Shown here: positions 1 through 64,000 of the stretch, piece after piece
Position numbering within the stretch: the first letter of the stretch is position 1
How the letters are laid out: every line of letters begins with the position of its first letter
Origin: Trichodelitschia bisporula
Lineage: Eukaryota
Assembly: GCA_010356995.1 (NCBI GenBank)
Contig: ML996687.1
Span: 435,803-499,802 of the forward strand
Direction: 5' to 3'
DNA: 64,000 nt
Notes under the pieces: model-generated
What the model saw: the letters and a program-made list of their open reading frames with translations, nothing else
Database searches by the model: none
What the model was told of the DNA's origin: nothing
Program-made: the position numbers and the translations under genes

Positions 1-2036
1 CGCGAGTTGCGCTCGATTTTCCATTGCTGTTCTTTGCCGTATCGCCAGAGGCAGAAGATCGAGGCGAGGATCACGGCGAGGCCGATTGTGAACCAGGCTC
101 CGTCGGGAACCTTGGTGAGGGCTGACGTCAAGTATAGGCCCTCAAAGGTTGAGAGGATCAGCCAGAGTGGGAGTACGAAATACCACTTGATTCGCCAGGC
201 GATGAGCGCAACAAGCGATACGAAAGTGGTGGTGATGACCGTGTCGAGGATGACGCACACGCCATATGCGTTTCCGAGTTTGGTGGTCTGAGTGCCAGCC
301 TCGTCAGCATCATCTACCAACAGCGGAGTGTCTTACATCTTTGAACACCGCCGTGACCACGATCGTGCCAATCATTAGCAGCCAGTTGGCCATAGGGATG
401 AAAACCTGGCTGTGATGTGTGCGGCTCGTATACCTGAAGCTGATGGGTGGGAAGTAGCTCGTGTTGATGACCTGAAAGAGGAGCTGGAACGTGCTTGTGA
501 TGAGAGCCTGAGAGGCAACGATTGAAGCTAAAATTGATACGATGAATGCTGGCCAAAAGAGACCATGCGGAACCGCATTGAAAAAGGGATTCGAATAGGC
601 TGAAGGGTTTCGGGATATGTACGCCGCCTGGCCGATGTAGGCCATAAGGATGCACGGATATGCCAAACAACACCACGAGATTTGAATGGCCCTGTTCCCT
701 CAGCTTGAATCTTCTAGCACACGCCTCAGAAAGTCACTCACCGTTTGGAAAAGGCCCCCAAGTCAGCGAAGAGGGCCTCAACGCCAGTAAAGGAGAGCAG
801 AATACCACCTAGTGACCTCCATGCCTTAGACTTGTTCCGAACAAAGTACAGGCCAGCAAAATATGGCGAAAAGGCTCGGAGTACGCTGTGGTCGTGCTTG
901 ACGAGGTTCTAAACTGGTCAGTTGAAATCTGCAACTCAGAACTATCGACGTACAAAGACCCCAAACGAGAAGTTAAACAGCAGCCAGACAATGATGATGG
1001 GCGCAAAGGCACCCCCTATCTTTGACACACCAATAGGCTGAATGGCGAAGAGCACCACTAGCAGCGCACACGTGATGGCGATGACAGTTGAGGTGGCCAG
1101 TTCCGGTTTCACGACACGCAGTCCTGAGAGGTCAGCTTGTTCCAAAGGCCGTAACAAGCAATTGTACCTTGGACAGCGCCTAGAATGGACTGAGCAGGGG
1201 TAATGACGCCGTCGGACATGATAAGGCTGACGCCAAAGACGGCAACGACGGAGAGAAAGCGCCGGGCCATGCTCCGACGCTCCAGGAAGCTCCTTACGGA
1301 CTTGTTTGGCGGCCGCATGTCATTGCTGCTAAAACGTTCGATTTTGATCATGTACTCTTTGCTGGGATCTTGGGATGTCCCAATGTGACTCTGATAGGTT
1401 AGTGAAGACGGGGTGGCGCGTGTAACCACTCACAAATCGGGTCAAGAGGGTGTACATGGCAAAGGTTCCGCCTAACCCATGTTAGACACGTCTGGAGCTT
1501 ATATGGACTTCATACCTTGTCCCTCGTTGTCCGCATTGAGAACGATCGTCACATACTTGATGGTTACAATGATTGTCAAAGTCCATATGATCATCGAAAG
1601 CGCCCCAACCAGATCCTCGTAGGGAGGATTCTCGTTGAACGTGGATGAGAAGACGTAGAGGGGACTTGTTCCAATATCGCCGTAAATGACGCCGGCCGAT
1701 TGATATGCTAGCCTGAATAGTAAGAACACATTCGAAAGCCGAGAATTGTTACATACAGCAAAAGTGGCCATCCCTTGTATTCCTAAGGGGCCATGTCAGT
1801 GTTGGAAAGGCACTATTTTCCCTCCTCACCTGCTTGCGCCGGAAATCTCCCTCCCGCGGGGTATCAAAATTGTCCTCATATGCAGATTCCGTATCTCCTC
1901 TCGATTCCCTGTCCCGCGACAGCGTCTTTCTCAAGGTCAGACGACTGAAATCGGGGCCCAGCTTTCGCCCCGTTGTGACCTTGGCGGCGTCAACAATCTT
2001 GATGTGCTCATTGCGAGTTTCAATCTCGTCGTCCAT
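1..2036 (-). CDS. hak1: HAK/KUP family high-affinity potassium transporter, multi-exon, 3' end outside window
   Basis: Exon translations carry KUP motifs [65 protein letters not shown]. First ATG (MDDEIE) at 2036. Several short GT-AG introns (e.g. 1783-1829, 1713-1756, 1472-1515). Confidence 0.93.
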
Positions 2037-3620
2037 GATGAACAACTGTGTTTTGGATGGGACTGCCAACTACAGGCACATGCCACTGGCCTTATATGGG
2101 CGGTCCCAAGACTCTGGGTGGCAACGGGGAATGTCGCCGCAGATGAGACCATGCCGTCGGCGCCAGATCCCTATCATTGCAGACGGCTGGACAATGGTTG
2201 GCCGGGCAATTCGTGGCGGTGAACTCTCACACAATAGAATCTAGCGATGGATTCGTCTGATGGAGGATTTGTGTTGACCCGAGATGGTGCGATATGCGGC
2301 GGCATGAACAAAATCGCGCATGTGGTACACCAATCCCTTGAACCTAGTAGCGAGCGCATGCTAGGATACTTGCTCAATTCCATAGCTATTATGAGTGGCG
2401 AGATACGTTTATAGGCTTGACGACTAGTAAGCTGATGAGAGACCGTGATATCATGAAAATGATGGTTAAAAGACAAGCAATTGGAAGCTATGCGCCAGGT
2501 CTAGGCGGAAATTGCAGTCGGTGAGGGAGTTGAAGAGAAGCCAAAATATGGAGATGTCGCAACATTCCAGGCACGCCGATGCCAGGACCTCGACCCCGCA
2601 TCAGCACAATCAAGAGTGGGGCAGCGGAGATGCCCTGTACGTCGTTACCCCAAGCTCGCCGCCGCACAAATTGCGGCGTTGCATCCGCCATCGGAGTTTA
2701 AACTCAACCACCTGCCATCCAGCACCTATCGGCTTCGACTCCAACGAACATGGATCGATACTCGACGCTAAGGGGCTCACGGTTCGCAAACCAATCCCGT
2801 CCTCATGGAGTAGTTCTCGGGAAGGTCAACATGCAAGTGCCGGCTGAGTGCAGTATGCCGGAGGTGGCGGCCCAACAGGTTTCTGATATTGATATCCAGC
2901 TTGGCGGCTTCGGTTTCCTGCGGAATGAATCGGATGAGAGGGATGCATCATGAGCAAATGCTTCGGAAGCCGCTGAATTGCGAAAGGCAGGATCCTGATG
3001 TCAGGTGGAGCTGGGCTCTTGCTGCCGCTCACCTCGCCGCTGCCGTCGAGGCTGATGACGGAGGTGTACACGGACGTCCACAGAAGAGTTGGTAGCATGC
3101 TCGGCGCTGCTGCACTGTGCCAAAGGAGTCCTAGTGGGATTGTTCGTGCGGTCGCGTCTCGTCTCATGAGATCTAGGCTCCTTTAGCAACTGAGCGGTCC
3201 CGTGGTCGATTTTCGCCATTTTTTACTTCGTGATTGAGCTCAAAGTCATCGTCCGCGTTCAGTGCATCTGGCGAGAGTGATGAATGCCATTATATCTGTT
3301 CCATCTCTTGTTGGGGCTCGCACAAGTCTTCCCAGTGACTTTGGTAAATCGCTCACATTTTACGTAGGTCCAGGTTCGAATAAGCAGTCAAAGGCCACTA
3401 CCGCCGCCCAGCAAAGCCAAGTCAAGCCAAGGGGCCGGGGAACGATGCTTATTCTCAGCGTCGGTAAATGCCTCACGACAACATCGGATGCATGCACGCC
3501 TTGTCGAGAATCGTAATGACCAGACCAGGTGAATCGCCGCGCTTCTATGTTTTGCCTCTACCTCCGTAAACCAGCCGCCAACAAAATGTCCTCTTGTTCC
3601 TCAAAGCGCCACGCTCAAAC

Positions 3621-6600
3621 CTATTCATGGGTATCACAATCACATGTCCCCTGCAAGCACCTCCCCGCCGAGCGCACCCAAACCGGCTCCCCATGCTCAT
3701 CCCGAATCAGACCCAACTGATCATACGCAATAACATACTGCTCCGAAACCTGCCATTGTGGCGTCTCCTTCATGGGGCGCCACTTGAGCCTCGAGCTGCG
3801 CTTCGGTGCGTCAATTTTGACTGGTCGCGCATTTCGCGCCAACCCCGCCAACGCCTCCACGCCTCTGAGCCCCTCGCGTCGCCGTTCGCGCGCCTCCGCC
3901 TCCGCACGCCCAGCGGGCTTGCCTAACGGCTGCCCAAGCCAGGCGTCGCGCACGGCCTGCTCCTCAGCCTTGGCCCGGCGGGCCAGTATGCGGAGGTAGC
4001 TATTCGCGCTTTCCAGCGCGCGCATCTCGGCGCGCAGGGTCTCAACTTCAACAACGCTGCCGCCGCTGGGAGTGGGGTCATCGCCCTCGCGCTCGAGGGC
4101 CTGCATCTCGGCGGCGCGGCGCGCCCAGCGGTCACGCTCCTCCTCCACCCGCGCTGCGAGCTTCATGTGTTCCTCGAGCGCATGCTCGAGTCGCGCTTTA
4201 TGCCCTGATGCGGCTGAGGCGGCGGCTTCGAGTTCGGCGATGCGCTTTACCTTCGCCGCGACGTCGCGGGTGCGGGCTTCGAGCATCTCGATTTTGACGT
4301 TTGATTCTTCCAGCGTTTGGTCGCGGAGTTTGAGGGCCGTCGCGCGCTCCGTGATTTCCCGGCGCAGGGTCGCGATTTGCGCTTCTGCGTCTACGGAGAC
4401 GATTTTGCTGGCTGCCAGCTCCTTGGAGCGGAGGACCCATGGTGGTGGGGGGCGCTCGAATTCGTGTGTCATAGAGAGGTCTGAGGCTAATCCATTGAGC
4501 GCCGCCAAGCGCTCTACCAGCGACCGGAGATAGCCGATGTAAGGCATGAAAATATCCGTGTCAGAGGTTTTGAAGTGTGAGGTGTTGAAGTTGCGAATGG
4601 TGCTGACGAGGTCGGAGAATGTTAGCTCGGTGGCGCGACCCTCCTCGCCGAGAGTCTCGAGAAGTGCAGCGCCCATAAGGCGCAACGACGTGGTGAGGTC
4701 CTGAGTGATCGTCTGCGATGATTCAAATGTGGATTTAGCGTCCGTCGTGAGGGTTAGGCTGCGAGCCTTGAGCTCCTCCAAAGAGCGCAAAATCTTGCCG
4801 ACGACGACCTTGACACTGCGTGATTGAGTAACGAAGGCATCGGCCTTGCGGGCAAAGGATGAGACTTCATCGTCGCCGTCTTCAGATGGCGGTGTCGCGC
4901 GGACGACCTCCTTCTTGATGATAGACAGCGCCGCAGCTGTGGTCTCGAGGTTGCTTTGCATCAAGTTGGTTTTCATGAGGATTTCCTCGGCATAACTCTC
5001 CAGATTGTCGCGCAAGTGGAGTTCAGCGAGATGAGTCATGACCGCAATCGACCTCTGCAAGCCATCTGTGACCTGCGACTCCCGCAGCTCGTCCTTCCGG
5101 AGATTATCGATGTAGGCATTGAGAGTGCGCTCGACCGGTTCAAGTTCGTACAGAGCGCCCTCAAACTTGCCAAACTGCTCTAGCGAACATGAATATATGC
5201 CGTTCGCGAAGCGTTCACACATCGCGGAGATCCAAGTTAGCTTGTCCAAGGCATCACAAGCTGCAAGAAGCTGCTCGCCCTGAGCATGGGGACCCGGGGA
5301 GCCGAGGCGCTCCTTGACAAAGCTGTGCAAGAGCCGGGCTTTGAAGCCAATGCGTCTGAAGCGAAGTAGAGCAAGCACGGAATCTCGTTCTGCTTGGAAG
5401 ACCTCGGGCAAGAAGAGCTGGACGATGGCCAGGTGCTGCGAAGCTTCATGGGCCTCCATACGGCGCAACTCCAAGTCGATGGTCTTGATTTTGGTACTCA
5501 TGGCCGAGTCCTGGAGCTGCTTGTTCAGGTCCATCATGGCACGTGAATGATTTGCAAGCTCCTGCGCTTCAGATTCCGTAATTTCCTTGGAGGCCCGCAT
5601 GTCTTCGAGGTCTGACTGCAGATTGGTGACGAGCTCGCGGAATCGTGAAATGGTGTACTCCCGATCAACCAGGTCATCTTCATGCTGAGCAGCGCGTCTG
5701 GCTTGCTCTGCAATGAGGGAATCTTTGTAGTCAATGACTTCCTGAAGCTGCTTCTCATGCTCAACGTGTTGAATCTCCAGCTCGTCATTCAGGTCCTTCA
5801 AGTCCTGCAGGTCTTCGACCGTGTTACGGAGATCTTCGACCTGCTCAGCGAGGGAGAGATTTTTATCAGTGAGCTGTTCAATCATAGCTTCGGCGCCTAG
5901 GGCCGCATCCAGCTGTTCGCGTAGGTCTTCAATCTCAGCTTCTTGCTCGAGGACGCGTGTCTTGGTTTCGTCGTAAGTTCCCTTCAGCTTCGCCAACTCT
6001 TGGCTGTCCTCCTCCAGCGACTCAATTTCGGCTTTCAGGGTGGCTTCCTGCTCATGTGACCAGTCTCTCAGTCTCAGCAAAGCGTCTCGCAGCCGCTCGT
6101 TCTCGCGTTGCATCTGCATCCAGCCTTGAGTGGCACGCTCTTCCGGGCTCATGTCCTTGCTAAGCTCTTCATTCTCCTCTCGCAAAATCTCATTTTCGAG
6201 CTCCATTTCTTCCATCTTCGCCTGCAACGCGTCCAGCTCCGCCTTGTAGGCCTCCGCTTTCTCTTCTGCCATCTCGCGGTCCAGCGCAGCCATTTCCAAA
6301 ATAGTGTCATGTTCGGCCTGGATTCCTTCAATTTGTTCAAACTGTGCCGCGGAGTCTTTGAGCTGCCTGCGGAGCTCATTGCATTCATGCGTCTGCGTCT
6401 GGTATTTGCCCTGCAACTTCGTAATCACAGCCTCATACCGATCGACCTTTTCCTGGAGCTCATCGATGTTCTTCAGCCGGTCACGATCCTCGCCACGCTT
6501 CTTCTCCATTACCCGGAGCTTTGCCTGGAGCTCTTCCACTTGCTTGTTTGGTTGTGCTACACCTCGTGGACCAAGGGAGGAAGTGAGCTGGGGGGCAGAA

Positions 6601-7289
6601 GGTGTTGGCTTCGGAGGGGGCGGTCTACTGCTAGAGCCAGAGGATCCAGGGCTGAGGACACGATCGATACTAGGCGAAGGGCTATGCGTTTTCGGTGGTG
6701 ATCTAAGACCCGGGCGGGCTGGGCCACCAAGAGCGAAGGGACCAGCAAGGGACATTCTAGGACCTTTCTTCGGGCTGAGATCGCGGGGAGCAAGGGATTG
6801 GCGACTCTTCGTAATCGTGGAAGAAGGCGGCGCCATGGACATTCTTTTGCTAGGAGCCCCGGGCTTCGTGGCCCCGGGAGCAGCACTTATAGAAGCACGC
6901 TTGTTCGCCAGTCCACCGGGGCCGCTGATGCTCGGCCGCGGACCACGAGAAGTTGTAGAGGTAGATGATATGCTGACTGGGCGGCTTGCGGGAGGACGCA
7001 TGCCTCCCGTCGCCGGAGCTTTGCCATTGTTTTTAGGAGCAGGTGGTTCGGGTTTGGGTTGTTCGAGAATTTGAATTGAAGGGAGGGGTCGCATGAACAT
7101 GCCATGGTTCGGGGGGCAGTCGAAGTACTGTTCGCCCTGGACGCTGCCATCATTCTTCCCGGTAGGCTCGGCGAGCTCGACACCGAGCCAATCTCCCTCC
7201 TTGAAGGACGTAGGACCGAAAAAGCGCACTATGCCGGTACGACCGTCGGCGAGGAGGACACGCTGGCCGACCTTAAAGGGGGCAGCCAT
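3621..7289 (-). CDS. ro-3: Dynactin p150-Glued subunit (CAP-Gly + coiled coil + dynactin domain), intronless, ~1222 aa
   Basis: CAP-Gly domain (WLGVELAEPTGKNDGSVQGEQYF) directly after MAAPFKVG at 7289, then a basic S/P-rich region and long coiled coils (EMAALDREMAEEKAE, QRENERLRDALLRLRD). Confidence 0.95.
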   Translation of the reverse strand: MAAPFKVGQRVLLADGRTGIVRFFGPTSFKEGDWLGVELAEPTGKNDGSVQGEQYFDCPPNHGMFMRPLPSIQILEQPKPEPPAPKNNGKAPATGGMRPPASRPVSISSTSTTSRGPRPSISGPGGLANKRASISAAPGATKPGAPSKRMSMAPPSSTITKSRQSLAPRDLSPKKGPRMSLAGPFALGGPARPGLRSPPKTHSPSPSIDRVLSPGSSGSSSRPPPPKPTPSAPQLTSSLGPRGVAQPNKQVEELQAKLRVMEKKRGEDRDRLKNIDELQEKVDRYEAVITKLQGKYQTQTHECNELRRQLKDSAAQFEQIEGIQAEHDTILEMAALDREMAEEKAEAYKAELDALQAKMEEMELENEILREENEELSKDMSPEERATQGWMQMQRENERLRDALLRLRDWSHEQEATLKAEIESLEEDSQELAKLKGTYDETKTRVLEQEAEIEDLREQLDAALGAEAMIEQLTDKNLSLAEQVEDLRNTVEDLQDLKDLNDELEIQHVEHEKQLQEVIDYKDSLIAEQARRAAQHEDDLVDREYTISRFRELVTNLQSDLEDMRASKEITESEAQELANHSRAMMDLNKQLQDSAMSTKIKTIDLELRRMEAHEASQHLAIVQLFLPEVFQAERDSVLALLRFRRIGFKARLLHSFVKERLGSPGPHAQGEQLLAACDALDKLTWISAMCERFANGIYSCSLEQFGKFEGALYELEPVERTLNAYIDNLRKDELRESQVTDGLQRSIAVMTHLAELHLRDNLESYAEEILMKTNLMQSNLETTAAALSIIKKEVVRATPPSEDGDDEVSSFARKADAFVTQSRSVKVVVGKILRSLEELKARSLTLTTDAKSTFESSQTITQDLTTSLRLMGAALLETLGEEGRATELTFSDLVSTIRNFNTSHFKTSDTDIFMPYIGYLRSLVERLAALNGLASDLSMTHEFERPPPPWVLRSKELAASKIVSVDAEAQIATLRREITERATALKLRDQTLEESNVKIEMLEARTRDVAAKVKRIAELEAAASAASGHKARLEHALEEHMKLAARVEEERDRWARRAAEMQALEREGDDPTPSGGSVVEVETLRAEMRALESANSYLRILARRAKAEEQAVRDAWLGQPLGKPAGRAEAEARERRREGLRGVEALAGLARNARPVKIDAPKRSSRLKWRPMKETPQWQVSEQYVIAYDQLGLIRDEHGEPVWVRSAGRCLQGTCDCDTHE

Positions 7290-7716
7290 TGTGGAAGAAC
7301 CGGTGGGGTTTCGGAGGAAGTAGAAAAGAATTAAGCGGACAACCCGCTGGCCGCCACGCTGAGAGCAGTAATAAACATCAGTTTTGCTGGTAGTTGGGAG
7401 GACAGAAGCTGGGGAAGCCGGAGAGGTAAGATCCGAAGTCACAAAGCGAGCCCGGAGAAGCTCTTGTGCCTCAGTGTTTAGCACCGCGTCGCGTGGTGGC
7501 CCGTGCATTCACTGCCTGCCTGTGGCATCAAAGCCCGCCAAGATTTCCCACACTTTAAGGTTATCGATAAACATTTGGGGCGCATCGTCAACTTCATTTT
7601 GCCCCTCCGCGACATTCCCCCCGCTACTCGCTTCACGTCTCCCCAACCGCACTATCTTCAATCTGGCGAATTTATCTCTCCCATTTAGATTCAAAGCCGG
7701 TGCTTCAACCCCCAAT
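7290..7716. promoter_or_regulatory. Short divergent (bidirectional) promoter between dynactin and TSR1
   Basis: 427 bp separate two head-to-head start codons. Confidence 0.6.
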
Positions 7717-10189
7717 ATGGCGCCTGTCGTCACCCAGACGCATTCGCATCGCAGCACCACCAAGCAGACCCACAAGTCCTTCAAATCCAAGTTTGCAAGC
7801 AAGAGTGCGCTGAAAGAGCGATCCAAAGGTGCATAGATACATGCAGTCGATAAATGAAGCGCTAATGTTTTGTGCAGGAAAAATCGATCTCGGCGTTCGT
7901 AGCACGCCCCACCAGCAGACGCTGTCCAAGCTTGCGCGCCGGAACCAGGCCAAGCAGAAACGCCTTACGACACACGCTTCACACGTCCGAGCTGCGTCTA
8001 TATTCACCGGCTTGAACCCAGCTCCTCGCATCGTTGCCGTGGTTGGATTGTCATCAGATGTCTCCCCCGCTGCGGCAATCCGGAGTTTGTTGGCTGGTGT
8101 CGAGGCGGAGGAGGGCGTTCTTGTTCCCGAGACGGGATGCGTGAAAGTGAACGTTGAACGCTTCAAGCAGAACATCACATGGGTGCCCGTAAGCCGTGAT
8201 AATGGCATCTTCGGTGTCCTCGATGCGTGCCGGGTGGCGGACTTCGTTGTCCTCGTCCTGGCTGCCAATCAAGAGGCGGACACCTTTGGACAAGAGATTA
8301 TCAAGTGCGCAGAAAGCCAGGGCATATCAAATGTCCTAGCTACGGCCCAGGGACTGGAGGCAATTGAGAATCCTAAGAAGAGGTCACAGGCAGCTGCTTC
8401 GTTGAAGGCATACATCAACCACTTCTTCCCGGCAGTCGAGAAGGTTAACTCTCTCGAATCGCGGCAAGAGGCACTGAATGTGGTGCGTACGCTTTGCACA
8501 GTGCTGCCGAAGGGTGTCCGGTGGAGGGAGGACCGCAGCTGGATGTTCGCGGAGGAGGTCAGGTGGCTTTCCCCTGCAGGGTCAGGAGAGTCACAGGTTG
8601 TGGTCACCGGAGTCGTGCGAGGAAAGAACTTGAAGGCGGACAGACTGGTGCAAATCGGAGACTGGGGAGCTTTCCAGATCAGCAAGATCACGGCTGCTCC
8701 TCATGAGGCGAGCAGGAAGGGGAAAGGCTCAGCAATGGCAATCGACGCGGAAGGCCAGGACGCGGTTTTGGATCAGCCGACGGAAGATCGCGATACTCTT
8801 GATGAGCTGGCCCCGGAAGAGATTGTCATGGAGGATGTGGACAATTACACTCCTTCCATGGCTACGACAAATCAGAAGGGTGTCCTTTTGGACGATCATC
8901 ATTACTTCTCCGATGAGGAGACTCGCCTACCTGACAGGCAAGCCAAGCGGATACCGAAGGGCACGTCCAAGTACCAGTCCGCGTGGTACGTCGAAGACGT
9001 GTCCGATTCCGGTTCAGACCTGGAAGACATTACCGACGACATGGAAGACTTCATCGCCGATCCGGGCCGGGCCGACACAGTCGCCGATGTCGACATGGAC
9101 GCCTTCACCGAAGGCGGACCATCCGATTATCCGCAGTCAGAAGCCTTCCTCGACCCATCCCCCGCCGACGAAGCAGATCAAATCGCCGCCTACCGCAATG
9201 CGCGCAATGCGCGCAAAGAAGAAGCAAACGATGACCTCGAGTTCCCCGATGAAATCGAGCTGCCCCCCAACGCCCTCGCCCGCGACCGCCTCGCGAAGTA
9301 CCGCGGCCTTAAGAGCCTGAAGACCAGCGCCTGGAACACCGAGGAAGACGCGGCCTACGAGCCGTCCGAATGGCGCCGCCTTCTCGAAATCGCCGACTAC
9401 CGTGGCGCGAAGAATCGTGTCCTCCGCGAAGCGCTCGTCGGTGGTGTCGCGCCTGGCACGCGTGTGCATGTCTACCTCACTGGTGTACCGGCTGACCTGG
9501 CCCGCACTTACAACCCTGCGCAGCCTCTCGCCCTCTTCTCCCTCCTGCGTCACGAGCACAAGCACACAGCCGTGAACTATAGCTTGAACCTAAGCAGCAG
9601 CCTTACGGAGCCGCTGCGCTCCAAGGCTGAACTTGTGGTCCAATGCGGGCCCCGGCGCTTTGTAGTCAACCCCTTGTTCTCAAATGCAGACAAGACACCC
9701 AACGACGTGCACAAGTTCAACCGCTACGTGCACCCAGGCCGCAGCGCAATGGCCTCCTGGACCGGACCGCTGACATGGGGTTCCGTACCAGCACTCTACT
9801 TCGTCCGCAGCCCTGAGACCGGTACGCTGACGCTCGTCGGCACGGGGACGAGTCTACCGCCCAGCCACACCCGCGTCATCGCCAAGCGCGTCATCCTCAC
9901 AGGCCATCCATACAAGATCCACAAGCGTGTCGTCACGGTGCGGTACATGTTCTTCAACGCGGAGGACGTGGCGTGGTTCAAGGCGCTGCAGCTGTGGACG
10001 AAGCGCGGCCGGATTGGCACGGTTAAGGAGAGCCTCGGCACGCATGGGTATTTCAAGGCGGCGTTTGATGGGCCGATTAACCCGATGGATGCGGTGGCTG
10101 TCAGCTTGTATAAGCGGGTTTGGCCGAAGCAGGCGAGGGTTTGGAGGAAGGAGGGCGAGGGCGGGGTGCCGGAGTTGGTTATGGGTTAG
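7717..10189 (+). CDS. TSR1: Pre-40S ribosome biogenesis factor TSR1 (AARP2CN/BMS1-TSR1 family)
   Basis: Exon 1 7717-7828 (MAPVVTQTHSHRSTTKQTHKSFKSK), intron 7829-7877, then LDACRVADFVVLV, PKGTSKYQSAW, LEFPDEIEL, KYRGLKSL, GTHGYFKAAFD, LYKRVWP. Confidence 0.95.
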
Positions 10190-10837
10190 GGGAGTGGATG
10201 GACGGTGGGACTTTCCGGAGCATCGAGTCCATCGGTGGCATAGATAGACATGAATAACGACGTTTTCGTGCGAGATCTACTCCTTTCTCCCAGTAACTGT
10301 GAATTAGCTGCCCGGTCCACCGAGCTCTGGGTACCGTGTTTTCAGCCCTATGGCAAGGCTGGAAGCTAGCGTCGTCGCGTGGCGTGGTGTGGCTGCGGGA
10401 GGCGTATTCCAGATCGGCACAAGGCATAAAGGCTGCCCAAGTTCACGTAGATCGATCGGAGCATGTTCACACACAGATGTAAATACGATTGGTTTCTTCT
10501 TGCGAGCTTTATGCCAGTCTTTTCAAACAATGACCGCCATGCCCAGATGCCCCATGCCCATGCACACTTACAAACAAGCCGCTTTTCTCCTCAAAGGAAG
10601 TCTTCAACACTCTACCCTACACCAAAAACCGAAAAAGCACCTTTCTGATGGTGGTGTGGTAACCTCGCTCCTGATCTTGCTCTTGCTCTTTCGTGTCGTA
10701 TGCCCGTTTCCATACAAGTCATCCTCGCTGCTTTCCCGCTGTGCATGCAATCCCACGCCCCGTCTTGCCGTCTATCGTAGTGCCCAAAAGCATATTTCAT
10801 CTCACGTTCCTACGCCATCACCCACTTGCACCCAACC

Positions 10838-13800
10838 CTAGCCCCCATCCCCCTCCGCGCCCGCCCCCTTACACCACGGATGCTCCAAAACCTCCCCAAT
10901 CGTAATCCGCTGATCCACATCCCGATTAAGCATCAAACGCACAAGGTCAATACTCGCATCGCTAACCACATACGGCACGCGCAAGTCGTGGTCCATGATC
11001 TCGTCAATGCTGTAGAACGGGTTCTCCTTGTAGATGATCGTGTACAGCAAGATACCGAGCGCCCACACGTCCTGCTCTTTGCCGCGGTAGGACTGGCCGC
11101 CGAGGACTTCGGGCGCGGCGTAGTCTGCTGCACGTTAGCTAATGGATGGGAGGGGGAAGGGGAGGGGGAGTACAGACGCAACGTACCTATCGTCCCGACA
11201 AAGACGTCAAACGGCCCGTTCTTGATGTACGCCGCGCTGCCGAAGTCGATGAGCTTGATATTCCCCTCGCCGTCGAGGATGACGTTCTCATCCTTGATGT
11301 CGCGATGCACGACCTTGGCGCGGATATGCAAGTGCCACACCGCCTCCGCGACCTGGACGAAGATCTTGCGACACTCCGCCTCCTCCATATTAACCCTCAG
11401 CTCGATATAATCGAACAGATCCATGCCAGGAAGTCCATGCGGCACCATCTCAATGTAATAGTTAGTATCATCCTCGAAGAAATCCGCCATCTCCACGATA
11501 TTCTGGTGTCGCAGGCCATCTCTCCGCAAGTAGTCCAGCACATGGATCTCCAGCGGCACCGTGCCGAGTCGGCGATCCCGCGTCCACGTGTCGACTAGAA
11601 TTCGCCGCTTGGTCACGTATTTGATGACGACTTTCCGCGCGTTGCCCCGCCGGTATCGGCATAGCTTGACCTGGCCGTATGCGCCTTGGCCCATGTCTTC
11701 CAGCACGACAAAGTCGTTGATCGTCTTCTTGCGCCCGTCATTGTCGGGTTCGGGACTGGGATCCCGCGTGCGCACTTCCCCGCCCGGCGACAGCGTCGTC
11801 GCTGCCAGCTGCTCCGTCAACAGGCTGGTCCGGACCTGCGACTGTGGCGTCTCGTGCGGATGCTGCGTCTCATCGGGAGGGGGGAGGACGTTCGTCAGCT
11901 GGCCGGGAGACGGCTGGTGGGGCGGCGTAGAGGGGCGCGATATACGCGGCGTCACGGGCCCGACGCCATGGTTCGCCGCATGCATCTGCCGCGAGTAGGT
12001 GATCCATAAGGCGTAAACGACCTCAGAGTGCGGGTTCGACTGCGTCAAGCCCACGGGCTCGTCCTCGTCGACTTCGACCAGGACCTGCTCGTCCGAAGTC
12101 CGGACCGTCTTATCGGTGCTCTTGACCACGCGCATCTGGACATCAACCATGATTTCCGATCCATCGCGGTGGAGAGCGGGGAGACCCGACGGCCGCAGGA
12201 AGAGCGCGGCGTCGGCTTTGCCTTCGCGCATGGCGAGGAGGGCGCGGGCGCGCCGGAAGCTGTGCTCCGGGATGACGATGCCGTCGACGAGGCGGATTTT
12301 GTCTTCATCCGTCATCAGCCGCAAAACGCGGTCGAAGCCCGGCAGCACCTGATTGATGTGGAGGCCTTCCGGGTGCGCCTGGCCGAAGAGAGCGGCTGAA
12401 AAGACCGTGTTCGAGCTGGAGATATGCAGCGTTTGGCTGTTGACCACCATGATGCCGGCGATGTGCGGGAAGCTGGATACGCGGAAGGTCGGTGATCCGG
12501 AGAGCTGGTCTACCGTGACGGGGACATTGATGGTATTTGAGGTGCGGGCGGTAAATGTGCGCAACTCCGAGATGAGGTCGTAATCGAGCGCGCCGGTGTT
12601 CGTTCCCACAATGCGCGGAATCGAAGGAATGAGTCGCTGAAGGTCCATGCCAGGCCGCACACGTTCATTGCCCCACACAGCCTCAGTCGCGCCCTTGACT
12701 TTGGAAACACATCCAACCTCGTCGACGCTGACGTACACAATATCCTCGGCAATCTCTTCCAGTACCCAGATCAGGCCGCCCTTTTTTTCCTTGACCCACA
12801 AACTTGCCGACCCCAGGGCTCCGTTACGCTTCTGAATTGGCACCACATCACCACAGAGTAGCACACCTCTCGACTTGGTGGCCGTGTGCCCGGGACCTCC
12901 CCGCTTGCTTCGCGCCGTGTAGCTCGATCCAATCCCATCGTCCGTTTGCGATCGTCGCTTTGACGCCGCCGACTGCCGCGAAGAGGGTTTGCTGAGCAAG
13001 CGCGCCGTGATCCCGTTGCCTACATTCAGGCTTGTCGTGCTATTGGGGCTAGCGCGCTGGCTTTGACTGTAGACACCCTTCCCTTTGAGCGACCCTCCCT
13101 CAGGATCCCGCAACTTCTCCTCCAACCACTTGCGCCGCTCCGGCCGCACCACCTCCAAGATGCCCAGTTTGCGCACTTCAGCGCGCGTCACGCCAAAGAC
13201 GAGACACGCAAGATCGTTGGCAGCGGTGATAGTCCACGGCGCCGTGGCCTCAGTTGTGAAGATAGCCTGAGCAGCAGGAACCCAACGATTTCCGTGGCCG
13301 TGGGCGAGAGGAGCGTGGCTCACCCCGGGGGGGATGATGGGTGGGGCGGAGGTCGTAACCGCCATGGCGCTGACATTGTCGTTGACGGAGAAAGGTTGCG
13401 CCAGAGTATCTGTAAGCTTCGCCGCGAGCGAAAAGTCATCCACATCCGTGAGAGTACGCTTCAGAAGTGACCGGGACTGGGTAGTTTCCATACGCTCGCC
13501 TGCATCGCCTGTCGTTGTCGCCTGCGCTATGGACGCAAGTGTTGTTTCTCCTTCTACACGGGTAGCGCCGTCGTTGCTGCCAGAGACCATACGCATCTTC
13601 CTGGCAAAGTGCTCAGGGTCGTGGGGTGGCGAAAGGGGCGATTCCGATTCCAGGCTAACGGGAGATTCCGAGCGCGGGATCGCGAAACTGCGATCGAACA
13701 CGTTACCCGAGGCCAGATCTGCGGGGCCGGTGATGGACCCTGACCGACCGTAAAGTCCGTGATGGCGACCAATGGGTTCCGGGTCCTCAGTGCCAATGAG

Positions 13801-14834
13801 GTTTGCGCGCGAGAGAAGTTCTATGACGCTCTGCACCTCTTGGTCGCCGGTGAGACGTGCCTGCGCAGCGACGAGTCCTGGATTACTGGCAGACCAGCCG
13901 AGTTTATCGCGCATGAAATCAATGGAGCGTTTGAGCACGTTTTGTCGGTTGTGGATGGAATCTTCGCTCTGGTGGGCGAAGGAGAAGGAGTGCAATGACT
14001 CGGAAGGAAATCGGTTGAGGTCTTCGAGGGTGTTAAGTACAGGCGACGCAGGGCCCGAAGGAATTGGTGGGGCCGACGTAACGCGCGACGCAGGTACCCC
14101 AAGGTTTAAAGACCCAGAGCGCGATGTTGGCGCCGTGTTTCCCCCGGTACCAGCTGAAGTGCCTCCAGCTCCGCCAGGCGACCACCCCGTTGCCGACGCC
14201 TGAGGCGGTTGTCTGATGCGACGTAGGCCGGAGAGGCCCAAGCCGTGCTCGCCGGCATGCTCTGGTATGATAGGGGATCTAATGAGACGAGACGAAAGCA
14301 AGTCAGCACTCCGTTCCTCTCAATATCATTCCGCTCCATTTTCTCAAACCACGCACTTTGTAAGCAGCTCCAGCTTTGCATTCGCGTCAAACGAGTGCCG
14401 CGCCTTATTCGTACTTATCGACAACGGCGGATACAGAGGAATCGAGGCAAGGTTGCTGGTGCTGTAGTTTTTGGTGATGCGCACTGAGCTGACATTGTTG
14501 CCCGATGGTGGTGCCAGCTTTCGACTGTCTTCTGCGGGTGCCGGTTGTTGTTGATTCGCGCCTGTGGAGATATCTCATGTCAGTATCTAGGCCTTTTCGT
14601 GGTGTAGCTTCTTTTCGTCTGATGTGTAAAAGGGAGTGGCGGCAAAGGAAAAAGGGGAGACGAGACAAGAGACAAGAGACAAGAGACATCTGAGCCTCTC
14701 CCTCCCTCCCCCCCCCCCCATTCTCACATGCCACGCTGCACCCGCCCAACGGCAACAAACAGGCGTGTCTCGGGAAGCATGCAGGGCGCGACCTGGGTTG
14801 GCTCACCATTGTCTTCTAACGGGCTCATCACCAT
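10838..14834 (-). CDS. PAS-domain serine/threonine kinase (PASK/Psk1/Ppk6-like)
   Basis: Kinase motifs MGQGAYGQV, VHRDIKDENV, IDFGSA, GTI|DYAAPE; PAS-like region AANDLACLVFG. Inferred exons 14834-14807 (MVMSPLEDNG), 14561-14357, 14278-11187, 11124-10838, which keep one open frame. Confidence 0.9.
14657..14719. repeat. Simple repeats (GAGACAA)n and a C12 homopolymer inside the first PAS-kinase intron
   Basis: gagacaagagacaagagacaagagacat followed by ccctccctcccccccccccc. Confidence 0.8.
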
Positions 14835-16171
14835 CGAGTCCTGCTCACAGCACGGCGCAGACTCCTACTACACAAGACTGGAGTGTAGTGACGAGTGTTC
14901 CGGAAGCGGGATTGCAGGGAATCAGAGTGGGAAGTGCGGATGACGGAGGGGTGCGGTGCGTTACATGCGGAGAGGAGCGGGTTAGGCGAGACGTGAAGCT
15001 GGACCCCCACGGGACGAGAGAGGGGTTTTGAGAGGCGGGCCGAGAGGTGAAGGTTTGCTGGCAGACGACGTGGACAGGCGCAGGGGTGCGGGCTGGAGGG
15101 TGGAGGCGACGAGAGTGTGGTTAATCTATTGTTGCTGTGGGAGAGAAAGATTTTAGAGGCGCGGAGGTGTGAGGTTGAGGTGGGGGAGTTGGGTGGGTTG
15201 TTCGGGTGAGGTGAGGGCGGCGCGGGCAGTGCAGGCGGTGCGGGTAGGTCGAGTAATGCTGAGAAGCACGCGGCGCGCAGTAGGAATACTCGTAGGCGAA
15301 GATTAAGAGGTGTAGCTTCACGCAATGGTAAGAGACATATGCAACTCTTTATAAAACAGAGTCACTCGACAACACAGCGTGAGAGCAGGAGAGTCAGGCG
15401 TCGACCAGCTGACTGTCGACCAAAGCGGAAGTGCGCGATGGTTGTGCGATGGTGGGGGCATCAAAAGAGGGGGAGTTCTACGACATCTCGCTTTATATTG
15501 TAAGTGGACGATGCAGTACATGAGCGAGTGACAGTCGGCGGAAAGCAAGTCTTCGTCATCGTGATCGACGGCGTTCGCCAGCCACAATGAATCCACCTAC
15601 GTGTGCCGCGATACTCATCATCAACATCCATCGTATGGTCGTCTTTCAATCCTCTTCACACAGACTCTTTCCTTCCCCTCTTTTTCTCTCCTCCCGACGG
15701 ACAGAGCACGAGGCGGATGAAGCACACGCGGCACCGTGCCGCCAGAAACAGGCCCAACAAAGCAAGCCCGAAAAGCCACAAGCTCACGGGGCCACCTGAT
15801 GCCGTTGTCGCACATTCGCCGGAGCGCCTCTCCGCCCGCCTCTCCGCCCGCTATCCCGGTTTCGAACCCTTCAGCCGCACTAAGCGCGTAGTACCGGCCT
15901 GCCTTTCAATAATCACATGCCAGATGGGGAGGCCAACATCACAGGCCGATCATATCGAGCCTTGGCCATAACCTTATGGCCATCCGCCGATGACGGAGGA
16001 GCAACAAGAAAATGTCGTTACTAGTACATCTATCGTACAGTACATCAATGGATATCTATCGTTCGCGTGTAAAGAGACCATAGAACACAGCATATCTACA
16101 GAAAGGTTAAGCTAGTAGTATGTCCAGCGTAGGACCAAACCAGCATGTTCAGAAGTGGCCAAACCAGACCA

Positions 16172-18611
16172 TCAGCCGCGCATCATCGCTGCGCGGTTCT
16201 CTTCATAAAATTTGCCGCAAGTGCGATGCATGCTGAGATCTTCGCGCCACCACTCGCCGAACCCATCAAAGTCGTCCATATCGATGCGCTCCAGCCGCTC
16301 AGTGCGATGAAGTCCACAAAGTCCACAGACGTCCCGTTCAACTTCGCCGTTGAAGCTCTTAGAAAATTTGGCATCCAGCTTTGGTGGAACGGCCAGTTCG
16401 GCCTTCTGCTTGAAACCGTGCTTCTTCAAAAGTAACACAGCAGCCCGAACCTTGCCCACGAGCTCAGTCCACTCTTCAATGCAGCTTTGGGCCATCGCAT
16501 CTTGCAGTTCTCTTTCCGGGCGCGCAATGTTCATGAGCTTCATTGAATTCTGACTGCGACCGGCAGGCCCGACACGCATGTTGTTCTGAAGATGTGTATC
16601 CCGGTGCCAGCGAAACTCGCGGCCTGTGACGATCCGGGCGCAGACACGAACGAGTTCGAGGTAGCCAATGATGTAATGGAGGGTGATTTCCGAACTGTAT
16701 GCCTCATCGCGGCCATCCGGTGAAAGGGTGGCCACTTGTCGGAGAAATTTGTCTTGAATCGAAGCCAAAAGGGGCGGGAAAATGCTGAGTATCTGTCCAG
16801 GGGGGGGGATGTCCGTGGGAGGACCTGTTCGTAAGCGGGGGTCAGGTTTGGAGAGAGGAGATACAAAGTTCTCGAGAGCTTGAAGATCCTTTTTGCTGGG
16901 TTCTGGGCTGTCCCAATCCCCCCAGTCATCGACATCATCCAAAGTACCGCCCTGAGTCGTCTGTGGGAGACGAGATGTCGGCTCAGGTGCGGTATCGAGA
17001 TCCTTATTGATGGTCAGCCTTCACCTTCTCGGGCTCGTGCGGCACGATTTTGATCGTCACCTTCTGACCACGCGGGGCATCATAATTCCCCCAGGTATTA
17101 ATATCATACCGGGGTGAGATCCCACCCGACGGTGGACGAGAAGGCGGTGCGTTGAGCGAACGAGAAGACGGTGCGTTGAGTGAACGAGAAGACGGCACAC
17201 TGACTGGAGTACGAGATGTGCTCTTCTTGAGAGCGCGTGTATTTGGAAACTCGGGACCACACGGGACTGCTTTGCTGTACGGCTCAGGGCCCAACGGAGC
17301 GCGAGCATAGGCCTCAACCTGGCTGCCCGCAGTGAAGCCGTGCTGAGCCATGTATTTATTGGCCTCCTGCTGAGCTGCCCGCAGAGCTGCCAGCTTGGCA
17401 TCCTGGGGAGCCTTTTCGTTGAGCGGAGGAGGGCCCTCCATTTTCAGTTTTGGCACCTGGCTCTTGTACGAAGGAATGAAGAATGGACGCTTGGCATCGA
17501 AAGCAGAGGAGCGTACCTTGGGAGGCGCATTTTCGGTAGTGCGCGGCTCAGACGGCCGGTTAGCAGGCACAGACAGAGGCAGCGCCCACGGACCAGATGT
17601 GACATGCGGAGACTGGGTATTCGGGACAGGCGCGGCACGCAGGGCCGCTGTCGAAGTGTTCGATGTCGGCTCGTCGATGTCCCAGATGGAGGATGACTGC
17701 TCCACCTTGGGTTTGCTCTTGAGCTTGTCGGGCAAGAAAATGAAACCGGCAGGGTTCGTGACCGTCTGGAGGAACACATCTGTGGGAATCTTGATGATAC
17801 CAGGGCGACTCGCCGTGCCTGCATGAGGCGTTGGCATGGAAGGCGAAGGCGCGCCCCCGGCCTTAGAGGCACTCGATGCCGAAACATTATCTTCTTGCGC
17901 GACGTTCAAGCTCAATTGATTGCTGACCGAAGCGGTATACGGCTGTGTTGGCCATGGATCGCTGATCATCTCAGAGCTGGCAGCACTGAAGCTAGATTTC
18001 GCCGGTTCCGCATCGGAAGGACGAAAGCCATGATTATCGAAGTCGAGAAGATCCCCGAAGTCGCTCGTCGGCTGCTTTCCCTTACCCTGGGGAGTCTGGG
18101 GCTTGAATTCCGTGCCCTTGAAGGCATCGAAGGGATCCTTGGAGACATCTTGCTTCTTGATCGTCACGGGATCCGGATTTTCGCCCACGAAGTCGCCAAA
18201 GTCGTCATCTTCATCAGTAGCTTCTGCATCGGCGTCAAAGAGAACGTCGGAATCCTTTTGGACGCTGGAAGAACCCTGTCTGCGAGTCAGCGGGGAAATT
18301 GGGGGGTTGATATGATGATTTACGAGATTGCGTGCGGTCGTAGTGGCGACAGGGGCGGCGGGAGCGGACCAGTCACCCCAATCGTCGTCGTCAGCTATGG
18401 CTGCCTTCGCATCCTTCTTCTTCTCCGGGGTTGGGAAGCCATCAATTAACTTCTGTTGATGCGACGTACTGGGACACGGATTGCTTGCGATCGAATCGAA
18501 GGCAGAGAGCGGATACTTATGAGTAGATCCAGATTTCGAGGCAGTGGGAGGTGTGGAGGACGGTTGAAGATTGAGATCGTTGGCAAATGCAGCGAATAAA
18601 TCCTGCGACAT
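16172..18611 (-). CDS. Uncharacterised protein: acidic, disordered N-terminus plus C-terminal helical domain with C-x2-C...H-x2-C motif
   Basis: ORF 17004-18611 (MSQDLFAAF..., DDDDWGDW, DDDFGDF) and ORF 16172-16942 (PPTDIPPP, RIVTGREFRWHRD, CGLCGL...FGEWW...HRTC) are probably joined by an intron. Candidate acceptor cccacag at ~16961; donor unresolved. Confidence 0.75.
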
Positions 18612-18963
18612 TTTGGCGGTATGTTGGTGAAGTTGGTGTTGTTGTGGGGTTGGAAATGGTGGAGGTGGAGGTGAGGGTTAAACCCGGCGTGGTGGTACTT
18701 GAAGGTGGTCTGTGCGCTAACAGGCGATATATCGAGGAGGGCCGTGAAGCGCTTAGAAGGCAGCCGAGTAGAGGAATCTGATTCGGAAGTCACATGTGGG
18801 ATTCAGAAACGGAAGGTACGATACAGTAGAAGTCATTCCGTCTGATAGATTAAGCTTGCCTAAACCAGACCAGATACCAGCATCCACCGGTACGGGTATC
18901 AGGCTGAGGCTGAGCCTTCAGAGCCTCAATGATCGTGACTACGACTTCATATCAACACACAGC

Positions 18964-20148
18964 TTACTCCCTGTTGAAGTCCACGACAATTCTGCCGGCA
19001 ACCTTCCCATTCTTCAAGTCCTGACACGCATCATTCCATCCCGAAAGCCCGACAACCTTCGGCTCCAGGCGCAGCTTTCCCCTCATCGCAAACTTGAGCG
19101 TCTCATCTACATCCCCCATGTTCGACACCAACGTCCCCTTGATGCATTGATTCCGGAATGCCATCTGCGCCGGCACAACCGTCATCTATCGAGCAAGTCA
19201 GCCTCGTCTGCCACTATCCCACACTCGTATAAGCACTCACGTTATTCGTTCCCGCCGACGGCAACGCAATACACATAACCACGCCACCCACGCGACTCCC
19301 GAGATATCCCTGCGCAAGCGGATACGCCTGGGGCGCCGTAACAAACACCCCATGCGCACCAATCCCATCCGTAATCTTGACCACCTCGGCAACCGCATCC
19401 TTACTCTCCCTAAAGTCAACGAACACCTCCGCCCCCAACTTCAGCGCCAACGCCTTCCTCTCCGCCCCGGTGTCGACAACAATAGGCCGCAACCCCATCG
19501 CCTCAGCAAGCTGCACGCCCTGGATCCCAACGCCGCCGCCGCCGCCGGGGAAAACAGCCCACTGCCCAGGGCGCAGACCCGACGTTTTGAGCGACGTATA
19601 AATGGTGCTGGCGGAGCACATGATGGGGCCAGCGACCTCATCGGACACTCCCTCCGGAATGATAGTGGTGTAGCGCTCGGGCGAAGCGACGTACTGCTGG
19701 TACGAACCAGCGACATGCAGCCCCGTAAACTGCGCATCCGCACAATAGCACTCCTTGTCCGTACGGCACAGCTCGCAGCTTCCGCACGTGTCCCAGATAG
19801 GCTTAAGCCCAGCCCTCTGCCCGACCTTGAGCTTCTTCACCTGCTCGCCGACTTTGACGATCACGCCGGCACCTTCGTGGCCAGCGCAGCGCGTGCCGAA
19901 GTCGCTCATTTTGCCCATGCCCCAGTCGGCCATCATGTAGTGTAGGTCGGAGTGGCAGATGCCGGTTGCGTTGAGCTTGATCAGGACGTCCTCAGGTCCT
20001 ACCCGGGTTAGCTTCGTGTGAACTGGGGGAGAGTGGAAGTACCGATCTCCGGGACGGGCACGTCTTGCACCTCGACTCTGAAGTCCGGGCCTTCGTTGAC
20101 GACGACGCCGGCTTTGCATGTCTTGGGGATATCGTATGAAGGTGCCAT
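18964..20148 (-). CDS. Zinc-dependent (MDR family) alcohol dehydrogenase
   Basis: CHSDLH, GHEGAG, structural-Zn CGSCELC...C, GGGGGVG, GRIVV. Introns 19999-20042 and 19186-19240. Confidence 0.93.
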
Positions 20149-20795
20149 CTTGTCTCTTGAGTGAAGCAAATGCTGTTGAATTGGTTCAAGTCCACGGTCC
20201 CGACATCCCTAGATACTATATACTCCATTTCCCCGCCTTCTCCCCACAAAGAGGGGTAAGTAGGGTAGCGCAAGGAAACACGCATCCGCCGTGACACGGC
20301 ATCGAGAGCCGCGCCCCTCACGCCGATCCGCGTCGCGGGGTAGAGAACGGGCCAATCGGGCGCATATGAAGAGGAGGATGACGCGGCTGCGGTGCTCTTG
20401 TTGCAGACTAACGGACATAAACCTCAGCTAGGGTTGCTAGGTGTTGTGCGGGGAACAGAGGTGGAGAAGTGGGCGGACGCGGGGGATACGGGGTGAGACC
20501 GCGGCATGTCGTGCAGTCGCGGGGCTGCGGGTAGCGTAGCCTGTGCGGGATGTGATGCAAGGTTGCGTAGGTGCTGCAGTGCGATGCGACATGACAGTTC
20601 TCGCCGAATAGTTCTGGAAAACGGCGGGCAGAGCATTGCCTGTGTCTGGCCGCTGGTAATGATAAATGGAGTTGAGATCTGTTCTGGGATACGTCGTCCT
20701 AATATTAAGTTCTATCAACCAAACAAGCTCCTATATCAGCCAATACCCCAAAAGCAGTTGAGATCCCGGGATATGCAGTCCCGACTCCAATGCTA

Positions 20796-21846
20796 TCATT
20801 GAAGAAAGACCCCACCAGCCCAATACCCCAAAAGCCACTCCGCCCCCCAAAGCGGCTGCAAAACACTCCTCATAACCGCCGGGCCCGGACACACACCGCT
20901 CAAACCCCACGAGATGCCAAACACCACCGCCCCCAACAAAAACTTCGCATCAACATCCCACCCGGGCGCAATCGGGAAATTCCACCCCTCACAGTACGCC
21001 GGCTTACACGCCTCCAGCCCGCCGGACATCTGAATAGCCACCAGATTCGGCAAAATCCCACACAGGATCACGAGGCTCAGACTCGGATCCCACCGACTCG
21101 CATCGAAGGGCCGCAGACCCAGTGCGAAGAAACCTTGCACCTTCGCTGGGTCTGCCATGCCGGATATTAACAGGCCGAGTCCAAATGTCAAGCCTGTGAT
21201 AACCGCCGTCGTCTTCTCTGGCGCCACGCTCCCCGCCAACGCGCGCGGCAGTGTCCGCACCGCCCCGATTGCGCCAGCCGTAAGCCCCACCAGCGCCACC
21301 GTCTCGCGGCGTGACGGGTATTCAGGCGTGTAGCACGGTACGGAGGAGTGTCCGCTATGGCAACCGGGTGTCTCGAGCGACGGGTATGCGAGGTGGAAGG
21401 TTGTGAAGGCGGTGGTGAAGAAAGTGGCGGTTGCGACGAGGGAGCGTGGGGACAATCGGCTCAGGCCCGAGAGCATGTGGCCGGAGGTACAGCCGTTGCA
21501 GGACTACGACCGGTTAGTGAAGCGCGAGAGAGGGTGTGGAGATGCGGCTTACCTTGGTTCCCCAGCCGGTGAGTGCGCCGGAGATGAGGGCTAGGAGCGC
21601 GCTGTGCAGTGTTGCGCCCGCGCCTGGGAGGTAGTGCGGGAGGTGTTCGGGGGCGAAGATGCGCAGCGGGATGTACGCTGCGCCCATGCCGAGGAGGAAG
21701 AGGCCTGGTGCATCGAAGGTTCGGTTGCCGAGTAGTTTGCGCAGGAAGCCAGAGACGCCGAGAATGGAGCCATTGTTGAAGAGAAGAGTTGTGGTTGCTT
21801 GGTGGAGGAGCAAAGCTCCTAGAGCCGTTTCAACGGGGGTAAACAT
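20796..21846 (-). CDS. YeeE/YedE family (sulfur/thiosulfate transport) integral membrane protein
   Basis: MFTPVETALGA..NGSILGVSG, spliced GWGTK|SCNGCTSGHMLSGLSRLSPRS (intron 21504-21552), FGLGLLISGMADPAKVQGF, WDPSL, GVCPGPA. Confidence 0.9.
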
Positions 21847-22675
21847 GGTGGTTGGAATCAGAACCGAGAGGGAACTGATGGTCCAAAAGTTGAGATGGGA
21901 GATGGGGATTCATTGGTGGCGGCGCGGCCTTTTATCCTCTTCCCTTCGTCCTCGTAAGGTGAGGGGCGGCGCCAGTCCAGGGACAGAAGGATGGCGATGG
22001 CATATGTCATCTGTGGCTCCAATTGGTGCTATCCTTACCTAAGCTTGGCCTTCGAGAACATTGCCCCTTGGGGGTTCAAAGGGACAGCCTCACACATCAG
22101 TTGGCTATTCCGAGAAGCCTTCGCTCCATAGATTCATGATGGCAAGTTACTATCGCTACATCTGCTGTACAGCTTCTCTCAGCCGCACCTCCGTAGCCTT
22201 CAGCTATACGAAGCGCCACTTTGAAGTGCTGTCGTATCCGTCCACCAGATGTGACAACACGAGATCTGGCATGCGTGTTGTACCGTATCCGAGCCTGTGC
22301 ATTTATTCTCTCTCAACCCTGAGGGTAGACCCACTGTAAGTACTTGACAGTGAAAGCATGTAACCAACGCAAAACCAAAGCCAACATCTTCCAAAGTACC
22401 GGGACTCGTTCCAAAGCATGCATGAAGGCCTTCCATTCCCTAGAGCCCCAGTACTTCAGTAAACCATCGTGATGAGTGCCTTCATAGTAACGCAAGCCAC
22501 TCAGAGTTCAAGTGAAAGTTGTTCGTCTAATCCGTATGTTCTACCATGACGATTTGTCCAATCGGTGGATGTACAAAGCTTCCATTAGAAACCAAAGTCT
22601 GACATTCGTTCCGAGTCGACCCATAACGCCGGATATCAATGCATGCAGCCGTACCGTGGAAATGCTCCCATCCCT

Positions 22676-23486
22676 CTAAGAAACGCTGAACGACTCCCCA
22701 CACCCACACTGCTCAGCTATCACCAGTCAGTAAACGCCCAATACCAGTCAACCACCAATACTCACTAATATTCGGATTCCGAAACGTAAACCTCGCATTG
22801 AGCTTATCCTCCACCCAATCCATCTCACTCCCAAGCACCTTCATCAACGCCTTCGAATCAATAAGCACCTTCACCCCATCCTGCTCCACCTGCTCGTCGA
22901 ACCGCGCCGGTGTGTCCACGTACTCGAGGTGATATGCCGAGCCAGAACAGCCCTTGCTCTTCACGCCTACCCGGATAAGCTTCGGCTCGGGTGAATCCAG
23001 CAGCTCGCGCAGGTGCTCCACGGCCGAAGGTGTGAGCGTCATCGCCGCTTTGCGCATGCGCAACTTGCTCCGTGGGCGCTGCTTTGGCGCTGCGTCTGCT
23101 GCAGGCAGAGCCGCAGGTGTAGTTGTAGTCGCAGCCGTAGACGCAGCCGCAGCCGAGGTTGTAGCCGTATCCGCAGCCGCAGCCGCCGCCGTCCTCCCCG
23201 CAGCCTTGCCCTCCGCGCCCTGACTCATCCCCGCGGGACTCATCCCCGGCGCAGTCGGCGCATCAAGCGGCTTCGGCTTCGATCCCAGCGTTTGAGGAAG
23301 CGTATATCTCGCAAAACGATCGGGCGGCGGGGGCGTCCTGGCCGGGGCTCGGGATTCGGTCATGAGCGCGCGGCGGTGAGTGGAGGTGCGGGTTGAGGCG
23401 CTGAAGGAGCGGAGGCAGCGCGGGCATTGGGTACGGAGGGAGGAGGATGCGTGGCGGAGGAGGGAGGGGGCGAGGGGGAGTGCCAT
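22676..23486 (-). CDS. ISA1: Mitochondrial A-type Fe-S cluster assembly protein ISA1
   Basis: Arg/Ser-rich presequence, GVKSKGCSG motif; intron 22717-22765 restores the C-terminal NPNITEQCGCGESFSVS*. Confidence 0.93.
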
Positions 23487-24197
23487 CGTGTGTGTATCGT
23501 TGTGGGATCGGTGGTAGGGTGGGTTGTGAGGGAGGAGGTGAGATTGTTGTAGGTTTGGTGGTGGTGAGGATTGCGGCGAAAAACGGACATTCGGTCATCG
23601 ATTGGTGGTGTGGCCAATCAGCAGGAGGGCTTTTGTCAATGTGGCGCGGGTGGTGAGGCTGCGGTGAATTTGGTCGTGCACCGCCACAATTGTGGAGGGC
23701 TGACTATTGTTCTGTCATCACTTCAGTCTTGAGCTCTACTGGACTCACGGTTGAAGAAAGAAACTCTGATGGTGTTAACCAAAGTGTTTTTATCTCTCTA
23801 TGGCCTCAGGTAGCCCGAACAGGTTCGTGAGTTGAACTTGATACCCGGAGAAGCCTTGTTAGGTCATTCTGCACTGCGACCACGTTCAAAGGGATCATTG
23901 ATTCATATTCTCATAAATCCACATCGATGCAGGAAACATGACGGATGCAACCCCCAGACGCCGACTATGCTCCCCGTTAGATCCTGAAATAGAAAGCAAT
24001 TGCCAACAGCCATCCTCTAGCTCCGCCAGTTTGCAGAGCCCGACCAGGCCGAGGGCCTAAGGCCATATGCCCAAGTCCGCTCTATGGGGTTTGCCAGAAC
24101 ACATAAGCAGCTTTTGCCGGGAACAGTCTCGGAGGAACAATGCACTTCGACTCTGACAACGCTCCCGTCATTCACCCGCATGGAGCATTGCGCCTTC

Positions 24198-24968
24198 TCA
24201 CCCTTGCACCTCAATCCTGCGGAGCTCCGTTTCCACCACCGCATTCAGGGGGCGGTCGAGCACGCTATAGAACTCTGTGCTACCCACACTGCAATAAAGG
24301 ATAATGATGCGCTTCAGGCTGAGAACACTACCCGCAATCTCCTGTACGAGCCACCGCAGAACAGCAGTATGATCGGCCCAAAAGATCAAGTTGCTGTCCG
24401 GTGAATGGCAGAGGCACATCTGTAGATAAACCGTGTCAAGGTGCAGCGGCAACTTGGCCCAGTGTTCCCGATTTTCCGTTGCTAACGAGCGCGAAATTTG
24501 CAGGTAGTCACGAACCACCAGCGTGTCGATCCTGAACAAGGGGAGGATATCGCGGGGGGTACGACCGAGGCGTGCTTGTGCAAGTGGAAGCACAGAGAGC
24601 TGCCCCTCCTCAGGGAGCCACTCTGGGGCAACGAGCCTTATACGGAGAGCCAGGCCCCGGCACTCATGGTAGAGCTTGCGGCAGACAAGCAGGAGATAGG
24701 TATTGACGTTCAGGTCCTCGTCCTGCTGGATGGTGCGTAGGTGGTCGGCGGTCGAGACAGGGACAAGGATGTTGGCGTATATCATGTTCCGGATCTCACC
24801 CGGAATGTCGAGAAGTGAGGCCGGCGGGTATTTTGTTGCTGCAGGGGCGTGGACTGGAGGAGTGGGGTAGTCGGCGGGTGATGGCGCTTGTTCCATGAAA
24901 TCTTCTTCCTCCGTGGAATCTGCTTCCTCCAGGGAATCTTCTTCCTCCATGAGATCTTCTTCCTTCAT
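24198..24968 (-). CDS. Hypothetical protein with F-box-like motif and acidic N-terminal 6-aa repeats
   Basis: ASLLDIPGEIRNMIY...LLLVCRKLYHE is typical of fungal F-box-like orphan proteins. The 3' end may be spliced differently. Confidence 0.65.
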   Translation of the reverse strand: MKEEDLMEEEDSLEEADSTEEEDFMEQAPSPADYPTPPVHAPAATKYPPASLLDIPGEIRNMIYANILVPVSTADHLRTIQQDEDLNVNTYLLLVCRKLYHECRGLALRIRLVAPEWLPEEGQLSVLPLAQARLGRTPRDILPLFRIDTLVVRDYLQISRSLATENREHWAKLPLHLDTVYLQMCLCHSPDSNLIFWADHTAVLRWLVQEIAGSVLSLKRIIILYCSVGSTEFYSVLDRPLNAVVETELRRIEVQG

Positions 24969-25861
24969 GAAATCTCCTTATTTGACGAAAAGGCTTGATT
25001 ATGTGTCGAGAGAACTTGTGGAGACGGCCGGTGATGAATATATGTCCAATTCGCCGAGCGCCGCGACTGATACTGCACCGCCACAGACGACAGCAACCGA
25101 AGAACTGAGGAAGTCACGAGTTGCAATGCACTTGAGGAGGGTACGAGTGCAGTGAGTTCTGCCTTGGACATAGTCAGCCGTGTCTCGACGGAGAGTGAGA
25201 GAAAGGAAGGAAGAGAAACAACCTCAGCTGTCAATACCGTTCATCAAGACAACGAAATGGGCGTCGAGCTGGCGTCGAGCTGTAGATAGTTTCAAGGCCT
25301 AGAAAGCGGAACTGAAGATTAGATCGAAGCTCCTATAGTTGGTCTTGCCGGGAGATACCTTTATGGTGGGATGTCAAGTATTGCTGAGGTTGAGAGTGTT
25401 CGTTATCATTGAAGTTGCAGTGCGTTGTTTAGGAGAGCTGTCGTTTGCAACGGAATCGTTCTTAAGCCGACCCCGCTGTGACCGTGACGCGGCTTCCAAC
25501 GTGGCAGCCCTGTATTGCGCGTCTGTTGAACAAGCCATCTGTCCGTCTTTTCCCTTTCCAGGTTAGTCCATGGCATCAGGAGATGGTGGGGCTTTGCCTG
25601 TATCTGGCAACTTGACATGTGCTACTATGGTCAGGTCAGCCTCGCCGACATTTGCTTGAATCTAATCCAGAGCTCGCAGTATCATCAGGACGCCTAAGGG
25701 AGTTTAGTACACAAACAGGCATAGTCTGTCATATCCTGGTCTCGCAATATTGATGTGGATTCGTGCCAACAGCTGAACAGGTGGCAGCAACCAGTATTCA
25801 GATACGGTATTTCAGCCTCACAGCCAGCCTTCACTTCCAGCAGCGGCGCCTGCGAGTCCAT

Positions 25862-26341
25862 CTACTTCCTAAACCCGCCAACCTTCTTCACAATCTTCGA
25901 AACAGGCGGGCCCTCAAGCTTGCCCGACAAGCCCTCCTGTGTAGCCTTCTTGAACCACTCGCTATTGCGATGCTCCTCAACGGCCGCTGCATCCTTGAAC
26001 CTGTACAGAAACACCCATCAGCTCCGCCAACACAATTTCCAAGCTCGAACATAGGTGCGGGGAGGGGGCGGTTAGAGGCGAAAGCGGAGTCGGGAGCTGG
26101 CAAACTCACGTCTCGACGAGCAAGTACGTTCCCTCATCCTCGTTGTAGTACATCTCGTAGCCGAGGCACCCCGGCTCGCCACTCTCCATCAGCGAACCCA
26201 GTGTCTTGAGGCCCTCCTCGACCTTCACAGCGTCAGCATCGCCACATAACCGCCAAAAGTTGAAGCGTAAAGCTGACGTACCTCCTCCTTCTTCCCCTCC
26301 GCCGGCTTGAGCGTAACAAGGGCAGTAATAGTGTCAGACAT
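25862..26341 (-). CDS. Small ABM (antibiotic biosynthesis monooxygenase / dimeric alpha-beta barrel) domain protein, 103 aa, 3 exons
   Basis: Exons 26341-26282, 26222-26110, 26000-25862 give MSDTITALVTLKPAEGKKEEVEEGLKTL...EPGCLGYEMY...YLLVETFKDAAAVEEHRNSEWF. Canonical GT-AG introns. Confidence 0.85.
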
Positions 26342-26976
26342 GCTGTATCAAAAAGCTATCAGAATCTCGAGTCAAAGTGTGTTCAACTGACAATGGAATG
26401 ACCTCCTCCCATGCGGGTGCCTGCCTGATATGTATACTCAACCCCGCACTCACATGCCGGCCATCAAGCCCCCCTCAACTCTGATATTGCCTACCAATGT
26501 TACCCCGACCTTCTGCAATATGCACGCCCTCGCAAGGTACGGTGTGAGATTTCCAGCGAGACTGTCATTGGCATACCGCTACTCCCCCGCGTGCCCGGGA
26601 CGTGGGAGCTGAATGGAAGAATACGAGGCTGCGGCTTGGCGCGGCGTGAGGATTGGCGGGTGGGATTAAAGAATGACGGCATGGGTGACAAGTGGCATGC
26701 CTTATATAGCAAAAAGGGCGCTCGACAGCTGACAGCGTTCCTGTGGGAACGATAACCGCAGCACTACTCGTGTTAGCTAAGCCAAATTGCAGTTGCCTCT
26801 ACGCAAGGCGTGTCGGTTACAAGTTGCGCAGTTACATGACAGTGGAAGTTCCTACACCAAATGCATCACTCAAGCAGCTCAAAAATCAGTTCAAAAGCAG
26901 CCTGGGATATCGACAAACGGCTATGACAACATCGCCAAACCATTGAAGCAACTAAACCACTGCGAAGCGCTAGGTT

Positions 26977-28783
26977 CTACACGTCAACTAGATTCTCCTC
27001 CGCCGGTGGCGCCGGAGCAGCCGGCTCCTCATCATCGTTATCTTGCGAGCCCTTACCACCACGCCGCTGGTAATACTGGTCGAGAATTTTGGCGGGAATG
27101 CGGTTGAGCAGCTCCTTGGGGTAGATGCGCAGAAGGCTCCAGGCGAGGTCGAGCGAGTCGAAGATCGAGCGCGCGTCATAAGCGCTCTGTGCGATAAATG
27201 TGCGCTCAAACTTGTCCAGGAACTCGAGTGACAGCTTGTCTTCGGAACTCAACGCCTCTTCACCAACCACAGCCTTCATGGCCGCCGCATCACGTCCAAT
27301 GGCGTACTTGGCGTATAGCTGGTTCGACACATCGCCGTGATCCTTACGGGTGTGTTTCTCACCGATGGCCGACTTCATCAGACGTGATAGCGAGGGAAGC
27401 ACATTGATGGGCGGGTAGATACCCTTGTTGTGCAGCTGGCGATCAACGTAGATCTGACCCTCGGTAATGTAGCCCGTCAAATCAGGGATAGGGTGAGTAA
27501 TGTCTAAAATGTCAGGCGGAGTTGAACCGTAGAGGGACCACATACCATCGTTCGGCATAGTCAAGATCGGAATCTGCGTAATCGATCCGTTTCGGCCCTC
27601 CACACGTCCGGCACGCTCGTAAATCGTGGACAAATCCGTGTACATGTAACCGGGGTAACCGCGGCGACCGGGCACTTCCTCACGGGCGGCGGACACCTCA
27701 CGCAGGGCGTCGCAGTACGACGACATGTCGGTGAGAATGACAAGAACGTGCTTCTCGAGCTGGTAGGCGTAGTACTCGGCCGTGGTGAGAGCCAAACGGG
27801 GAGTGATGATGCGCTCGATCGTGGGATCGTTGGCCAAATTCAAGAAGAGGGTGACGCGCCCCATACTGCCGTTCTCCTCAAAGTCGCGCGTGAAGAAGCG
27901 ACTGGTTTCCAAGTTCACACCCATAGCACCAAACACAATAGAGAAGTTGTCTTCGTGGTCGTCGTGGATGCCCTTTGTGGGCTTGACCAAGCTCGCCTGC
28001 CGACAGATTTGTGCAGCGATTTCATTGTGCGGGAGACCGGCAGCGGAGAAGATGGGAATTTTCTGACCGCGGGCAATAGAGTTCATGGTGTCGATGGCGG
28101 AGATGCCGGTGGAGATCATTTCTTCGGGATACACCTGGTGGTGTCAGTGCAGAGCGCGGCGCGTAGGAGCACATACCCGCGAGTACGGGTTGATGGGACT
28201 GCCATTGATGTCAAGGTAGTCCTCAGCCAGCACCTTAGGGCCTTTATCGATGGCACGACCCGAACCGTCGAATATACGACCCAACATGTCTTCGGAGACA
28301 CCGAGCTTCAGGCTGGAGCCCGAGAACTCAACCTTGGTCTGCAGTGTGTAAGCGGGGCTACAGGCAGCTATGCGATCGAGAACGGTACCTTTTTGACATC
28401 GATGCCCGAGGTCCCTTCAAAGACCTTTGTAAATTAGCGGCTTGCAAACTTTGCAACTCTGGTGCATGTGTACCTGCACAACGGCACGATTTCCTCAGAA
28501 ATGTCAGCAAGGATGTTCTTAGGGCGAAGGCAGCCATACCGCGAGCTTCCAAAACCTGGCCGGACCGTTCGGTGCCATCCGGGAGGGTGAGGGACACGAT
28601 CTCGTTGAATCGAGGAAACTTGACCTGCATAAAATGTGAGATAGGTGACGACAAACAGATGGCATCATGAGAGCTAACATTCTCCAAGATCACCAATGGA
28701 CCATTGACGCCTCCGATAGTGTTATACCGCAATCGGGGTTGGACCTTGGACATGCGCGGATCTTCCGTGGCCGCCGGCGCCAT
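26977..28783 (-). CDS. VMA2: Vacuolar H+-ATPase V1 subunit B
   Basis: [59 protein letters not shown]. Six short introns, including 28494-28539, 28425-28473, 28339-28388, 28135-28176, 27504-27545. Confidence 0.97.
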
Positions 28784-31032
28784 GACTAACAGATTACAAG
28801 ACAAGCTGCGGGGAGTAGGTGAGGTCTACTGCTGCAATAATCGGTAGCGGGGCAGGATGATGGGAGAGTTGGACGTCGGTTACGTAGGAAGACGCTCTCT
28901 CAAGGATGAGGGGGAAGCTCTTTGGGGTGGACCAAGCTCCAAGAGGGCAAGGTTCACGTCGCTGCATCAATGTTCCGCCGGCCTTGGCCAAGAGAAACTG
29001 ACCAGCCCCGCGATAAGGTGCGTGACTTTGGACCTTGGAGCCTTGCAGCCTTGAAGCCTTGGAGGGACACGATATTTGTGGGGGAGGGGCGTGGGATGGT
29101 CGATGCAATGAGATGCTCGCTGAAGAGATGGAGGGGAAGGAGGACTGCATGCTACGTACAGTATGGATGTGCGGTTTGGCTGCAGCAGCTTGCCAGTGGC
29201 TGCAGCAAGATGAGGGGCAGTACGGATGTAACCAGCAGTCAGATTTGCGGCTTTTGAGATTTCTCGTTTGATCTCTTTTGCGACAACAAAAGTTGTGCTG
29301 ATCAATAAGAGCCGACCTTGAAGTTCAAGATGTTGGAAGCTCTTGGATTTCTGTCCCATTAATCTCCTCAACGCATCCATTGAACCTCGTTGCCTTCAAA
29401 GGACGAAACCGCATTCGATGAAAGACTACATCATCGCTCCTCTTACCATCTCCATCGGACAACACCGTATGCACTGCACAGTTTTTCAGTCTGTACCACC
29501 ACCCATTCACACATGATCGAACTGAACAACTGCCCAAAAACCCCAAGGGTAAAATGCGGGACGACAGCGATGTGGTCACGTTGGCGGTTGAACGTGTTGG
29601 CATTGCCGGGAGGGCAGCGATAATTGGCTGGTGAGGACGACTTTTGCAGTTGGGAGAACGTGGAGGAGGTATCTCGACTACCGACTTTCGCTCTCCCTTT
29701 TCATGACTCTTCCACTGCCTCGAGATAGAGTGCACAACAGAAGCAAAAAGACCAGCCTCGAGCCTCTGCAATCCCCGTGTTTAGGCCATACTCGCCGTAC
29801 ATAAAGAAAAGGGAGAGGAGACTGGGAGAGTACGTCGCGTTCTCGTCACCTCGTTGGGTGGAACGTATCAAGTAGAGCTCCTGAGCCACGCCACCAACCC
29901 CCAAAGAAGCTAGTTTAATCGCGGAAATATCCGAATTCGTCATGTTTTGTCCGATTGTTGCACTGAGCTACACCACATGTGGTGATATTTAGGGCCTTAG
30001 GTGATTGCTTGGGAGGCAGGGCGGGGGCCGCCCCCCCCGACTTTCTTCCCGGGGGGGGGTGGAGAGGGTAATGAAGTTGGAAGAAGAGAGGGAAAAGTGT
30101 AGGAGTAGTTCTAGTGAGCGGCGCTGCACACCACCTGCAAACCACCATCTCCAAACCCACAACCCCCCCCAAACTTCACACCATCACCTACACCACCACC
30201 ATCGCCATCACCCCTCCCACTTCACGCGAACTCTCTTCTCCTCCAAAACTACTCTTCAGTGGTCGCTACTATTCCGCCGCACGCAGTCTGGCCTCCTCAT
30301 CCGTCTCCTCGTCATCCCGCCCCATAACTCGTCGCGAATCCTCTCCCATCTCAGCCAGGTTCGCGACAACTCACATCTCGCTTTTCCAACCCCCCGTCAT
30401 GTCACTCTCTCGACCTCTCACCACTCTCTAAATATCTCTAACCTACATCTTGCTATCACCCACTGTCAACAGATGCAACCACAAATACGTCGCTTTTCAT
30501 CTGGAAATATATAAACGCCCACTTTGTCCCGCATGGTAATGCGCCTTGATTCCGCGACTTGACCCTTGATCTAGGCCTGTCGTCGCCTTCCCTCGCCTAT
30601 CACCTTCCCTCGACTCTCAACTCCCTCGTTGTAACGCGTCGATCCAACCACAGCGCGACAGCCGCATTTTTTCCGACGCCGTCCAGACCGTCCCATCTCC
30701 CGCGACATAACGTATTCCGTCCTTCATTCGCGTGCGCATCCGCTCCGCTGCGTCGAATAACGCCGTGTGCCATCGCCGGTCCCGCGTCCTCTGAACAGGA
30801 CCCTTGGGTTTTCTTATTACGCGACGGTCTCGAGGCGCGTTATTCATGCTCAAAGACCTGCACCGCTCGCTCCTTCAGCCCACCATCTCCATAAACTGCA
30901 CAAAGACCTACAGCTGTTGAAGCGCACCGTATTCGAAGCCCAGAGGCCCGGCTCGGCGGAAAAGCTGAGGCCGCAAGCCTCGCAACGCGTGGGTGGACCG
31001 GAGAGTTTAGCTGGCGCGCAGCTCCATTCAAA

Positions 31033-33760
31033 ATGATGAGCACATACGCGCCTCATGGTGGAGGTATCCAGCACCCCGGGATGCCTCACGGGCAGCCCAT
31101 GGGGCCAGGCCAAGTTCCGCATCCGGGGCAAATGGGTCAACCCATGATGCACCCTGGTGTATCTGGGCCGGGTGGCGCACACGTTGCTCAAGCGGGAGTG
31201 GGTCCTATGATGGGTGGCATGCAGCCGGGAATGGGAGGACCTGGAGCTCCCAGTTCACACGCCATGTCACATCTGGCACCGAACCCGATGATGGCTCCTC
31301 AAATCCAGCAGCAAAGTAAGTTTCCCTAGAAAACCCCTCATTGTCTCTGTCGTAACCGATCCAACATCGGTGCAGCCCAGGGAAGATTGCTTATAGGTGG
31401 AAACTATTCTTTGAGAGTTCAGCGGGCTAATCAGGCTTGCGCAGTGAACATGAATCCCGCCTTAATGGCACAGTACCGTAGTCGCATGCAACAGCAAGCC
31501 TTCATGGCGCAGCAGCAACAGCAGCAGCAGCACCATCTACAAAACCAGATGCAGATGCAGCATGCGCAAGGCGGCATGATGTTCCAGAACCCTGCGAACC
31601 AGGGCATGAATCCACAGCAATTGCAGCAACTTCAAGCCAACGGAGGGCATATGAATCCCGTACATCTACCTCCCCACCTGCAACAGCAACTTCAGCAGCA
31701 GAATATGATCAGCCAGCAGCAAAGATCAATGGCTGCGCAACAACATCTCCACCAACAGCAACAGCACCATCTGTCTCAGCAGCAGCAGCTTGCGATGCAG
31801 CATGCTGCATCTCAGTCTAGTAATCCAGGTCAACCGACCCCCACGAGTACTCCCCAGCAGGGCCAGCAAGGCCCTGGCCGGCCACCTACCGCGATGGGGA
31901 CGCCTGCCAGCATGGAACCGCAGACATCACCGGCTGCCACGCCGGGTCAGCAGCAAGGCCCGCAGCCATCTCAGCAACAACAACAACCTCCGCAACCTCC
32001 TGTATCTAATCCGCAAATAGCCCAGTCTCAGACGCAAGCCGTCCCTCCGCAGCAATCGCAGCAAGCGCAACAAGCGCAACAACAAGCTCAGCAGCAGGCG
32101 CAACAGCAGGCTCAGCAGCAAGCCCAGCAGCAGCAGGCGAGTCAGGCCCAGCAAGCATCTCAGCAACAACAGGCCCAGCAGCAACAGGCGCAACAGCAGC
32201 AGGCGCAACAGCAACAGGCACAGCACCAGCACCAGCACCAGCACCAGCAACAAGCGCAGCAGCAAGCGCAGCAGCAGCAAGCGCAGCAGCAGCAAGCGCA
32301 GCAGCAGCAAGCGCAGCAGCAGCAAGCTCAACAACAGCATGTTCAGCAGCAGCGTAACATGGTGATGCAGGCACAACACAACTCTCTCCAGCAAAGACAG
32401 CGCGCCATGATGCAGCAGCAAAGCCAATTATCAAATGGCAAAACGCTTCTCAAAATTTTCAACTTTGCCGACAGGTTGGGATCCTTCTGCGCCGACCAGG
32501 CGACAAACGATATCAACTACTGGAGGACGTTTGTCAACAATCACTTCACCAGCAGTGGCGTTTTGCGCGTCGTGCTACGGACTGACAAAGAATCGAAGAC
32601 GTTCGAGATTGGCGCAGCCTCACTACCCCGGTACTACTGGACCCACTTTGACGGCGATGTCAATCAAATACAGCTGGTGCTTGATGGGACCACGGAGAGG
32701 CCCATAAATGAACAATATCATATTGCATCAACAGATCGTGCACGCATGCTCTACTGGTTCAGAGACGGTACCCAGGTATGTACTTAAAAAAGTAGTTTGC
32801 GGCAGCTCCTTAACGTCACTAGGTCATTTGGCACGGCCGGCTTGTAGCAATATACTCCGGCGATAAGATGGAGAGCCTTCAGTTCGAGACAAGAGAGCAC
32901 CAGGAGTTCATCCCTCGGTCCAAGCTGGAGGAGCTCTGCATCAAGGCTTCTCCGGACCAAAACAAGTCACCGCGCATGACCAAGTCCGCCGGAAAGGCGC
33001 GCAATGCGCGACAACAGCCCCAGGCCGACCCTGCCTTTGAGCTTCGGCACCTCCCTAAGCCACCTGTGACCGACCTGGGCGTCACCCCACGGATTCAGGG
33101 TTTCCTTGAGGTTTGTTTGCGTCTTGTACATTGAATGTTGCTGACTGGGGCCAGCTGATCGAAACCCTGTCATTGATGCGGGATTTGATGTACTACACTC
33201 AATCCCACCCTCATCTCACGGTCACGCAAGCATTGTCCTCGCTCGTCGAATCATATCCCCCACTTCCGGCGCAGGCCAACCCCCACATGCAACAGCAGCC
33301 GCAACAGGGCCAGCAAATTGGCTACGCACCTAACGGTCTACCGGAGCAGTTCCAGCAATTTCAACCTGGTGCACGCATGCCCCACTCGCAAGCCATGGGC
33401 CGCCACCCGAGCGAGGGCTTCGTTATGTCGCCCGCCATGCAGTCGTCACTGCTTCCCGGCAGCCAGGCTAACGGGTCGCCGCACATGGGGCAGATGGGCC
33501 TCGCAAACGCGCACACGCCGTCTCCGGCGCACGTGCACATGGCGCCACCGATGGTAGCCCAGGTCAGCCAACAAGGAAGTACGACGGGCGCAAGTTCAAA
33601 CACGAGTCCCAGCGGTGGAGCCGGAGGTGTGAAGCGGAGACGGAGTACAGCACAGGTGACGAAGATGGAGCCGGATGAGAATAATGAAGTCAACGGTGTG
33701 ATGCCGAAAGTCAAGCCCAGTCCGAGGATGAACAACCACAAACGATTAAAGGGTTCATAA
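31033..33760 (+). CDS. ptaB: LIM-domain-binding (LDB1/SEUSS/Mfg1-like) transcriptional co-regulator PtaB with polyQ tract
   Basis: Q/P/M-rich N-terminus; LIM-bind-like core INYWRTFVNNHFTSSG...KTFEI...LPRYYWTHF; HQEFIPR; C-terminal KRRRS NLS. Introns 31316-31444, 32776-32822, 33111-33154. Confidence 0.85.
32050..32352 (+). repeat. Coding low-complexity polyQ/A tract with (CAGCAC)n and (CAAGCGCAGCAGCAG)n sub-arrays
   Basis: Directly visible; encodes QAQQQQ and HQHQHQ repeats. Confidence 0.95.
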
Positions 33761-36700
33761 GAAGCAGGCTTGTTGGCTGCATAAACTTCCCCAGCATTGC
33801 CGCCCTGCGTTTGCCGAGTTCGCCGGGCGCACGGGCACGCGACTGAGTTTCGGTGTTTGGTTTTATTGGGACGAGAAACGTGGGTAAGTGGGCATGCAGC
33901 TGGCTCGGGCGGCGGTGAATATCTTTTGGGCCCGGCTGGCGAGCATGGAGCGTGGCGCAGCTTTTATCACTGCTGCTTCTCCTACTGCCCTCCCCCACAC
34001 TCGAAGTGGTTCGACTTTTTTTTTATGTTCGCGTCTAGGAGTTCAGTGTTGGTCTCACGCAAGCGGGCGAGGAGTTCATGGGTTATTCCGCGTATCGATA
34101 CTGGAGTGTCTGATTTTTTGCGCAAGGGAAAGAGTCTGGGGATGGGGTTCGGGGGTGATAGGTGTAGGGGGGTAACTAACCAGGGAAAGGGAACGAAGGG
34201 GTTATTCAGGGGAGGGGAGTGTGGGGAATTCTACTTGTATCTTGATCTTTGGGCTTTGAAGGATGGTAGAGACGGGCTCGGCTTTGCGACCTCCGGTGTG
34301 GGGAGCGGGGGAACGGGGGGACGTTATACTCCGTGCATAATTCTTGATATTCGCCTTCTTGTCATCGCTGAGATGTGGTGGTCTCGCTTCCGTTTTTGTC
34401 CCCTTTTCCTCTCCCCAGCATATGCGGTGTGTGGTTTCTTCATGCTCCGCTTGAGCTTCTTTCGTGTGTCTGCGATCTTCGCTTGTTTACGGTCAGGATA
34501 CGAGCGACGGCGTTTTTCTCTGTTTCTTGTGTGTAGTTTCTTGGACTCGGAGTGAGGAGAAGGTGGATGACGCGGCCACGACGTTGGGCGTGGGGAGGAA
34601 GCCAGCGGAGGGCGGTACGGTAGAGGCCGCTTCCCTGGAGAAAAGGACGCGGGACGCGGGGAGCGGGAAAAGCCCGAGATCGAGGATCGAGGCACGTGTA
34701 TCAATAGTTCTATTTTCAAATGAAGCATTCCATATTTGAACCATGACTGTTCACTGACCCTTTTTTTCCATTCTGTTGTGTGGACGTCGGAGAGTTGATG
34801 TCACTCCGGCGCCGATCTACATTCCCCGTCTCCCATGTCTCGGATTCCCCGAATGCCGGATCGGGATGCCGATGGGCCGGGCCGGCGCGTGGGGGCCGCC
34901 ACATGCGGGTTCCGTCTGGCTGGGGGGCTTTGTTGGAGGAGTGGAGGGGCCTGGAATGGGGCTGGACTGGAATGCCATAGTACGCGGTATGTCGACGGGC
35001 CTGTCCAAGGGACTGAGCATAGCAGACGCGCTGTTGCCTCACGAGATGAGCCGGGAGAGCCCATTTGATGTAGTCATAATCCGTAGGGAAGGAGCTTCCA
35101 TATCACTGGAAGGAACGGCCGTATAGTAGTTCTACTCTTTCGGAAGGGATATCTTCAACCTGGGAAGTAGCGGGGAAGATAATAGAAGGAGCCCCGGGGG
35201 ATAGACCGACGAGTATACGGTATCTAGATATGAGCGGCTCTGCCACTCCGCTTCTGCTTCCCCCTTTCCTCCTCGTCTTTCTTTCATGCTTTCACACTGC
35301 ACTCGTTGCCGTAGCACGTACCTAGGGTTTACATCGGCGATGACTGAAATTCCTTAAGCCACATGGCGGCGATAGGCATACGGTATTTCCCTCAAACCTT
35401 CTCTCTCCCGCAGAGGCCGCCCCCTCAGATTGCGATTCACAAAGATTGGTCTGGCCATCTACGGCCAGTAACGACCATTCGAACCCACGTGCGGATTCTG
35501 GAGGGAGGGGGGGGGGGGCAGGCAAGCTGGAAAATGAAGGGTCGATGAAGCCGGAATGCCATGAAGCGGCAACGGGCACGCGCCTTCTCTCGACCGCACA
35601 CTTCGTTGGCTAGGAAGGGACATTTCACCCAGCGCTCGAACTCCGCAGCACAGATGCCTCGAGCAAATACACCGTCCCTACTACCGGTACCGCCTCCTCA
35701 CCCCCTATCTCAACGCCAGCTCAGTGCCACACTGCCTCGCACCCCGTATTTCTCGCCAAAGCCAGCATGAAAACCTCGCTACTATCGTTCAAACAGCGTA
35801 TGCCGAACACTCCGCACCGCCAGAGGCGAGCTCCGAAGCTTCGCAACCAAATCCCACGGGATATACACGTTCAACGCGAAGCTTCCGCTACCCCGGCCGC
35901 ACCAGCAGTGAGTCCAACCCCGATCTCACACCTAGATCTCGCTTCCCGCTGCAATCGGGTCCCCCTCCGCCTCGCTCCGCGCCGCGCCTAGTGCCCCCGT
36001 CGCAGCACCCTGTCCGTTGACGGCTAGCAGCTGCGTCTGCAGGTTCAGACCCGGTATACAAAGGAGCGTATCGCTCGCGTGATCCTTCCCGAAGGGGGAT
36101 ATAAAACATACCACAGGATCAGGGGCGCCGTGTGGCCTGCCGGGAGGTGAGGTGTTTCGACATCGCGCCATGTCGGGCTACATGACGTTCGCGCGGATGT
36201 CTGCTACTCGTTCGTCCGTAGCGCCTTGCGCGTGGCGGTCGCATGTCGGACGACGTTGCTGCGACCTTTGAGGCGGAGAACGACGCGCGAAGGGGGACCC
36301 GTGAGGCTGAGATGGTTCCGCTGGGACGTTGGGCTCCGGGGGCGTGGAATGCGGCTATATGTGCCGTTGACGCGCCGGGTGTCTGTCCGCGACATGACTC
36401 CCGCGGATCCGGGGACTAGACTGGTCTTAGATACGATAGTGACAAAGGTCCTGAGGGCGAAGGCATAGCTTCTAAGCTAGTCCTAGGCATGCAGTCAACG
36501 CCTCGGTGCCGACGTGGTGTCGTTGGAGGATTACGAGGCGAGCGCCAGCGACACAACCCGGAGCCGAGCAGCCGTTCCATTCCAGCGCAGAGTCACCGCA
36601 GTCCCCTACACAGTCAACATCGGGCAAAACTCTCCTCAACTAAAATAGCATCCGGCGGACAAGCCTGCTCCACCCGAGCCGAATGCGAAGCAGCAGCGCA

Positions 36701-39126
36701 ATCACAGAGAACACGAGGTTGGGTTTTAACCTTAAAAGGCTGGATAGAGTCGGTGGGGGCTGGGGATATTCTGCGGCAGTATTGGATTGAGTCGCGTGCG
36801 TGTTTGATTGCAGAAACACAGTGTCGTCGGCCACCTCCGATGGGGGCGCGCGGGCTTGATATCACACGATGTCCTGTCCATATTGCCCAGCGGGCACGTA
36901 TAGATCGGGGTTTGCGCGGGCCGGGCTCCGCGTGCTCGGGAAGCGGCAAGGCGGGCGGCAGTGCGGCATGGCAGCGGAGAGTGGGATTTGGGGTAAGGAA
37001 TGTGATGAGTTGAGATGGGAGATGCGCAGTTGTTGTTGCGGGATACCGTAACCTTGTGGTAGAAGGTAAAGAAAAAAGCGTGACGGGGGTGCTTGGCCGA
37101 AGGCGTGAAGCTCGCAAAGGCAGCTTCACGATTCGGTGTTCATGCCAGCCTGCCTTCCAGGACCGCATTCCTCTGCTGCTGTGTCCGCGGGAGCTCTCAA
37201 CGTCATCCACATGGTGCGCATTTCTCGCATCGATCCCTACCGTACCCGCCAACTCGGGGCCTCAAGTGCCCCGCTCGCACCTCCTTCCCCGGATCTTCCC
37301 CAGCCGAGTGGTGTGATGGGGGTCGAGGCGTGCCTCCATCCGCTTTTCTCGAATCCACGCGAGCTCAACGGCGTCCCGGCACGTACCGGCGGCAGAGCGG
37401 GTGTGCGGGCGTTGGGGGTTGAGGCCCGCGGGAATGGGAGGCGGTTGTTGGTGATGGGCGGTGGGGGGTTTGGAGTGTGTGTGTTTGTCTGCCCGCGATT
37501 CCAGCATCGCCAGAGGTGATGCTCGACTTTCTTTCGATATCCTCATCTTCCATCTCCTCATCTTCCATCTTTCTCGACGAGGCCCCCTACCCACCCATCC
37601 CTCCCCTCCCGCCCCGAGCCGCACCCGCCCCGTCCCAACCCAACCGCACGTCCCGACCCTGTGGGTGGGAAGAGGGCGGAAGGAGGGTGCGCGGTTCCGT
37701 ACCGCGGACGGTGGAAGCGGGCAGGTCCAGCCGCGCGCGACAACCCCGGCGTAGCTTGCAGGAAGCGCCCAGTTGCGTGTGGTTGAAAGGCCAATACGTA
37801 TTCAATTCTCCTCCGACAATGGTCTACCGGTTACAGCTTCCAGCCCTCTCCTCTCCCCCCCCTTCCCCGGTTCCAGCCCGCGTTTCCGCTTCTCCCCGCG
37901 GCGGAGACTCGGAATGTTCGGAGCGGTCGGTCGCGACGGTCGGTCCAAGCACCGAGGCGCCTGTTAGGCTGGCCAATGAGCGGATGGGGAGCTGCGAGAT
38001 GCTACGCTCCTGTGCTGATGAGCAATGTGACGCATACGCCGTCAGCAGGGACGACGAGGTTCAAGGGGAATTGAGGCGGTGATTATGGCGCTGATTGAGA
38101 AGCTACCGTACCGTACGCTTACCATTGGAAAGGCCATTGGCGTTTCCGGTGCGGGTTGGGGACTTGTGCATGGAGGAAGGCTTTAATGGCAGGGTTACTA
38201 CCGTACCATTAATCGGACGGACTAACACAATCGACAACAAAGTTCTTCTTCTGCTACACTCTCGTCCTGATATTGTACCCTGTTTGTAACATCGAAACGA
38301 GCTAGGCTGAGGGCTGACCTTGCTGCAGCTCCCCAGATGTTAGCGAAGCTCGCTCGCTTTGCCCCGTCACTCCACCGTTGATAAAAAGGGTCTCTTGCTC
38401 GCTTTCCAGAATAGGGAGAAAGCTGTATCTCGCCATATCTACTCCATTCCATTCCACTACCATACCTCCATCTGCACTAGCACAGCTTCAGCAATACTTT
38501 GCAGTATTCCCCCAATTGCTATCAACATCGAAGCTACCTTCATCTTCGCCGACATTCTCCTCACTCATCGCCCCGTCCAGACCTCTGGACCCCCAGCCTC
38601 CACACTCGTCACCAATCCGGCAGATCGCGCATCGTTCCGCGCATCCCCAATCATCTCCTCTCGCAACACGACGGTCCATCCTCCGCCCTGCCCCGCATCC
38701 CAGCCCTATCCAGCAACGAGGGACCGCATTGCATCACCCACCCGCCTTTCCCCGCCCAGGCCGCGCAATCATGACAAGCAGAAAGAGTTATCCACACCGT
38801 AGGTGCTCCAAACCACTTCTTTATCAGTCCCCCGTTTCCCACCCACGACCTCGGCATTGAAAGCGTCCCTGCCTCCAATGCATACCTACCCTCCAATCTT
38901 CACTTCCCATTTCTATATCATTAGGTATCTGTAAACCGGAGCTGCCTCCGCCAGGCTGAACCTCACTGACAACGCCCCGCTAGGCCCGGTCCCACCTCCC
39001 CTCGCAACCGACAACAGAGCATCATTTTCAACCAACGACTCGCCAACCTACTCCGCCAACCCCTCGCCCACCTACGCATCGTACCCATCTCCAACCTACG
39101 CATCGCTCCCCTCTCCAACCTACTCA

Positions 39127-39930
39127 ATGGACTCCTTCAACGCCCCCAGCGGCCTCCCCAGCCCCCTCCAAGACTCCTTCCTCCCCCCCCCCTACCCCCT
39201 CGACGACACCAAATTCGACGATCCCCTCTTCGCCAACCCCAGCCTGTCTTTCTCCGACCCGCTCGACGAGGAGTCCAACCCCGCAGACCCGCTCTACCCC
39301 GACGCCCGCACAACATACCCCATAACCGCGGGCTACTACTTCCCCCAGCAACCACCGTTCACAACCTCCTATCCCGTCCTCCTCCCCACCTCCACCAGCA
39401 CACAACAAACCCCCGTTCCCCCCACCCCCCTCACAGCAACACCCTGCACCCGCACCCCCTCCCTCTCCTCCACCGGCGACACCCCGGACGCTCCCCATCC
39501 CCCAACACCCACAACCGCGTATCCCAGGCCTCCCCGCATGGACATCTACTGCGCAGCCGGGCACAAACACACAACCGACTTCACCGCGCCACCCGAACCC
39601 CCGAAGCGTCGCCGTGGGCGCCCGCGCCTGGTCCCGCTCCCCGCGGACGAGGGCACCAAGTCCCCGCCTAAGCCCAGCCGCCGCCTGCCGCACAACCAGG
39701 TCGAGCGCAAGTATCGCGAGGGGCTGAATTCGGAGCTGGATCGGCTGCGGAAGGCGGTGCCGACGCTGATGGCGGGGCAGCCGGGGAGTGAGAGTGTGGA
39801 GGGCGGGCCGGCGAAGCCGAGTAAGGCGACGATTTTGGCGAGTGCTATTCAGTATATTAAGGCGTTGGAGGAGGAGAGGGAGAGGTTGAGGAGGGAGAAT
39901 GAGTGCCTTATGAGGGAGAGGTTTGCGTAG
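39127..39930 (+). CDS. bHLH(-zipper) transcription factor with AT-hook-like motif; true N-terminus may extend upstream
   Basis: KRRRGRPR, RRLPHNQVERKYREGLNSELDRLRKAVP, KPSKATILASAIQYIKALE followed by a charged zipper. Confidence 0.9.
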   Translation: MDSFNAPSGLPSPLQDSFLPPPYPLDDTKFDDPLFANPSLSFSDPLDEESNPADPLYPDARTTYPITAGYYFPQQPPFTTSYPVLLPTSTSTQQTPVPPTPLTATPCTRTPSLSSTGDTPDAPHPPTPTTAYPRPPRMDIYCAAGHKHTTDFTAPPEPPKRRRGRPRLVPLPADEGTKSPPKPSRRLPHNQVERKYREGLNSELDRLRKAVPTLMAGQPGSESVEGGPAKPSKATILASAIQYIKALEEERERLRRENECLMRERFA

Positions 39931-39955
39931 NNNNNNNNNNNNNNNNNNNNNNNNN
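39931..39955. other. Assembly gap (25 N)
   Basis: Run of n begins immediately after the bHLH stop codon. Confidence 1.
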
Positions 39956-40450
39956 TGGAGGCTGGATGGTGTGTGCAGAGCAGGATGTGGATGGAAGGGT
40001 TGGATTGGGACTCTACTCTGTTTTTGAGTGGTTGTTTTGTTTGATTTTTTTGGGCTGGCTCTGACGCGCGATACCCTCAACTGATATGCGAATTGGATGC
40101 CAATGGCTAAAGGGGGCCCGGAATCAGGCATGGGTTGGATCGGGGGGACATTTGCTTTGCGCGCCGGGGAAAAGCTTGTACTTTGAAGGCGTTGGGATGG
40201 AGTTGGTTGCATATTTTTGGGATCAGGTTGCCCATAATTGGGCCGGTAGCTTGGGAGTCGAGATGGCTTTCTCCTCCTCCGTTTGCTCATGATTATCCTG
40301 CGGAGGGATGAAGCAATTGATGCGACTCCTCTATTGTTTGAGTCAGATGAAGCAGTGAAGTGGTGAGAAGGTAAGAAGGTGAGAAGGCGAAGATGTCAGC
40401 AACGACAGGAAGAGTTGGACAAGAATAGGGTGAAGGCAACGAGATGTCGA

Positions 40451-40525
40451 GACGTGAGTCTGTCGACGTGAGTCTGTCGACGTGAGGCTGTTGACGTGAG
40501 GTTGTCGACGTGAGGTCGTTGACGA
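40451..40525. repeat. Tandem array of a 14-bp unit GACGTGAG(T/G)NNGTY, 5 copies plus a partial copy
   Basis: GACGTGAG starts at 40451, 40465, 40479, 40493 and 40507; partial GACG at 40521. Confidence 0.9.
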
Positions 40526-41557
40526 ACCTGCGCCTCAAGCTGACATGCAGCCACACCTTGTCATCTCCCGCCGCCTCCCTTCCACCAACACCTCGTCCTC
40601 AACCTCACCTCTAATGAACTGCTCAGTCACCGTGGCTCTTACACCAAACTCGAGGATTAGAAGCGTTACCAATACTTTCGCGGATCCTTGCTATCGTTCT
40701 TCATCACGCACTGCACGACGACAGACGCTGACGGCCTCAACGGTGCGTCTTTATCAGCAATGCACCTGGTTGGTCGTCCATCCTGCACTCCTGTACGATA
40801 ACCTCCCTCATCCACGAGGATGCGCTGCTTGACTGGGGCTGTTCGAAGCTGGTAGTTGACGGAGCAGCATGCGAGACCGGCGATTGCGACATGGAGTTGG
40901 AGGATACTGTTGACATGTGAGAGCAACATCCAAGTCCACGACCAACACACGTGAAGCCGCTTGTCAGATACCCAAAAACAGAGAAAGAAGCTGACTGGAT
41001 TTCTAGAAGAAAGTCGCGCGGCTCAACGAGCCGTTGAAGATTCTCCCATAAGGCCGAGCGCCCCGATCTGCGCGATCGATGAACTCCGCTAATAACAGAC
41101 CTCTTAAGACCGCAAATCTCCGCTCCGGGACAAAACCGCGAGAGCCTCGGCACCCTGTAACCAGCACCTCGCATTTGTCACCCATAACACTCGGCATCCT
41201 TCCACAATGAAACAATGCGGAAATTCGTCCGACGGTCCGATTTTGTCTTCATGGCGTGCTATCAGTGCGCCAAAGGGTCCAATTCTTCATGGCGACCCCC
41301 GTCTTGCCGGATTTTTAAGCCGAGCCATATTAACAATCAAACCGGGTAGGTTCTAGCACGCCAGAGCGAGGGGCAAGGCATATATACCGACCGAGTCTGC
41401 TCCTCTGCCGATAACACGTCGCATATCAAGCACTCGCACGCCATTTAAACATCGAGCCCCGCATCCAGCCCTCCACCACACCAGGCTCGCTACCCCCCAA
41501 TCCCCTACTCGCCACCCACCTCACACCTCACATCTCAACCCCCCAACAATCACTACA

Positions 41558-42700
41558 ATGTCCACCCCAACCGCCATCCCGAGCGCCTCCAAACTCCTCC
41601 AACCCCTCCGCCTCGGCCCCACCACCCTCCAACACCGCATCGCCATGGCCCCCCTAACCCGCTTCCGCGCCACCGACGCCCACGTCCCCAACAACCCCCT
41701 CATGGCAACCTACTACGCGCAACGTGCATCCGTCCCCGGCACCCTGCTCATCACCGAAGCAACCTTCATCTCCCCGCAAGCCGCCGGGTATGCCAACGTC
41801 CCCGGCCTGTGGTCGCAGGAGCAAGCTGAAGCCTGGCGCCCCGTGACGGATGCCGTGCATGCCCGCGGGAGTGCAATTTTTGTCCAGTTGTGGGCGCTCG
41901 GGCGCACGGCGCATCCGGCGGAGAAGGAGAAGTTTGGGCTGGATGTTGTGGGCGCGAGTGCGGTGCCGATGGCGGAGGGCGCGCCGGTGCCGCGAGAGCT
42001 CAAGGAGGAGGAAATTCTCCAACTGATCCAAGACTACGCAAATGCGGCGCGGAATGCGGTTGAAATCGGCGGGTTTGACGGCGTGGAGATCCATGGCGCG
42101 AATGGGTACCTCGTCGATCAGTTCACGCAGACCACGTCGAATCACCGGACGGATCGCTGGGGCGGCAGCATCGAGAACCGCGCGCGATTTGGCACCGAAG
42201 TCGCGAAGGCGGTGGTTGCGGCGGTCGGCGCGGACCGTGTGGGCATCCGCCTCAGCCCGTATGGCGAGTTCCAGGGGATGAGGATGCCGGATCCGGTGCC
42301 GCAGTTTACGCATCTGATCAACAACCTCAAGGAGTTGAAGCTCACTTACCTGCACCTCGTCGAGAGCCGGCTGAGCAGCAGTGCCGACGCGGCTACATCC
42401 GAACTGCTCGACTTCGGCGTCCACACATGGGGAAATACCAGCACCGTGCTATTGGCGGGCGGGTATGAAGCGGAGAGCGCCAGGCAGGCGGTGGACGAGA
42501 AGTGGAGTGATCGGGATGTGGTGATCGTTTTCGGACGGCATTTCATTGCGAACCCAGATCTGCCGTATAGGATCCAGAAGGGCTTGCCGCTGAATCGGTA
42601 TAATCGCAAGACGTTTTATACGCCCAAGGCGGCAGAGGGGTATACGGATTATCCGTTTAGCGCGGAGTGGGAGGCTGCGCGGGAGGGGCCGCGGTTGTGA
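41558..42700 (+). CDS. Old Yellow Enzyme (NADH:flavin oxidoreductase / ene-reductase), intronless
   Basis: HRIAMAPLTRFRA, LLITEAT, QLWALGR, GFDGVEIHGANGYL, FGRHFIANPDL, TFY...GYTDYP. Confidence 0.95.
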   Translation: MSTPTAIPSASKLLQPLRLGPTTLQHRIAMAPLTRFRATDAHVPNNPLMATYYAQRASVPGTLLITEATFISPQAAGYANVPGLWSQEQAEAWRPVTDAVHARGSAIFVQLWALGRTAHPAEKEKFGLDVVGASAVPMAEGAPVPRELKEEEILQLIQDYANAARNAVEIGGFDGVEIHGANGYLVDQFTQTTSNHRTDRWGGSIENRARFGTEVAKAVVAAVGADRVGIRLSPYGEFQGMRMPDPVPQFTHLINNLKELKLTYLHLVESRLSSSADAATSELLDFGVHTWGNTSTVLLAGGYEAESARQAVDEKWSDRDVVIVFGRHFIANPDLPYRIQKGLPLNRYNRKTFYTPKAAEGYTDYPFSAEWEAAREGPRL

Positions 42701-43292
42701 GGGCCTAGGGGACGAGTTTTGGGATGTCTGGATGGAGGAAGGCATTGCGTGGCGTGTGGGTGGGGGGTTGTTTGAGTAGTGGTTTTGGGCGTTTTTGGCT
42801 GTGAGGGTGATGGGCATTCCGTACGTACCGTAGATCAATCTTGATATTTGACTTCCACGTGTCCTGCTGCATGCTACCGAACAAGTGAACGGGCTGGATA
42901 TCTCCCCTTTGGGGCCAGGGGGGGCATGGCGGTGGCCAGCGAGTCTTGGAATAGGGAGGCAGTCTCGCATCATTCCGGTGCGCGCCTCCCCGCCCCCGCA
43001 TTCCCCATCCTTCAACGAAGCCCGCTCCCGGCTTCGTGGAACCCACACGTGGCGCAACCCACGCGCCGGCCCGCCCCATCAGCGTCCCGATCCGGATTGG
43101 GGATCCAAGACACGGGGATCTGGAGAGCAGATCGGAAACCCGGCCGATGGCATCAACCCTATGACGTCACACATCGCGGTGGACAGCAGGTAAGCACAGG
43201 ATTCAAAAGGGGGAATGGCAGCCTTTTCAACTCTACGGTATAGATCAAATCGGTTACTGTTGGCCAGCAACCCGCTTAAGAACAGAGAGACA

Positions 43293-44447
43293 TTATGGAC
43301 CTACCTGACTGTCAAGATCAGCAAACTCCTGAGCAAAGTTCTCCTCCCAATCCTGCTCTGTCTTCTCCGGCTTCCAGCCCAGCTGCCTCGCAATGACACC
43401 CTCACTTCTCGAACTACTCAACGATTAGCACCCACCGCCGCAACCACCAAGTTTGGGACAATACTCACTTGCCCACAAAATTCAACTCGGTATGAAACTC
43501 ATTCCCGCCGCCCCAACCCTCCGCTCCCTCCTTTAGAATAACACTCCTCGGCTCCTTCTCCTTCAGCTTGCTCGCCTCGAACCCCGCCCTCGCCAACCCC
43601 TCCGCCAACCCCTTAAACGTATAAGACCCCGTCGCACTAAAGATAAACCCTTTCTCACCGGTCGGCAGCCTTGGATCCTTCTCCACCGCCAGCGCAAGCA
43701 CAAGCTCGTACAACTTGACCAAATCATCAATATGCACGTAATCCCACGTGCCCTCTCCATCACCAATGTACTCCACAGCTCCTACCTTGACGGCGTGCTT
43801 TACGAGGTCCGGGAGCTGAATCGATTCTGTATGCGCGAAGCCTCGCCCGCGGCCGTAGATCGTTGGCGACATGACTGCCACGGTGCGCACGCCGGTTTCG
43901 CGCCCGGTTTCTACGACTGTGATGTCCGTTGTGCGTTGTAGGTAGGGATGGTGCTTCTCGCGTGCCCGGAGGTAGGCGTACAAATCTTCATCCGTGTCCT
44001 TGAATGTACGCGACTCGGTGTAGTCCCCTGAGATAGGCGTATCACTGAAATCGGAAGTACCAGTAGTATGGATGTAAAACACATCGCCCCCGGTCTCAGC
44101 CTTGCGCCTCCCGAGCCCAGTGATCAGCGACTTCGCGACGCCAGGATGGAAGCCTGGTGCGGCGCTGAGGACACCGTCGTGCTGGCTTGCGGCTTGGATG
44201 ATGGTTTCCGCATCGTCGAGGTCTTTGAAGAGGATAGGGTCTACGCCTAGGGCTGTGAGTTTTGCGGCTTGGGGTTCGGAGCGCACGAGGGCGGAGAAGG
44301 AGACTTTTGTCACGGCGGGGAGGGTGGACTGCAGGAGCTGGGCGAGGATGGAACCGCCGCTGTGGATGTTAGGGATTGCGGGAGATGTTCGCAGGGTGCT
44401 TACATGTAGCCCGAGGCGCCGACGATGAGGACTTTAGGTTCGGCCAT
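43293..44447 (-). CDS. NAD(P)-binding Rossmann protein (NmrA / extended SDR epimerase-like)
   Basis: VLIVGASGYI|GGSI (intron 44360-44403), IHTTGTS, SPTIYGRG, WDYVHIDDL; intron 43414-43468 then LGWKP. Confidence 0.88.
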
Positions 44448-45079
44448 TGATAATTGGCGGATGCGAGTTTAGTAGACGATGGGATTTCACCGATGTGAGA
44501 CGATTTCAGCACACTGGAGGAAGAAATCTAGTAACGATAGGATTTGCATAGCGGTACTAGACATTAACATCACTAATGCTTGACGCAAGGCTGCATATCG
44601 CTGAACAGATGATGCCAAGGCATGTCAAGGGCTGAGTAAGGCGCAGATCCTAGTGTCAAAAAGACGTCATAGTAAGATGCGGGGGATAGCACGTCGCTTT
44701 CAGCAAGTTGGTGACGGTCGATGATCTCGATGAGGAAAATGTCTTGCGGATCTCCTAAAGTTGCAGGTATCCCGGCAACGCGGCAAGCGCGGGATGTGCA
44801 ACTTGTTGCGCCGGGATCTAGCTCAATGAGCTCAAGCTTTACCAGCCATGAACTAAGCTTTCATCAGCGCTAATCCGGCCTGCTCCGCAGTACGTATGTA
44901 GATCTCGACAGACGTCTAGAATAACATACGCAAACCATGAACACCACGCCGGATATCCCAACTCCGCAGCCCAGATACTGAACCCCACGTTAAATGGCAT
45001 CGAATGCGCACGCAAAACTGAGGGTATCTTCCTTCCAAACCAAGCTCAAAGCATCACAGTCTCATTTCTTCGTTGCACC

Positions 45080-47249
45080 TCATTTCTCCGCTGCAATCAG
45101 CCCCTTCGCATCTTCCACGGCAATCCTTGCCAGTCGCTTCAGCACCGGCCGGTGGTCTGCTTCCCGGTACTTCTCGAAGTGATCGAGCCCGGCTTTGGCT
45201 TCAATTGACAGCGTCTCGTATCCCTGCTGGATCACTTTATGTACCTCTCGGGGACTCAAGGTCGTCGTCTTGTTCTTGCCTTCAAGCAGCGAGTGGTAGT
45301 GCCGGGAGACACTGATCAAGGTGTCGATGGAACCGGAGCGCGACCGCTTGCTGAGGTCATAGGCATCGCGGAACTTCGTCAGAATGTCGCCGGTTTCTAC
45401 CAGCTTGTAGAAGAGATCGTCGTAAGGGGCCGCATCAGGGAGGAATGATTCGCCGGTGGAGAGGGAGAGGGCGATCAGGTTTACAAGAGTGTCCACGAGG
45501 GTGGGCATGCCTGTAACACCTTTGAGATCGGCGGAGTAGGAGCAGAGAAACCGGATGAAGGAGAGAAGCGACCTCCAAAGATGCGACCAATGGTAGGTGA
45601 GTCGTATTCTTGACCGGCCAAGGCAGGATATCGCGCGCAAAAGGATGCCGAGGAACAAGTTGTACAACTCGGCGTCCAAGCGCCGCCGAAGGTTGTGGTT
45701 GATGCCGTCGACGAGGATGTCCAGGACTGTTGTGATGAGCACTCGGTCGCCACGTACCAGCGGCAGATATGGCTGGCGCTGGCGGCACAGGCGGACCGCT
45801 GTCTTGCTCTCATCACTACACATCTGCTTTGCCAGTGTTGGGTCTTCGATCAGTATCTGCAAAGTATAGAGACTGATGTACAGATAATGTGAAGCACGAG
45901 ATGAACGATGAGCATGCTGTGTGAGATATGACGTGAAAGATAAGAATGCGCTGATAGGGGAGGGTAGTAGCTTCTCTTCAGCTGGGAGAGATATCAGGTT
46001 GAAGCAGAACAGCTTGTTCGCGTGGGAGAAGTCGTACGTTGAGAGGAGGATCGCAGCTTCAGGTCCCGGGCTAGTGTGGTTAGTCTTGTACATGCCACAC
46101 TCTAAGGCGGCTTACAGTGCAGTGAAGCGGCTCTTCATCTCCTCCACGGTGAGAACAGGGGTGGTGGGCCGGGAACTAGGAGCGAGGACCCCTAGGCCGA
46201 TGTACGCAAGGGTACTCCCGAGACTCCAGGCCTCGGGCAAGTCTTCCTGCACGGTGATATACTTGTCCCGAGCAAGGATGCAGGTGGCTCCAATTGACGT
46301 AACAACCTTCTTGATCGTGGCATCGTTGACAAAATCGTCCAACCGCAGTCTGTACGGGTTCTGAAACTCGAATTTGTTGTAATTCACCAAGAGCCCGAGG
46401 AGAACGAACGGATCTACGTTATTCGACGGCGTCTGGGAGTCTTGGATGAACTGGAGACTTTAGTACAGTGGTCAGCCGATAGCCGTTGTCGCATACCTTC
46501 ATCAAAGCCGGGAACATATCGCGATGCGTGAAATAGGAGATGAGACCGGTCTGGTATGCGCCCGATACCATAGCTAGAGCCGCACGTATGGCCTTCAACC
46601 GCAACTCCGCTACTCTCATCAGCTAAGCCAAGTTTCGCAGCGAGCTCGCTCACTCGTCCTGCCATTGCGAATGGCCGTGTCCAGCGCTCCGACAAAGTCC
46701 GAGAACACCGCATCCGCATCGTGCAGGCCGGTAAGCACCGAAATGATATCCGAGCTCGGGTTCGTGTACTTCTTGTTCAGGACAGAGCCTAAGAAGACGG
46801 TCAAGGTCTATTTCGTAAGCCACTCAGGCTATCTCAGATCCGCGAGAGAGTATCCTACGTCGAGGGCCACTTCATCCGAGGGTACGACTCCAGCCTTTAT
46901 GCGTGCAACTGCGCGGATGACCAGTTGCTGCGGGTGAGCCTATTCCTCTTAGCGCATGCCTTTGATCGCCGGTGGGTAAGCCCTACGCGCAAGTGTAAAA
47001 GGTCATCGGGGCTCAGCTCGGTGAGGATTCTTTTCAAGCTCGCAGGATCGGGTTTGAGGAGGAAGAACTCCTGCCAGAAGCCTTCGGACTTCTCGACTTC
47101 CTCATCCTCCTGGCTAGCTATTAGCTTAAGGTCCAGCGCTCAAGGAGAGGGGTTATGGCGCACACCTTGAACAGCGATTCGTACAGATGAACGACTTTGG
47201 GCTGAAAGGTTTCAGGCCTAGACTGCTGGGATAACGGAGAGGCCTCCAT
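45080..47249 (-). CDS. ARMH3 / C10orf76 (DUF1741, UPF0668) homolog, multi-exon
   Basis: MEASPLSQQSRPETFQPKVVHLYE, FWQEFFLLKP, NYNKFEFQNPY, RLCRQRQP, LTYHWSHLW, YDDLFYKL, GYETLSI. Confidence 0.88.
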
Positions 47250-47839
47250 CCATGTAGCGGCCGGAGAACAGTCAATTGGGGGTATCTACACGATGTCGCA
47301 ATTGAAGGTGCAGCCCTGAAGTCGCGTCGATTGCTAAATTAGCTGCACCTGTCTTCAACGTGGCGTTGCGTGCACGCGGCTTTCTTGGCAGGATCACTAC
47401 GCTAGTCCGGGTTGGTGAAGACCATTGCTCAACATGGAAACCGAACTTCAACTTCAAAGTCCTGGTGAAATCACATATGGCTTACGTTCGCAGTACAAAC
47501 AGCTTGTATGGCGCTTGCTCGAGGCCGCGAAGATCACAAACTCATGATAGGATGTCAGTGTTCTCTCAATGGGCACTAATCGAAGAGAAGTTGCGCGAGC
47601 CCCAAGAGCATTTGGAGGTGAATCTACAGTAACCTGTCCAGATGAAAGGAATTTTTTTGGCATTAGTTATCCGACCCAAGTATTACTACTGCGCCCAGCT
47701 CCAGATTTGCAACCGTCGCTCGTTAATCCGCATAACAGCAGATCTGCTGCGTTGAGCTCATCGAACACCGCAAATATCAATACCAAAACTCTGCCACCCT
47801 AAAGATTCAGAAGGCCACCAGCAACAAGCAAGGAGTATC

Positions 47840-50367
47840 TCAGTCTATCCAGTCCCACCCATTTTTCAAATTTTGCACCCTACTCAAGTCAGACGCTGTC
47901 TCAGCAATACGATGCACTTACGCTGTCATCGTCGGCCACGCCAGTTCCTCCCCACGACGCATCACACGCAGCAACTCTTCCTGATCGCGGCGATCCCGGA
48001 ACCTATTACCGGCCATTGTTATGGCCATACAAGCCATGACATAGTATGGTGGAGTCTTCGTATTTGACTGCCAGATATTTAGCCTAGCCCGGTCACATTG
48101 AGAAAACTCACCTCCGCAATACCACAAACCGCGCGGACATGGGCGATAATCTCATCCTGCTGAGCGTCAGCCTGTTATCAAGAGCCAAAATTTGAGCTTA
48201 CATCAGCTTGCTGTAATGCTCTCCGCTGTGAAGACCCCAATGTTGGAGTAATCGGATCATGTGCCCGCAGCAGAATCCGCGTGAGATGATAGTGAGCCAA
48301 CCCGGTTCCGACAGCATCACTCAGAACCCGAACGATTGGGAATGAATTTTCACTGTCTGGAGCTCGATAATAGAGTGGTGTAAAGCTCCACGGCTTGTGC
48401 TTCATCCACTCAGTACAGTATTGAACCATCTGATGGTAATCTGCCACTTGATGCGTCCCGTCACTGAAGCAGTAGCGAAGAGCTTCAGCGCAATGCCGAA
48501 CCATGCGGTTCGCCCAAGTGCAATCATCAGCTGGGTCCAGAGAACATTCAATGGCTGACAGGTCGATAGTGGACAGCACCGGACAAGAGTTGCTAATCGC
48601 AAAAAACAACTCCATCCGTAAGCCAACCCAAAATGCGGCTTGGCCGAGACCGCTCCCATGAGCATTACCCTCTCGGGCGCTTATGAAAGCCTGAGCACCT
48701 GTAAGATGGTGGCTTTGCAGGCCAGGTGAAGATGTGGGGGCTGTCGCGTCAGCTTTTGGTGTCTTGGCTTTTGAGAATAGTAAGCGATGTAACAATGTTG
48801 ACAAGAAAGAAATGGCACGGATTTGTTAAACCAAAAGGCTGAGGCAAGGGTGGGGGAGAAGGAGGGGGATTTCCGGGTACCAAGAAGCTTGATGTCCGAA
48901 ACTGTGATGCAGTTCTGGTTTAGGCAAGTAATGATGATGGCGATTTCTGAAACTCACATTCCATTTCCTCGTAGAAGCGAAGAATGATCGTTGCTGCCAG
49001 CAGATTTTCATCCTGAACAGACGCGCTGTCGCTCAAAAGCGGAATAAGTTCATTCAGGCACTCGTCATAGTACCTCTCGGCCAGATACTTGGTCCCGTTG
49101 GCTACCCGACAAATGTGACGCGCAGACACAGCGAATATGGCATTCAGCAGAAGCGGGCACATGGCAGTACGGCAAGGAACAACCAGTGCAAAGTGCCTCT
49201 CCTTGTCACATAGGTCCAGGCAGCTCGCCACTTCGTCAACATAATGACACATCAAATCCGCCTCTTGCAAGTCCGTTAGCGGCCAGACCGGAGCATTGTG
49301 TTCAGATCTCGGCGGCCTGGAAGCTAGGCTGAGAACATTTTCAAATTGAGTCTCTAGCTTTGGCAAGTCGCTAGGAACATTCTGAGCCTTGTCGAGGGTG
49401 TCAGACTGTATGCCCAGCCCATAGCCGTGAGTCTGTGACAAAGGACTCCGAACACCAGGATTTCGATTCCTAACTCTTGAGATCACCGGTGGAATGATCA
49501 ACCCGCCGGCAGATGTCCCGAGTGCGCCTCCCTCGTGAGAGGGATTGGCACCGCCGGGCTCGGGGTGTAAAGAAACCTGTGGGATAACATCCGTGGTTGT
49601 CCAATATCCGGAACTCGTCGAAGAAGGCGAAGGCGTGTCCGCGGCCCGGTGCTCAAAGTCGGAACACGTTGAAAGGGCTGCAGCTCGGCTGTTGTCTTCG
49701 AAATCGGAGATGTTCCCCCAGCTTTTTTGGACCTCCTCCGTCACGTCCACAAATTTGAGGGCCTCACCGTTACGGAACCAGATCTGGTCGTCCGCGAAGT
49801 TAAATTCACACTGACGACGCCCGGGTGTTTGGACACTATTGATATATGTTAGCGCAAGCGCGCAAGGGCAATTTAGCCTAACGTGCGGATGGCAGACAGG
49901 TGCTGAACCAAACGTGGCGCACATCTATTATTGCTGAAGAGACTTGTTGAGGAGAGCCATGGAAATGGGAAGTGGGAGCGTGCGTTTACCTTGGATTCGA
50001 CCGATGTTTAACTCAACAAGTCAGCTTTCGCAGTACGGGCCAATTGTACTGAAGGAACTCACACCGTGTTCTCGACCCGCGTATGCATTTTGTGTTACTC
50101 TTGGTACATCTCGTACACGATGGGGTTTGCTCGTCACCTTAATAGCTGCCATGTAAGCCAATGCGCTGCGAAACCGAGGATACATACACTTAAGATGCCT
50201 GGAAGGATCGTGCATGCAGCGGTTAGACCATATATTTGTATGCGATGCCTCGCATTGCACATACCTATCTCGACAGCTCTAGAAGGCAGTAAGTGACACT
50301 GACACCCGACAAATGGCTCACACCCTACCATGCATCCCGTTCTAGTCCGTGGGATGGATTTGGGCAT
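47840..50367 (-). CDS. Zn(II)2Cys6 transcription factor with fungal-specific TF domain (ArcA-like)
   Basis: Spliced micro-exons rebuild [33 protein letters not shown]. Later exons give LDLCDKERHFALVVP, LLAATIILRFYEE, QAAFWVGLRME, WANRM and terminal LKNGWDWID*. Internal boundaries only partly resolved. Confidence 0.85.
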
Positions 50368-51849
50368 TCTATTCTGAGAACTGGGTCCGCCGATTCGGGA
50401 AATGGAGCAAATGAAAACAATCGAGCGGCTCTCGATTCTTGAGATCAGGAAAACGGACAACGATCGAGAAAAGAGAGGCTATCAGGTCGCCAGCGGCGTC
50501 TAAAATATCCAAGAACGACCCATGAAGTAAGCCATTGCAAGCCTCAGCTTGGGACCAGAATGTGGCATCGAAGGTGACGTTCGTTTTGGAAGCTTCGTGA
50601 TACATGTCGATCTGCCTATTGGTGGCGGCCTTGAGTGGCAGCCCCGGTTCCAGCCGCATCAGCGGCTTGTGATGCACGCCAGCACATAACCTCAAATCGA
50701 TGAGCCTTGCCCATCACTGTATCTTAGCCGTGCAGTTCACTTCCCTTCAAATGCGAGGACAACTGCCAACTCACACCTGTGGCTATTCATATCAACGTAC
50801 TTGAGGTATGCCGGCGACGGAAAACGCCGAGCGTCATACTTTTCTTGAGACCATTAGCCTGTACCGTACAGCCGGGAACTCCTCCGATGGTCGTCGTGCT
50901 TGCTAGCGCGCGTGCATGAAGTCTGAGGCCATAGTCGGAAGGCGGGTAGACCTCCGATGCGGCCGTTCGGCGGTACTCAACCTCAATTCGGAAGCGATCA
51001 CCGCATTCCGGCACATTTCCCCCGTACGGCGTGCAGCCGACGAACTGGAGATCTGCACGTTGCCAAAGAAGGCTCAGGTTGTTAGCTCACACTTTCGCGC
51101 GGTGTTCTTAGGCCACAGATGACAGAATGGACTTTGAGTCTCCTGCGCCGGGCCATTCTCCGATAGCCTGATCGCTTCCTGAGCATGCAGCATTTCACCG
51201 TTCATGACAAAGTCACTTTGGAGATGTCTTAAGGTGACGGAGTTCACAGTCCAAGGGAAATAATGGAGACCCGCGAGTTTGGGTCCGCCTAGGCAAGGCT
51301 GAAATACGACCTGTCGGATTCTTGGTCAGTGGCGCGCGGCTTGCGGCTTGCGGCAATCCGCAAAAGAAAAGGCCCGAGCCACACCCGCGATAGCGACACG
51401 CTATTGCCCAGTTTGATCTTCGCATTCCTGATTTTCCGAACCGGATTCCGGCTTACCAGCCATTACGCAACGTATGATGACCGCTAATCCCGGTTCCTCG
51501 ATCTTGCCCATCACATTTTCCCCTTGTCCTCAAACCCCAGGCCAAGTGCGCTGACGTAGTTCGCGCGACTTGGGGTCGTGAGGCGACCACTCGCCAATGT
51601 TCCTCATGCTACGCTTTGTACATCGTTGTAAGCACGCGGATCAATGGTGAGGAGCCAAGGCTCAACGGATGCGTTGGCCTCGATGGTCCTGTTCCCGGAG
51701 AATTGGGAAGCTGCCGAGATGACGCGGAGCACAGGGCGTTGGTGGCATGTGTGGGGGATCGCCTGCTTCATGAAGATCGTAGAGGATAGAGCACTGGAGG
51801 CTCAGAAGCGTCATGGATTCTCTTCGACTCTCTTTATTCCTAAGCAACG

Positions 51850-52356
51850 TCACGGTGGTGAAGCAGAGCTGGAGCTCTCCGGTTTCCGAACATCGTCGCG
51901 AGCAAGGGGTACCGTCGAGCTATGTGTCCAAATGCTATCCGCGAGGCCCTTGTACCAGTTTCTCACCTAAAGAAGCTCAGAGTGCGAATGGTAGGGGAAG
52001 GATGTCACCTACGGATTTGAATGGCACATGGTCTTTATCTCTCTGGCCCCAATCCATCCAGAGAACACCGTATGCGACGACAGCTTAATCCACATTAGCC
52101 ACCAAACTACGCCGTTGCATCTTCACTCACAGATGCAAGCTCCCCATTGTATTAGCTTTGTTGCCTTCGTCCAGCGTGGGCGAGCCCAAGCAAGCTTTGC
52201 TCTCCTTCTGTACCGGCGCTCAAGTCTAAGTTGTTGCTTGGGCGACATTTTCGTGAAGTCTGGCGGCCATTGTTTCTTTGCTTTGTAGGGATTGCGTTCG
52301 AAATCGAAGGGGATTTGAGGAGGCGCAACGGCCCAGCGGGCTATGGAAGGCAACAT
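51850..52356 (-). CDS. Small conserved-looking fungal protein, probable single-pass mitochondrial membrane protein (~137 aa; start uncertain)
   Basis: Exons 52356-52131, 52083-52013, 51966-51850 give NPYKAKKQWPPDF...LERRYRRRAKLAWARPRW...QWGACISVVAYGVLWMDW. Confidence 0.75.
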
Positions 52357-52683
52357 GTGCGTGTGTGTCAAGAGGCTTCGCGGTGGGGCAGCTTTGACAT
52401 TGCGATGGTTGAACGATGTCGGACAAGTTTGTCGTTGATGCCTTAGTTCCGCATTTACACAGCCTTAGAATCAAGGTGTATCGGAGCGGCGCGCACCTTC
52501 TCCGAAACGTCAACCTCAAACCACTGGGCAAGCCATCCGTCACTTTTGGCAGTGACTCAGGAATAAGCAAATATTGTCTACCATACGCCCCGCGCCTCGG
52601 AAAGACGAGCGCATTCTCTGTTCAAAAGTCCAAAAAAACTGTAGAGAAAGCGCTTCTGCGCTGTCTTTCCAAATACCGCGAAA

Positions 52684-55600
52684 ATGTCTGCTTCAAAGTC
52701 GGCTGCCGAGCCCGTGGATCCGACTTCCAACACTCAAGGCACGCTCAAGATCGAAAATGTGCGAATGCTCAAACATGTGATTCGGGCATAGGCTAAAGTC
52801 TTAAAATAGACCGAGAAGCGCGATACTTTGAAGGAGATCGAAAAGAGATATCAGAAGCAATGGCAAGACTCCAAGATCTTCGAGGCGGATGCTCCGAGTA
52901 TCGCCGAGTACCCGCCCGAGAAGATCTCCCCGGAGGACCTGCGGGCTAAAGAGCCAAAATTCTTTGGTGTGTGATTCTTTTGCTAAGGGTGTATGACTGA
53001 ACTAACACATTCAGGAACCATGGCATACCCGTAAGATCGCGGCTCTGTGCTGCTTGTTTCTGTCCTAATCAGCCTAGCTATGTGAACGGAACTCCTCACC
53101 TGGGTCATGGATTCACAGTTACCAAAATTGAGTACGCCAGCCGCGTTGCTCGCCATCAGGGAAAGCGCGTCCTGTACCCCCAAGGCTATCACTGCACCGG
53201 CATGCCCATCAAGGCGTGCGCTGACAAGCTTATCCGTGAAGTTGAACTCTTCGGCAAGAACTTTGAAAACTACAAGGAAGAAGATGTTGAAGAAGCTCCG
53301 ATCCCTGCTCCGACTCAAGCCGAGACTAAGACCGATATGTCGAAGTTCACGAACTTGAAGAAAGGTGTGTTCGCCTGGCCCGACCCTGAGTAACTCTAAA
53401 CTTTGCCACAGGCAAGGCTGCAATGAAGACGGTGAAGACGAAGTACCAGTTCCAAGTCATGCTGGCCCTCGGGATCCCAGTCACGGAGATTCACAAGTTT
53501 GCCGATCCCAACTACTGGTGTGAATTCTTCCCGTCGCGCTGGCAAGGCCACTTGATCGGCTTCGGTTCATCCGTGGACTGGAGGAGGAGCTTCGTCACCA
53601 CCGACCTGAACCCGTACTATGATTCCTTCGTCCGCTGGCAAATGCGGAGACTGAAAGAGCTCGGGAAGATCGACTTCGGGAAGCGGTACACTGTGTACTC
53701 TCCCAGGGATGGCCAGCCATGCTTGGACCACGACCGTGCTTCGGGCGAGGGAGTTCTCGTCCAAGAGTACACCGGTATCAAGTGCAAGGTTGAAAAGTGG
53801 TCGGAAGAGGCGGAGAAACAGCTGGCGGGCAAGCTTACGGAGGGCGCAAGTGTCTACATGGTCCCGGCCACCCTTCGCCCTGAGACGATGCTTGGCCAAA
53901 CTAACCTGTTCGTTTCGCCCAAGATCACATACGGCGTCTATCAAGTGTCGGACAAGGAATACTACTTTGTCACCGAGCGTGCGGCTCGGAACATGGCGTT
54001 CCAAGGGATATTCCCATCGTGGGGTTCCTTCCCGAAAGTGGCGGATATCAAGGGGTCTGACGCAATCGGAACCCTTGTCCAAGCCCCTCTCAGCCGGCAA
54101 GGAAGCGTCTACGTGGTTCCCATGGACACCATAAAGGAGACGAAGGGCACGGGTGTTGTTACCTCGGTTCCGTCGGACAGCCCCGATGACTACATCATGA
54201 CCGTGGACCTGGCAAAGAAGGCCGAGTTCTACAAGATCAAGCCCGAGTGGGTGTCTTTGGACATTCTCCCCATCATCGAGACCCCCAGCTATGGCAATCT
54301 CACTGCCCCCGCCTTGGTTAAGAAGTTGAAGATCAACTCGCCCAAGGATGCGAAGCAGCTTGCCGAAGCTAAGGAGCTTGCCTACAAGGAGGGATTCTAC
54401 CAAGGCAAGATGATCTTTGGCGAGTTTGAGGGCCGGACCGTTCAGGACGCCAAGGGTCTGATCAGGCAGCGTCTGATTGACTCTGGTGACGCTCTCGTCT
54501 ACTGCGAGCCGGACGGCTTGGTCATGTCTCGTTCTGGCGATGAATGCGTCGCTGCGCATATGGACCAGTGGTTCCTGACCTACGGAAATGCCGATGAGGA
54601 ATGGCGTGGCGATGTTCTGGGCCATGTGCGGAACGAGGATGGCCAAAATTTCAATTCTTTCACGCCGGAAACCAAGCATGCCCTCGAGCAGACTCTCGGG
54701 TGGATGAATCAGTGGGCCGTGACTCGCCAGTTTGGCCTAGGAACCCGGCTGCCGTGGGATCCTTCTCAGCTTGTGGAGAGCTTGTCGGACTCAACAATCT
54801 ACATGGCCTACTACACGATCGCTCATTATCTTCACTCCGACATTTACGGCCGAAAGCCTGGAATTGGCAACATCAAGCCGGAGCAAATGAAGGATGAAGT
54901 GTGGGAGTACATCTTCGCTCTGAGAGACTCGGTTGATTCCGACATACCCAAGGAGACGCTGGCGGCCATGAAACGAGAGTTTACGTACTGGTATCCGCTC
55001 GACGTCCGTGTCAGCGGAAAGGACTTGATCAACAACCATTTGATCTTCTTCCTCTATATCCACCAGGCCATCTGGGGCAAGAAGGCGCCGCAGTATCTGC
55101 CCAAGGGCATTCGCTTGAACGGACATGCCATGTTGAATGGCGAGAAAATGAGCAAGAGCACTGGCAACTTCCTCACTCTTGATGATGCGGTCGCCAAGTT
55201 CGGAGCTGATGCTACTCGTATCGCACTCGCCGATTCAGGTGATGGTGTCGAAGATGCCAACTTCGAGGAGGCTGTCGCCAACTCGACAATCTTGAAGCTT
55301 TTCGAGTTGAAGAAGTGGATCGAAGAGGAGATCCTCGAACCCCGCCTGCTCAAAGAGGGTGAGACGTACGCTGGCGTTCGTGACGCCGAAAAAATCAAGA
55401 CCTCGGACATCATCCAGCGCACCGGACCGAAGAACTTTTGGGATCAGCTCTTCGAGAATGAGCTGAACACTCTCGTCAAGGAGACGGTGCAGCACTACTC
55501 GGCGTAAGTTCCCGGTGCCGTTCGGTACACACGCTGACGATTTAGAACTCTCTACAAGGCGGCCCTGAAGTCTGGCTTCTATGACTTCACCAGTGCTCGC

Positions 55601-56353
55601 GACAGCTACCGTATCTCGACGACCTCTGCTTCTGTTGGCATGCACCATGACTGCGTTAAGCGTTATGCCGAGCTTCAGGCACTGATGCTTGCTGTTGTCG
55701 CTCCTCATTGGTCCGATTACATCTGGCAGGAGGTGCTCAAGAAGCCCTCTACCATCCAGACGGCAGTCTTCCCTTCGGTTCCCGATTCTGTGCCGTCTCT
55801 AACCGCCGCATCCGAGTATATCCGTAGCACGCACGGATCCATTGGAACGGCAGAAGGCGTGCAGCAAAAGAAGTTGGCGAAGGGAAAGACCACCTCATAC
55901 GACCCTAAGAGCGACAAGAAGCTCACCATCTTCGTGGCCAAGTCATGGCCCGCATGGCAGCAGAAGTACCTTAACGTGGTGCGCGAGCTGTTCGACGGGC
56001 TGACGCTGGACATAAAGAAGGTGCAGCCTAAGATTGAGAAGCCCGATATGAAGAAGGCTATGCCATTTGTGCAGGGTCTGAAGCGGCGTCTCGAAAGTGG
56101 TGAGAAGAAGGAGGCAGTCTTTGAGCGCGAGCTCGGCTTTGATGAGGTCCTTGTCCTCCTTGAGATGATCCCAGGGCTGCTGGCTATCGTGCCGAAGCTC
56201 AAGGTGGTTGAAGTCGTCATTGTCGATGATGGAGCTAAGGAAGGCGTCAAGATTGAAGCGGATGGGAAGGCAGGCGAGAAGGTGACTTCGTTGCCGCCCG
56301 CGGCTGCTGGTGCCGAACCTGGCGTGCCTACCTTCGAGTTTTCGAACATATAG
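52684..56353 (+). CDS. Cytosolic (archaeal/eukaryote-type) leucyl-tRNA synthetase, divergent sequence
   Basis: HIGH-like HLGH, KMSKS, CP1 editing motifs TLRPET and [39 protein letters not shown]. Introns 52759-52809, 52967-53014, 53031-53077, 53365-53411, 55504-55545. Confidence 0.95.
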
Positions 56354-56466
56354 GTCTTTAGTGAGTCCCACCACGCGTATGGCCATACGACGTTAGTCGG
56401 ATAGATATCTAGACGCCAAAAAGTGCTCCTGTTGCCAGAGCTTGTTACTGCGTTATCCGCGTGGCC

Positions 56467-58076
56467 CTAATATTCCCGGCCCGCCTTCTCGGCTCGCAGC
56501 CGATCATACCGCAGAACCGCGCCCAACAATACTTGTGCCCCCAGAGCGCAATCCTCGGGCGTACTATACTCCTCCGGGTTGTGCGATACCCCATTCTTGC
56601 ATGGGATGAAAATCATGCTCGTCGGGCAGACCTTGCTCGTGTACACGCTATCATGGCCCGCGCCGCTAACCATCTCGGCAGTCAATTCCTTCGCCTGTGC
56701 ACCGAAGACCCCCTCCGCCGACTCAGTCACGCACTTGATGCAATCGGGGTGGAAGTCGATCTCCGACGAGACGCTATCCGTGCGCCACTCCACCTGGCAC
56801 GCCTTCCCCGGCGTGGCCCCATCATTAAGACCCCCAACATCCTCCCCCGCCGCAATCACCGCGAAATCTCTGCGGAGCGCCTCCTCAGCCTTGTCCAAAA
56901 TCCCATCATTCCTCGCCCGGATATCCAGACTGAACCGCACGTGCCCGGGAATAGTATTGGTGGACCCAGGCTCAAGCGTCAGAATCCCCGTCGACGCAAC
57001 GCAGCCCAACTTCGTCGCAATGCGGTGACTGTGCAGAATCATCTTCGCGGCGGTGAGGAGCGCATCCGCACGCGCGGACAGTGGCGTGGTTCCAGTGTGT
57101 GCATCCCGCCCGCGTACGTCTAGCGTGAACCAGCGGTAGGCTTGGACGGCGGTTACGATGCCGATTTTGCGGTTCCAAGACTCCAGGATCGGGCCCTGCT
57201 CGATGTGCAGCTCGAAGTGCGCGGCCATGGGGATTGCAGTGTGGGATACCTCGGTGGGGCCATTGTATCCGATGCGGGCGAGCGCGGCGGATAGAGTTTC
57301 GGTGCGCGGGGGCGTAACCTCTACCAAGTCGTGGGCGGTGGCGAGCGGGATTTGGCCCGCCCACACGCCGGAGGAGACCATGGAGATGGGGAAGCGGGCA
57401 CCTTCTTCGCTGGGGGGTGTTAGGGGGAAGGTGCAAGGAGGGAGGGGTAGGGATTACTTGGTCCAGTTTACAACACCGATGGGGAACTCGGTTTCGATAT
57501 GGTTTTCGTTGAGAACGTGGAGCATTTCAACGGCGGCATGTACACCCAGGATGCCGTCGTACCGGCCGCCCGATGGCTGCGTGTCCAGGTGCGAGCCGGC
57601 GAAGGTGGGCGGCCCGGAGCGCTTGCCGGGGCGTACGGCGAAGATGTTCCCCATCGCGTCGATGGTCACTGTGCAACCGGCCGCTTTGGTGGTTTCGACG
57701 AACCAGTCTCGGGCTTGCTTGTCGGTGTCCGAGAGGGCGAGGCGGCGCATGCCGGTGTCGGTGGTGTTCCTGGAGGATTAAACCTTTGCTCGGGAGGAGG
57801 AGCGTTGACATACTCTCCCCATCGCTTGCCTGTTCCCCATTGGCACGTGTAGTGCAAATCGGTTAAGAGCCGATCACGGCTAACTTTGAGGCTGTTGAGG
57901 TCTTGAGATGTCATCTCTACTGTATCGAAGTTCAGTCGAATGTTGATGGAAAATGGCGGAGCTGGAATTGGTCTGCTTAATATATATTTGCCCCATCCCC
58001 ACGTTGACGGCCGGCTTCGCTGTGAGATCAGCGACGAGAACGGTAAACCCGGCCTTGCAGCTCTGAAGAAAGCCAT
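56467..58076 (-). CDS. M20 family hydantoinase/carbamoylase-type amidohydrolase (beta-ureidopropionase / N-carbamoyl-amino acid hydrolase-like)
   Basis: GSHLDTQPSGGRYDG, NWTN|EEGARFP, HFELHIEQGP, AHTGTTP, SGAGHDS, GVSHNPEE. Introns 57770-57813 and 57410-57457. Arg/Ser-rich N-terminus resembles a mitochondrial presequence. Confidence 0.92.
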
Positions 58077-58414
58077 AATTGGTGGCGATAACAACACTTG
58101 GACGGGATAGCTCTACTACTTAAGTGCCGATAGCGATGCCGTGACAAATAACATCGCATTGGAATGGCATCAAAGACCGATAGGGAGCAGGACGAATTCC
58201 CGTCCAGATCTCACTTATCGCCGCAAAGGCTGAACTACATTACCCGATTGGTTCTTCCCCGCACTCCATGCTGTAGAGATGATGTCGGAGGACGTCGGAG
58301 AAAAGACGGCACCGAGACTGCATGCCAAGATTTCGAGCCGCGAACTTTTTGGACGCGGAGGTTTCTGTACCATCGGTGGAGACAACTACGCCCAACGATA
58401 TCACAACCGCAATT

Positions 58415-60094
58415 ATGGACGCTGTGGAAGTCCGACAGACCCTCACAAGGCCTGAGGCCTCAATAACCAAATCCGCTCCGCAGACTGTCGCCAAAAAGTC
58501 CTCCAGACCCCCCACCGCCCCTCTCAACCCCGAAGCCACCGCACTGCGGAAGCGCGAGGAGGAAGCGCAGAGCATCTATGGCCGAGGCAAGAAGATCCGC
58601 ACAGATGGAATCAAGGACAAGAAACTGCGCGGTAACCTGCGCGTTCTCGAAGCGAAGTACAAGACCGCTATGCTGAAAGCCCGCGATGCCGAAATCCTCC
58701 TCGAACATGAATCTGGCTTTCTCGAGCCCGAGGGCGAACTCGAGCGCACTTACAAGATTCGGCAAGATGAAATCCAGAGTAGTGTTGCGGTTGAGACGGC
58801 GAAGAAGGGGTTTGAGCTGAAGCTGGATGATCTCGGACCATACAAGGCGTCATACTCGAGGACGGGACGAAACCTGATACTTGCGGGCCGGAAGGGGCAT
58901 ATTGCGACGATGAACTGGAGGGACGGAACCCTGGGGTGCGAATTGCACCTGGGGGAGACTATCCGGGACGCAACTTGGCTGCACAACAACCAGTTCTTCG
59001 CCGTTGCGCAGAAGAAGTACACGTACATCTACGATCAGGCCGGTGTAGAAGTCCACAAGCTCACCAGCCACATCGAGGTAACTAACATGGAATTTCTGCC
59101 TTATCACTTTCTCCTCGCGACTATCGGAAACGCTGGATATCTCAAGTACACCGATACCAGCACAGGCCAGATGGTTGCAGAGCTACCTACAAAAATGGGC
59201 TCCCCCACAGCCTTTGCGCAAAATCCCTACAACGCGATCATACACGTCGGGCACCAAAACGGGGCAATCACTCTCTGGTCACCCAATTCAACAGGACCGC
59301 TCGTCAAGATACTGGCCCACCGTGGCCCGGTCCGGAGCATGGCCATGGACAGGGAAGGCCGGTACATGGTAACCACTGGCAACGACTCGAAGATGGCCAT
59401 CTGGGACATCCGCAACTTCAAACCTGTTCATGAGTACTATCTTCACCAACCGGGCGCGTCTCTCGCCATCTCCGACCGGAACCTCACTGCGGTCGGCTGG
59501 GGCACGCAGGTATCTGTCTGGCGAGGCTTGTTCGACAAGGCGCATGCGGACCAAGAAAAAGTCCAGAGCCCGTACATGGGATGGGGTGGTGAAGGGCAGC
59601 GCATTGAGCGCGTACGGTGGTGTCCATACGAGGATATTCTGGGTATCTCGCACGACAAGGGCTTTAGCTCTATCATCGTGCCCGGCGCCGGAGAGCCGAA
59701 CTTCGACGCACTGGAGGTCAACCCGTACGAAACGAAGAAGCAGCGACAGGAGGGCGAGGTGAAGGCCCTTTTGAACAAGATACAGCCGGGCATGATCTCA
59801 CTGAACCCGGACTTTATCGGCACTCTGGACCTCGCCTCGCATGAAACGAAGCAGAAGGAGAAGGATCTGGATCGGAAACCTGTGGACAAGATTGAGGAGC
59901 TCAAGCATCGGGGGCGCGGAAGGAATAGCGCTCTGAGGAGACTGCAGAGGAAGAGGGGCCAGAAGAACATTGTCGACGAGAAGAGGCTGAGAATTGAGGA
60001 TCTGCGGAAAAAGCAGAACAAGCGGGAGCAAGAAAAGATGAAGAAGCAAGAGGAGGCATACGGGCCTGCCCTTTCGAGATTCGTGCGCAAATGA
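58415..60094 (+). CDS. UTP7: U3 snoRNP / SSU processome WD-repeat protein UTP7 (WDR46/BING4CT)
   Basis: WLHNNQFFAVAQKKY, EFLPYHFLL, WCPYEDILG, IIVPGAGEPNFDALEVNPYE. Start at MDAVEV (58415) preferred; an in-frame ATG also exists at 58322. Confidence 0.95.
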   Translation: MDAVEVRQTLTRPEASITKSAPQTVAKKSSRPPTAPLNPEATALRKREEEAQSIYGRGKKIRTDGIKDKKLRGNLRVLEAKYKTAMLKARDAEILLEHESGFLEPEGELERTYKIRQDEIQSSVAVETAKKGFELKLDDLGPYKASYSRTGRNLILAGRKGHIATMNWRDGTLGCELHLGETIRDATWLHNNQFFAVAQKKYTYIYDQAGVEVHKLTSHIEVTNMEFLPYHFLLATIGNAGYLKYTDTSTGQMVAELPTKMGSPTAFAQNPYNAIIHVGHQNGAITLWSPNSTGPLVKILAHRGPVRSMAMDREGRYMVTTGNDSKMAIWDIRNFKPVHEYYLHQPGASLAISDRNLTAVGWGTQVSVWRGLFDKAHADQEKVQSPYMGWGGEGQRIERVRWCPYEDILGISHDKGFSSIIVPGAGEPNFDALEVNPYETKKQRQEGEVKALLNKIQPGMISLNPDFIGTLDLASHETKQKEKDLDRKPVDKIEELKHRGRGRNSALRRLQRKRGQKNIVDEKRLRIEDLRKKQNKREQEKMKKQEEAYGPALSRFVRK

Positions 60095-60386
60095 TAATGG
60101 CATACAACGTGCATTGTGGGTGTCTTTGCGGACCACAAGCTGTGGGGCATGAGTTGACTCCGGGGCTTCATGGCTCTACAGCGTATGCATTTCGGCGTTT
60201 TTGGAAGAGGTATTTGCACGATAAGTGCTGAGATACCAGGTCGGCCTTACTTTGACTGGAAGGGACAATAGTAACCATGGATGCTTCACGGATTTCTATG
60301 GCATTGGTGTTGTTGCTTGACAGGCTTAGTTCATTGCTTTGCCCGTATCTCCCCTTTCCGCACGCCTGTATCCCGGATTTCACCAT

Positions 60387-61506
60387 CTACACCTCTTCCT
60401 TGTCGGGAAAACCAAGCTTGATCTGCCACACTGTCAGCTTCGGCTCGTCATTTGGTAGGCTTGGATGTCTTACACCAAATGGAGGATAAACAAGCCGAAT
60501 CGTCCCCTTGTTCTTAGCGAGGTTGGTCAGGGTCTCCATATCCTCGTCATCGAGATCGAGGACTTTGGCATTCTCCTCAATCCGCGAGGGTGTCACGGAT
60601 TTCGGAAGCGCAGAACAGTTCCGGGCGACTACAACCGTCAGCCGCCAACGTTCCCAGCTGCGAGGACAGCCCACCATGGTAGCTAATGAGCACATTAGCC
60701 GCACTCGCGCCATGCTTCTTCGCGATCTCTTGCACCGTCTCATCGTTCATAAACCGCGTACCCGTGCTCCCTAGGGGACTGTACGCCGAGACATGAATCC
60801 CCTTAGCTGCGCAGTACTCGATCAGATCATGCTGAGGCAGGAACGGATGCAGTTCGACCTGGTTCACTGCGGGCACATGGCCGACCTCTGCGGCCAGGTC
60901 CTGCAGGTACTTGACGCTGCAGTTGGAGACGCCGATGGCTTTAGCCTTGCCGGTTGCCAGCAGCTTGACCATGCTCTTGTACGTCTCGATCCACGTAGTC
61001 GACTCGTCGATATCGCGCGACCCGTCAGGCCGCTTGGGAAAGGCGGGATGATTGCCTGTTGGGCCTCAGCGGGCGCCATCCGTGGTACTCACATTGGAAT
61101 CTTACCGTTAGGATTCATCGGCACAGGCCAATGCATCAAATACCTGCCAGCCCATTAACCCCACCCCCCCCCAATCCAACGCACCCACGCACAGGTCCAC
61201 ATATTCCTCCCCCAACTTCCCCAAGCTATCATCCAGCGCCTCCTCCACACGGTTATGGTATGTACACCACAGCTTCGTCGTAAGAAACACATCCGCGCGA
61301 CTTATCCCCGCGCGCTTGATCCCCTCCCGCATCCCCTCGCCCACCTCCGCCTCGTTGCGGTACATCCACGCCGTGTCAATGTGTCGATACCCGCTGGCGA
61401 TGGCGTGTGCGACGGCCTCGCGTACCTCCCCAGGGCCGGATTGCCAGGTCCCGAGGCCGATGGCGGGGATTGTGGCGCCGGTGTTGAGGACGAGGGGGGT
61501 GTCCAT
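60387..61506 (-). CDS. Aldo-keto reductase (Gcy1/Ypr1-like), multi-exon
   Basis: IGLGTW, GYRHIDTAWMY, FLTTKLW, YLMHWP, AIGVSN, NQVELHP, AYSPLG, PKS. Confidence 0.92.
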
Positions 61507-62359
61507 TTTGGGTGTTGGGTGGAGGATGGAGGAGGGCGTGAGCTTGAGGATCTTGTTTGCGAGGGCGGGATTCATCTTATCTGGAGTTGGTGGGGCCTGG
61601 GTCTGGGAATGCCGTTATCGGGGGAGGGGTCAGGGAAGGTGCAATTTGTGAGGTGGGATGGACATGGATGGAGCTTTTATCTTTATGTTTATTGCCGATG
61701 TATCTCCCACGACTCAGTCCGATCGCGGGTCCAGTCATCATCGCCCGCGACCTGCAAGGCTCGATGACGTCGCAGCCGCTGCACCGGGCCGTGTGCCGAG
61801 CCCGACTGGTTTCAGGCCCCGATCCGACGCGTGCTTGATGGGGAAATGTTCGGCGAGGGTTCCCCGGCGCTCCTTCCGAGCCCGTGCAGACTCCACAACA
61901 ACACTGTTGCACCGATCAAGATCGGATATATCGGTGCGCACCGTGACTTTGCCTTCGAGGGTGAACATGATTCACTTGGTGTGGAGGGGAATCGGTGGAA
62001 TCGGTGAGCTCGGCATGTGCGTCTTTTGGATTGGACGGCTGTGATACGGAAGGATTCGGGCGAACCTTCGGTTATTCGAGAGTCTTGGTGATACATGTAC
62101 GCAATGCAGTAATAGATGTGTGGTTGAGATCAGTATCGTGCTTTTTAAGACGGATGTGAGATTCCTGTACTGGGAAGATGAAGTGCTCGATTGGGCAAGC
62201 TTTTCCATCATGGCTGAGTGTATGAACTCGATATAAAGGTCCGTGACGAATCATGAAGGTGCAGTCTCCTCGGTCATCTCCCAATTCCTACTGCTGACCC
62301 ATCATACAGTCGTAACCGTTACGACCATAGCCGTCCGGCGTTTCTGCCCCTAACCCTTA

Positions 62360-63597
62360 TTATTCATCATCGCCAAACTGCACAGCAACCTTCATGACAA
62401 GCTTCTTCTCGTCATCCTCCGGCCTACTAGCCATCAAAAAGGCTTTCTCAACGTTCTCAAGTCCCTTGAAAGTGTGCGTGAGGAGTGTAGAGAAGTCCGG
62501 AAGCTCTGTCTTCGCCTTCCGCAGCCTCTCAATGGCCGCAGGATAAGCGTTGGCGTACCGGAAGACGCCGATAAGGTCAATCTCATGGAGTGCAGCATGC
62601 GATATAGGTAACGTCTGTACTGGCGTCCCCATCCCAATAAGCATAACCTTGCCACCTGGCCGTGTCACCTATGCGAATCAGTTTTATCGCCCACAAGGTC
62701 GTCCTGGACCTACATATATTGCCGTCTGCAAACACTCCATCGCGCCCGTACATTCAAACACAGCATCGTACTGATCGTACTGTTGATTCTCGGTGAGCCT
62801 CGATGCCACAGCCTGGGCCCTCATGAGTCCCTCCGTAACTCCAATCTTCCCTCGAACAGGAGGAACGACATGCCCATCCCCCAGCCAACTGGTAACCCCC
62901 GCCCATCTCCCATTAACTGCAAACCTCACTCTGCCCCCATTTCCATCTGCAACAGTCACCCGTGCCCCATTCCCTCTCGCGACGGCGGCAACCAAGCATC
63001 CCACCGGCCCAGCCCCGAACACCAACACACGTGCTCCGGGTTCCAGTCCCGCGCGCTGGACCGCATGCTCCGCCACAGCCATGGGTTCGACCAAGGCGCC
63101 TAGGGACAGCGGAACCTCGCGCGGAAGTTTGAAAGTCCATTTCGCTGGGTGGTTGAGGAGGAGCTGCAGCGTGCCCTGGGTGTGCGGGACCAGCTTTGCT
63201 GAGCTGCGGAATTTCAACTCGGGGCAGATATTATACCGCCCTTCGAGGCAGCGGGGACAGATTGAGCACGGCTGGCCAACTTCGAGAGCAACGCGGTCGC
63301 CTGGACTGAAGGTGGTTACCTCTGAGCCAATAGCGGTGACGATGCCGGAGGACTCGTGGCCCAGAGTGAGAGGAGATGTTGCTAGAATAGACCCGTTGCT
63401 GAAGGAGGTGTAGTAGTGGACATCTGAGCCGCAGATGGTGGTGGTGTGGATTGCAATTTGGAGGTCGTTTTCTCTGAGAGGTTCGAGAAGACGGGATTCC
63501 TGTGAATTATGTGAGCCAGGAACATAAGAATTCGGAGCAGAGTTACTATGCGGAGGTCCTTCGGGCCATGGAGAACTGAAGCCTTAGTCTCGGTCAT
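62360..63597 (-). CDS. Zinc-dependent polyol (sorbitol/xylitol-type) dehydrogenase
   Basis: ASVLHGPKDLRI (intron 63500-63546), ICGSDVHYY, LGHESSG, CSICPRC..GRYNIC, GAGPVG, FECTG, GVFRYAN. Confidence 0.92.
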
Positions 63598-64000
63598 ATC
63601 GGCGTCTTTGGTAGGGATTATGGTCATTTGCACAATTGCAGGAGGATATCCCGAGATTTATAGAGATCAAAGTGAGGCATGTGGCTCAGCTCGATATTAG
63701 AGTGAAAGTCCTGGAAGGAATGTTTCATCTAGGCGAGAGGGGAGGTGGATGCACACCTCACCGCACCTATCTGTTCAATGGGAGGGACAGAGGTGCGACC
63801 TGGCACGAGGACGGCACTGCATACTCTATCAAGAAAACGAGATAGAGAGCTCAAGCATGTAGCATGTGTTGGACCAACGAGTATATGAGGACGGTTGTGA
63901 CAGCTGTGTCCTCTGGTCTTCCTTCAACGACTCCATGGTGCTCGGAGGGACAAGGCTTGTACTTTGACTCCGTGGTGATATGCCAAAATGCACGAGGTCA

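What the first reader, a model, noticed from the sequence alone, without database searches (positions are those of the whole stretch)
52684..56353. Divergent cytosolic-type LeuRS with substitutions in normally conserved motifs: candidate second or resistance-type synthetase
Seen in the spliced translation: [75 protein letters not shown], and an extra ~20-aa stretch ([22 protein letters not shown]) after the KMSKS region. From memory, housekeeping fungal Cdc60-type enzymes read roughly PYMNGxLHAGH, FPxGFHCTG, TLRPETMYGQTCC, WACARxYGLG and DLIPNHLTF. The changes therefore cluster around the leucine/adenylate pocket and the CP1 editing site. One affects the Cys position I recall being mutated in benzoxaborole (AN2690)-resistant yeast. 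Catalytic signatures (HLGH, KMSKS, editing Asp in SDSPDD) are intact, so this is not a pseudogene. Inference: a paralog adapted to resist an inhibitor or leucine analogue, or to work under a special condition, analogous to self-resistance synthetases such as AgnB2 (agrocin 84) and MupM (mupirocin).
Basis: partly seen in the sequence, partly recalled or inferred. Interest (0 to 1): 0.72.

Follow-up and report, generated by a model that had tools for sequence, protein, structure and literature searches.

The report
Native leucyl-tRNA synthetase of divergent lineage
This is most likely the fungus's normal, expressed gene for the enzyme that loads leucine onto tRNA; most of its odd-looking motifs are shared with its relatives, though the same enzyme type also occurs as an extra copy in unrelated fungi.

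Summary
The gene is real: 6 exons, 1144 aa, 52684-56353 (+). It is identical to a public record named leucyl-tRNA synthetase-like protein of Trichodelitschia bisporula.

It is a full cytosolic-type LeuRS with intact catalytic and editing signatures. Transcript contigs confirm all five introns.

Most "unusual" motifs are shared by a well-supported clade I call type A, which includes its relatives Tothia, Venturia and Microthyrium. The "extra 20 aa" is in all 41 fungal sequences aligned.

The gene sits head-to-head with the same small gene that flanks canonical LeuRS in 30 of 39 other Dothideomycete contigs. It also shares V-ATPase B and other neighbours with them. No biosynthetic cluster was found in the window.

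I therefore read it as the native housekeeping LeuRS at the ancestral locus, not a resistance paralog.

Limits: no whole genome was held, so a second copy could not be excluded.

Type A coexists with canonical LeuRS in Amniculicola and Pseudovirgaria and occurs in Sordariomycetes and a Leotiomycete. All 16 type-A sequences compared replace a Cys otherwise near-invariant beside the editing motif.

The parts
52539..52683 (+). 5' untranslated leader (start of the transcript contig)
   Evidence: Record 2 of run X1 begins at 52539 and runs into exon 1. A contig end is not a mapped transcription start.
52684..52758 (+). Exon 1 (ATG, aa 1-25)
   Evidence: Gene model. The joint 52758->52810 with GT..AG ends is seen in both runs.
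52810..52966 (+). Exon 2
53015..53030 (+). Exon 3, a 16-nt micro-exon encoding part of GTMAYP
   Evidence: Read from the sequence. Transcript contigs join 52967->53078 with 15 letters between that match the micro-exon (tables 5 and 5c).
53078..53364 (+). Exon 4: HIGH-type signature HLGH (aa 90-93 = 53097-53108) and [10 protein letters not shown] (53172-53201)
   Evidence: Pfam tRNA-synt_1 matches this exon.
53412..55503 (+). Exon 5: rest of the catalytic core and the CP1 editing domain (aa 298-546 = 53768-54514). Holds the T-rich motif [14 protein letters not shown] (53870-53911), SDSPDD (54173-54190), [10 protein letters not shown] (54713-54742), [10 protein letters not shown] (55022-55051) and KMSKS (55145-55159).
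   Evidence: Residues 298-546 align to the Candida albicans editing-domain structures 2wfe/2wfg at E = 3e-73.
55546..56353 (+). Exon 6 with stop codon: anticodon-binding domain (about 55580-55846) and the RagD-binding-type C-terminal domain (about 55934-56098)
   Evidence: Pfam Anticodon_1 scores 28.9 bits (cut-off 25.1) and RBD_LARS1 30.8 bits (cut-off 27). The joint 55503->55546 is seen.
53891..53893 (+). Codon for L339: gene-specific replacement of a Tyr inside the editing T-rich motif
   Evidence: Other residues at this site: A2 relatives Y 3/3; other type A Y 11/12; Dothideomycete canonical Y 30/31; type C Y 11/11; other Pezizomycotina Y 18/18; outgroups Y 5/5. The human enzyme has Phe here.
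53903..53908 (+). Codons for N343-L344: the clade-wide type-A replacement of the canonical Cys-Cys
   Evidence: Position 344 is L, M, I or V in 16/16 type A. It is Cys in 29/31 Dothideomycete canonical, 11/11 type C, 18/18 other Pezizomycotina and 5/5 outgroups. Position 343 is N in 16/16 type A and in 4/5 outgroups, and Cys in 56 of 60 other Pezizomycotina.
51500..52464 (-). Divergently transcribed small conserved gene (first coding exon about 52131-52358). Not part of LeuRS; it marks the ancestral locus.
   Evidence: Minus-strand introns 51964-52011 and 52083-52131 (CT..AC) are seen in transcript contigs. No Pfam family matches. A homolog lies in the same divergent position upstream of LeuRS in 34 of 43 Dothideomycete-type metagenome loci.

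Best explanation
The gene encodes the native, primary cytosolic leucyl-tRNA synthetase of a dothideomycete fungus. It is 100% identical to a record named for Trichodelitschia bisporula.

From the established chemistry of class Ia LeuRS (inferred, not tested here), it activates leucine with ATP at the HLGH/KMSKS Rossmann-fold site and transfers it to tRNA-Leu. It clears mischarged tRNA in the CP1 editing domain.

It belongs to a fast-evolved LeuRS lineage, here called type A. In this fungus and its relatives Venturia, Tothia and Microthyrium, type A occupies the ancestral LeuRS locus.

Shown: gene structure, expression and splicing, domain content, clade membership, shared residues, conserved locus, and absence of cluster genes nearby.

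Inferred: that it is the only cytosolic LeuRS of the genome, and that type A arose in place within Dothideomycetes.
For: 1) Identity and completeness. The spliced model equals P0001. TIGR00395 leuS_arch scores 901 bits against a cut-off of 648.5. Residues 24-1099 align to solved human LARS1 at E = 1e-266, and 298-546 to the C. albicans editing domain. HLGH, KMSKS, TLRPET and SDSPDD are present.

2) Expression. Transcript contigs of two runs (one sample, one study) bridge all five introns with GT..AG ends.

3) Relatives. The best named hits are Tothia 77%, Lineolata 76%, Venturia 74% and Microthyrium 74%. The window groups with Tothia, Venturia and Microthyrium with support 81-94.

4) Residues shared. 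For example, N343 is in 16/16 type A, Q618 in 16/16, V615 in 15/16, and P89 in 12 of the 14 rows that have a residue there.

5) Ancestral locus. A divergent small-gene homolog lies within 1.2 kb upstream of LeuRS in 4/4 type-A loci, 16/16 Pleosporales-like, 10/12 Capnodiales-like and 4/11 other canonical loci. It is absent from 0/8 yeast-like and 0/11 remaining loci. V-ATPase B lies about 5 kb upstream of canonical LeuRS in 11 loci, and LIM-binding, aldo-keto reductase and alcohol dehydrogenase genes also recur. All of these are in this window as well.

6) No cluster. Pfam scans of 170 of 183 ORFs of at least 110 aa found no PKS, NRPS, terpene synthase or P450.

7) No canonical copy seen. A profile of six canonical sequences listed 120 proteins. 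None came from Trichodelitschia, Tothia, Venturia, Microthyrium or Lineolata, while Amniculicola and Pseudovirgaria appeared with a second gene.

8) Divergence is modest. The window is 61-64% identical to canonical Dothideomycete LeuRS. Canonical enzymes of different orders are 64-72% identical to one another. Only 11 strictly fixed differences fall in 481 conserved columns.
Against: - No whole genome was available, so 'only copy' rests on lists cut at 120 rows. Those lists certainly miss some species.
- Extra LeuRS copies do occur in this class: Amniculicola and Pseudovirgaria have A plus canonical, and Massarina eburnea has canonical plus type C.
- The origin of type A inside Dothideomycetes is favoured but not significant. 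Holding all other Pezizomycotina together costs 43.6 lnL (p-AU 0.062) or 28.7 lnL (p-AU 0.226).
- Consensus site patterns are split. Five sites join type A with Dothideomycete canonical enzymes. Six sites, including L91 and N343, join it with non-Pezizomycotina outgroups.
- Immediate synteny rests mainly on one small neighbour that could travel with LeuRS in a duplication. The wider neighbours are conserved only loosely in distance and order.
- Several metagenome loci are near-duplicates, so the counts overstate independent cases.
- Trees are quick searches with SH-aLRT support only.
- The gene does carry private changes at otherwise conserved sites (Y339L and six others). Their effect is unknown.
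Confidence: 0.75

Rival explanations
1. The genome holds a canonical LeuRS elsewhere. This gene is a second copy specialised for resistance to an inhibitor or leucine analogue, like self-resistance synthetases.
For: - Type A is a distinct long-stem clade (100% support, stem 0.22-0.30).
- It does serve as a second copy beside a canonical one in Amniculicola lignicola (P0025 + P0164) and Pseudovirgaria hyperparasitica (P0027 + P0176), on different large contigs.
- All 16 type-A sequences compared replace the Cys at position 344 next to the editing T-rich motif, which is otherwise near-invariant.
- A fungal precedent for a duplicated aaRS as self-resistance exists: Lys-tRNA synthetase and cladosporin (Table 1 passage of PMC10320164).
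Against: - The gene is at the ancestral LeuRS locus.
- No cluster genes lie in the 64 kb.
- No second T. bisporula LeuRS appears in any of three lists of 120.
- None of the four closest type-A species shows a canonical copy.
- The flagged residues are mostly shared with relatives.
- The gene is expressed and spliced, as are its housekeeping neighbours.
Confidence: 0.1
2. Same function (sole housekeeping LeuRS) but a different history. Type A is an old paralog that arose before the Pezizomycotina classes split. This lineage kept A and lost the canonical copy.
For: - AU tests do not reject type A lying outside all other Pezizomycotina sequences (p 0.062; p 0.226).
- Six consensus sites, including L91 of HLGH and N343, share the outgroup state against all other Pezizomycotina.
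Against: - The best trees place type A inside the Dothideomycete clade (support 100), at a cost of 29-44 lnL for the alternative.
- Under vertical descent the Dothideomycete type-A sequences should form one clade. This is rejected (133 lnL, p 3e-43; the group was named after seeing the tree). Transfers are therefore needed in any case.
- An old paralog would not be expected head-to-head with the same small gene as the canonical copy.
- In the two species with both types, the copies lie on different contigs.
- Eighteen derived states are shared by type A and all Pezizomycotina, and five with Dothideomycetes only.
Confidence: 0.13

Closest known systems
Cytosolic LeuRS of eukaryotes (S. cerevisiae Cdc60, human LARS1; NCBIfam TIGR00395 leuS_arch)
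   Same: Same family and architecture: class Ia catalytic core with HIGH and KMSKS signatures, inserted CP1 editing domain, anticodon-binding domain and the C-terminal RagD-binding-type domain. The alignment to solved human LARS1 runs nearly end to end.
   Different: It differs from canonical Pezizomycotina enzymes at a small set of otherwise conserved sites. Examples are C344 to L, C615 to V, S618 to Q and T723 to I, plus the private Y339L. Compared with human it carries the ~22-aa fungal stretch after KMSKS.
Second-copy, inhibitor-insensitive aminoacyl-tRNA synthetases of producers (fungal Lys-tRNA synthetase copy with cladosporin; bacterial MupM and AgnB2, recalled)
   Same: A sequence-divergent synthetase clade that in some genomes sits beside a canonical copy: Amniculicola and Pseudovirgaria.
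   Different: In this window it is at the canonical locus. No biosynthetic cluster is nearby and no second copy was seen. No inhibitor is known. The MupA resistance model scores 35.8 bits against a cut-off of 1900. The cladosporin case comes from a table passage of PMC10320164.
Benzoxaborole-resistant Cdc60 editing-site mutants of yeast
   Same: The changes lie in or next to the same T-rich editing motif. R316T, V400F/D and M493R were selected with tavaborole (passage of PMC8837787). The window differs at the positions equivalent to yeast 321, 325 and 326.
   Different: These are natural, clade-wide or lineage-specific states, not selected mutants. R334, the equivalent of R316, is unchanged. 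The claim that C326 is itself a resistance site is recalled only; I found no paper for it.

Membership tests
Cytosolic (archaeal/eukaryal-type) class Ia leucyl-tRNA synthetase | Scores above the curated cut-off of the equivalog model TIGR00395 (leuS_arch) | tested here: met
   901.2 bits against a cut-off of 648.5, residues 33-1080. The bacterial-type model leuS_bact scores only 46 bits.
Cytosolic (archaeal/eukaryal-type) class Ia leucyl-tRNA synthetase | HIGH and KMSKS class I signatures | tested here: met
   HLGH at aa 90-93 and KMSKS at aa 757-761.
Cytosolic (archaeal/eukaryal-type) class Ia leucyl-tRNA synthetase | CP1 editing domain with the threonine-rich motif and the conserved Asp-containing SDSPDD segment | tested here: met
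   TLRPET at aa 332-337 and SDSPDD at aa 433-438. Residues 298-546 align to the C. albicans CP1 structures at E = 3e-73.
Cytosolic (archaeal/eukaryal-type) class Ia leucyl-tRNA synthetase | Anticodon-binding domain and eukaryotic C-terminal domain | tested here: met
   Pfam Anticodon_1 (28.9 bits, cut-off 25.1) and RBD_LARS1 (30.8 bits, cut-off 27) on exon 6.
Cytosolic (archaeal/eukaryal-type) class Ia leucyl-tRNA synthetase | Leucylation of tRNA-Leu and hydrolysis of mischarged tRNA | not testable with these tools
   Enzyme assay needed.
Self-resistance (second-copy) aminoacyl-tRNA synthetase | A sensitive housekeeping copy of the same synthetase elsewhere in the genome | tested here: inconclusive
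   No genome is held. T. bisporula appears once only in the three lists of 120 best hits, and those lists are incomplete.
Self-resistance (second-copy) aminoacyl-tRNA synthetase | Location inside or beside a biosynthetic gene cluster | tested here: not met
   170 of 183 ORFs of at least 110 aa were scanned with Pfam. No PKS, NRPS, terpene synthase or P450 was found. The neighbours are dynactin, Tsr1, V-ATPase B, Utp7-type and an M20 peptidase.
Self-resistance (second-copy) aminoacyl-tRNA synthetase | A locus distinct from that of the housekeeping ortholog | tested here: not met
   It has the same divergent small-gene neighbour as canonical LeuRS in 30 of 39 canonical Dothideomycete-type loci, plus shared wider neighbours.
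Self-resistance (second-copy) aminoacyl-tRNA synthetase | Lower sensitivity to a defined inhibitor | not testable with these tools
   No inhibitor is known. Assays are needed.
Type A LeuRS clade (defined here) | Falls in the 100%-supported clade and carries N343, a hydrophobic residue at 344, V615 and Q618 | tested here: met
   Trees; residue counts.

The most novel reading that the evidence does not exclude
Type A may be a LeuRS variant with altered sensitivity at the editing site, for instance to a natural LeuRS-directed metabolite or to benzoxaborole-like adduct formers.

It would be native to the Venturiales/Phaeotrichales/Microthyriales lineage, this gene included. Unrelated fungi would have picked it up repeatedly as a second copy: Pleosporales, Pseudovirgaria, a Leotiomycete, and Sordariales and Xylariales.

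A second such accessory clade, type C, would point to recurrent trade in LeuRS genes among Pezizomycotina.

Shown:
- Both types are present in two species.
- Sordariomycete type A cannot be joined with canonical Sordariomycete LeuRS (690 lnL, p 5e-50).
- The Cys at position 344 is replaced in 16/16 type A.

Not shown: transfer as opposed to old paralogy, any inhibitor, or any change in sensitivity.
Probability: 0.15. Interest if true: 0.65.

Novelty: new member of a known kind. Interest (0 to 1): 0.35.

Why it matters
For this window, it removes a false lead. The gene is most likely an ordinary essential synthetase, and most of its strange motifs are normal for its lineage.

The wider by-product may matter more. 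Cytosolic LeuRS of filamentous ascomycetes is not a simple single-copy family. At least two divergent clades, type A and type C, turn up as extra copies in distant classes. Type A carries a fixed change beside the editing motif, the motif in which tavaborole-selected Cdc60 mutations include R316T.

This bears on three things:
- the use of LeuRS as a single-copy marker;
- resistance-guided genome mining, which treats duplicated core genes as signposts (PMC10320164, passages read);
- predicting natural variation in sensitivity to LeuRS-directed antifungals.

My full-text searches listed no paper whose title or abstract describes such LeuRS clades in fungi.

Tried and rejected
- Whole-genome search for a second LeuRS: no genome is held for this window.
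- Earlier-findings look-ups by place, sequence and words: nothing relevant.
- Supplements of the 101-Dothideomycetes paper (PMC7082219): searched for Pfam or tRNA-synthetase counts per genome. They hold only species lists and classification.
- RNA runs: no listed holder is on record as RNA. The two runs laid are contigs labelled 'RNA? (a guess)'. I use them only for what contigs bridge (the intron joints). Depth was not used to rank expression.
- Third protein search, with a 504-aa Lasiosphaeria ovina LeuRS-like protein (P0282): I hoped it was that species' canonical copy and would bring in canonical Sordariales LeuRS. It proved to be a divergent fragment of type C, with best hits only 50-59% identical. 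Coexistence of type A with a canonical copy in Sordariomycetes therefore remains untested. The search did supply canonical sequences of other classes for the tree.
- Pfam on the small upstream gene: no family.
- Literature on C326 as a tavaborole site: no relevant paper.
- AU test that the 13 non-A Dothideomycete rows form a clade without A: not finished in time.
- 'Clustering of substitutions at the active sites': not significant.
- One look-up was asked too early, and one Pfam call failed on a frame with stop codons.
Full report
**What is there**

Stop-to-stop frames and the raw sequence give a six-exon gene on the + strand:
- exon 1: 52684-52758
- exon 2: 52810-52966
- exon 3: 53015-53030, a 16-nt micro-exon
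- exon 4: 53078-53364
- exon 5: 53412-55503
- exon 6: 55546-56353

The introns are 42-51 nt with GT..AG ends. The translation is 1144 aa. It is identical to database protein P0001, which NCBI names 'leucyl-tRNA synthetase-like protein [Trichodelitschia bisporula]'.

Contigs of two coded runs (one sample, one study) skip exactly these five introns. They carry the micro-exon letters between 52967 and 53078, so the gene is transcribed and spliced as modelled.

**What kind of protein**

- Pfam finds class I synthetase, anticodon-binding and RagD-binding-type domains.
- The NCBIfam equivalog for archaeal/eukaryotic LeuRS scores 901 bits against a cut-off of 648.5.
- Residues 24-1099 align to solved human LARS1 (E = 1e-266), and 298-546 to the Candida albicans editing domain.
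- HLGH, KMSKS, TLRPET and SDSPDD are intact.

It is a complete cytosolic-type LeuRS.

**Are the motifs unusual?**

I aligned 41 named full-length hits and found two sequence types.

Type A has [10 protein letters not shown], FPQLWQxHL, GQ[TS]N[LMIV]F, WxVTRQ and INNHL[IV]FF. It holds 17 of the 41 rows:
- the window, Tothia, Venturia, Microthyrium, Lineolata, Amniculicola and Pseudovirgaria;
- the Leotiomycete Chlorociboria;
- nine Sordariomycete rows from eight species.

The ~22-aa stretch after KMSKS is in all 41 rows and is missing only from human.

A wider count covers 16 type A, 31 canonical Dothideomycete, 11 type C, 18 other Pezizomycotina and 5 outgroups.

| Position | Type A | All other groups |
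|---|---|---|
| 344 | L/M/I/V in 16/16 | Cys in 63/65 |
| 615 | Val in 15/16 | Cys in 60/65 |
| 618 | Gln in 16/16 | Ser, Thr or Asn in 65/65 |
| 343 | Asn in 16/16 | Cys in 56/60 other Pezizomycotina; Asn in 4/5 outgroups |

With strict thresholds only 11 fixed A-versus-canonical differences fall in 481 conserved columns. All 11 lie in aa 1-800, but without significant enrichment (p = 0.13; editing domain against the rest, p = 0.16).

The changes private to this gene at sites at least 93% conserved in the other 49 type-A and canonical sequences are F102Y, K277R, P321T, Y339L, L562M, Y619F and R699K. Y339L lies inside the editing T-rich motif. Human has Phe there.

Overall the window is 61-64% identical to canonical Dothideomycete LeuRS. 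That is only a little below the 64-72% seen between canonical enzymes of different orders.

**Phylogeny**

Type A is one clade with 100% SH-aLRT support and a long stem (0.22-0.30) in four trees of 41-74 rows.

The trees were rooted with a yeast, two zoopagomycetes, an ant and Chromera, identified through. With canonical LeuRS of Sordariomycetes, Leotiomycetes, Lecanoromycetes and others added, type A falls inside the Dothideomycete clade (support 100). It lies far from the canonical Sordariomycete-Leotiomycete clade.

Inside type A the window groups with Tothia, Venturia and Microthyrium (support 81-94). A subclade with 100% support joins Lineolata, Amniculicola, Pseudovirgaria, Chlorociboria and all Sordariomycetes.

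| AU test | lnL cost | p-AU |
|---|---|---|
| Sordariomycete type A joined with canonical Sordariomycete LeuRS | 690 | 5e-50 |
| The seven Dothideomycete type-A rows as one clade (group named after seeing the tree) | 133 | 3e-43 |
| Type A joined with Pleosporomycetidae canonical rows | 5.7 | 0.33 |
| Type A outside all other Pezizomycotina | 43.6 | 0.062 |
| Type A outside all other Pezizomycotina (second data set) | 28.7 | 0.226 |

The first two are rejected and the last three are not. Consensus site patterns are likewise split: five sites against six. The clade is therefore solid, but its point of origin is favoured, not proven.

**Second copies elsewhere**

A profile of six canonical sequences listed 120 proteins. 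Amniculicola lignicola and Pseudovirgaria hyperparasitica each have a canonical gene in addition to their type A gene, on different large contigs.

Trichodelitschia, Tothia, Venturia, Microthyrium and Lineolata did not appear. The list is cut at 120 rows and misses other species too, so this is suggestive only.

**The locus**

A scan of metagenome contigs gave 69 LeuRS loci. I sorted them by identity to reference proteins.

The small ORF that lies head-to-head with the window gene (52126-52464, minus strand, 220 bp from the ATG) has a homolog in the same divergent position within 1.2 kb. Only loci with at least 700 bp upstream were counted, and several are near-duplicates.

| Locus group | With the divergent small gene |
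|---|---|
| Type A | 4 of 4 |
| Pleosporales-like canonical | 16 of 16 |
| Capnodiales-like canonical | 10 of 12 |
| Other canonical | 4 of 11 |
| Yeast-like | 0 of 8 |
| Remaining | 0 of 11 |

Wider neighbours recur as well. V-ATPase subunit B lies about 5 kb upstream of canonical LeuRS in 11 loci. A LIM-binding-domain gene is present in two loci. Aldo-keto reductase and alcohol dehydrogenase genes are present in four. All of these lie in this window too.

The window gene therefore occupies the place where Dothideomycetes keep their canonical LeuRS.

**Surroundings**

Pfam scans covered 170 of 183 ORFs of at least 110 aa. The 13 left out overlap the LeuRS gene itself.

They found dynactin, Tsr1, a kinase, V-ATPase B, an Fe-S assembly protein, an old-yellow-enzyme reductase, ARMH3, an M20 peptidase, a Utp7-type protein, reductases and a K+ transporter. 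They found no polyketide or peptide synthase, terpene synthase or P450.

**Reading**

The simplest account is that this is the native housekeeping LeuRS. It has been inherited in place in a lineage whose enzyme evolved faster. The same enzyme type has also entered, or been kept in, other fungi as an extra copy.

What remains open is whether a second gene hides elsewhere in the genome. It is also open whether the clade-wide change next to the editing motif alters sensitivity to editing-site inhibitors.

The link between that Cys and benzoxaborole resistance is recalled, not verified. A passage of PMC8837787 confirms only that tavaborole selects editing-domain mutations such as R316T in Cdc60. 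My search for C326 found nothing relevant.

**Literature**

Full-text searches listed no paper whose title or abstract describes such LeuRS clades in fungi. For those three searches I saw only the listings.

Of FunARTS (PMC10320164) I read passages. They include Table 1, which lists Lys-tRNA synthetase with cladosporin as a duplicated self-resistance target.

Of PMC7082219 I read passages on classification and ecology and searched its two supplements.

Noticed in passing
Proteins P0180, P0169, P0186, P0372, P0368, P0373, P0374 (Pleosporales); P0365, P0366, P0367, P0377, P0194 (Xylariales); P0282 (Lasiosphaeria): A third LeuRS clade, 'type C' (13 rows, support 99), also sits inside the Dothideomycete clade and mixes Pleosporales with Xylariales. 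Massarina eburnea has both a canonical long form (P0172) and a type C form (P0372). Lasiosphaeria ovina has type A (P0037) plus a 504-aa type C fragment (P0282).
   Followed up: partly
window 51500-52464 (-) and loci L001-L066: A small protein with no Pfam family is transcribed divergently from LeuRS. The pair is conserved across type-A and canonical Dothideomycete loci, which suggests an old shared bidirectional promoter.
   Followed up: partly
window 53015-53030: A 16-nt micro-exon splits the codons just before the HIGH region. Transcript contigs carry it between two 47-48-nt introns.
   Followed up: yes
window 56353-58250: One transcript contig runs through LeuRS (+) and the convergent M20 peptidase gene (-; introns 57409-57458 and 57768-57813). 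The two genes' 3' ends are therefore close enough, or overlap, to be assembled together.
   Followed up: no
Proteins P0032 and P0056 (Rhypophila sp. PSN 637): This species has two type-A copies on different contigs. The shorter one (1015 aa) lacks 11 residues right after TLRPET in the alignment. That could be a decaying copy or an annotation error.
   Followed up: no
Proteins P0376, P0380, P0384, P0423: Four clear LeuRS proteins, of Sarea resinae, Sarcosagium campestre, Glutinoglossum americanum and Chaenotheca gracillima, are named '2-isopropylmalate synthase' by their source. This is probably a propagated mis-annotation.
   Followed up: no
window 343/91 equivalents (53903-53905; 53100-53102): At two sites, N343 and L91 of HLGH, type A shares the state of animals and zoopagomycetes, not that of other Pezizomycotina. 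This is either reversal during fast evolution or a hint of an older origin.
   Followed up: partly
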